A stretch of DNA of 32,000 bases from Mucisphaera calidilacus. Lineage in GTDB: Bacteria > Planctomycetota > Phycisphaerae > Phycisphaerales > Phycisphaeraceae. A model generated the notes under the pieces. It was not told where the DNA came from, searched no databases, and saw only the letters and a program-made list of their open reading frames with translations. Shown one piece after another: positions 1 through 32,000 of this stretch; positions within the stretch are counted from its first letter, which is position 1, and each line of letters opens with the position of its first letter. Position numbers and translations under genes: made by a program. The DNA is taken from positions 660,001 through 692,000 of the forward strand of contig NZ_CP036280.1 of assembly GCF_007748075.1 (NCBI RefSeq). The letters are read 5' to 3'.

Positions 1-323
1 TGGATGTAGGGGTAGATCATCGGGATCTGGATGCCCTGCGTGTTGTAAGAGATCGAGAGGGGGAATTTTGCGCCGCTGGGGAGGGTGGCGTCGAAGGATG
101 AGGGCAGGTAGTCGTCGTTGTCGAAGGCGTAGTACTGGGCGCCGAGTGAGAGTTGGCGCAGGCCCGAGAGGCAGGACATGTCCTGGGCGGCTCTGCGAGC
201 CGCGCCGAGTGCGGGGAGGAGGATGCCGATGAGCAGGGCGATGATGGAGATGACGACGAGCAGTTCGATGAGGGTGAAACCGGAGTTGCTTCGGGGTGTC
301 GGTGGCTGGTTGCGCGTCATCAT
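1..323 (-). CDS. Prepilin-type N-terminal cleavage/methylation domain protein (type II secretion pseudopilin-like, DUF1559-like); C-terminus lies outside the window
   Basis: Absent from the ORF track because it runs off the window edge. Reverse-complement translation from ATG at 323 gives [74 protein letters not shown]... This contains the G|FTLIELLVV prepilin-peptidase motif followed by a hydrophobic helix. Confidence 0.8.
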
Positions 324-391
324 GAGTCTCCTGTAGGGGCGCAGCACACCACACGGTCTGCCGTGACCTGTGCGATGTCGGGTGAGAGAAG

Positions 392-421
392 CCGGTCCCG
401 CGCCGTCAGGCGGGGAACCGG
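392..421 (-). terminator. Candidate stem-loop terminator downstream of the first PEP-CTERM gene
   Basis: CCGGTCCCGC-gccgtcag-GCGGGGAACCGG is an imperfect GC-rich hairpin about 14 nt after the TAA stop at 435-437. On the minus strand it is followed by CTTCTCTC. There is no strong U-run. Confidence 0.35.
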
Positions 422-434
422 GGGTAGGGTGGTT

Positions 435-1232
435 TTATGCCGCGTGACGGCGGACGAGTCCGGCGATGCCGAGGCCGAGGAGGGCCAGGGCGGAGGGTTC
501 GGGTGTGACGCGGATGTCTTCGAAGCTGACGTTGGCGAACTCGGCGGAGTTGTTGAGGTCGGGTGAGATCTGAGTGTAGAAGCCGACGTTGTACTGGAGG
601 GGTCCGCCCTCGAGGTTGGACCAGTCGAGGAGTCCGCTGGACTCGAGGCCGTTGCCTCGGTCGATGACGTACTCGACCTTTCCGGGGACGCCGAAGCTGC
701 CGCTGGGCGTGTAGGTCATCTGCATGAAGATGGTGTCGCCGAGGGTGTATCCGTCGCCGCCGCCGTTGCTGCCGAAGATGAAGAAGGGTGCGCCGCCGCC
801 GAAGGCGACGATCTCGCCGGCGTCGGAGTTGATGAGGAAGAGTGCGTCGCCGGTGATGCCGCTGTTGACGCGGATGCCGGCTTCCTTGCGGGGTGCGGCG
901 GAGCCGACGTTCATGGTGACGTTGGCGCTGACGGAGAATCCGTCGTTGAGGTTGAGGAGGGTCGCGGTGGCGCCGCCGTCCATGGAGATCATGGCGTCGT
1001 GTCGGTTGGCCCAGTTGCCGCCGATGCCGTCGTCGGCGTAGCCGGACTCGTTGAAGGCGACGATGGCGGGGAAGTTGTCGGTGGTGGTGAGTGTGGTGGT
1101 GCTGAAGTCGTTGAAGAAGCGTTCGCTGATGGCGACGCCGTCGGTGAGTTCAGCGCTGGCGTACAGGGGTGCGGTGATGGCGAGCGCGAGAGTGCATGAT
1201 GCCGCGATACGGGTTGTTGCGAGATTCTCCAT
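435..1232 (-). CDS. Secreted PEP-CTERM sorting-domain protein with an uncharacterised N-terminal domain (paralog 1)
   Basis: From ORF 435..1370. Start trimmed to ATG 1232, which has GAGGAGG 6 nt upstream and opens the signal peptide MENLATTRIAASCTLALAITAPLYASA. The C-terminus VTPEPSALALLGLGIAGLVRRHAA is a PEP motif plus hydrophobic helix plus basic tail. Confidence 0.85.
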   Translation of the reverse strand: MENLATTRIAASCTLALAITAPLYASAELTDGVAISERFFNDFSTTTLTTTDNFPAIVAFNESGYADDGIGGNWANRHDAMISMDGGATATLLNLNDGFSVSANVTMNVGSAAPRKEAGIRVNSGITGDALFLINSDAGEIVAFGGGAPFFIFGSNGGGDGYTLGDTIFMQMTYTPSGSFGVPGKVEYVIDRGNGLESSGLLDWSNLEGGPLQYNVGFYTQISPDLNNSAEFANVSFEDIRVTPEPSALALLGLGIAGLVRRHAA

Positions 1233-1388
1233 GGTGATCCTCCTCTGTGGTTGACAGGACGTGAAACGGGTTTGGCGTCCGGCTCGGCACGCGCGGGCCG
1301 GTCGCGGGTGTTGGGCCGGTGATGTGCCGGCGTTGAGACGTTGGCTGGGGATGTGTGTCGCGTGACACATGGTTGATCCTGCTTGGGG

Positions 1389-2525
1389 TCAGTGTCGGCG
1401 TGTGAGACCGAGTGCGGCGAGGCTCAGCAGCGTGAGGCTCGCGGGTGCGGGGACGGCATTGGTTTCGAAGTTGCTGGCGAGAATCGAGAGGTCGAGCAGG
1501 TCGACGGTGGTGTCGGTGTTGAAGTTGCCGCCGGCCCAGCCGGCGCCGGCGTCGAAGTTGCTGGCGAGTGCTGAGAGGTCGAGTAGGTCGACGCTGCCGT
1601 CGAGTGTGGCGTCGCCGAAGCTGGTGGCGAGGATGTCCTCGACGATGAAGTTGAGGTCGCCGTTGTCGACGCCATTCTGCCCGTCGAGGTCGTAGACGGG
1701 GTCGGTGGATCCGGTTCGGATGGCGGCGGTGAGCAGGTCGATGTCGGTGGCGTCAACGACGCCGTCGTTGTTGAAGTCGCCGGGGATTGTGTTGCCGCCG
1801 TCGGTGATGGTCCAGTTGGCGGTGGTGACCTTTCCGAAGTCTGCGGGGAAGGCGAAGACGTTGGGGGGGAACTGGGCGTAGACGCCGAGGCTGCTGCCGT
1901 CGATGACGCCGTTCTCGAGGTTGTTGATTTCGCGGGGGCCGCTGGAGGCTCCGTCGACGAGGAACTCCATGGTTGCGGGCGTGGAGCCGCCCTGGCCGTC
2001 GCCGGGGGTGTAGATGAGTCGGAGGTTGACGGTCTCGCCGAGGGTGTAGGTTTTTCCGTCGAACTCGACGCCGTCGTCGTCGTCGTTGGTTGAGCTGAGG
2101 TAGGGGAACTGCCCGCCGAAGACGGCGATCTCGCCGTCGTTCTTGATGAGGAACTGTCCGTGCCCGCCGAAGTAGCTCTCGAGGTAGATGCCGGTTTCTT
2201 TGATGGTAGTGTCGGAGCCGATTTCGAGGGTGATGTCGACGCTGAAGTCGAAGGCCTCGTCGTTCTGGAATTCGTAGGGGTTGCTGTCGTCGGCGGAGAG
2301 CCAGAGTGCGTGTCGGTTGGCCCAGTCGGCGCCGCCGTCGGGGACGAAGTCGGTTTCGTCGAGGATGACGCCGGTGAGGTCGTTGTCGGTGACGACGAGG
2401 TTGGTGCCGGGGAAGTCGTTGAAGATTCGCAGCTGGGTTGAGACGCTGTTGATGTCGCTGATGGCGGCCTGTGCGGTGGCGGTGCAACCGATGGCGATGA
2501 GCAGTGACGTGGACGTGTGACGCAT
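1389..2525 (-). CDS. Secreted PEP-CTERM protein: uncharacterised N-terminal domain (paralog 2), four dockerin-type repeats, then the PEP-CTERM anchor
   Basis: From ORF 1389..2606. Start trimmed to ATG 2525, preceded by AGGAGTCAGGAGCC, with signal peptide MRHTSTSLLIAIGCTATAQAA. Dockerin/EF-hand-like segments are DFNNDGVVDATDIDLL, DLDGQNGVDNGDLNFIV, DATLDGSVDLLDLSALA and NFNTDTTVDLLDLSILA. The C-terminus is VPAPASLTLLSLAALGLTRRH. Confidence 0.85.
   Translation of the reverse strand: MRHTSTSLLIAIGCTATAQAAISDINSVSTQLRIFNDFPGTNLVVTDNDLTGVILDETDFVPDGGADWANRHALWLSADDSNPYEFQNDEAFDFSVDITLEIGSDTTIKETGIYLESYFGGHGQFLIKNDGEIAVFGGQFPYLSSTNDDDDGVEFDGKTYTLGETVNLRLIYTPGDGQGGSTPATMEFLVDGASSGPREINNLENGVIDGSSLGVYAQFPPNVFAFPADFGKVTTANWTITDGGNTIPGDFNNDGVVDATDIDLLTAAIRTGSTDPVYDLDGQNGVDNGDLNFIVEDILATSFGDATLDGSVDLLDLSALASNFDAGAGWAGGNFNTDTTVDLLDLSILASNFETNAVPAPASLTLLSLAALGLTRRH
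1464..1785 (-). repeat. Intragenic dockerin-type repeat region (four Ca-binding-like segments)
   Basis: The last two segments are also visible as a DNA direct repeat. gaagttgctggcgag...agaggtcgag.aggtcgacg starts at 1467 and again at 1554, an offset of 87 nt (29 codons). By eye, roughly 40 of the first 49 positions are identical. Confidence 0.7.
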
Positions 2526-2605
2526 GGCTCCTGACTCCTGTTTTGAGATGGCTGTGTGGCGAAACGATCTCATTTTGCGATGCCTGTGGTGTTTCCGGCG
2601 GCCCA

Positions 2606-2619
2606 AGAAAGCGCTTACA
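2606..2619. promoter_or_regulatory. LacI-type operator candidate, site A (AGAAAGCGCTTACA)
   Basis: Pseudo-palindrome centred on CG, about 80 nt upstream of the paralog-2 PEP-CTERM gene start (2525). One of four near-identical copies in this locus. Confidence 0.5.
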
Positions 2620-2680
2620 TGAGATTCAGGGCATTGAGGGCGGTTGACTCAGACTTTCAAAAACACCGTAATCCATCATA

Positions 2681-2694
2681 TGGAAACGCTTACA
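2681..2694. promoter_or_regulatory. LacI-type operator candidate, site B (TGGAAACGCTTACA)
   Basis: Fits the TGnAAnCGnTTnCA architecture of LacI/CcpA-family operators. It lies about 155 nt upstream of the gene start at 2525 and downstream of the GH94 stop. Confidence 0.45.
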
Positions 2695-2756
2695 TAGTAC
2701 ATCCCCACGTCGGGGTGTCAAGATTTTTTGTCTTCGAGCTGGAAGATGGTGGCGGT

Positions 2757-5700
2757 TCACAGGATCACCTCCAGGTCGGCCTTGCCTTTCTGGGGCAGGC
2801 TTGAGGCGGGGAGGATGAGTCCGCCCTCGCGGTAGGGGTTGGGTTCGCGTCGGAGTCCGCCAACGGGCTTGCCGTTGATGTTGATACGGGCGGGTCCGTG
2901 GCCGCGGTCGTTGATGTGATAGGTGCATCGGATGGTGGCGCGGCCGCGGTCGAAGGTGTAGGCGAGGCCGTCGAGACGCTGGGGCAGGACGGGGTCGATG
3001 ACGATGGCGTCGGCGGTTTCGCGCCAGCCGAGGAGTGAGCGGATGACGGCGGAGACGTAGATGCCGGGGCCGCTGGAGTAGATGCGCCACCCGCCCTTGA
3101 CGGGGATGTTGCCGGTCATGACGTCTTCGTAGCGGCGTGTGGCCTCGTCGCGGTTGGCGACGTCGGCGTCGGAGCTGCTGAAGTAGGCGTTGGCCTGTCT
3201 GCGTTGGGCGTGGTGGACGTGGTCGTCGAGTTTGACGGGTGTGGCGCAGAGCAGTGCGTCGACGAGGGCGTCGGCTTCGCCGAGGCAGGCGAGTGCTTCG
3301 GCGTAGCGTAGGTGTGCGTGGACGTACATCAGGCCGATTTCGCGGCTGAAGGCGGCGGCGCTCTCGGCGCGTTGGAAGAAGCGTTCGATGCCGCCGAGGT
3401 AGGCGGTGGGGCGGTCCATGAGTCGGGCGCCGTCGGGTGCGAGCAGGTGGCTGCGGATGAGGCGGAGGTGCGTGTGGGCTTCCTGGGCGGTGAAGAGTCC
3501 GCTGAGGATGCCGCGTGTCATGGGCAGGAGTCGGTAGCGGAGTCCGGTGCGGACGTCCTGCGGGTGGAGGATCGGCTCGAAGGCGTTGTTGTTCTCGCGG
3601 TGGTAGCCCATGCCGCAGATGACGCCGTCGGGCATGAGGTGTTTGCGGACGTCGTCGCGGACGTCGGCGGCGCGTTGGCGCAGTCGTCGGCTTGCGGATT
3701 GATCGGCGCCGCAGGCGTGGAGTGCGGTGCCGAGTTCGCGGAGCGTCTGGCTGAGCAGTTCGCAGGTCCAGGTGCTGACGAGTCGTTCGCGGAGGGGTTG
3801 GGAGGTGGGTTGGAGGGCGTCGTTCCAGTCGCCGTGGCCGTAGCGCATAAGGCGTGTGCCGGGGACGAAGGATTTCTCGATGAAGCTGACGGCGTGTAGG
3901 GCGTGTTCGAGGATGGTGGCTCGGGCGTCGGTGGCGTAGTAGGGCAGGGATTCTTTGAGGAGGGAGCGGTCGCCGGTGGCGAGGAGGTAGGTCGCGAGTG
4001 CCTTGAGGGGCCAGACGACGACGTCGCCATGGCTGTCGGCCTGCCGGATGCCGGTGTAGCCGTCGAACATGAACCACTGGGGCCAGTCGCCCGCTTCGTT
4101 TTGCTCGGCGAAGAGCCGGACGAGGATGTCGCGGACGGGCTGAGCTTGTCCCTTGGCGAGGAGGAACTCGACGGGTCCCTGGCAGACGTCGCGGACGCCC
4201 CATGCGCCGCCGTTGAACTGTTCGAGGCCGTGGGGCGAGGCAAGATGGATCAGTGCGTTGTGGCCGAACCAGCGGAGGGTGTCTTCGATGCGGCTGACGT
4301 GGGGGTCGTCGTGTTCGAGTCGGAGTCCTGCGTCGAGTTGGAGCCAGTCGGTCTGGGTGTCTCCGGTGGTGGTGCTGCGGGATGGGGTGTCGGTGTCGTC
4401 GAGTCCGCCTGTCATGCGGAGGGTGAAGCGGTCGACGGGTTTGGTCTGCATGGCGACCCAGGGGTAGCCGCGTGCGCGTCCGTCGGCGAAGAGCAGTTCG
4501 TCGCCGCCGAGGGCTTCGAGTTGTTCGGGATCTTCGGCGGCGAGGGCGAACCAGGCGTCGGGCTCATGCTGTCCGAACTCGCTGGCGGCGCTGGGGCGGA
4601 GGGTGAGTGAGCCTTGGTCGGGATCGATTTCGACGGTTCCGGCCTGTCCGAACTCGACGGCTCCGAGGGCGACGTCGGAGACGAGTATGAGTCGCAGCGG
4701 CGGCCCGTCGATGTCGATGGAGAGGTTGAGTGCGGGCGGTTGTGATTCGGTCCGGCAGTGGATCTTGAGGGTTGTGTCATCGTGTTGATAGAGCCAAGTG
4801 GCGGCGTCGCGGGTGAGGCTCATGGCGGAGGGGACGCCGAGTTGGTGCCAGCCCGATTCAAGCCGGACAAGGATGCGGAGTCCGCCTCGTGAGGCGACGT
4901 CGCTGGGGTTGCGGGTGACGGGGAGGATTTTCTGGAGGACGGTGTTGCCGAGGGTGATCTGGGAGGCGAAGACGCCGTGCATCCAGATGGTCGAGCTGAT
5001 GTCGTTGTCGGCGGGCAGGAGGTTGTCGGCGGCGCGGAGGATGTGGCCGTGGGGGCGTTCGGTGGCGGCTTCCTTGAGGGCGGTGATGACGTGTTCGTCG
5101 GTGCCTCGGAAGAAGGAGAGCGTCTCGCCGTTGGTTTTTTCCTTGTGTCGCCAGGGTGCGGGGAAGTGTTTGCGGAGCGTCTTTTTCTTCATCCGTTCGC
5201 CGGCGAGTCGTGGCAGTCGTTCGAGTCGGTGGCGGTCGACGCGCGCGGTTTCGGCGCGTGCCTGTTCGCGGGCGTGGGCGGCCCAGTCGAAGAGGGGGGT
5301 GAGGGTTTTCAGGTCGTGGTGGTCAGAGGCCTCGGGGTGGTCGGGCTGGAAGACGGCGGCGAAGGTCCAGGCGTGGTGTTCGTTCGCGGTGCAGGTGATG
5401 GGGATGGACTGGAGTGTGGTGGCGGCGAACTCGCCCTGGTGAACGCCGATGCCGATGCGTCGCGAGCGCAGGCGTTCGGGCTGTCCGGTTGAGCGGTGAC
5501 CGGGGCCGAAGAAGCAGACGCCGTCGGTCAGGCATCCTTCGCCGCCGGTGACGCAGGCCTGAGCGAGCCAGGGGAATCGTCCGTCGACGGGGCGGTTCTG
5601 GCGTGTCAGGGCGACGGGGCCCCAGTGCTGTGCCTGTTCGATGCGCTGGTCGAGGTACTGGGCGTTGTAGGCCTCGTTGATCAGGACGCCTGCGCGTGTG

Positions 5701-6080
5701 GAGAGGCCGAGGTCCTGGACGAGGATGGCGTCGAGGGTGGCGGGGTGTTCGGTGTGGACGTCGATGCGCCAGCACCATGCGGGCTGGTTCGGGTGGAGCA
5801 TGAGGGTGCATCGGTAGCGGATGTCATCCCAGGTCCCGGACCATGCTGCGGCGGACTCGCTGAGGCCGAAGGCGCTGTTGGCGTCGGGCGTGTTGAGTCC
5901 GATGGCGTTGACGCTCTGGTCGTAGTGCCGGCGGAGGTAGAGGCGTCCGGTGGTGCCTCGGAGCGGGTCGCCGATGGCGTGGTTGATGAGGATGTTGTCG
6001 TGGGTGATGGCGTGCAGGACGCCGTTGGGGTGAAACGTGACGCAGAGGCCGGCGTCGTTGTTCAGGCGGAGCAGGGTCAT
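2757..6080 (-). CDS. GH94-like glycoside phosphorylase (1107 aa), candidate 1,2-beta-oligoglucan phosphorylase
   Basis: This is the C-terminal 1107 codons of ORF 2757..7127, starting at ATG 6080 (MTLLRLNNDAGLCVTFHPNG...). It contains RYGHGDWNDALQP; from memory, GDWND is the context of the catalytic Asp in GH94-type (alpha/alpha)6 phosphorylases. No signal peptide. The size matches the long GH94 sophoro-oligosaccharide phosphorylases rather than the roughly 800-aa cellobiose phosphorylases. It lies adjacent to the GH144-like gene. Confidence 0.7.
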   Translation of the reverse strand: MTLLRLNNDAGLCVTFHPNGVLHAITHDNILINHAIGDPLRGTTGRLYLRRHYDQSVNAIGLNTPDANSAFGLSESAAAWSGTWDDIRYRCTLMLHPNQPAWCWRIDVHTEHPATLDAILVQDLGLSTRAGVLINEAYNAQYLDQRIEQAQHWGPVALTRQNRPVDGRFPWLAQACVTGGEGCLTDGVCFFGPGHRSTGQPERLRSRRIGIGVHQGEFAATTLQSIPITCTANEHHAWTFAAVFQPDHPEASDHHDLKTLTPLFDWAAHAREQARAETARVDRHRLERLPRLAGERMKKKTLRKHFPAPWRHKEKTNGETLSFFRGTDEHVITALKEAATERPHGHILRAADNLLPADNDISSTIWMHGVFASQITLGNTVLQKILPVTRNPSDVASRGGLRILVRLESGWHQLGVPSAMSLTRDAATWLYQHDDTTLKIHCRTESQPPALNLSIDIDGPPLRLILVSDVALGAVEFGQAGTVEIDPDQGSLTLRPSAASEFGQHEPDAWFALAAEDPEQLEALGGDELLFADGRARGYPWVAMQTKPVDRFTLRMTGGLDDTDTPSRSTTTGDTQTDWLQLDAGLRLEHDDPHVSRIEDTLRWFGHNALIHLASPHGLEQFNGGAWGVRDVCQGPVEFLLAKGQAQPVRDILVRLFAEQNEAGDWPQWFMFDGYTGIRQADSHGDVVVWPLKALATYLLATGDRSLLKESLPYYATDARATILEHALHAVSFIEKSFVPGTRLMRYGHGDWNDALQPTSQPLRERLVSTWTCELLSQTLRELGTALHACGADQSASRRLRQRAADVRDDVRKHLMPDGVICGMGYHRENNNAFEPILHPQDVRTGLRYRLLPMTRGILSGLFTAQEAHTHLRLIRSHLLAPDGARLMDRPTAYLGGIERFFQRAESAAAFSREIGLMYVHAHLRYAEALACLGEADALVDALLCATPVKLDDHVHHAQRRQANAYFSSSDADVANRDEATRRYEDVMTGNIPVKGGWRIYSSGPGIYVSAVIRSLLGWRETADAIVIDPVLPQRLDGLAYTFDRGRATIRCTYHINDRGHGPARININGKPVGGLRREPNPYREGGLILPASSLPQKGKADLEVIL

Positions 6081-6175
6081 GCCTGATTCGTCGAGCAGCG
6101 AGCGCACCTGCCTTGGGCGCAGGGCGGGTGATGCGTTGGTGTCGCTGGCGGTGTTCGCGATGGACGGGTCGCTGG

Positions 6176-7525
6176 TCAACGTCGGCTTTCTTTCGGGTTT
6201 CGCTGGTCGGGCGGGAGGGGTTGGTCGGTGAAGATCGAGACGGTGCTGGTGTGCTCGCGTTCGGCGTCGGTGAGGGGACGGAAGCCGGCGAGTTTCATGG
6301 CCCGCTGGACTTCGGGGTTCTTGCCGAAGACTTTCCAGACGAGACCGCTGCGGTGGTTCTCGGCCATGAGCAGGGTGATGCCGACGTCGATGCCGATGAC
6401 CTGCTGGTTGTACCAGTCGGTGTGGGGGTTGAAGGCGTCGACAAAGCCGTAGGTGGTGAAGGACCGTGGGTAGTCGGCCTTCATCTTCATGAGGGCGGGG
6501 ATGGTGGCGTCGGGTGCCATGGGGATGGATCCTGCGGGGGCGCAGGGGACGACGGCACCGTCGATCTCGCCTTGTGCGGGCGGTGCGCCGATGACGCGGT
6601 AGCCGTCCGGCCCGTCGGCGGCGGTGAGTCCCCACATGTCTGGGCCGTACCTGGGGAAGCGGCTGGCGAGGTCGGCGACGAATTGCTGCTGGGCGAGGGT
6701 GGCGAGGACGGAGTTGCTCCAGTAGTCGGCGTAGTCGTCGCGTTGATCGCGGAAGTCGAACCAGGCGTGAGAGAACTGATGGGTAAACAGGGGCGGGCAC
6801 TCGAGGAAGGTTCTGCCGCCGTAGGTGACGAGTCGGTTGCGTTTCCAGGCGTGCCAGGCCTCGGGGGGCAGGGTGTGGGTCTGGGAGCCCATGCCCAGGA
6901 GGTAGAGCATCATCAGTTCGTTGTAGTCGTGCCAGCGGGCCTTGAGGAAGCCGGTTTCGGGTTTCCAGCCCATGGTGAGGGTTTCGCCGCCGTTCATCAT
7001 CCAGACCCAGTCGACGCGGTCGTAGAGTTGTTGGGCGACGGTTTCGAGTTCGGTGCCGGGGAAGGCGGCTTTGACGGTGAGGACGCCATTGATGAGCAGG
7101 GCGGTGTCGATGCTGGAGAGTTCGCACTGCCAGACGCGTTCGCCTGTGTCCATGTCGACGAAGTGGTAGTAGAAGCCGTTGACGTGCTCCATCTCGTCGC
7201 GGAAGAACTTGAGGGTGGCGAGCGAGCGGTCGTAGGCCTGGTCGCGTGAGATCCAGCCGCGTTCCATGCCGATGACGTAGGCGGTGAGTCCGTAGCCAAC
7301 GGAGGCGATGCTGGAGACGTCCATGCCTTGGGAGCCGTCGGCCATGGCGCGGTCGGGGATGAGGCCGTTGTGGGTGTTGGCCTCGCGCCAGAAGAAGTCG
7401 AAGCTGCGTCGGCTGAGTTCGTCGAGGAAGGCGTCCTGCTCGGCGGTAAGGTCGGCGGGCTGGGCGTTGACGACCGGCGCGGTGGCGAGCAGCAGCGTGA
7501 TGATCAGGCAGGCGAAGCGAAACAC
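6176..7525 (-). CDS. Secreted DUF3131/GH144-like protein, candidate endo-beta-1,2-glucanase
   Basis: 449 aa with a GTG start at 7525 and signal peptide MFRFACLIITLLLATAPVVNAQ. The segments FDFFWREANTHNGLIPDR...SSIASVGYGLTAY...NGFYYHFVDMDTGER...SSIDTALLINGVL match my recollection of the DUF3131 / 'glucoamylase family' (GH144) pattern. Confidence 0.7.
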   Translation of the reverse strand: MFRFACLIITLLLATAPVVNAQPADLTAEQDAFLDELSRRSFDFFWREANTHNGLIPDRAMADGSQGMDVSSIASVGYGLTAYVIGMERGWISRDQAYDRSLATLKFFRDEMEHVNGFYYHFVDMDTGERVWQCELSSIDTALLINGVLTVKAAFPGTELETVAQQLYDRVDWVWMMNGGETLTMGWKPETGFLKARWHDYNELMMLYLLGMGSQTHTLPPEAWHAWKRNRLVTYGGRTFLECPPLFTHQFSHAWFDFRDQRDDYADYWSNSVLATLAQQQFVADLASRFPRYGPDMWGLTAADGPDGYRVIGAPPAQGEIDGAVVPCAPAGSIPMAPDATIPALMKMKADYPRSFTTYGFVDAFNPHTDWYNQQVIGIDVGITLLMAENHRSGLVWKVFGKNPEVQRAMKLAGFRPLTDAEREHTSTVSIFTDQPLPPDQRNPKESRR

Positions 7526-7547
7526 GGGCAGTCTCGATTCTGCGGCG

Positions 7548-7561
7548 GGAAACCGCTTACA
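7548..7561. promoter_or_regulatory. LacI-type operator candidate, site C (GGAAACCGCTTACA)
   Basis: Lies 23 nt upstream of the GH144-like start (7525), between that gene and the lacI-family stop (7601). Confidence 0.5.
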
Positions 7562-7600
7562 TGGGCGTTGATTCTGATCGCGTGGGCGTTACCGCCCGTC

Positions 7601-8602
7601 TTAATCCTCTGATCCACAGGTTCGGCGCGGTACGAAGCGTGTGCGGACGATGGGGTCCCAGTCGTCCGGGGGTGACTCGCCACGGATCTGCATGACGGCG
7701 GCCTCGACGGCTTTGGCGCCGAATTCCTGCATGGGTACGTGGACGGTGCTGAGGCCGAGGTGTCGTGCGACCGGCTCGTCGTCGAAGCCGACGATGCGGA
7801 CGTCGTCGGGGACGCGGAGGCCGGCGACGCGTAGGGCGTCCATGGCGCCGAGGGCCATGCGGTCGTTGAGTGCGAAGATGGCCTGGGGCATGCGTTGACC
7901 GGCTTCGAGGCGTGTCCTGACGGCGTCGAAGCCGCTGTCTTCGCGAAAGGTGCCGTGCCAGAGCGAGCTGGCGTGCAGTTTGACGCCTGCTTCGCGTGCG
8001 GCCTGTCGGCAGCCGGAGATGCGCAGGCGTGAGTCGGTGGAGTCCTTGGGTCCGGTGATGATGGCGACGTCGCGCACGCCACAGGGCCCGAGCAGGTGCT
8101 GCATGGCCTGGTAGGCGCCGGTCTTGTTGTCGATGGCGACGACCATGCCCGAGTCGTTGTCGGCGGGTCGGTCCATGAGGACGACGGGGACGCGCGTGGT
8201 GTCGAGGTTGTCGAGCAGTTCGCCGGGGAGCTGGAGGTTCATGACGATGAGTGCGTCGACGCGTCGCTCCATGACGTACTGGCGGACGAGTCGGACGCCG
8301 TCGGTGGTGCTGTGCCCGAAGGCGAAGACGACCTCGTAGTCCTGCTCGCCGGCGTGGGCGCTGATGCCCTTGAGGACTTCGGTGTAGAAGCCGCTGTCGA
8401 GGTCGGGGAAGACGACGCCAAGGGTTTTGGTGGCGTGTCGGGCGAGGGCACGGGCGGCGTAGCTGGGCGCGTAGTTGAGTTCTTTGATGGCTTCGAGGAC
8501 GCGTTGTCGCGTGGGTTCGGAGACGGTGGCGGTGCCGTTGAGCACGCGTGAGACGGTGGCGATGGAGACCCCCGCGCGTTTACCGACCTGCTCCAGACTC
8601 AC
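7601..8602 (-). CDS. LacI-family transcriptional regulator
   Basis: The N-terminal helix-turn-helix SLEQVGKRAGVSIATVSRVLNG...TRQRVLEAIKELNYAPSYAARALA is followed by a periplasmic-binding-protein-like sugar domain (VVFPDLDSGFYTEVLKGI..., VPVVLMDR, FALNDRMALGAM, IVGFDD). GTG start. Confidence 0.9.
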   Translation of the reverse strand: MSLEQVGKRAGVSIATVSRVLNGTATVSEPTRQRVLEAIKELNYAPSYAARALARHATKTLGVVFPDLDSGFYTEVLKGISAHAGEQDYEVVFAFGHSTTDGVRLVRQYVMERRVDALIVMNLQLPGELLDNLDTTRVPVVLMDRPADNDSGMVVAIDNKTGAYQAMQHLLGPCGVRDVAIITGPKDSTDSRLRISGCRQAAREAGVKLHASSLWHGTFREDSGFDAVRTRLEAGQRMPQAIFALNDRMALGAMDALRVAGLRVPDDVRIVGFDDEPVARHLGLSTVHVPMQEFGAKAVEAAVMQIRGESPPDDWDPIVRTRFVPRRTCGSED

Positions 8603-8659
8603 CAGTTTGACCTCTGCGTGGTGGAAGGTGTGTGAATCGTTGGCCTCCGGGCGGCCCTG

Positions 8660-8673
8660 CGAAAGCGCTTACA
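8660..8673. promoter_or_regulatory. LacI-type operator candidate, site D (CGAAAGCGCTTACA), in the divergent promoter region
   Basis: Lies between the lacI-family start (8602) and the divergent glycosidase start (8736). A perfect 8-bp palindrome TAACGTTA follows 8 nt downstream at 8681-8688. Confidence 0.5.
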
Positions 8674-8735
8674 TCAGGAGTAACGTTAACACGCGGCAGG
8701 GTTTTCGCCAAGTAAAAAGTCGCGACAATCGGGGC

Positions 8736-9611
8736 ATGAAGCGTGACTGCGTTCCACGACTGTCGGCGTTGCGTCCTGTTTATGATCCCTCGCCCTCGGC
8801 GGACGAGCCGTGGTACATCAACGATCACGCCATCATCCGCGACCGGGCTGGCGTGTGGCACATGATCGGGATCACGCATCGTGAGCCGGCCGACCCGTTT
8901 CGGGAGGTTGATTTTGCTCATGCGACGGCGCCGAGCGTGACTGGCCCGTGGCGTCGTGAGGCACACGCGTTGACGGCTGATCCGGAGGCTGGCGAGACGC
9001 ACCTGTGGGCGCCGCACATCATTCATCACGAGGGGCATTACTGGATGTTCTACTGCGCGGGTGGTGAGGATCACACGCGTTATCGTCTGCACCTGGCGAC
9101 TTCGGAAGATCTTTTTTCGTGGGAGCGACACGCCGGCAATCCGCTGATCGTTGATGGGTTTGATGCGCGGGACCCGATGGTCTGCCGGACGGGTGACTGC
9201 TGGACGATGTACTACACGGGCACGGAGCGTCCGGAGGGTGGTCGCCACGCCGTGTTGGCCGCAACTTCGACGGATCTGATTCGGTGGAGCGGGCGGCGGG
9301 TGGTGTTCTGTGATGAGCGGTCGGGGACGTTCGGCGGGCCGTGCGAGTCGCCTTTTGTTCTGGAGCGTGGCGGCTGGTGGTATTTGTTTATCGGCCCGCG
9401 GCAGTTGGGTGAGGCGGGTGAGGATCCGTACAACACCACGGGTGTGTATCGGAGCGGGGATCCGCACGCGTTTGCGGAGGACCAGCGGGTGGCGATGCTG
9501 CCGGCGCACGCGGCGGAGGTCGTGCGTGACGGCGAGCGGTGGTACATCACGCACTGCGGGTGGGGGCAGGGCGGGCTGCACCTTGCGGAGCTGGTCTGGG
9601 GTAAGGGTTAG
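8736..9611 (+). CDS. Cytoplasmic five-bladed beta-propeller glycoside hydrolase (GH43/GH32 superfamily; family not resolved)
   Basis: From ORF 8475..9611, trimmed to ATG 8736 because the upstream part overlaps the lacI-family gene. Motifs are WYINDHAII, HLWAPHIIHHEGHYWMFY, ARDPMV, TSTDLIRWS and PCESPFVLERGGWWYLF. This gives the Asp / (R)DP / Glu-x-Pro triad spacing typical of GH43/32-type propellers. No signal peptide. Confidence 0.6.
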   Translation: MKRDCVPRLSALRPVYDPSPSADEPWYINDHAIIRDRAGVWHMIGITHREPADPFREVDFAHATAPSVTGPWRREAHALTADPEAGETHLWAPHIIHHEGHYWMFYCAGGEDHTRYRLHLATSEDLFSWERHAGNPLIVDGFDARDPMVCRTGDCWTMYYTGTERPEGGRHAVLAATSTDLIRWSGRRVVFCDERSGTFGGPCESPFVLERGGWWYLFIGPRQLGEAGEDPYNTTGVYRSGDPHAFAEDQRVAMLPAHAAEVVRDGERWYITHCGWGQGGLHLAELVWGKG

Positions 9612-9623
9612 GTTGTCGGCGTT

Positions 9624-10334
9624 TTATTGCAGCCAGGCGACCTTGCCGGTGGCGAGGTCGTAGACCCCCCCGACGATCATGAGTTCGCCGGACGCGACGC
9701 GGGTCTCGAGGACCGAACTGCGTGCGGTGAGGTCGTTGATGGTCTGTCGGACGTTGGTTTCGACGACGGCGTTGACGAATTGGGTGTTTGCGACATCGCG
9801 CATGCCCTGGGCGGGCGTGGCATCGATCGCGGGCGAGATCTCGGCGAGCAGGGCGGTGAGGTTGCCCAGTCTGGCGTCGGCGATAGCGCCTTTGACGGCA
9901 CCGCAGGAGGTGTGGCCGAGGACCACGATGAGGGGCGTGCCGGCCAGTTCGGTCGCGAATTCGAAGCTGCCGATCATGGCCACGTCTTCGACGTTGCCGG
10001 CGACGCGGCCGACGAAGACGTCGCCGATGCCCTGATCGAACACGGCTTCGACGGGCACGCGTGAATCGAGGCAGCTGAGGATGACGGCCTTGGGGTACTG
10101 GCCCTCGCTGGCGGTGGTTCGGGCCTGCGCGAGGTAGTCGTACTTCGTGTCCGAGCCGGCGGCGAAGCGCTGGTTGCCTGCCTTGAGGTCCTGATAGGCC
10201 TGGGCGGGTGTCATGTCTGCCTGCGCGGGCTTGGTCATCACGGTGCTGTCGGCTTGATGAAGCTTGGAGTACTTGCCGCAGCCTGTGATCAGTGTCGTGC
10301 AGAGTGCCAGTGCGATTGCGAAGCGGGCCAGCAT
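9624..10334 (-). CDS. Beta-class carbonic anhydrase with a lipoprotein signal peptide
   Basis: CLDSRVPVEAVFDQGIGDVFVGRVAGN and VLGHTSCGAVKGA supply the Cys-Asp-Arg / His-x-x-Cys zinc ligands of beta-carbonic anhydrases. Start placed at ATG 10334 (AAGGA 7 nt upstream), giving MLARFAIALALCTTLITGC with an ITGC lipobox. An alternative ATG is at 10361. Confidence 0.85.
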   Translation of the reverse strand: MLARFAIALALCTTLITGCGKYSKLHQADSTVMTKPAQADMTPAQAYQDLKAGNQRFAAGSDTKYDYLAQARTTASEGQYPKAVILSCLDSRVPVEAVFDQGIGDVFVGRVAGNVEDVAMIGSFEFATELAGTPLIVVLGHTSCGAVKGAIADARLGNLTALLAEISPAIDATPAQGMRDVANTQFVNAVVETNVRQTINDLTARSSVLETRVASGELMIVGGVYDLATGKVAWLQ

Positions 10335-10524
10335 GATTATTCCTTTCTGGTCAGCGGTCATGTGAAGAAAAATATTAGGTGCCTGGCGATGGTCTGGCAG
10401 GTCATCGTGATCGGAACAGGTTTTTTGGCGGCCGGGCGGTTTCGATATGGCCGGAGCGTGCCTGTTCGGCGGGTGGGTTACCTATGCTTGCTGATGCAGA
10501 TACTTGCTCACGAAGGGACGGCCG

Positions 10525-11496
10525 ATGAAAGTTGCTGTTTATAGTGCTCGGAAGTACGACACCGATGCTCTGACGCGGGCGAATGAAGCGGAGGGGAACC
10601 CGCACGCGTTGGTGTTTCATGACATCCAGCTGACGCCTAACACCGTACGTGTGGCGGAGGGGTCGGAGGCGGTGTGCGTCTTCGTGAATGATGACGTGGG
10701 GCGTGAGACGCTGCGGTTGATGTCAGACATGGGGATCCGTGCGGTGGCGACGCGGTCGGCGGGTCGGAACCACATCGATGCGGAAGCTGCGGACGAGTTG
10801 GGTATTGAGGTGCGCAGCGTGCCGGCCTATTCGCCGCATGGCGTGGCGGAGTATGCGGTTGCGTTGATGCTGACGCTGAACCGGAAGATTCATCGGGCGT
10901 TCAACCGTGTGCGTGAGGGGAACTTCGCGTTGGACGGTCTGCTCGGGTTTGACATGCATGGCAAGACCGTGGGCGTGGTGGGCACGGGGCTGATCGGTGC
11001 GTGCGTGTGCAGGATCCTGCTCGGCATGGGCTGCCGGGTGCTCGCGTATGACGTTCGTGCTCAGCAGTCGCTGGAGCGTGCGGGGGTGGTGTACATGCCG
11101 TTGGAGGAGATGCTGCCGCAGTGCGACATCCTGACGCTTCACTGCCCGCTGCTGGATGCGACGCGGAATCTGATCGACGCGGAGGCGATCGAGCGTATGC
11201 CCGATCACGCGATGCTGATCAATACCTCGCGAGGCGGGTTAATGGACACGGGCGCGGCTTACGCCGCGTTGCGTGCAGGTCGGCTCGGGTCTCTGGGAAT
11301 TGATGTTTACGAGGAGGAGTCGGAGCTGTTTTTCGAGGATCGGTCGGACACGGGGTTGACGGACGAGTTGTTGGCGCGGCTGGTGGCCTTGCCTCAGGCG
11401 CTGGTGACGGGGCACCAGGCATTTTTCACGAGTGAGGCGCTGGAGAAGATCGCGGAGATCACGATCCGTAATCTGTCGGACATGGCTGGGCGGTGA
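10525..11496 (+). CDS. ldhA: D-lactate dehydrogenase (D-isomer-specific 2-hydroxyacid dehydrogenase)
   Basis: MKVAVYSARKYDTDAL...AVCVFVNDD...GKTVGVVGTGLIGA...TSRGGL...LGIDVYEEESELFFED...VTGHQAFFT appears collinear with E. coli LdhA along its length, from memory. Start is ATG 10525 with AAGGGA upstream. Confidence 0.85.
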   Translation: MKVAVYSARKYDTDALTRANEAEGNPHALVFHDIQLTPNTVRVAEGSEAVCVFVNDDVGRETLRLMSDMGIRAVATRSAGRNHIDAEAADELGIEVRSVPAYSPHGVAEYAVALMLTLNRKIHRAFNRVREGNFALDGLLGFDMHGKTVGVVGTGLIGACVCRILLGMGCRVLAYDVRAQQSLERAGVVYMPLEEMLPQCDILTLHCPLLDATRNLIDAEAIERMPDHAMLINTSRGGLMDTGAAYAALRAGRLGSLGIDVYEEESELFFEDRSDTGLTDELLARLVALPQALVTGHQAFFTSEALEKIAEITIRNLSDMAGR

Positions 11497-11505
11497 TGGG
11501 GATGG

Positions 11506-11529
11506 TGCAGGGTCGTGGTTTACCCTGCA
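11506..11529 (+). terminator. Candidate terminator hairpin after ldhA
   Basis: Perfect 8-bp stem TGCAGGGT / ACCCTGCA with loop CGTGGTTT, 10 nt after the ldhA stop. No clear T-run follows. Confidence 0.4.
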
Positions 11530-11582
11530 GCTACGCTTGGGGCGATGACCTGAAGATCCCCGGAGCATTTGTTGATCAGCAA

Positions 11583-11655
<73 letters not shown>

Positions 11656-11687
11656 GGCACTGGCGACGGTTGGTCGCCGGACCGCAT

Positions 11688-11716
11688 ATCTTAATACCAG
11701 TTTTCCGGCTCGCCAA
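11688..11716 (-). promoter_or_regulatory. Candidate sigma70-like promoter for tRNA-Lys (TTGGCG-N17-TAAGAT)
   Basis: On the minus strand, TTGGCG (11716-11711) is followed by a 17-nt spacer and TAAGAT (11693-11688). The -10 element ends 32 nt before the mature tRNA 5' end. Confidence 0.3.
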
Positions 11717-11756
11717 GTCGCCGTCGGAGGAGCGCCCCGACGGGCATTGGCGTAGT

Positions 11757-12710
11757 ATGTCGGCCATGCACCGATGGCTCGTGATCATCATCATCCTGCT
11801 GGGTCTGGCTCCCGCTGCGACGGCGCAGACGCGTTATGAGCTGGACGAGCGGGGCGAGCTTGTGGAGTTGCCTGGGCCTGAGCGGGGCAGCCCGGCGTGG
11901 GAGCTGGAGCAGATCCGGTCGTTGATCGCGGAGGGCGAGGGCAAGAAGGCGCGCAAACAGGCGGAGGCGTGGATCAAGCGTCATCCGAATCACCCGCTGG
12001 TGATTCAGGCCCGTTTGCTGCGGGGCGACGCGTGGGTCGCTCAGGAGCGTTATTACAAGGCGTTGTTTGACTACGAGTATGTGGCACGGGTCTATCCGGG
12101 CACGGAGGAGTTTTTCACGGCGCTGGAGCGGGAGTTCGAGATCGCCCGTTTGTTCGTCAACGGGATGAAGCGGCGGCTGTTCGGGCTGCGGCTGCTGCCG
12201 GCGGACGGCGAGGGCGAGGAGCTGCTGATCCGGATTCAGGAGCGTGTGCCGGGCAGCGATCTGGGCGAGCGGGCGTCGCTGATGCTGGCGGATTACTACT
12301 ACGACAACGCGGAGATGTTCCTGGCCTCGGAGGCGTACGACATCTTTCTGGAGAATTATCCGGAGTCGACGCGTCGGGAGTGGGCGTTGCTGCGTCTGGT
12401 GCTGGCGAACCTTGCGCGGTTCAAGGGCCCGCGTTATGACGCGACGGGTCTGCTGGAGGCGCGGGAGCGGATTCGGCTTTACGTCGTGGAGTATCCGGCT
12501 GCAGCGGAGCGGTCGGGGATTGATGCGTTGCTGCTGCGTGTGAATGCGTCGCTGGCGGCGTCGGATTATGAGAACGGGCGGTGGTACGAGCGGCGGGGCG
12601 AGCGAGTTTCGGCCATCGCCATCTACCAGCGTCTGATCCGCGAGCACCCGCAGACCGAGGCGGCCCGTGACGCCCACGAGCGTCTGCAGACGATCGGCAC
12701 CCGCCCCTGA
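11757..12710 (+). CDS. BamD-like TPR outer-membrane assembly factor (secreted)
   Basis: Signal peptide MSAMHRWLVIIIILLGLAPAATAQ. Repeated 'aromatic-x-x-A...F..F...YP.(S/T)' TPR pattern: FDYEYVARVYPGTEEF, AYDIFLENYPESTRREWA, YVVEYPAAAER. C-terminal LAASDYENGRWYERRGERVSAIAIYQRLIREHPQTEAA resembles the BamD/YfiO C-terminus. Start ATG 11757. Confidence 0.55.
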   Translation: MSAMHRWLVIIIILLGLAPAATAQTRYELDERGELVELPGPERGSPAWELEQIRSLIAEGEGKKARKQAEAWIKRHPNHPLVIQARLLRGDAWVAQERYYKALFDYEYVARVYPGTEEFFTALEREFEIARLFVNGMKRRLFGLRLLPADGEGEELLIRIQERVPGSDLGERASLMLADYYYDNAEMFLASEAYDIFLENYPESTRREWALLRLVLANLARFKGPRYDATGLLEARERIRLYVVEYPAAAERSGIDALLLRVNASLAASDYENGRWYERRGERVSAIAIYQRLIREHPQTEAARDAHERLQTIGTRP

Positions 12711-12728
12711 TGACGGTTGAAGGGATTG

Positions 12729-13247
12729 ATGACGCACATGCTGACACGTTGCCTGGCACTTGTTCTCCTGCTGATCACCGGCCTGAGCGGCGGATGTGCG
12801 CTCAAGTATGACGCTGGGGAGGCGTTTGACCCCGAGGTTCGGACGATCGCGGTGGCGACGTTCGAGAACCGGACTTTTTTGCGTGAGATCGAGCAGGACC
12901 TGGCCCGCGCGTTGATCGCGGAGGTTCAGAAGCGGACGCCTTACCGGATCACGACGCCTGCTGCGGCGGACACGATCCTGCAGGGGACGGTGGTTTCGGC
13001 GGACCGTGTGCAGCTGAGCCGGGTGTCGGGCGTGGGGGTTCCTCAGGAGCTGGAGCTGCGGGTGGCGGTTGATTTCGAGTGGCGTGACTTGCGCGACGGC
13101 AACCAGCGTGCCTCGGTGGCGGGACTGCGGGACGCGGGGCGTCAGGTGGCGACCCAGCCTGCGGGTGAGCGTCTGGACGTGGCCCGGAACACGGTCGCGG
13201 AGAATCTGGCCCGAAAGATCGTCTCGGAGATGCGATCCGACTGGTGA
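12729..13247 (+). CDS. LptE-like LPS-assembly lipoprotein
   Basis: Signal sequence ending LLLITGLSGGC. The mature part, IAVATFENRTFLREIEQDLARALIAEVQKRTPYRI...ILQGTV...LELRVAVDFEW, matches the LptE/RlpB pattern. Start ATG 12729 with AAGGGA upstream. Lies directly downstream of the BamD-like gene. Confidence 0.55.
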   Translation: MTHMLTRCLALVLLLITGLSGGCALKYDAGEAFDPEVRTIAVATFENRTFLREIEQDLARALIAEVQKRTPYRITTPAAADTILQGTVVSADRVQLSRVSGVGVPQELELRVAVDFEWRDLRDGNQRASVAGLRDAGRQVATQPAGERLDVARNTVAENLARKIVSEMRSDW

Positions 13248-13411
13248 TCCGGCACGTACCGTACCTTTCCGGACTCTGGGTCGGTCCACCGCGTCATCGA
13301 CCGATGATAAGGTAGGCCGCTGCCGGGCCGAGTCCCCGGGACGATCCCGCCGACGACGCGGGACCGGCGCTATGATGCTGGGATTGAACCTCCCCACCGC
13401 AAAGGAAACGG

Positions 13412-15457
13412 ATGGCCGATCAGGACCCGAAGCCCGATAAGCGCGACAGCGACGACAATCGCAGGGACGATCAGAACCAGACGCCCGGCGGTCAGAAGCC
13501 GCCGAGCATGATGTCTCGCGGAGCGTTCATGTGGATCATGATCGTGGCGCTGGGCATCACATTCCTGTTGCTGATGTTCAGCGTGCCGAATCAGGCTCGT
13601 GAGATCAGCTGGGAGGAGTTCAAGTCGCTGGCCGAGGCTCAGCAGTTTGAAGAGCCGGTCGTCATTCACAACACGAAGATTGTGGGCAAGGTGAGGCCGG
13701 ACGCGCCGGGGGTGACGGGCGAGGCGGACACCCGGATGCGTCAGACGACGATCACGCCGGACACGAAGGCGTACCGTCTGCACGTGCTCTCGCAGGAGTT
13801 GGGTCAGGACACCAAGGAGCAGGTGGACAACAACATCCTGCTCGACATCCTGATCAACTGGGCTCCCTTCTTCATCATTCTGTTGTTGGTCTACTTCATC
13901 CTGATCCGGCCCATGCGGGCCGGTGGTGGCGGCGGCGGGATGCTCGGCGGGTTCGGGCGTTCGCGTCACAAGGTCATGACCAAGGAGCACTCGACGGTCC
14001 GGCTGACGGACGTCGCGGGCATTGATGAGGCGAAGGACGAGGTGACCGAGGTCATCGAGTTCCTGAAGAACCCGAAGAAGTTTCAGCGGCTGGGCGGTCG
14101 TGTGCCGCGAGGCGTGCTGCTGATTGGTTCGCCCGGTTGCGGCAAGACGCTGCTGGCCAAGGCGGTGGCGGGTGAGGCGGACGTTCCGTTCTTCTCGATC
14201 TCCGGTTCGGACTTCGTTGAGATGTTCGTGGGTGTGGGTGCGAGTCGCGTGCGTGACCTGTTCAAGCAGGCGAAGGACTCGTCGCCCTGCATCATCTTCC
14301 TGGACGAGATTGATGCGGTCGGCCGCCGGCGTGGCTCGGGGTTCAGTTCGGGCGGTCACGACGAGCGTGAGCAGACGCTTAACGCGATCCTGGTCGAGAT
14401 GGACGGCTTCGAGTCGTCGGATCAGATCATCGTGATTGCGGCGACCAACCGTGCCGATGTTCTGGACCCGGCGTTGATTCGTCCGGGCCGATTCGACCGC
14501 CAGATCCAGGTTCCTCTGCCGGACGTCGCGGGGCGTCTGGAGATCCTGAAGGTCCACGCCGAGCGGATCAAGACCGCGGAGCATGTCGATCTCGAGAAGA
14601 TTGCACGGGGTACGCCGATGTTCTCGGGTGCTGACCTGTCGGCGATCATCAACGAGGCGGCGATCGCGGCGACGATGCAGGGCAAGGATTTTGTCGAGCA
14701 CGCCGACCTTGAGGAAGCCCGTGACAAGGTGCGTTGGGGTCGGTCGCGCAAGAGCGCACGTCTCGAAGAGGACGAGAAGCGCGTGATTGCTTATCACGAG
14801 GCCGGTCACGCCGTAGTGATGCATTACGATCCGGATGCGGAGCCGCTGCACAAGGTGACGATCATCCCGCGTGGGCCTTCGCTCGGCTCGACGTACATGC
14901 TGCCGGAGAAGGACAAGCACATTCTCTCGAAGAAGCAGTTGCTCGGTCACATGCGTGTCGCTTTCGGCGGTCGTATCGCGGAGGAGATGTTCACGGGCGA
15001 CCAGTACAACGGCACGGCGGGTGATATCCGTCAGGTGTCCGAGATCGCCCAGGCGATGATCACGGAGTACGGGATGTCCCAGCGTCTGGGGTTCAGGCTC
15101 TACGGTCACGACGAGGGCAAGAATCCGTGGGAGCAGCCGGACCGGCTCTATTCCGACGACACGGCCAAGACGATTGATGAAGAGGTCAAGTCGCTGATCG
15201 ACAAGACCTACAACGAGGCCAAGACCCTGATCGAGACGCACCGCGACCAGACCGAGGCGTTGGCCGAGGCGCTGATCAAGTACGAGACGCTGAACGCCGA
15301 GGAAGTGCAGAAGGTTTTCGATGGTCAGCCGCTGGCCCGCAAGTCGGTGAGTGATGTGATCAAGGCGGAGCAGCAGCGTGATGACACGAAGGAGTCGGCT
15401 TCGGCGAAGCCGTCCGAGCCGGACATGCCGCACGGCGGGATGCCCTCGCCGGCGTGA
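13412..15457 (+). CDS. ftsH: ATP-dependent zinc metalloprotease FtsH
   Basis: AAA+ Walker [19 protein letters not shown], Walker [10 protein letters not shown], second region of homology [20 protein letters not shown], and zinc site HEAGHAV. Two N-terminal transmembrane segments. AAAGGAAACGG lies upstream of the ATG. Confidence 0.97.
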
Positions 15458-15472
15458 GGAACGATTCGAGGC

Positions 15473-16513
15473 TCAGACGAGGTCTTTTTCGCGGAGCAGG
15501 TGATTCGCCTTGACGGCATGAGCCAGCGAGCGTCCGACGACGTCGTTGAGTCGTGCCGGTGACATGCCGAGCCCGGGTCGCTTGATGGTGAGGTCGCTGC
15601 TCTTGAGTCGGTGGCCCGCGGGGAGGTCGTTGATCAGGCAGAGGCTCTGGCGTGAGATTCGGCGGACGTCTTCTTCTTCCTTGATGACGGTTTTCCGGGC
15701 CAGGCCCAGTGCCGATGCCGCTGCGTGTGCGTGCTTGACGTAGTCGCGCATGGTGTTGGGTGTGAGGCTTGCGGCGTGGTCGGGTCCGGGTGCATCGGTG
15801 TCGTGGGTGAAGTGTTTTTCGAGCAGGCAGGCGCCGGCGGCGACGGCCAGCCCGCCGGTGTGGACGTCGGTCGTGTGGTCCGAGTAGCCGGTCGTCAGGT
15901 TTGTGGCGTCACGCAGCAGGCGGATGCCGGCCAGTGAGGCGTCTCGCGGTTCGGCCGGGTAGGCGGAGACGCAGTGCAGCAGGGCGGCGGGGGCGTCGTG
16001 TTTCGCCAGCCGGTCTGCTGCCTTCTGGATCTCGTGCAGTTCCGAGGCGCCGGTGGAGACGAGTGTCATGCGGTGGAGCCCGAGCGTGGCGTCGATCAGC
16101 GGGAGGTTGACGACGTCCGGCGAGGCGATCTTGATGAAGTCGGGTTCGAGCGTGGCGACCTCGTCGACGTCCTCGAGGCTGAAGGGCGTAACGCCGAAGC
16201 GGATGTCGGTTTCCCGGGCGGCGGCGCGCAGTTCGGCGAGTTGCTTGAGGTTCAGGGTGAGCGATTCGAGGAGGTCTTCGGCGGACTCGGCGGTGCCCTG
16301 CTGGTAAGCGGCGAGCTCGGATTCGGCGGAGAGCAGGCGCTCGGGGGAGAAGTGCTGGAACTTCACGGCGTCACAGCCGGCGTCTCTGGCGGCGCGGATG
16401 AGTTCGGCGGCGCGATCGACCGAGCCGTCGTGGTTGACGCCGATCTCGGCGATCACCCAGACGCGTGCGGGGTCGTGCTCGGTTGCGTGGGCGAAGGGCG
16501 GTTTTGCGTCCAT
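15473..16513 (-). CDS. N-acetylneuraminate synthase family protein (NeuB/PseI/LegI-type nonulosonic acid synthase)
   Basis: VWVIAEIGVNHDGSVDRAAELIRAARDAGCDAVKFQ, then a TIM-barrel region, then a C-terminal SAF domain (RQSLCLINDLPAGHRLKSSDLTIKRPGLGMSP). Confidence 0.8.
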   Translation of the reverse strand: MDAKPPFAHATEHDPARVWVIAEIGVNHDGSVDRAAELIRAARDAGCDAVKFQHFSPERLLSAESELAAYQQGTAESAEDLLESLTLNLKQLAELRAAARETDIRFGVTPFSLEDVDEVATLEPDFIKIASPDVVNLPLIDATLGLHRMTLVSTGASELHEIQKAADRLAKHDAPAALLHCVSAYPAEPRDASLAGIRLLRDATNLTTGYSDHTTDVHTGGLAVAAGACLLEKHFTHDTDAPGPDHAASLTPNTMRDYVKHAHAAASALGLARKTVIKEEEDVRRISRQSLCLINDLPAGHRLKSSDLTIKRPGLGMSPARLNDVVGRSLAHAVKANHLLREKDLV

Positions 16514-16522
16514 GGGCGGAGT

Positions 16523-17566
16523 TTACACCCCGTCTTGTTTGCGGGCGTACTGCTGCTCGTAGTACTGGCGGTACTCGCCGCTCCGGATGCGTTGCCACCA
16601 GGCGGTGTTGTCGCGGTACCAGTTGCAGGTCGCTTCGAGTGCCTCGGGCCATGCCGAGCGCGAGGGCTCCCAGCCGAGATCGCGTTGGATTTTCGAGGCG
16701 TCGATGGCGTAGCGGCGGTCGTGGCCCTTGCGGTCCTCGACGTACTCGATCATGGATTCGTCGTGTCCCATGATGTCGAGGATGGCGTGGGTGAGTTCGA
16801 GGTTGGAGCGTTCGTTGTTGCCGCCGATGTTGTAGGTCTCGCCCGCCTTGCCCTGTTCGGCAACGAGCAGTACGGCCTCGCAGTGGTCGATGACGTGGAG
16901 CCAGTCGCGGACGTTGCGTCCGTCGCCGTAGAGCGGGACCTTCATGCCCTGGAGCAGGTTGGTGACGAAGAGGGGGATGACTTTTTCGGGGAACTGGTAG
17001 GGGCCGAAGTTGTTGGAGCAGTTGGTGATGCTGGCGTTGATGCCGAAGGTGTGGATGGCGGCGCGCACGAGGTGGTCGGAGGATGCCTTGCTGGCCGAGT
17101 ATGGGCTGCTCGGGCTGTAGGGCGTGGTCTCGGTGAAGAGCAGGTCGGGCCGGTCGAGGGGCAGGTCGCCATAGACCTCGTCGGTGGAGACGTGCACGAG
17201 GCGTTTGTTGTTGTCGGGGTCGGCCTGTCGCAGGGCGTCGAGGAGGCACTGGGTGCCGAGGACGTTGGTCTCGATGAAGGGTCGGCCGTCGATGATGGAG
17301 CGGTCGACGTGGCTCTCGGCGGCCATGTGGATGACGATGTCTGCCTCGGCGATGAGGGAGGTCATCTGGTCGACGTCACGGATGTCGCCGTGGACGAAGC
17401 GGTAGCGTTCGGGGAAGCGCTCCTCGATATCGCGGAGGCTCTCGGGGTTGCCGGAGTAGGTGAGAGCGTCGAGATTGACGAGGCTGGTGTCGCTGCGGGA
17501 TTCGAGTGCGAAGCGCACGAAGTTGGACCCGATAAAACCGCTGCCGCCGGTGATGAGAATCTTCAT
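16523..17566 (-). CDS. rfbB: dTDP-glucose 4,6-dehydratase
   Basis: From ORF 16523..17611, trimmed to ATG 17566. MKILITGGSGFIGSNFV (Rossmann fold), YSASKASSDHLV (YxxxK), and HVIDHCEA...GETYNIGG typical of RmlB. Confidence 0.9.
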   Translation of the reverse strand: MKILITGGSGFIGSNFVRFALESRSDTSLVNLDALTYSGNPESLRDIEERFPERYRFVHGDIRDVDQMTSLIAEADIVIHMAAESHVDRSIIDGRPFIETNVLGTQCLLDALRQADPDNNKRLVHVSTDEVYGDLPLDRPDLLFTETTPYSPSSPYSASKASSDHLVRAAIHTFGINASITNCSNNFGPYQFPEKVIPLFVTNLLQGMKVPLYGDGRNVRDWLHVIDHCEAVLLVAEQGKAGETYNIGGNNERSNLELTHAILDIMGHDESMIEYVEDRKGHDRRYAIDASKIQRDLGWEPSRSAWPEALEATCNWYRDNTAWWQRIRSGEYRQYYEQQYARKQDGV

Positions 17567-17682
17567 GCGCACGCGTCGCTTTCGTTTGGATTTCGTGTCT
17601 ACCCCATGCATCGGCTTGACCCGCCCCGGGGATTGACCGATGCTCGCTAGGGAGCATAACGCTCGCGTCGAAGGGAAGCATC

Positions 17683-18438
17683 ATGAAGGGCGTTATTCTG
17701 GCTGGTGGTCTTGGCTCGCGGCTGCGACCACTGACGCTGGTGACCAACAAGCACCTGTTGCCGGTGTACGACCGGCCGATGATCTACTACCCGATTCAGT
17801 GTCTGCTGAACGCGGGGATTAACGAGATTCTCATCGTGACCGGCGGTGAGCACGCGGGGGACTTCCTCAAGCTGCTCAAGAACGGGAAGCAGTTGGGGCT
17901 GAAGCAGCTCGCCTACGCCTACCAGGAGGGTGAGGGCGGGATTGCGGATGCGTTGAAGCTCGCAGAAGACTTCGCGGATGGCGACAAGATCAGCGTGATC
18001 CTCGGCGACAACATCATCGAGGGGAACATCCGCAAGGCGGCGGGTGACTTTTTCACCCAGTCATCCGGTGCCAAGCTGCTGCTGAAGGAAGTGCACGATC
18101 CTGAGCGTTTTGGTGTGGTGGCCTTTGATGACGACGGCAAGGTGACGCGCATCATCGAGAAGCCGGAGAACCCGCCGAGCAACTGTGCGGTGACGGGGAT
18201 TTATTTCTACGACAACGACGTGTTCGAGATCTGCCAGACCCTCAGGCCCTCGGGGCGTGGTGAGTTGGAGATCACCGACGTGAACCAGGCCTACCTTGAG
18301 CGTGGCGATCTGAGTTACGAGATGCTCGACGGCTGGTGGACCGACGCGGGCACGTTCGAGAGTCTGCATCGCGCGAGTAACCTTGTGAAGGAGGGCGGAG
18401 CCAACAACCTTGAGTTGACCGCCGTCCAGCAAGCCTGA
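17683..18438 (+). CDS. rfbA: Glucose-1-phosphate thymidylyltransferase (short RmlA-type sugar nucleotidyltransferase)
   Basis: MKGVILAGGLGSRLRPLTLVTNKHLLPVYDRPMIYYPIQCLLNAGINEILIV resembles the RmlA N-terminus. Sits with rmlB/C/D. Confidence 0.8.
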   Translation: MKGVILAGGLGSRLRPLTLVTNKHLLPVYDRPMIYYPIQCLLNAGINEILIVTGGEHAGDFLKLLKNGKQLGLKQLAYAYQEGEGGIADALKLAEDFADGDKISVILGDNIIEGNIRKAAGDFFTQSSGAKLLLKEVHDPERFGVVAFDDDGKVTRIIEKPENPPSNCAVTGIYFYDNDVFEICQTLRPSGRGELEITDVNQAYLERGDLSYEMLDGWWTDAGTFESLHRASNLVKEGGANNLELTAVQQA

Positions 18439-18451
18439 GCGGAGGAGGCTC

Positions 18452-19081
18452 GTGCTGTTCCCGCTCATCCTGTCGGCAGACGAAGCGACGCGGGGCTGGC
18501 GTTTGGGGATCAACGATCCTTCTGCCGAGGCGTGGATGATCGTGGGGGCTTATGCCGTGGCCGGTCTGCTTGCCGGCCGGGCGGCGATGTTTACGGCAGG
18601 CCGTGAGTCGCGATTCTGGTGGCTGATTGCGGCGGTGATGGTCGGCCTGGGCATCAACAAGCAGCTCGATCTTCAGTCGGTATTTACCGAGACGGCGCGT
18701 GATCTGAGCCGGGCGTGGGGTTGGGTCGACTACAAGCGAGCCTTGCAGGTGGCTTTCATCGCGATGATCTCGGGGCTGATGGTGGCTGCTGGTGGTTATG
18801 TCGTCTGGCAGGTGCGTGGGCTGCTCTGGCGCGTGCGGTTTGCGCTGCTGGGGTTGTTGATGATCGGAGCCTTCATCGTCATCAAGGCGGCTTCGCTGCA
18901 TCACGTTGACGTGTTTCTTGGTCGGCCGCTGACGCCGAACAACCTGCTGCGGCTCAATGTCTTGTTTGAACTCCCGGGTATCCTGCTGGTTGCGACTGGC
19001 GCATCGTTGCGCCATCGAGAGGCCGGCTGCGATTCTCCTTCGACACCGTATCCGGAGACCCGTGCTCGTGAACATTCTTGA
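18452..19081 (+). CDS. Hypothetical integral membrane protein (about 5 predicted TM helices) embedded in the rml operon
   Basis: 209-aa ORF with a GTG start 13 nt after the rmlA stop. Hydrophobic stretches are AWMIVGAYAVAGLLAG, FWWLIAAVMVGLGI, VAFIAMISGLMVAAGGYVVW, FALLGLLMIGAFIVI and LFELPGILLVATGA. I recognised no family motif. Its 3' end overlaps the rmlC start. Confidence 0.55.
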   Translation: MLFPLILSADEATRGWRLGINDPSAEAWMIVGAYAVAGLLAGRAAMFTAGRESRFWWLIAAVMVGLGINKQLDLQSVFTETARDLSRAWGWVDYKRALQVAFIAMISGLMVAAGGYVVWQVRGLLWRVRFALLGLLMIGAFIVIKAASLHHVDVFLGRPLTPNNLLRLNVLFELPGILLVATGASLRHREAGCDSPSTPYPETRAREHS

Positions 19082-19631
19082 GACTGATATCCCCGGCGTG
19101 CGCATCATTGAGCCGCGCAAGTTTGGTGACCACCGTGGTTTTTTTATGGAGAGCTACAGCGCGCCGCGGCTTGCCGAGGCGGGCATTGACGACCATTTCG
19201 TGCAGGACAACCACTCGCTTTCAGCAGCGGCGGGGACGCTTCGTGGGCTCCATTGCCAGACCCCGCCTCATGCGCAGGCCAAGCTGGTCCGGGTGACACG
19301 GGGTCGTGTGCTCGATGTCGCCGTGGATGCGCGCAGGGGCTCGCCGACGTTTGGCCGGCACGTCGCGGTTGAACTCGATCCCGAATCGGCGCGTCAGTTG
19401 TATGTTCCGGTGGGTTTTCTCCACGGATTCGTGACTCTTGAGCCCGACACCGAGTTCCTTTACAAGGTTTCGGACTGCTACGCGCCCGAGTGTGATACGG
19501 GTGTGCGCTTCGATGACCCGGACCTGGGTATCGACTGGGGGTTGAACGGTCGCGAGCCGGTGTTGTCGGAGAAGGACAGCCAGTTGGTGAGCTGGGCCGA
19601 CTTCGATTCGCCTTTTACCTGGGAGGGCTGA
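19068..19631 (+). CDS. rfbC: dTDP-4-dehydrorhamnose 3,5-epimerase
   Basis: From ORF 18957..19631, trimmed to GTG 19068. (M)NILETDIPGVRIIEPRKFGDHRGFFMESY...GTLRGLHCQ...AKLVRVTRGRVLDVAVDAR...PVGFLHGF is the RmlC cupin signature. Confidence 0.88.
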   Translation: MNILETDIPGVRIIEPRKFGDHRGFFMESYSAPRLAEAGIDDHFVQDNHSLSAAAGTLRGLHCQTPPHAQAKLVRVTRGRVLDVAVDARRGSPTFGRHVAVELDPESARQLYVPVGFLHGFVTLEPDTEFLYKVSDCYAPECDTGVRFDDPDLGIDWGLNGREPVLSEKDSQLVSWADFDSPFTWEG

Positions 19632-19635
19632 GTGG

Positions 19636-20469
19636 ATGCGTGTGCTGCTGATCGCACCGAACGGGATGCTGGGTCGTGCGTGGAAGGGGCTTCTTGAGTC
19701 CGAGGGCGTCGAGCACACGGCCGTCGGTCGGCCGGAGCTGGACATCACGCGCCCCGAGACGATCGCGTCGATGGTCACGCCCGGCTGCACGCATGTGGTC
19801 AACTGCGCTGCGTGGACGGATGTCGATGGGGCAGAGTCACACGAGGAGGAAGCGAGACGGAGCAACGCCGGCGGGCCGGCTGCGTTAGCCGATGCCGTCC
19901 GCGCGATCGGAGCACGGCTGGTTCACTACTCGACGGACTACGTGTTTCGAGGCGACGGCGACGCGCCTTATCCGGTCGACACGCCGCGCGATCCTGTGAG
20001 CGCTTATGGACGAACCAAGGCGGAGGGCGAGGTTCTGCTGGAGGAATCGGGTGTCGATCACCTGACGATCCGCACGAGTTGGGTTTACGCGCCGTGGGGC
20101 AAGAATTTCGTGCTGACGATGCGCAGGCTTCTGACTGAGCGTGATCAGGTCAAGGTGGTGGACGACCAGCGAGGCCGGCCGACCTCCGCGGAGCATCTGG
20201 CCAGGGCGAGTCTCGGCCTGATGCGGGCTGATGCCCGCGGCTTTTTTCACGTGAGTGACGGCGGTGAGGCGACGTGGTTTGAGCTGGCTCGTCACATCGG
20301 CGACCGAGAGGGGACGACCTGTGCGATCGAGCCCTGCACGACCGACGCGTTCCCCCGGCCGGCGAAGCGTCCGGCCTATTCGGTGCTTGATCTTTCGAGG
20401 ACCGAGGCCTTGATCGGGCCGATGCCTGACTGGCGGAACAACGTTAATGCGGTTCTGGAGCAACTCTGA
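19636..20469 (+). CDS. rfbD: dTDP-4-dehydrorhamnose reductase
   Basis: MRVLLIAPNGMLGRAW..., AAWTDVDGAE, STDYVF, YGRTKAEGE (YxxxK) and RTSWVY, typical of RmlD. Confidence 0.88.
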   Translation: MRVLLIAPNGMLGRAWKGLLESEGVEHTAVGRPELDITRPETIASMVTPGCTHVVNCAAWTDVDGAESHEEEARRSNAGGPAALADAVRAIGARLVHYSTDYVFRGDGDAPYPVDTPRDPVSAYGRTKAEGEVLLEESGVDHLTIRTSWVYAPWGKNFVLTMRRLLTERDQVKVVDDQRGRPTSAEHLARASLGLMRADARGFFHVSDGGEATWFELARHIGDREGTTCAIEPCTTDAFPRPAKRPAYSVLDLSRTEALIGPMPDWRNNVNAVLEQL

Positions 20470-22257
20470 TCAGAGCGGCCAGATCAGGGGTGTCAGGAAG
20501 ATGGTGGTGACGAGGACGATGAGCATCAGCGGGAGGCCGATGCGTGCGTAGTCGGCGTAGCGGTACCCGCCGGGCCCGTAGACCATCAGGTTGGTCTGGT
20601 AGCCGATCGGAGTGATGAAACTCGCGGACGCGGCGATCATGACGATCACGAGCAGCGGCAGCGGGTCGGCCTGCATGCGTTCGGCGGTGGCGAGGGCGAT
20701 GGGGTAGACCAGCAGGGCCGCGGCGACGTTGGTCATGAGTTCGGTGAAGAGATTGGCCAGCAGGAAGAGCGCAAGGAGACTGAGCAGGGGGCTGCCGCCG
20801 GTGAGTGTCATCAGGCCGGCGACGATGCCGTCTGCTGCCCCCGAGGCGGCGACGGCCTGGCCGATGCCGATGGCGCAGCCGATGACGATGAGGATCTGCC
20901 AGTCGATGGATTGGCGCGCTTCGCTCGCGGTGCAGCAGCGCGTGAGCCACATGAGGCCGGCGGCGAGGAGTGCGCCGTGCATGAGCGTGAGCCACTCGAG
21001 CCCGACGCTGACGACGAGGAGCCCGAGGATGGTGATGGCCAGCCAGGCCCGTTCGTGGCGGATGATGGTGGAGTCCTCGATGGGGCTGACGAGGTAGAAG
21101 TCCTGGCTGTAGCGTCGCTGGTCGGAGAAGCTGGCGGGGGCTTCCATGAGCAGCGTGTCGCCCGGCTGGAGCACGACGTCGCCTATTTTCTGCTGGAGTC
21201 GCTGGCCGTCACGGGCGACGGCGATGACGGCGGCGTTGTAGACCGAGCGGAACCGGCCGTCGCGGATGGTCTTGTGCACGAGCGGGCAGCGGTTGGAGAC
21301 GACGGCTTCGATGAGCTTGCGTGAGGCCCGTGGCGCGTTGAGCTTGTAGACCTGGTCCTCGGCGGGTTTGAGGCCTCGGATCTTGCGCAGGTCGACCACG
21401 GAGGCGACGATGCCGACGAAGACCAGGCGGTCGTTGGCGCGGAGTTTCTGATCGGGCCCGACGGCGGCGAGGATTTCCTGATCGCGTTGGATCTCGGTGA
21501 GGTAGAGGCCGGGGAGGTGACGCAGCCCGGCGGCTTCGATCGTGCTCCCGACGAGCGGGCCGTCGGGTTCGACGATCATCTCGACGGCGTACTCGCGTGC
21601 GCTGCGTTCGCGGTCGATCGCGGGTTTGCGGTCGGGCAGGAGCCAGCGTCCGACGACCAGCAAATAGATAAAGCCAAGAAGAGCGCAGGGCAGGCCGACC
21701 CAGGCGAGATCGAACATCCCGAGGCCGGTGCCGACGCGTGGGTCCTCGAGCATTCTGCCGTTGACCACGAGGTTGGTGGACGTGCCGATCAGCGTGCACA
21801 TCCCGCCGAGGATCGCGGCGTAGCTGAGGGGGATGAGCAGCTTCGACGGGCTGATGGCGCACTTGCGGGCGAGGTCGCCGACGGCGGGGAGGAAGACGGC
21901 GACGACGGCGGTGTTGCTCAGGAAGGCGGAGAGGCCGGCGGCGGTGGGCATGACGCGTGCCTGTGCCGTGGTGGCACTGGTCGGTCGGCCGAGGAACCAC
22001 TGGCTCATGAGTTCGGTGGCGCCGGTGTGGCGGAGGCCTGCGGCGACGACGTAGAGCAGGGCGATGGTGATCGGCCCCTGGCTGCCGAAGCCGAGGAACA
22101 GCTCATCGATGTGGGGCATGCGCTCGCTGAACAGCCCGACGGTGGCGAGGAGTGCGAGGGTGCCCATGAGGATCACGTCGGGCCCGGTGACGTTGGCGGC
22201 GAGGATGAGGATCATCGCGGCGAGCGTGGCGAGAGTGGTCCAGGCTTCCCATGGCAT
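20470..22257 (-). CDS. SLC13/DASS-family anion permease with two central TrkA-C (RCK_C) domains; candidate sulfate transporter
   Basis: From ORF 20470..22554, trimmed to ATG 22257 (MPWEAWTTLATLAAMILILAAN) because the upstream part overlaps cysC. Multi-TM N- and C-terminal halves flank two TrkA-C-like segments (EMIVEPDGPLVGSTIEAAGL...NDRLVFVG and EAVVSNRCPLVHKTIRDG...GDTLLMEA). Lies immediately downstream of cysQ-cysC. Confidence 0.7.
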   Translation of the reverse strand: MPWEAWTTLATLAAMILILAANVTGPDVILMGTLALLATVGLFSERMPHIDELFLGFGSQGPITIALLYVVAAGLRHTGATELMSQWFLGRPTSATTAQARVMPTAAGLSAFLSNTAVVAVFLPAVGDLARKCAISPSKLLIPLSYAAILGGMCTLIGTSTNLVVNGRMLEDPRVGTGLGMFDLAWVGLPCALLGFIYLLVVGRWLLPDRKPAIDRERSAREYAVEMIVEPDGPLVGSTIEAAGLRHLPGLYLTEIQRDQEILAAVGPDQKLRANDRLVFVGIVASVVDLRKIRGLKPAEDQVYKLNAPRASRKLIEAVVSNRCPLVHKTIRDGRFRSVYNAAVIAVARDGQRLQQKIGDVVLQPGDTLLMEAPASFSDQRRYSQDFYLVSPIEDSTIIRHERAWLAITILGLLVVSVGLEWLTLMHGALLAAGLMWLTRCCTASEARQSIDWQILIVIGCAIGIGQAVAASGAADGIVAGLMTLTGGSPLLSLLALFLLANLFTELMTNVAAALLVYPIALATAERMQADPLPLLVIVMIAASASFITPIGYQTNLMVYGPGGYRYADYARIGLPLMLIVLVTTIFLTPLIWPL

Positions 22258-22273
22258 AGGCGTCGCTCTGTTC

Positions 22274-22891
22274 TCAGGCGGGGATGATGCCCTGGGCTTC
22301 GAGTGCTGCGATGACGGCGGCGGTCTCGTCTTCGAGTGACATGGTGTCGGTGGTGAGGGTGAGTTCGGGCTGTTCGGGCGGCTCGTAGGGTGAGGAGATG
22401 CCCGTGAAATCTTTGATCGCGCCGGCGCGGGCTTTCTTGTAGAGGCCCTTGGGGTCGCGGGCCTCGGCGGTCTTGAGGGAGACGTCGATGTAGACCTCGA
22501 TAAAGGGCAGGCCGTGTTCGTCGTGGAGTTGGCGCACCCGGTCGCGGTCGGCACGGAAGGGGCTGATGAACGAGGAGAGGACGATCAGGCCGGCGTCGGC
22601 GAAGAGGCGTGCGACCTCGCCGATGCGTCGGATGTTCTCGACACGGTCTTCTTCGGAGAAGCCGAGGTTGGCGTTGAGGCCCATGCGGATGTTGTCGCCA
22701 TCGAGCCGGTAGCAGAGCCGGCGGCGTCGGGTGAGTTCGGCTTCGACGGCGACGGCGACGGTTGACTTGCCCGAGCCGGAGAGTCCTGTGAACCAGAGGG
22801 TGGCGCCCTTGTGTCTCAGGAGCGCAGCGCGGTCGTCGCGGGTGACGCTGCCGTGGTGAAAGGTGACGTTGGTGGCTTTGTGCTCGGTCAT
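22274..22891 (-). CDS. cysC: Adenylyl-sulfate (APS) kinase, canonical
   Basis: [15 protein letters not shown] (P-loop), [41 protein letters not shown], and [12 protein letters not shown]. Confidence 0.93.
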
Positions 22892-22902
22892 CGTGGTGGT
22901 GT

Positions 22903-23907
22903 TTATTCGCTGGGGAGGGTGGCGACGCTTGTGACGGCGTTGATGATGCTGGCGTGGTCGAAGTCGACGGAGGCGGCGATGCCCCGGTTGGCGGTGAGTT
23001 CGCGTCCGAGTGAGAAATCGAGGGGTTTGCCGAGGATGTCGGTCACGGTGCCGCCCGCTTCCTCGACGACGATGGACCCGGCGGCGTGGTCCCAGATCTT
23101 TTCGCGGTAGCCGGGCCGCGTCGGCATGCGCAGGTAGACCGAGGCGAGGCCGGCTGCGAGGGAGGCGTACTTGGCCTGGGAGTCGATGCGGTAGGGGGGT
23201 GCGGTGATGCCGATGCGTTGGGCGATGGCGGCGGCCTGGTCCTGGTCGCTGTGCGCCGACTCGACCGACTCGCAGAATCGAGGCGTGGTGTCGTCGGTGG
23301 CCCGCAGGTCGTGGGCGTCGAGGCTGCCGTCTTCGGCGAGGCTGTAGCGGATGACGCCCTGGCCGCGTCGGGCGGCGAGGAGCGTCCCGGTGCCGGGGGC
23401 ATCGGGCATCTCGAGGTTGGGACAGGCGAGCACGCCGAGGACAACCCGGCCGTCTTCGATCAGCCCGAGTGCGACGGCGTATTGTTCACGCCTGAGGAAA
23501 CCCTTGGTGCCGTCGATGGGGTCGAGAGTCCAGTACGTTCCCTTGCCCGGCTCGATGGCGGCGGAGCCCCGGTCGATCCAGCCGAGCACGTTTTCTTCGG
23601 AGCATTCGATCCCGAGTGATTCGCTGACTTCTTCGGTGACGGCGGCGCGGGTTGCGGCTTCATCTTCGGATCGAAGGGCGTCGGCGGACTCTTCGCCGAC
23701 GACGGCGGTGACGGATGCGTTCTCGGCGAGGTGATGGCAGACGAGGGCCTGGGCGGCGAAGTCGGCGACGGTGACCGGACTTTTATCTCGTTTTTCCAGC
23801 GTCTGGGGCGTGATACGGCGTTGTTGGACGCGTCGGCAGGCGTCGGCGGCGAGGATCACGGCCTCGATGGCGTGCTGGATCGCCTGATCGTGCAGGGGGG
23901 TGGTCAC
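22903..23907 (-). CDS. cysQ: 3'(2'),5'-bisphosphate nucleotidase (HAL2/CysQ-type, inositol monophosphatase superfamily)
   Basis: [19 protein letters not shown] and IWDHAAG motifs. 334 aa. GTG start 23907 with AGGAG 6 nt upstream. Confidence 0.8.
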
Positions 23908-23921
23908 GCTGATCTCCTGGG

Positions 23922-23940
23922 CACGCGAACGGTTCGCGTG
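23922..23940. promoter_or_regulatory. Perfect 19-bp palindrome CACGCGAAC-G-GTTCGCGTG in the cysQ/cysD divergent region
   Basis: 9-bp arms, exact, read directly from the sequence. It ends 3 nt from the cysQ Shine-Dalgarno (23914-23918). Either a candidate operator or a 5'-UTR hairpin. Confidence 0.45.
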
Positions 23941-24072
23941 GGTTTGCTAGTCTGTAGGATTCGACCCGCAGCCGCGTCCTGAGACAGGATCGTAACAAGC
24001 CTGCCCCGCGTGCTGTTTGTCCCGCCGACCCTGAACCCTTCGGGCAGCGGGGAAACCGGAGAGCCAAGCGAC

Positions 24073-25014
24073 GTGAGCCAAGCCGCCGACCCAACAACGA
24101 CGCCCGATGCCTACCGGCTGACGCACCTGCGGACGCTGGAGGCGGAGAGTATGCACATCATCCGCGAGGTGGTGGCCGAGTTTGAGAAGCCGGTGATGCT
24201 CTTTTCGATCGGCAAGGACTCGTGCGTGATGCTGCACCTGGCGCGCAAGGCGTTCGCGCCGGGCAAGCCGCCCTTCCCGCTGCTGCAGATCGATACGGGC
24301 TGGAACTTCCGGTCGATGTACGACTTCCGGGACGACTACATCGTTGGTGAGCTGGGGCTGGAGTGTCTCGTGCACATCAACGAGGAGGGGGCCAAGCAGG
24401 GGCTCAACCCGTTCATCCACGGGAGCAAGACGTTTACGGATGTCATGAACCTCGGGGCGCTGCGTCAGGCGCTGGACAAGTACCGGTTCGACGCCGCGTT
24501 CGGCGGCGGTCGGCGTGACGAGGAGAAGGCGCGGGCCAAGGAACGTGTTTATTCGTTCCGCGACGAGAACCACCGATGGGACCCGAAGAACCAGCGGCCG
24601 GAGCTGTGGAACCTCTACAACGGCGCGGTGCACAAGGGCGAGCAGATCCGGGCGTTCCCGCTCTCGAACTGGACGGAGCTGGATATCTGGCAGTACATCC
24701 ACCTGGAGAACATCCAGCTGGTGCCGATCTACTTCGCGAGTGAGATGGACGTTGTGGAGTTCGAGGGGCAGTTGATCGGCGTCGACGACGACCGGATGCC
24801 CGAGGACCTGCGGAGGACGGCCCGCAAGGAGTGGGTGCGGTTCCGGACGCTTGGCGATTACCCGCTGAGCGGCGCGACGCCGAGCCGGGCGCAGACGCTG
24901 CCCGAGATCATCCAGGAGATGCTGCTGGCGACGCGTTCGGAGCGTGAGGGTCGTGTGATCGACAAGGACCCGGGCGCGAGCATGGAAGAGAAGAAGCGGC
25001 AGGGCTATTACTAA
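24073..25014 (+). CDS. cysD: Sulfate adenylyltransferase subunit 2
   Basis: [46 protein letters not shown]...[18 protein letters not shown]...[11 protein letters not shown]...RQGYY appears collinear with E. coli CysD, from memory. Start uncertain: GTG 24073 (GGAGAG 9 nt upstream) is preferred over GTG 24010 given in the ORF track. Confidence 0.9.
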
Positions 25015-25037
25015 TCCGCAGGGAGACGCGAGAGCGC

Positions 25038-27026
25038 ATGAGCAGCAGTGACACGAGTACGGCTGGCGGGTCGAGTTACATCGCGCAGGAAGCGGATCGG
25101 ATCGCGAGCGATATCGACGGCTACCTCAAGCAGAACGAGCGCAAGGAGATGCTCCGCCTGCTGACGTGCGGCAGCGTGGACGACGGCAAGTCGACGCTCA
25201 TTGGTCGTCTGCTCTACGACTCGAAGATGGTCTACGAGGACCAGCTCGCTGCGCTGGAGGTCGACTCCGACCGCTACGGCACGACGGACACGGACTTCGA
25301 CCCGGCGCTGCTGACCGACGGCCTGCGTGCCGAGCGTGAGCAGGGCATCACGATCGACGTGGCTTACCGCTACTTCTCGACGGCGCGGCGGAAGTTCATC
25401 ATCGCCGACACGCCCGGCCACGAGCAGTACACGCGCAACATGGCGACGGGGGCGTCGACGAGTGACCTCGCGATCATCCTGATCGATGCGCGGCACGGCG
25501 TGCTGACCCAGACCCGTCGTCACGCGTTTATTGTGTCGCTGCTGGGGATCCGTCACGTGGTGGTGGCGATCAACAAGATGGACCTGGTGGACTTCTCGGA
25601 GCCGGTCTACGACCGGATCCGGTCGGACTTCACGGATTTTGCGGCGAAGCTGGACCTGCCGGACGTGCACTTCGTGCCGATCGCTGCGTTGCACGGCGAG
25701 AACGTCGTCAACAAGTCGGAGAAGATGGGCTGGTACGGCGGCGCGACGCTGATGCACCTGCTGGAGACCGTGCACATCGCGTCGGACCGGAACCTGATCG
25801 ACCTGCGTTTCCCGGTGCAGATCGTGAACCGCCCGAACCTGAACTTCCGCGGATTCTGCGGGACGCTGGCCAGCGGCGTGGTGCGTCAAGGTGACGAGGT
25901 GATGGTGCTGCCTTCGCGCAAGACCTCGCGCGTCAAGACCATCGTGTCGTTCGAGGGCGAGCTGACCGAGGCGTTCCCGCCGATGGCGACGACGCTGACA
26001 CTCGAGGACGAGATCGACGTCTCGCGTGGTGACATGCTCGTTCATCCGCGCAACCTCCCGCGGATCGGTCGAGAGTTCGAGGCGATGCTCGTGTGGATGA
26101 CCGAGGAGGCAATGGTTCCTGGACGCGGGTACATGATCAAGCAGGCGCACAAGCTGGTGCCGGCGCGCATCAGTGACCTGCGTTACCAGTTGGACATCAA
26201 CACGCTGCACCGGCAGGAGGCGTCGGAGCTGCCGCTCAACGGCATCGGCCGCTGCCGCTTCACGACCGAGGAGCCGTTGATCTACGACCCGTACAAGGTC
26301 AACCGGACGACCGGCTCGTTCATCGTCGTGGACCGCCTGACGAACAACACCGTGGGCGCGGGGATGATTCTCGATGTGAGCGGGGAGTTGTCGGATGCCG
26401 AGCGGTCGAAACAGACCGTGACCGACAGCCCTTATGTCATGGAGCACACGAGTTCGGTGGACGCCCGGGAACGTTCGCGTCAGCTCGGACACCGCGCCTT
26501 TACGCTCTGGATCACCGGGCTTACGGGCGCGGGCAAGGCGGCGTTGGCCTACGCGTTGGAGCGTCGTCTGTTCGATCGAGGGTGTGCCGTGCACGTACTC
26601 GACGGTGGCAACACGCGTCTGGGCCTGAGCCGGGGACTCGGGTTCGGGCCGGACGACCGCTCGGAGCACCTGCGCCGTGCCGCGGAGGTGGCCCGCCTGT
26701 CGAACGACGCGGGCATGATCACGATCGCATCGTTCCTGTCGCCAAGCGCTACGGATCGTGATGCGGCGCGTGAGCTGATCGGTGCGGAGCGGTTCGCGGA
26801 GGTGTATCTGTCGGCGCCGATCGACTTCTGCAGGAAGCGGACCGGCAACGACTACTACGACAAGGCGGAGCGTGGCGAGTTGCACGATGTGGCGGGGATC
26901 AATGCCCCCTACGAAGCGCCCGAGCAGCCTGACCTCGAACTGCCGACGCACGAGCTTGATCTTGACGGGTGCGTGGAGCGTGTGATGAGTCTGATCGATG
27001 CGCGTGGTTGGTTTGAATCAGCCTGA
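25038..27026 (+). CDS. cysN: Sulfate adenylyltransferase subunit 1 (GTPase) fused to a C-terminal APS-kinase-like domain
   Basis: The N-terminal part has [20 protein letters not shown] and NKMD GTPase motifs. From about residue 468 there is an APS-kinase-like domain ([15 protein letters not shown]..., [33 protein letters not shown]). GGGAGA lies upstream of ATG 25038. Confidence 0.9.
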
Positions 27027-28211
27027 TCCGTTGTCGCGTTGCGTGCGGACCCAGGTGGTCTGCCGTGCGACGAGGAAACGCAGGTAGAGCGGGATTTTCC
27101 AGAGGATGTAGAGGGGGACGGCGAGGAGGTGGACCAGCCCGACGCGTTGCCCACCGTCGCGGATGACGGCGGTGACGACGGTCAGCAGCAGCAGCAGGCC
27201 TGCGGCCACTAGCGTGATCAGCGCGCCTAGCCCGAAGGGTGTGAGGGTGGCGACAGCCGCGAGTGCGATCGTGATCGCGAGCCAGAGGACGCAGAGCATG
27301 GCCAGCGGCGGGACGGTGAGGTCGATGCCGGCGACGAGCGGGTCGATACGGAAGCGCGTGATGCCGTGCAGGATGAGCCTCGGCGCGTGGTTGATGATGG
27401 TCTGGAGGTGACCGTGTTCCCAGCGTGTTCGCTGGGTGCCGGCGGCGTTCTGATCCGAGGGGGCAGGGCTCGTGACGAGAGCCTGCTCACAGAGCCGGGC
27501 GGACTTGCCCGTCAGCGTGAGGTTGACGCCGAGCTGCATGTCCTCGACGAGGTGCCCGGAGGCAAAGTCGACGGTGGTGATCAGGTCCCAGGGCATGGCC
27601 ATGCCGGTTCCGGTCAGAGCGCAAGGGAGGTTGAGCCGTGCCAGTCCGCGGGTGCGCACGAGGTTTTTGACGAGGAAGGCGAGGACGGAGATGCGGTCTT
27701 TGAGTGAGGGTTGCTCGGGGGGATCAACGAGATTAAGGCTCTGCGCGGGTCGTTGTCGGCTGACGGCCTGACGGGCGAGCGGCAGGAGGCTGTCGGGCGC
27801 GAGCGTGCAGTCGGCGTCGATGAAGACAACGACGGCGGGCGGGTTGGCGGTGAGGTGTTCGATGCCGTGGGCGAGGGCGTATCCCTTTCCACGCTCGTGC
27901 TCGTTGTGGCGTTCGATGACCTCGGCGCCGGCGACGCGGGCGTTGTCGGCGGTGTTGTCGGAACAGTTGTCGGCGACGACGAGGACGCGGTCTTCGCTGC
28001 GGAGTTGCGGTTGAACCGATGCGATGGTCGTCGTGATGCCCGTTTCTTCGTTGTGGGCGGGGATGAGGACGGTGATCGGGCCGGGTGTGCAGTCGCTGGA
28101 GGGTTTTCGCTTGGGAAGCAGGAAGCCGAGCCATGCCTCGGCGACGACGACGGCGATGCAGAGCGTCGGCGGCAGAGCGATCAGGAGCAGGAGCGCGTCG
28201 GTCACGGTCAC
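27018..28211 (-). CDS. Membrane-bound family-2 glycosyltransferase of the processive (D,D,D,QxxRW) type
   Basis: N-terminal TM segment, [39 protein letters not shown] (Q-R-x-R-W) and C-terminal TM helices. GTG start 28211. The 3' end overlaps the convergent cysN fusion by 9 nt. Confidence 0.8.
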
Positions 28212-29428
28212 GGTTTGCTGCTCACCTGTTGAAAGACCTTGGCGAGTCGGGCGGCTTCGGTGTTGGCGTTGTGTCGCTCGAGCACGGCGTTGCGCCCCTG
28301 TTTCCCCATGTCGGTGAGTGTCTGCGTGTTGAGGGTCAGGATGCGCTTGATGGCGTCGGTGAGTTGATCGATGTCGCCGGCGGGGACGAGCAGGCCGTTG
28401 TCGGGTTCGCGGACGAGTTCGGGGATGCCCGCGATGTAGGTGGAGAGCACCGGTCGTGCGAGGGCCATGGCTTCCATGATGACCACGGGCAGGCCTTCGG
28501 CAAAGGAGGGCAGGACCAGGGCGCGGCTGGCGAGGATCTCGTCGCGGACGCGTGTGGCGTCGATCCAGCCGGTGATGCTGACGTGATCGTGGAGATTGAG
28601 CTGGTTGATCGTCTGCTCGGCGAGCGGACGCATGTCGCCATCACCCGCGAGAACGAGTTGGACGGGCTGGCCCTCGTCACGAACGCGTGCGACGGCCTCG
28701 ATGAGCAGGAGTTGGCCTTTCTGCTCGCAGATGCGTCCCACGCAGACCAGGCGCGGCGTGTCGGGAACGGGTGTCGGTTCGCTGCCCAGAAAGTGCTCGT
28801 CGAGTCCGCAGTGGACCTCGTGGATGCGGTCCCAGCGATCGACGGGCATCCAGCGCATGAGCTGGCTGCGGCAGAAGGAGGTGATGGCGATGGCCGCGGC
28901 GGCGTGTTCGAGCTTCTCGGGCAGCCCGATGGCGGGGACCTTGTCGAACTCCTCCGGGCCGTGTGTGGTGAAGGAGTAGGGCGGGCCGCCCAGGATGCTT
29001 GTGAGGTAGGCGACGGTGGCGGAGTTGGTGCCGAAGTGGGCGTGGAGGTGATCGACGGGCTGCCTGTCAAGATCGGCAACGAGTCGCGCTGCCTCCATCA
29101 GGTAGATCAGGTGACGCATGAGTCCGCGCTCGGAATGGCGAGCGAGGCGGAGGGTGGCGAAGCAGGCTTTGATCCAGCGGGCGGGGCGCGTGAGCTTGCA
29201 CCATGTGGTGGCGGCGACGAGCGGGCCGGTGCCACGAAGGATGATGCGGGTGTTGGCGGCCTCGCGTCGGTCCTCGGGATCCACGTGATCCGAGGTTTGC
29301 CGCACGGAGTAGCGGTCGACCGTGTGGCCGAGTTGTTCGAGCGCAGCGATCTCTCGCCTGATGAAGGTGTGGCTGAGCTTGGGGTACTGGTTGACGAGGT
29401 AGGCGATGCGCACGTGGGTTCCTGTCAA
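28208..29428 (-). CDS. GT4-family (GT-B) glycosyltransferase, WcaL-like
   Basis: IAYLVNQYPKLSHTFIRREIAALEQLGH at the N-terminus. C-terminal PSFAEGLPVVIMEAMALARPVLST...ELV is the E-x7-E GT4 signature. Start is either TTG 29428 (overlapping the upstream stop) or GTG 29413, which would give MRIAYLV. Confidence 0.8.
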   Translation of the reverse strand: MTGTHVRIAYLVNQYPKLSHTFIRREIAALEQLGHTVDRYSVRQTSDHVDPEDRREAANTRIILRGTGPLVAATTWCKLTRPARWIKACFATLRLARHSERGLMRHLIYLMEAARLVADLDRQPVDHLHAHFGTNSATVAYLTSILGGPPYSFTTHGPEEFDKVPAIGLPEKLEHAAAAIAITSFCRSQLMRWMPVDRWDRIHEVHCGLDEHFLGSEPTPVPDTPRLVCVGRICEQKGQLLLIEAVARVRDEGQPVQLVLAGDGDMRPLAEQTINQLNLHDHVSITGWIDATRVRDEILASRALVLPSFAEGLPVVIMEAMALARPVLSTYIAGIPELVREPDNGLLVPAGDIDQLTDAIKRILTLNTQTLTDMGKQGRNAVLERHNANTEAARLAKVFQQVSSKP

Positions 29429-30021
29429 CGAGAATCGGGAGCAAGGATGCGATCGACGGCGTGGTTGAAGGTCGGGACGCGCGCGGTGGCGATGAGTCCT
29501 GCGTCCTCGATTTCACGGGTCCGGCCGGTGTCGACGAGGATGGTCCCCCGGCAGCCGGCGTGTCGGCCCGCGATGAGGTCGCGCTCGGCGTCGCCCACCA
29601 TCCAGCTTCGGAGCAGGTCGATGCCGTGCTCGCGCGCGATGGTGATGAGCATGCCCGGGCCGGGTTTGCGCTCGTAGCTCTCGATGATGCGTCGGCTCTT
29701 GATCTTTGTGGCCAGCGGGCAGGAGCCGATGGCGGCGAAGCGGATGTCGTGGGGCTCAAGCAGTTCGATGAGGCGGCGGTGGCAGGCGTCGACGTCGTCG
29801 TGTGTCATCAGCCCGCGTCCGATGCCCGACTGGTTGGTGGCGATGGCGAGGGTGAAGCCGGCGTCGCGGAGTCGCTGGAGTCCCTCGATCACACCGGGCA
29901 GGAGGACGACGCCGTCGGGATCGGCGAGGTAGTCGCGGTCCTCGATGAGGGTGCCGTCGCGGTCGAGGAAGACCGCGGGGCTGCCGTGTCGTGTTGGCCA
30001 TCCGGGTCCGGGGTGGATCAC
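29425..30021 (-). CDS. HAD-IIIA family sugar-phosphate phosphatase (GmhB-like)
   Basis: From ORF 29425..30156, trimmed to GTG 30021, which overlaps the upstream TGA. AVFLDRDGTLI (DxDGT), IATNQSGIGRG, RKPGPGM and WMVGDAERD. The Cys-x-Cys pair before RKP seen in classical GmhB is not evident. Confidence 0.7.
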   Translation of the reverse strand: MIHPGPGWPTRHGSPAVFLDRDGTLIEDRDYLADPDGVVLLPGVIEGLQRLRDAGFTLAIATNQSGIGRGLMTHDDVDACHRRLIELLEPHDIRFAAIGSCPLATKIKSRRIIESYERKPGPGMLITIAREHGIDLLRSWMVGDAERDLIAGRHAGCRGTILVDTGRTREIEDAGLIATARVPTFNHAVDRILAPDSR

Positions 30022-31076
30022 GACGCGTCTCTCGCAGGGGGGCGGTGGTATTCGATGATCGGTGTGGCCTTCCCGCGCAGGCGATTGATCAGGTAGGTGA
30101 GGATACCGAGAAACTCGGGGTATTTGCCGAGCATCACGTACCGCGCGTAGGCCCATTGCGGCCGTCGCTGTTCGTCACGGATGGCCCGTGCGATGCGGAC
30201 GTAAACGAGTGCGTGGAGTCCGACCAGTGCCGCGGCCGCGAGCCACCAGGCGGGGTGAACAAGGGCGGCGAGGGCGAGGGATCCAAGCAGCAGCACGGGG
30301 ATGAGCAGCGCCCAGAGGAGGATGCGGACCACGTCACGCAGGTGGAGGTACTCGGGCGGTCCGCCGTGCAGAGCGACGCTCTCGGCGTAGGCGTGACCGG
30401 TTCGTCGCGTGCGTCGCCACCACTGTGCGAGTCGCGTCATGTTGGCGTCGTGGATGGTCATGGGTCTGGAGACGCGTCGGATCAGCCAGTCGTGAAAACG
30501 GATGCGCAAGAACATCTCGGCTTCTTCGCCGGCGATCATGGCGGCGTTGAATCCGCCAGCCTGCTCGAACGCCTCGCGTCGGACCATGAAGTCGCCGCCG
30601 ACGGCCCTGACGAGGCCGGGTGGCTGGTTCCACTCGATGTCGGCGAGCCGGTTGTAGACGGACGCCTCGGGGTGGCGTTCGCGTCGCAGGCCCGCGACCG
30701 CCGCGAGTTTTGGCTCGTCGTCCAGGGTGGCGATGGCGGTCTCGATCCATCCCGACTCGACCTCGCAGTCGCCATCGACGAACTGAACGTACTGCAGTTC
30801 GGGGTGCTGCTGCGTGAGATGGTCGAAGCCGGCGTTGCGGCCGCGTGCCATGGTGAACGGGCGGGTGGTGTCGAGTTCGTGGACGTCGTAATCGAGCGAG
30901 CGTGCGAAGGCGACGGAGTTATCGGTGGATCCTGAATCGACGTAGACCAGCCGGCTGATGCCCTGATTCTTGAGTGAGTTCAGGCATCGTTCGAGGCGCA
31001 GGCCCTCGTTGCGTCCGATGACGACGACACCAACGTGCGTGCGTGGCGTTGGGTTGGGCGATGGCGTCGTGCTCAT
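30018..31076 (-). CDS. Family-2 glycosyltransferase with C-terminal membrane segments
   Basis: VGVVVIGRNEGLRLERCL..., VYVDSGSTDNS, QFVDGDCEV (DxD) and C-terminal hydrophobic helices (ILLWALLIPVLLLGSLALAALV). Confidence 0.8.
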   Translation of the reverse strand: MSTTPSPNPTPRTHVGVVVIGRNEGLRLERCLNSLKNQGISRLVYVDSGSTDNSVAFARSLDYDVHELDTTRPFTMARGRNAGFDHLTQQHPELQYVQFVDGDCEVESGWIETAIATLDDEPKLAAVAGLRRERHPEASVYNRLADIEWNQPPGLVRAVGGDFMVRREAFEQAGGFNAAMIAGEEAEMFLRIRFHDWLIRRVSRPMTIHDANMTRLAQWWRRTRRTGHAYAESVALHGGPPEYLHLRDVVRILLWALLIPVLLLGSLALAALVHPAWWLAAAALVGLHALVYVRIARAIRDEQRRPQWAYARYVMLGKYPEFLGILTYLINRLRGKATPIIEYHRPPARDAS

Positions 31077-31083
31077 GGTGTGA

Positions 31084-32000
31084 TCAGGTCGTGCGGGTGG
31101 CGGGTCGGATGATGCCGGCGACGCCCGTGAGTGATCCGAGGATCAGCGTGTAGACGGGGTTGATCATGGCGTTGAGGATACAGTCGATCTGGAAGAGCAG
31201 GACGACCGTTGTCAGGCCGACAAAGGCCGGCACCCAGTCGTGATGCCAGGCCTCCGGCGGGATCTTTCTCAGGACGACGTAGCCCGGATAGCTGAAGGCA
31301 AGAGTGAACGCTCCGAGGCCAACCAAGCCGTTGACCCCGAAGATGATGATCCAGTAGCCGTCGGTGATGGTGATGTCCCGCCCCTGCTCGTTCTTGACGC
31401 GGTTGCGTCCCCAGCCGCCCCAGCCGAGCACGGGTCGGTTGAGCGCGTGCTCGCTGAGGCGGTCTTCATTGACAACGCGGGTGCGCAGGGACTCGACGCG
31501 GTGATCGTTGAAGAACGGCCGCACCATGCTGATGACGGTGTCCGCGGAGACGATCTGAGGCAGACGCAGCGCGTAGTAGGCGGTCGGTGTCGAGACCAGC
31601 AGGAGCATGAAGCCGATCCGCACGTAGCGATTCGGCACCAGTAGCGTGATCAGCCCGAGCGCGAGCAGCAGCCAGGCCCCGGTGGACTTGCACAGGATGG
31701 CGACGATCGCGAGCAGGCTCGCGAGCATGCTCATGGGAAAGCCCCAGAGCCCGCGTAGCGCACCGGTTCGCCAGAGCCAGATGGCGATCAGCGCGGTCAT
31801 GCACATCCAGAGACCGACCATCAGGCCGTGCTGCATGAAAACGGTTGGCCGCCAGCCGCCCATGCGAAACGACTGCGAGAAGGAGTGCTGGTGGAACCCG
31901 TAGATCATCGTGTGCAGCTGCGGGCTCATCCGGATCTCGTAGAGGCAGAGCGGCACGTAGAGCAGGCCGCCGATCACCAGCCCGCGGGCCAGTTCGCGGA
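31084..32000 (-). CDS. O-antigen ligase / Wzy-like polytopic membrane protein (N-terminus probably outside the window)
   Basis: Highly hydrophobic multi-TM ORF. GGWRPTVFMQHGLMVGLWM... resembles the Wzy_C / O-antigen ligase loop-helix region. The reading frame stays open past GTG 31977 to the window end. Confidence 0.6.
   Translation of the reverse strand, partial: RELARGLVIGGLLYVPLCLYEIRMSPQLHTMIYGFHQHSFSQSFRMGGWRPTVFMQHGLMVGLWMCMTALIAIWLWRTGALRGLWGFPMSMLASLLAIVAILCKSTGAWLLLALGLITLLVPNRYVRIGFMLLLVSTPTAYYALRLPQIVSADTVISMVRPFFNDHRVESLRTRVVNEDRLSEHALNRPVLGWGGWGRNRVKNEQGRDITITDGYWIIIFGVNGLVGLGAFTLAFSYPGYVVLRKIPPEAWHHDWVPAFVGLTTVVLLFQIDCILNAMINPVYTLILGSLTGVAGIIRPATRTT

Follow-up and report, generated by a model that had tools for sequence, protein, structure and literature searches.

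A candidate β-1,2-glucan-binding β-jelly-roll domain in tandem paralogous proteins of Mucisphaera calidilacus

Tandem paralogs and their gene neighbourhood

The window analysed here is a 32,000-nucleotide stretch of Mucisphaera calidilacus DNA (NZ_CP036280.1, positions 660,001 to 692,000), and the features for which coordinates are given below are on its (-) strand. Two genes lying in tandem encode proteins with signal-peptide-like N-termini which share a domain that we refer to as X. The paralog 1 gene (435..1232), an open reading frame with a GAGGAGG ribosome-binding site upstream of its ATG, encodes a 265 aa protein (a 100% match to P0001) made up of a signal peptide, the X domain (504..1145, residues 30-243) and a PEP-CTERM anchor. 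The paralog 2 gene (1389..2525), with CAGGAG..AGGAG upstream of its ATG, encodes 378 aa comprising a signal peptide, a divergent X domain (1803..2453, residues 25-241; 227 bits to the X profile), dockerin-like repeats and a degenerate PEP-CTERM, an architecture which is kept in 10 planctomycete loci. In a BLASTP alignment spanning 229 aa the two proteins were 34% identical, with 50% positives (E 1e-29), a similarity which, judged from the alignment, is far above chance and which bears out the proposal of an earlier note on this DNA that the two are tandem paralogs with a common secreted domain, here ~215 aa in length. The nine motif pairs listed in that note were all found in the translations and in the order claimed, namely RFFNDF/RIFNDF, TDN, NWANRH/DWANRH, KEAGI/KETGI, GEIVAFGG/GEIAVFGG, YTLGDT/YTLGET, TYTP/IYTP, NLEGG/NLENG and GFYTQ/GVYAQ.

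Both proteins had been described as PEP-CTERM proteins. This held for paralog 1, where the sorting signal at 447..506 (residues 243-262: TPEP, hydrophobic helix, RRH) scored above the cut-off with both PF07589 (26.3 bits, cut-off 20.7) and TIGR02595 (18.7 bits, cut-off 16). In paralog 2 the C-terminus (1395..1457; VPAPASLTLLSLAALGLTRRH) is a degenerate version which reached 14.4 bits with PF07589, below the same cut-off. Here VPAP is found instead of VPEP, with the helix and RRH tail retained, and orthologs of paralog 2 have a canonical VPEP at the aligned position. No exosortase gene was observed among the window ORFs scanned. Paralog 2 also contains ~110 aa of dockerin-like repeats (1461..1784) which were absent from the earlier note; four calcium-loop repeats of the D/N-x-D/N-x-D-G-x-V-D type are present in the sequence. 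The region scored 22.7 bits with PF00404 against a cut-off of 22.9, and this cut-off was passed by related proteins (23.2 bits for a 765-aa protein of locus L001, 26.9 bits for P0212).

The placement of the pair directly downstream of GH94 and GH144 genes was also correct. A gene of the 1,2-β-oligoglucan phosphorylase type (SOGP, GH94) at 2757..6080, for which the start codon was located, encodes 1107 aa with SOGP_N (201 bits), SOGP_2nd (128 bits), Glyco_hydro_94 and SOGP_4th domains, and the gene at 6176..7525 encodes a GH144-type homolog of endo-β-1,2-glucanases (PF10091, 232 bits) which has a signal peptide (N-terminus VFRFACLIITLLLATAPVVNA) and in which a domain scan gave no dockerin match. 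A LacI-family regulator is encoded at 7601..8602 (LacI helix-turn-helix, 63 bits; Peripla_BP_3, 100 bits). A gene for a prepilin-type N-methyl (DUF1559-like) protein lies directly downstream of paralog 1 and runs off the window, its 5' part occupying 1..323; the motif is seen in the translation and the L001 ortholog matches PF07963.

Putative operators and promoter

A LacI-type operator, TGTAAGCGnTTnC, of the palindromic form TG-N-AA-N-CG-N-TT-N-CA was found four times in the window compared with 0.83 matches expected, and all four are intergenic. One lies before lacI (8661..8673, TGTAAGCGCTTTC) in a region common to a divergent GH43/32-like gene, one before GH144 (7549..7561, TGTAAGCGGTTTC) and two before paralog 2, where two operator-like sites had indeed been reported. 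Of this pair, O1 (2682..2694, TGTAAGCGTTTCC) abuts the -10 hexamer of a σ70-like promoter for the paralog 2/paralog 1 operon (2694..2721; TTGACA, 16 nt spacer, TACTAT), and O2 (2607..2619, TGTAAGCGCTTTC) is 75 bp downstream of O1. The promoter agrees at 10/12 positions and is the sole promoter-like site in 1-2900 (shuffles expect 0.2). The same two-operator layout is present in the ortholog locus of another Mucisphaera sp. (L011), and three distant loci (L002, L023, L034) have the operator palindrome immediately upstream of X. The palindromes in the promoters and the lacI gene in the locus support a LacI-family regulon with putative operators, and the operator common to lacI, GH144 and paralog 2 likewise supports co-regulation of X with the glycoside hydrolase.

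Sequence family and conserved residues

The X family is strongly conserved; 208 relatives were found, and the family amounts to 388 clusters at 50% identity. When both paralogs were searched against Pfam and NCBIfam only the PEP-CTERM and dockerin regions were matched and X was without a match, and in a Pfam search of 25 family members at E<=10 X again had no match of any kind. Neither a single-sequence query nor, at E<=10, a 121-sequence X profile matched any PDB sequence. The description of the domain as uncharacterised is in keeping with these searches, and as far as could be tested X is absent from CAZy, Pfam and NCBIfam. A canonical PEP-CTERM is also found on most members of the family. 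In others its place is taken by a type IX secretion tail, or by a dockerin that follows a fused GH144, so that one anchor can be exchanged for another and X is not defined by it.

Residues conserved in X, in paralog 1 numbering, are R38, N41, D42, N76, H78, E117, G119, E140, Y219 and Q221. Those which are near-universal are mostly polar or charged (N76, H78, E117, E140, R38, D42, Y219 and Q221), the two glutamates being invariant, and beside them there are conserved aromatic positions at F/W/Y74, Y162 and Y219. From strand parity, E117/G119/R121 and G217/Y219/Q221 appear to alternate with hydrophobic residues. Such a pattern of residues is as compatible with a catalytic or metal site as with one for sugar. 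Between loci L006 and L008 the identity was 59% for X and 28% for GH144, and between L001 and L006 it was 48% for X and 42% for GH144. In the same genome pairs X is conserved as much as or more than the neighbouring GH144, which is unusual for a CBM.

Predicted fold of X

AlphaFold models of X were confident and all-β, with pLDDT values of 91.6 and 95.4, in agreement with the β-sandwich suggested from the sequence, and the model of paralog 1 X (pLDDT 95.4, pTM 0.91) contained 14 strands. The Foldseek comparison which the earlier note had proposed was run against the PDB, and 82 chains matched X at E<=1e-3. Among the matches listed (50 of the 82 chains) almost all were jelly-rolls of the ConA-like class, the highest TM being 0.58. 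The top neighbours among those listed were PL7, legume lectins, the Emp47p carbohydrate-recognition domain and CBM66, all of them jelly-rolls which bind or act on carbohydrates. Had X been matched with confidence to a family unrelated to carbohydrates, this would have counted against a glycan role, and no such match arose. The X model has the superposable two-sheet antiparallel β-jelly-roll of ~200 aa which characterizes the Concanavalin A-like lectin/glucanase fold. PL7 lyases and legume/L-type lectins are the nearest solved folds, a relation at the level of fold only (TM 0.5-0.58, ~10% identity). On the basis of these models, X is predicted to be a new family within the concanavalin-like β-jelly-roll superfamily.

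Linkage of X to β-1,2-glucan enzymes

To describe the neighbourhood of X in other genomes we used 31 species-representative loci from Planctomycetota, Verrucomicrobiota and Armatimonadota. A clear GH144 or GH144-like gene was present within 10 kb of X in 24 of these, with 4 further weak cases, and SOGP/GH94 or GH1 was also found in many. ORFs in L027, L035 and L038 which gave 29-36 bits with our own GH144 HMM matched only TSP_3 in Pfam and were counted as weak. No glycoside hydrolase was found near X in L013, L021 and L022 (3/31), nor in L004 and L009. In 19/31 loci X has an N-methyl gene no more than 10 kb away, and in ~11 the two are directly adjacent.

In Candidatus Eisenbacteria all three of the loci examined had a TonB-dependent receptor gene ... 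GH144, then a double-X protein; GH94 follows GH144 in two of the three. Type IX secretion tails are present on both GH144 and X in these loci, where neither a dockerin nor an N-methyl partner was seen. A protein from an Armatimonadota MAG (P0212, locus L039) is a direct X-GH144-dockerin fusion in which the conserved X residues are kept. The linkage of X with GH144 spans four phyla, across differing gene orders and anchoring systems, and the co-localisation with glycoside hydrolases on which the glycan hypothesis had been made to depend is thus observed elsewhere (24/31 loci, 3/3 in Eisenbacteria and one fusion). An archaeal tblastn match (L042, E 6e-4) had no match to the X profile and was judged to be spurious.

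Proposed role of X

Those points of the earlier note's interpretation which computation could address were all borne out. Since X is almost always found beside, and once fused to, β-1,2-glucan enzymes, it is most likely the part of the pathway which captures the glucan, and the family is most likely dedicated to β-1,2-glucan utilisation, with β-1,2-glucan as the presumed ligand. In CAZy and in PULs, CBMs and surface glycan-binding proteins usually take the form of a β-sandwich N-terminal to a glycoside hydrolase or of several copies in tandem on a protein sorted to the surface, and by this analogy the fusion and tandem-X architectures would count for a binding role. X resembles a CBM in being a discrete fold found either joined to carbohydrate-active enzymes or encoded alongside them (the P0212 fusion and the 24/31 and 3/3 loci). 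The common operator and the aromatic positions beside the invariant polar residues likewise speak for a binding role. Points against binding are the conservation, equal to or above that of GH144, the polar nature of the invariant residues, the enzyme (PL7) neighbours and the five loci where no glycoside hydrolase was found. On balance we lean towards X being a candidate non-catalytic, surface-anchored β-1,2-glucan-binding module of lectin/CBM-like type and founding a new family, a reading which draws on the modelled fold and which we consider somewhat favoured.

As a binding module at the cell surface, X would capture β-1,2-glucan or sopho-oligosaccharides, being held on the envelope by the PEP-CTERM anchor of paralog 1 and likewise by paralog 2, which would add the dockerin-like region as a spacer. 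The secreted GH144 endo-glucanase would next cleave this glucan, and the oligosaccharides would be taken up, possibly aided by the adjacent prepilin-like N-methyl protein, before phosphorolysis by the cytoplasmic GH94 enzyme. Via the common operator the LacI-family repressor would shut lacI, GH144-GH94 and the paralog 2/paralog 1 operon until the inducer, presumably a sopho-oligosaccharide, becomes available.

The main rival to a binding module is a new enzyme with a β-jelly-roll fold, whose substrate would be β-1,2-glucan or its substituents and which could be a hydrolase, a transglycosylase, a cyclic-glucan opener or a remover of succinyl or phosphoglycerol groups, with the invariant E117/E140 pair or the H78/Y219/Q221 set located in a PL7-like cleft; we regard it as possible, though unlikely. 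The alginate and β-glucuronan lyases of PL7 (1uai, 2cws, 2zaa, 7nde) are, like X, single-domain ConA-like β-jelly-rolls of ~215-230 aa and ranked best in Foldseek (E 2e-5, TM 0.50-0.58; TMq 0.58 for 1uai and 0.53 for 2cws). PL7 signatures are Q-I/V-H, R-x-E-x-R and Y-F-K-A-G-x-Y-x-Q, and the strand motifs N-x-H, E-x-G-x-R and G-x-Y-x-Q of X look similar, the last being near the C-terminus in both. The near-universal residues of X are two glutamates together with N, H, R, Y and Q, the domain is as strongly conserved as the adjacent catalytic GH144, and the genomic linkage would suit an enzyme equally well. However, the TM values are only 0.5-0.58 at ~11% identity, HMM searches at E<=10 connected X neither with PL7 nor with any GH family of the jelly-roll type, and the motifs are not collinear, with N-x-H preceding E-x-G-x-R in X. 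PL7 substrates are uronic-acid polymers whereas X loci encode enzymes for a neutral glucose polymer (judged from the genomic partners GH144, SOGP/GH94 and GH1), and β-elimination of the PL7 type is inapplicable because β-1,2-glucan has no uronic acid. Membership of PL7 was rejected on these grounds of HMM, motif order and substrate, and the analogy of the cleft was kept as a lead. In addition, the loci already hold an endo-acting GH144 and an exo-acting or phosphorolytic GH94 or GH1, and the tandem X-X arrangement on a protein sorted to the surface, like the N-terminal fusion to a GH, is more typical of binding modules than of enzymes.

Two further readings leave the glycan out. X may be a protein-protein module, either a cohesin-like receptor for dockerin-like domains or a partner of the N-methyl pseudopilin, which organises surface enzymes without touching the glycan. 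The dockerin-like domains carried by paralog 2, the GH144-like 765-aa protein and the X-GH144 fusion, the frequent N-methyl neighbour, and high sequence conservation, which would suit a protein interface, are all consistent with this; the window GH144 nevertheless has no dockerin match, the fold neighbours are lectins and lyases and not cohesins, and X is retained in the Eisenbacteria loci where neither partner was seen. We rank the cohesin-like reading as improbable because the Eisenbacteria loci show no dockerins, and hold the protein-protein module as a whole to be improbable too. That X is a generic surface protein or adhesin, with no functional meaning in its place beside β-1,2-glucan genes, we consider very improbable indeed. 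PEP-CTERM proteins are often structural, and the loci with no nearby glycoside hydrolase (L004, L009, L013, L021, L022) would be expected from it, but the linkage persists in four phyla despite varied gene order and anchoring, accompanied by the direct fusion and the common operator. As a rough estimate, with ten GH144-clan genes per 5-Mb genome one would lie within ±10 kb of a random gene in ~4% of cases.

Comparison with known binding systems

Legume and L-type lectins (the Emp47p carbohydrate-recognition domain, 2a71, and the Vatairea and Dolichos seed lectins) share the fold class of X (TM 0.42-0.52) and are non-catalytic, with a sugar site of conserved Asp, Glu, Asn and His plus an aromatic residue, often with Ca2+ or Mn2+. 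They differ in being eukaryotic and in superposing with an rmsd of 8-10 Å with no sequence or HMM relation (PF00139 and PF03388 unmatched), and we know of no legume or L-type lectin that is specific for β-1,2-glucan. The role proposed for X equals that of the Sus-like surface glycan-binding proteins and CBMs of Bacteroidota (CBM66, 4b1m), where a β-sandwich is encoded and co-regulated with an endo-glycanase and uptake functions and, as with X, stands alone, in tandem or fused to a glycoside hydrolase. The anchors of X are PEP-CTERM or a type IX secretion tail, in contrast to the lipid anchor of Sus-like binding proteins, and in PVC phyla its partner is an N-methyl prepilin-like protein instead of SusC/D.

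N-methyl/DUF1559 proteins of PVC bacteria are hugely expanded. A literature search gave nothing relevant on the function of DUF1559, nor on polysaccharide loci of PVC bacteria that contain PEP-CTERM or prepilin proteins. As a speculative and rather doubtful extension of the binding role, X might be the substrate-recognition head of a PVC-specific apparatus for glycan capture and uptake, with the role that Sus-like systems have in Bacteroidota, paired with the N-methyl (DUF1559-like) protein in Planctomycetota and Verrucomicrobiota and with a TonB-dependent receptor in that place in Candidatus Eisenbacteria. If true, polysaccharide import in PVC bacteria would have the N-methyl/DUF1559 proteins as its substrate-specific components, and to these X would pass β-1,2-glucan chains.

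β-1,2-Glucans are bacterial polymers of symbiosis, virulence and osmoregulation, and enzymes for their degradation have been known only since 2014-2017. No lectin or CBM for β-1,2-glucan was found in a full-text literature search. [quoted passage not shown] The GH families which degrade β-1,2-glucan were still growing in 2025 (PMC12102758), and X is a candidate founder of a new family, whether of CBMs or of enzymes. It might also serve as a detection or affinity reagent for β-1,2-glucans, and in PVC, Armatimonadota and Eisenbacteria genomes, where SusC/D markers are inapplicable, it would mark loci for the use of β-1,2-glucan. Among PEP-CTERM/exosortase cargo (PF07589, TIGR02595), paralog 1 has the canonical PEP motif, helix and basic tail with X as a new cargo domain, and the locus offers a substrate-defined setting for the function of PEP-CTERM lectin-like and N-methyl/DUF1559 proteins in Planctomycetota.

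The X domain and the two paralogs

The genes for paralog 1 (435..1232, 265 aa) and paralog 2 (1389..2525, 378 aa) both lie on the minus strand with good ribosome-binding sites, and BLASTP aligned their products over 229 aa with 34% of residues identical and 50% positive (E 1e-29). This bears out the earlier note's description of tandem paralogs with a common domain of about 200 aa, and the nine motif pairs which it listed were all found in both translations in identical order. In paralog 1 the signal peptide is followed by the shared domain X (~215 aa) and by a PEP-CTERM segment which scores over both curated thresholds (Pfam, NCBIfam). In paralog 2, whose X is more divergent, the signal peptide and X precede dockerin-like calcium-loop repeats of ~110 aa (22.7 bits; Pfam cut-off 22.9), and the C-terminus, VPAP...RRH, is degenerate. 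The earlier labelling of both as PEP-CTERM proteins holds for paralog 1, and the paralog 2 terminus, at 14.4 bits, falls under the Pfam cut-off; the earlier description did not include the dockerin-like part. The tandem of the two gene types was found again in 10 further planctomycete loci, in which the X, dockerin-like repeat and PEP-CTERM arrangement of paralog 2 is kept. The paralog 2 signal peptide also contains a weak lipobox-like motif, LIAIGC (residues 1-14; 2484-2525, minus strand), and lipidation at Cys14 could be an alternative to cleavage after AQA; Cys14 is not conserved among orthologs.

The domain had been called uncharacterized, and this stands: X of either paralog had no match in Pfam or NCBIfam, 25 family members scanned against Pfam at E<=10 gave none, and neither a single sequence nor a 121-sequence profile matched the sequence of any PDB chain (E<=10). 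A word-indexed search returned 208 relatives from Mucisphaera, Phycisphaeraceae, Pirellulales and a Fimbriimonadaceae, mostly of 250-280 aa and mostly annotated as "hypothetical" or "PEP-CTERM protein". Exhaustive profile searching gave 388, 259 and 94 clusters at 50% identity (E<=1e-3, 1e-10 and 1e-30, respectively), and a scan of species-representative genomes yielded 31 genuine X loci, all from MAGs, spread over Planctomycetota, Verrucomicrobiota and Armatimonadota. The closest, from a Mucisphaera sp. MAG, is 76% identical, which makes Phycisphaeraceae the probable source of the window. Over 251 domain copies (paralog 1 numbering) G119 is conserved in 100%, N76, E117 and E140 in 99%, F144 and G165 in 98%, Y162 in 96%, H78 in 90%, R38 in 88%, D42 in 87%, Y219 in 83% and Q221 in 82%. 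One member recovered by the profile search, P0237 (650 aa), has X fused to three CHRD domains.

Predicted fold of X

AlphaFold2, run on the full-length protein with an alignment of 121 sequences, gave a pLDDT of 91.6, and the X domain alone gave a pLDDT of 95.4 and pTM of 0.91; both models are all-β with 14 strands. Among the matches listed by Foldseek against PDB there were fold-level matches only, to the concanavalin-like jelly-roll class, so the β-sandwich guessed from composition was correct. The best were PL7 alginate/glucuronan lyases (E about 2e-5, about 11% identity; TM 0.58/0.56 for 1uai and 0.53/0.50 for 2cws), followed by legume lectins, the Emp47p carbohydrate-recognition domain, botulinum-toxin binding domains, the β-sandwich found in GH43 enzymes and CBM66. 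No close structural relative was present among these PDB matches, and neither Foldseek nor the HMM libraries gave a confident match to a non-carbohydrate family. Membership of a Pfam or NCBIfam family, of the legume or L-type lectins and of PL7 were each considered and rejected; X is a new family inside the concanavalin-like fold.

The locus and its probable regulation

The minus-strand gene order is lacI (7601-8602), GH144/PF10091 with a signal peptide (6176-7525), SOGP-type GH94 (2757-6080), paralog 2, paralog 1 and a prepilin-type N-methyl (DUF1559-like) gene (1-323) which runs off the window, confirming that the paralogs lie directly downstream of GH144/GH94. The remaining genes of the window are housekeeping, sulfate-assimilation and nucleotide-sugar/glycosyltransferase genes.

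Searching the 32 kb for TGTAAGCGYTTYC with <=2 mismatches gave four sites (0.83 expected), all intergenic and on the minus strand: before lacI (8661-8673), before GH144 (7549-7561) and, as had been noted earlier, twice before paralog 2 (O1, 2682-2694; O2, 2607-2619, 75 bp downstream of O1). The only σ70-like promoter in 1-2900 (TTGACA, 16-nt spacer, TACTAT; 2721-2694, minus strand) ends exactly where O1 starts. The same four-site layout is seen in the Mucisphaera sp. ortholog locus, and a fuller palindrome, TGnAAGCGCTTnCA, immediately precedes X in three distant loci (L002, L023, L034). From this arrangement we infer that paralog 2 and paralog 1 form one operon, which the locus LacI would repress together with GH144-GH94; the N-methyl gene is probably part of the same operon.

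A GH43/GH32-like β-propeller gene (~8736-9611, plus strand; PF04616, 52 bits) diverges from lacI and may join the regulon, because the intergenic region with the operator at 8661-8673 is common to both. The ortholog locus of Mucisphaera sp. does not have this gene at the corresponding position. GC skew of the plus strand was positive in every 1-kb window of 1-32000 (+0.07 to +0.32; genome 65% GC) and strongest at minus-strand gene stretches; the coding strands are therefore markedly C-rich.

Linkage of X to GH144 in other genomes

HMMs built from the locus proteins were run on ten homolog look-ups and the 31 species-representative loci. Co-localization with glycoside hydrolases, put forward earlier as a check, was observed: 24/31 loci had a strong match to GH144 or to a GH144-like 726-765-aa family within 10 kb. 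Four further loci had weak GH144-like similarity alone, three of which were unconfirmed by Pfam yet adjoin GH1, and in the last three no GH144 or GH144-like gene was found within 10 kb (two are short contigs). The X loci also repeatedly encode LacI proteins and SOGP/GH94 or GH1 enzymes; an association of GH1 with β-1,2-glucan is described in a recent report (PMC12369401).

In the Armatimonadota protein P0212 (ORF L039 9932-12193) X is fused directly to GH144 and a dockerin, with the conserved X residues retained and a LacI gene preceding. A distant Candidatus Eisenbacteria branch has two X copies with an Ig-like domain and a type IX secretion tail, encoded at the end of a GH144-containing array in 3/3 loci looked up. 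These arrays encode ~1100-aa and ~340-aa proteins and then GH144 (3/3), begin with a TonB-dependent receptor in L043 and L045, and in L043 and L044 continue from GH144 through GH94 to the double-X gene. The P0212 fusion and the Eisenbacteria loci are independent of each other as support for the X-GH144 association, which survives a change of phylum, gene order and anchoring system.

L043 (1-9752), L044 and L045 resemble PULs without a recognisable SusD. Their ~1100-aa protein is unannotated, the ~340-aa protein is weakly similar to PorV, the GH94 of L043 and L044 is large, and the GH144 of L043 carries a type IX secretion tail. Exceptions to linkage include L022 (9785-12073), with two or three tandem X-type ORFs and no GH144 within 10 kb, and the Fimbriimonadaceae-type L004 and L013, and L009, each a lone X amid housekeeping genes. 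L029 (CAYHFK010000064.1), labelled "uncultured Bifidobacterium sp.", holds a verrucomicrobial-type X, GH144 and N-methyl locus and is probably mis-binned.

Candidate role of X

X is thereby shown to be a functional part of β-1,2-glucan utilization; as to its specific role there, we lean towards a non-catalytic, surface-anchored lectin/CBM-like module which binds β-1,2-glucan. Its stand-alone anchored, tandem surface-sorted and N-terminal GH-fusion forms are the architectures in which CBMs and surface glycan-binding proteins occur, its fold is a lectin fold, and the loci encode endo- and exo-acting/phosphorolytic enzymes with no other candidate binder. X at the cell surface would capture glucan for the secreted GH144, with uptake and cytoplasmic phosphorolysis to follow. 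The main rival, a new family of jelly-roll enzymes, is less likely and we give it limited credence. The near-universal X residues are polar or charged, including two invariant glutamates, X is at least as conserved as the neighbouring GH144 between the same genomes, and the PL7 lyases, its best structural neighbours, have loosely similar strand motifs; however, these motifs are not collinear with those of X, no HMM link joins the two, and a neutral glucan is not open to β-elimination. The Eisenbacteria loci and the X-GH144 fusion make a protein-protein scaffold improbable and a generic adhesin more improbable still.

As a binding module X would be functionally similar to the surface glycan-binding proteins and CBMs of polysaccharide-utilization loci. 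PVC bacteria, to our knowledge, are without SusC/D, and the X locus offers a substrate-defined entry to their polysaccharide capture. A Listeria ABC-transporter solute-binding protein, unrelated to X, is the one binder of β-1,2-glucooligosaccharides which the consulted papers mention (PMC8861115); in full-text literature searches neither a lectin or CBM for β-1,2-glucan nor any account of the X family came up. X is a well-supported candidate, open to direct testing, for the first binding module specific to β-1,2-glucan; less probably it founds a new enzyme family.

Other recurring neighbours

In 19/31 loci X has a prepilin-type N-methyl gene within 10 kb, and in about 11 the two genes are immediate neighbours (L001 10906-11718; adjoining X in L015, L016, L017, L019, L033, L034, L035, L037 and L038); in the Eisenbacteria loci the corresponding position is taken by the TonB-dependent receptor. 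Orthology does not extend to all of the N-methyl proteins: some are short (270-314 aa), others are of an SBP_bac_10 type (360-400 aa). The 726-765-aa family (L001 11761-14055, an orthologous locus in which the gene sits just past the left end of the window; L006 4621-6801; also L012, L014 and L033) has a dockerin-like C-terminus and no Pfam GH domain. It weakly resembles GH144 (25% over 163 aa; 40-50 bits to our own GH144 HMM) and may belong to the GH144 clan. A conserved ~1050-1100-aa protein (L001 14108-17260, L002 4812-8126, L018 14877-18101; the L001 and L002 copies are 38% identical over 1066 aa) carries an F5/8 type C domain and a weak (α/α)6 "Bac_rhamnosid6H" signal.

Follow-up and report, generated by a model that had tools for sequence, protein, structure and literature searches.

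Four conserved CG-centred sites as probable operators of a local LacI-family repressor in a β-1,2-glucan locus of Mucisphaera calidilacus

Introduction

The cre sites bound by CcpA either overlap promoters or lie downstream as roadblocks, an arrangement to which the layout described here bears a likeness, and in the lac system of Escherichia coli (lacO1/O2/O3) an asymmetric primary operator covers the transcription start while auxiliary operators lie tens of bp away. For the LacI family in general, the norms are a CG-centred palindrome of even length, autoregulation in 72% of the factors and sites located 30-140 nt upstream of start codons (PMC4052901); planctomycetes are not mentioned in the text of that study (Ravcheev et al. 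2014). In Listeria innocua, a cluster consists of genes for a LacI-family protein (lin1838), a 1,2-β-oligoglucan phosphorylase (SOGP, lin1839), a GH3 enzyme and an ABC transporter, and its authors suggest that the LacI protein regulates the cluster (PMC3960220). The literature searched contained no β-1,2-glucan regulon, and a 2024 genomic survey of the Phycisphaerae mentions neither LacI, GH144 nor PEP-CTERM.

Here we analyse a 32-kb stretch of DNA (the window, meaning all 32,000 nucleotides) from Mucisphaera calidilacus (Phycisphaerae; Planctomycetota), a marine planctomycete, for which an original prediction had proposed four copies of a LacI-type pseudo-palindrome around a glycan locus. As judged from the sequence, the four 15-mers very probably serve as operators for the LacI-family repressor encoded beside them (7601-8602, minus strand), which would control a β-1,2-glucan locus.

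Results

Gene content of the locus

On the minus strand the gene order is lacI, GH144, GH94 SOGP, PEP378, PEP265 and a prepilin-like gene, and one further gene diverges from lacI:

7601..8602, minus strand: lacI, LacI-family regulator of 333 aa with an N-terminal HTH and a sugar-binding domain
6176..7525, minus strand: GH144-type endo-β-1,2-glucanase homolog with a signal peptide (PF10091, 8e-69)
2757..6080, minus strand: 1,2-β-oligoglucan phosphorylase (SOGP, GH94) homolog with Pfam SOGP_N, SOGP_2nd, GH94 and SOGP_4th
1389..2525, minus strand: PEP378, predicted secreted, with a ConA-like β-jelly-roll, dockerin-like repeats and a PEP-CTERM-like anchor
435..1232, minus strand: PEP265, paralog of the PEP378 N-domain, with a PEP-CTERM anchor (26.3 bits)
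1..323, minus strand: start of a prepilin-type gene (N_methyl / DUF1559-like), cut by the window edge
8736..9611, plus strand: GH43-like five-bladed-propeller protein, divergent from lacI, with weak Pfam GH43 and GH32N matches

The GH144 product matches XcSGL (PDB 8xul, 2e-84), which is a GH144 enzyme (PMC12102758), and an endo-β-1,2-glucanase (5gzh, 3e-55), and the SOGP product matches 5h3z (9e-186). Homologs of a characterised GH144 SGL and a GH94 SOGP thus adjoin each other, which marks the locus as one of predicted β-1,2-glucan utilisation type. The ConA-like β-jelly-roll of PEP378 takes up about residues 20-243, its Dockerin_1 score (22.7 bits) is marginally below the cutoff of 22.9, and the Foldseek matches of its AF2 model are PL7 lyases and lectins. 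PEP265 is 34% identical to PEP378 over 229 aa. The translation of the prepilin-type gene begins MMTRNQ, and the PDB matches of the GH43-like protein, to arabinanases, are weak.

The regulator

The product of 7601..8602 is 100% identical to M. calidilacus protein P0001 and exceeds the Pfam cutoffs for LacI (62.9 bits), Peripla_BP_1 (84.4 bits) and Peripla_BP_3 (100.3 bits). The best PDB match of its DNA-binding domain is CcpA, with recognition helix AGVSIATVSRVLNG compared with AGVSMATVSRVVNG in CcpA. Assignment as RbsR, the name given in UniRef, was rejected at 194 bits against a cutoff of 531 (NF007743), the neighbours being GH144 and SOGP and not rbs genes. The alignment to the 360-aa E. coli LacI stops about 25 residues before the C-terminus of the latter, so the Mucisphaera protein probably lacks the tetramerisation helix and would form dimers without tetramer-mediated looping.

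Sequence and position of the four sites

All four predicted copies are present at the proposed positions and, as had been claimed, they lie only in intergenic DNA:

8660..8674, minus strand: O_A, ATGTAAGCGCTTTCG, in the 133-bp divergent gap between lacI and the GH43-like gene (26.2 bits)
7548..7562, minus strand: O_B, ATGTAAGCGGTTTCC, in the 75-bp gap between lacI and GH144 (22.2 bits)
2681..2695, minus strand: O_C1, ATGTAAGCGTTTCCA, in the 231-bp gap between SOGP and PEP378 (25.9 bits)
2606..2620, minus strand: O_C2, ATGTAAGCGCTTTCT, in the same gap, within the surface-gene leader (26.2 bits)

The scores are from a position weight matrix (PWM) built from 15 orthologous sites, which are not independent observations, the Mucisphaera clade contributing only four independent positions. 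In the window the four sites reach 22-26 bits and everything else stays below 9 bits, which bears out the earlier scan by eye that had found no copies in the other 23 kb. The motif GCTTACAT has four matches in 32 kb, all on the plus strand, where 0.13 are expected, and none of 100 shuffles reaches four. With up to three mismatches, GAAAGCGCTTACAT finds nothing but these four sites and reverse-strand self-matches at two of them (1.08 expected), and the LacI-family consensus TGNAANCGNTTNCA with at most one mismatch finds exactly the four (0.40 expected). The repeated unit is only about 17 nt (15-17), and no longer repeat surrounds it.

The operator consensus, ATGTAAGCGnTTnC, is cre-like and forms an imperfect palindrome of 14-16 bp with a CG centre, and the CcpA-closest recognition helix described above fits this consensus. 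The asymmetry is marked, with a perfect left half (ATGTAAGC) and a right half degenerate at 3 of 7 positions. The proposed symmetry of five out of six base pairs is found in sites 1 and 4, counted by coordinate, whereas sites 2 and 3 have four out of six at the same positions. Likewise, the proposed resemblance to cre half-sites stands, while a second half-site of Cra type is an unnecessary assumption, the sites having one perfect and one degenerate half.

All four sites point in the sense direction of the downstream genes, and their centres lie 30-163 nt upstream of start codons, compared with a family norm of -140 to -30 (PMC4052901). O_A is upstream of both divergent genes, its centre being about 65 nt from the start of lacI and 69 nt from that of the GH43-like gene. 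O_B lies 39 nt past the lacI stop codon and 22 nt ahead of the GH144 start codon (centre 30 nt upstream). O_C2 is 75 bp downstream of O_C1, the two centres being 88 and 163 nt upstream of the PEP378 start codon.

Promoters and neighbouring elements

Two promoter-like elements accompany the sites:

2694..2721, minus strand: P_C promoter, TTGACA (2721-2716), 16-nt spacer, TACTAT (2699-2694)
8683..8711, minus strand: putative lacI promoter, TTGGCG (8711-8706), 17-nt spacer, TGT-TAACGT, with the -10 at 8688-8683

P_C is the only σ70-like match in 11 kb, and its CTTGACA-N16-TAnnAT pattern is invariant in four genomes (M. calidilacus and the three relatives below) while the spacer sequence varies. 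The first two bases of O_C1 are also the last two of the P_C -10, and the site covers the expected transcription start; this fusion is the classic arrangement for a repressor blocking RNA polymerase. A terminator-like plus-strand hairpin at 2699-2718 lies within the non-conserved P_C spacer, and a functional role for it was rejected. No Rfam family matches were obtained.

The lacI promoter is assigned by inference, and in all four genomes a TTGnC and a TAnnnT hexamer are found 4-9 nt upstream of the operator (alignment A1). The perfect palindrome TAACGTTA noticed earlier beside O_A is real (8681-8688) and unique in the window. A role as a second operator was rejected, since the palindrome is missing from L082 and L083 and is out of register with the LacI consensus; only the closest relative shares it, along with the entire promoter block. 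It probably belongs to the -10 region of lacI, where it overlaps a plausible extended -10. By eye, the spacer between lacI and GH144 holds no conserved promoter in the four genomes.

Conservation and specificity

The original prediction had proposed a search upstream of orthologous genes in related genomes. In three independent relatives, L081, L082 and L083 (LacI 89, 78 and 73% identical), the motif occurs at the matching four intergenic positions, with no further copies in up to 21 kb. In the intergenic alignments A1-A3 (mean column identity 44-52%) the invariant columns cluster in the motif, which is the main conserved island in otherwise diverged flanking DNA. The O_A ortholog lies upstream of lacI in all three relatives, O_B is the sole conserved block of the lacI-GH144 spacer, O_C1 is invariant at 15 of 15 bases across the four genomes, and O_C2 is conserved in L082 and L083, where its distance from O_C1 is 92 and 90 bp, respectively. 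As this spacing varies (75/90/92 bp) and the protein is too short for the C-terminal helix, looping of the two sites by a tetramer is unlikely.

Among the genes, orthologs of PEP378 (62-70% identity) are found at the corresponding place in the relatives and orthologs of PEP265 in L082 and L083, and the position of the prepilin-type gene matches N_methyl genes of L082 and L083 (synteny, BLAST). The GH43-like protein has no homolog at the corresponding position in L081-L083, an unrelated gene taking its place in the closest relative and the gene being absent there in the other two. The proposed autoregulated LacI regulon is therefore supported by conservation for the enzymes and surface proteins but not for the divergent gene, whose membership would at best be specific to M. 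calidilacus.

Scanning metagenomes with the LacI alignment gave only three moderately close relatives (L088-L090), and scanning genome contigs with the LacI protein gave only relatives of at most 39% identity from other phyla. At 44-53% identity there are more distant LacI orthologs, again in linkage with GH144, SOGP or a PEP378 homolog, and they too have TGTAAnCGnTTnCA sites beside lacI; several of these sites are near-symmetric, and in L090 one site has the opposite orientation.

Within about 110 kb of clade DNA, the true sites reach 21-26 bits, compared with at most 11.9 bits for the best other match. Two further regions of the related Mucisphaera sp. genome served as background; in these 43.6 kb, which include another LacI/GH31/GH66 locus, no sites are present, and the GntR/ROK sugar locus examined in this clade has none either. 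Across 1.68 Mb of LacI-centred loci unrelated to this one, PWM matches of at least 18 bits lie almost all just upstream of the LacI homolog.

This distribution bears on whether the sites could be cre-like boxes of a global catabolite regulator, a CcpA or Cra analogue encoded elsewhere, and not of the adjacent LacI. Such a reading, which we regard as unlikely, would fit the resemblance to the cre consensus, the widespread occurrence of LacI-family members with this helix and the same type of motif in the paralog-linked locus L087. However, the sites follow the lacI ortholog through differing gene contexts and are missing from the other 23 kb of the window and from the other LacI-controlled and GntR/ROK sugar loci, so the motif is probably neither a generic repeat nor a global element. 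The protein itself is also far below the NCBIfam cutoffs for CcpA (TIGR01481, 171.9 against 442 bits) and for Cra/FruR (NF008452, 123.9 against 385 bits), and the conserved half-site is TGTAAGC and not of Cra type.

Recognition of the motif by RNA polymerase, as part of a core promoter or as an initiator, is less likely still, although it might be supposed from the common sense orientation of all four sites, the fusion to the -10 hexamer at P_C and the fixed polarity of the conserved asymmetry in the Mucisphaera clade. Neither O_C2 nor O_B is paired with a conserved -35 or -10, the motif fits TGNAANCGNTTNCA as a palindrome centred on CG, none of the other intergenic regions examined (about 110 kb) contains it, and the L090 site is reversed.

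A short 5' leader hairpin acting on RNA stability or translation could be imagined, since transcription probably includes three of the four sites and palindromes are able to fold. This is highly improbable, as there is no room for a loop in a palindrome centred on CG, pairing with the invariant left half is broken without compensation at the variable right-half positions 9, 12 and 14, and Rfam gives no match. An origin by chance or from a small mobile repeat, which a unit of merely 15-17 nt might bring to mind, is effectively refuted by the shuffles, by positions kept across genomes with diverged flanks and by the lack of an extended repeat or terminal structure.

Discussion

The operator reading is thus the one that we prefer. 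A local regulator, a CG-centred even palindrome, an upstream position and a phylogenetic footprint, all of which characterise LacI-family operators, are found together at this locus, and the proposed mechanism is textbook LacI-family biology with little conceptual surprise. What we infer concerns the binding of the repressor, repression as opposed to activation, the roadblock at O_B and the identity of the inducer. Without inducer, a repressor dimer would occupy each site. At O_A, located at the expected lacI transcription start, it would cause autoregulation of lacI and reduce read-through into GH144 and SOGP. At O_B, the bound repressor would keep transcription from reaching GH144-SOGP, acting as a roadblock or masking a weak internal promoter; this role is conjectural because the lacI-GH144 spacer has no convincing promoter. 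Through O_C1 and O_C2 together, expression of the two ConA-like surface proteins, and probably of the prepilin-like gene, would be turned off. A breakdown product of β-1,2-glucan, most likely sophorose or a short β-1,2-gluco-oligosaccharide, would then bind the sugar domain and release the repressor.

As far as the literature searched goes, one operator consensus, four sites and two promoters make up the first concrete and testable cis-regulatory map of a carbohydrate locus in the Phycisphaerae. The map connects two surface proteins annotated without function with the catabolism of β-1,2-glucan, which makes them candidates for a part in glycan binding. It is possible, although we consider it rather doubtful, that PEP378 and PEP265 represent a new surface family that binds or processes β-1,2-glucan, and that the LacI/prepilin-like/lectin/glycoside-hydrolase unit is the planctomycete counterpart of the polysaccharide utilisation loci of Bacteroidota; if so, the LacI operator would be the regulatory signature of that counterpart. 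P_C and O_C1 together with the repressor may also offer an inducible expression tool for planctomycetes, where genetic parts are scarce.

Compared with CcpA-cre of the Firmicutes, also of the LacI family (DNA complexes 1zvv and 3oqm), the recognition helix is nearly identical and the 14-bp CG-centred operator of TGTAAGCGCTTACA type is shared. The Mucisphaera regulator differs in being local, apparently autoregulated and encoded within its target locus, in implying no HPr-Ser-P corepressor logic, and in belonging to a different phylum (Planctomycetota). With the local LacI-family regulons in RegPrecise (PMC4052901) it shares the CG-centred even palindrome, probable autoregulation, sites at 30-140 nt and clustering of the regulator with catabolic genes, but the predicted regulon includes cell-surface lectin-like proteins, and two of the four operators lie within transcription units or downstream of them. 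The site overlapping an expected transcription start, the second site tens of bp away and the asymmetry are shared with the lac operators of E. coli, whose LacI has 360 aa against 333 aa in the Mucisphaera protein, which is probably dimeric. As in the Listeria innocua cluster, the LacI gene adjoins SOGP; that report (PMC3960220) defines no operator. The Mucisphaera locus has GH144 in place of GH3, has no transporter, and adds PEP-CTERM/dockerin surface proteins and a prepilin-like gene. Overall, the proposed LacI-operator switch would be of an ordinary and well-understood kind, in a lineage where none had been mapped before.

Genes and motif copies of the glycan locus

The genes and putative regulatory elements of the locus are, in window positions:

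8736-9611, + strand: GH43-like propeller protein, divergent from lacI
8660-8674: O_A, putative operator in the lacI/GH43-like gap
8602→7601, − strand: lacI (Pfam LacI and Peripla_BP domains)
7548-7562: O_B, putative operator in the lacI-GH144 gap
7525→6176, − strand: GH144-type endo-β-1,2-glucanase homolog with signal peptide (PF10091; PDB 8xul, XcSGL, 2e-84; 5gzh, 3e-55)
6080→2757, − strand: SOGP, GH94 1,2-β-oligoglucan phosphorylase homolog (PDB 5h3z, 9e-186)
2721-2694, − strand: P_C, predicted σ70-type promoter
2681-2695 and 2606-2620: O_C1 and O_C2, putative operators
2525→1389, − strand: PEP378, dockerin-like/PEP-CTERM-like protein (378 aa)
1232→435, − strand: PEP265, PEP-CTERM paralog of PEP378 (265 aa)
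323→1, − strand: start of a prepilin-type N_methyl gene

All four 15-mers of the original prediction were found where it had placed them. The pattern GCTTACAT gave four matches in the window, every one on the + strand, against 0.13 expected, and none of 100 shuffles gave four, while GAAAGCGCTTACAT with up to three mismatches found no further locus. With the LacI family-level consensus TGNAANCGNTTNCA and at most one mismatch, the four sites alone were matched in 32 kb (0.40 expected). Read on the − strand, the sense strand of the genes downstream of them, all four have the form ATGTAAGCGsTTTCn. The repeat unit is about 17 nt, with no longer repeat around the motif (repeat family D17), and Rfam held no family matching it.

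A PWM built from 15 sites (consensus ATGTAAGCGnTTnC) scored true sites at 21-26 bits, and the next best match at 11.9 bits or less, in the window, in the three loci with lacI orthologs described below (L081-L083) and in 43.6 kb elsewhere in the Mucisphaera sp. genome, background DNA that includes a LacI/GH31/GH66 locus and a GntR/ROK sugar locus. No copy was found by the PWM scan in the remaining 20 kb of the window, which code for carbonic anhydrase, 2-hydroxyacid dehydrogenase, FtsH, NeuB, rml genes, sulfate-activation genes, a transporter and glycosyltransferases. When unrelated LacI-centred loci (1.68 Mb) were scanned, matches of at least 18 bits were almost all immediately upstream of the LacI homolog, which indicates that the motif represents a generic class of LacI-family operator.

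Two side observations concern the window at large. Between 15473 and 31977, NeuB, dTDP-sugar (rml) genes, a CysN/APS-kinase fusion, a second APS kinase, a PAPS-reductase-domain gene, a CitMHS/TrkA-C transporter and four glycosyltransferases are clustered; the set resembles an exopolysaccharide locus whose product would be sulfated or contain nonulosonic acid, and would suit the viscous growth of M. calidilacus reported in the abstract of PMC8882080. The GC skew is positive in each 1-kb bin of 1-32000 (0.06-0.32) independently of gene strand and is highest where the glycan genes of the − strand lie, so that composition is markedly biased between the strands.

Conservation in relatives

The LacI protein is 100% identical to one of Mucisphaera calidilacus, which assigns the window to Phycisphaerae, Planctomycetota. 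A scan of GTDB representatives returned distant LacI relatives only, and the close orthologs (89, 78 and 73% identity; P0002-P0004) came from a protein search. Their loci are L081, L082 (Mucisphaera sp.) and L083 (a Phycisphaeraceae MAG, of which L084 is a duplicate), and the gene order lacI, GH144, SOGP, PEP378, PEP265, N_methyl is retained in these contigs. It had been proposed to look for the motif upstream of orthologous genes, and the family-consensus scan found sites at the same four positions in L081-L083, with none elsewhere in up to 21 kb: one upstream of lacI, one 39-47 nt past the lacI stop codon and two, 90-92 bp apart, in the SOGP-PEP378 gap, after the first of which the L081 contig ends. 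The flanks have diverged; mean column identity in the three intergenic alignments is 44-52%, and invariant columns are concentrated in the motif. This phylogenetic footprinting supports the reading that the four sites are very probably operators of the adjacent LacI.

More distant LacI orthologs, again tied to the same gene families, have TGTAAnCGnTTnCA sites adjoining lacI. They are linked to GH144 and SOGP in L085 (LacI 53% identity) and in L086 from Poriferisphaera sp. (48%), and to GH144 in L088 (45%), and in L090 (44%) a PEP378 homolog directly follows lacI, an independent lacI-PEP378 adjacency which strengthens the functional link. The same motif type in the GH42/GH35 context of L087 (49%) implies that close paralogs have similar operators. 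One perfect family-consensus match (TGAAACCGGTTTCA) falls within the Poriferisphaera sp. gene for SOGP (L086:13082-13095); the Mucisphaera PWM gives it only 10.8 bits, and it probably arose by chance.

Across the window and L081-L083, all 15 sites have an identical half-site, ATGTAAGC, on the side nearer the upstream end, and the symmetric positions 9, 12 and 14 of the opposite half are degenerate (position 12, for example, is A in five, C in four and T in six). Operators of the Mucisphaera clade have a fixed polarity, with the same orientation relative to transcription at every site. This may reflect shared ancestry instead of a functional rule, since sites in the more distant loci are near-symmetric and the one at L090:344 is reversed.

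Placement of the putative operators

P_C (TTGACA-N16-TACTAT) is the sole σ70-like promoter match in the first 11 kb, and the final two bases of its −10 element are the first two of O_C1. CTTGACA, TA..AT and the entire O_C1 are invariant in four genomes, and the spacer varies. Judged by sequence, P_C is a conserved promoter with a putative operator over its −10 element and start site, a classic steric-repression layout. At 2699-2718 (+ strand) a GC-rich hairpin of 7 bp (ACATCCCCACGTCGGGGTGT) with a T-run after it had been flagged as terminator-like; it is located in the P_C −35/−10 spacer (− strand), lacks conservation in the relatives, and was rejected as a terminator.

O_C2 lies in the leader, 75-92 bp downstream of O_C1 in the window and the relatives. 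Looping between the two by a tetramer is argued against by the variable spacing and by the short protein, whose 333 aa align to the 360-aa E. coli LacI up to about 25 residues before its end; O_C2 is likelier to act as a second roadblock or to provide extra occupancy.

O_B is the sole conserved element of the lacI-GH144 spacer, in which a conserved promoter was sought in the intergenic alignment and not found. The spacing between O_B and the lacI stop codon is constant and points to a roadblock within a lacI-GH144-SOGP transcript, which would allow basal LacI synthesis and keep the enzymes off.

All four genomes have a −35-like TTGnC element and a TAnnnT hexamer upstream of lacI, 4-9 nt ahead of O_A; in the window the hexamer is TAACGT, preceded by TGT. 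The palindrome TAACGTTA, which had been noted next to O_A in the divergent promoter, falls in this hexamer region. Of the relatives, only the one with 89% LacI identity keeps it; there the entire block is retained, and the divergent gene has no homology to the GH43-like gene. This favours reading the palindrome as putative lacI promoter sequence over a role as second operator. Footprinting supports the proposed autoregulated regulon of the enzymes and the surface protein, of which the GH43-like gene is not a conserved member.

In L082 (4131-9840) and L083 (4152-9846), lacI is preceded, at a distance of about 160 bp, by the end of a T2SS/type-IV-pilus-like operon (MshEN/T2SSE, T2SSF, PilN-like). 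M. calidilacus has the GH43-like gene and a β-carbonic anhydrase in this place (8736-10361), and L081 an unrelated secreted protein of 276 aa together with the carbonic anhydrase. Other small secreted proteins lie between lacI and the glycoside hydrolases at L085:11073-14002 and L087:11020-11580; two of them (L085_241 and L087_186) are 33% identical and have an 'NPGFE'-like N-terminal sequence, and these proteins are candidates for further glycan-binding accessory proteins.

The surface proteins

The N-terminal domains of PEP378 and PEP265, about 225 aa long, are 34% identical to each other and have few homologs. The C-terminal third of PEP378, a module of about 130 aa with dockerin-like repeats and a PEP-CTERM-like anchor, is found on over 30 proteins of M. 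calidilacus whose N-domains are unrelated, among them a serine hydrolase, GH16, an aspartyl protease and an Asl1-like GH, and looks like a lineage-specific surface-display cassette. In an AlphaFold2 model from 8 input sequences (pLDDT about 80 for the N-terminal domain, 67 overall) the domain is a β-sandwich, for which Foldseek matched PL7 and PL14 alginate lyases, the carbohydrate-recognition domains of Emp46/47 and legume lectins (E about 1e-5, target-normalised TM-scores 0.4-0.58). In the model the domain is a ConA-like jelly roll, which makes a glycan-binding role plausible and a glycan-cleaving one possible.

Elsewhere in Mucisphaera sp., L117:4276-15804 has a LacI paralog, an N_methyl/DUF1559-like prepilin gene, a dockerin-type 661-aa protein, GH31 and GH66, and the PWM scan found no copy of the motif in this locus. 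The same building plan without the motif suggests a recurrent PUL-like module in the genus with paralog-specific operators.

The regulator and comparison with known systems

The DNA-binding domain of LacI is nearest to that of CcpA (AGVSIATVSRVLNG here, AGVSMATVSRVVNG in CcpA), in keeping with the cre-like form of the sites. Since it scores well under the equivalog cutoffs for CcpA, Cra, PurR and RbsR, LacI is predicted to work like these four regulators yet to be none of them. From the enzymes of the locus, the effector would be sophorose or short β-1,2-gluco-oligosaccharides.

The locus involves no new principle. It offers a testable regulon and a list of parts in a phylum that has been little studied, and a functional lead for PEP378 and PEP265. 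Planctomycetes are unmentioned in the text of the LacI-regulon survey (PMC4052901), as are LacI, GH144, PEP-CTERM and dockerin in a 2024 genomic survey of Phycisphaerae. A LacI gene adjoining an SOGP cluster is already on record in Listeria innocua, with operators undefined (PMC3960220). Local LacI-family regulons typically have even palindromes with a CG centre, are autoregulated in 72% of cases and have their sites mainly between −140 and −30 relative to the start codon, and the putative operators of Mucisphaera fit these norms (PMC4052901).
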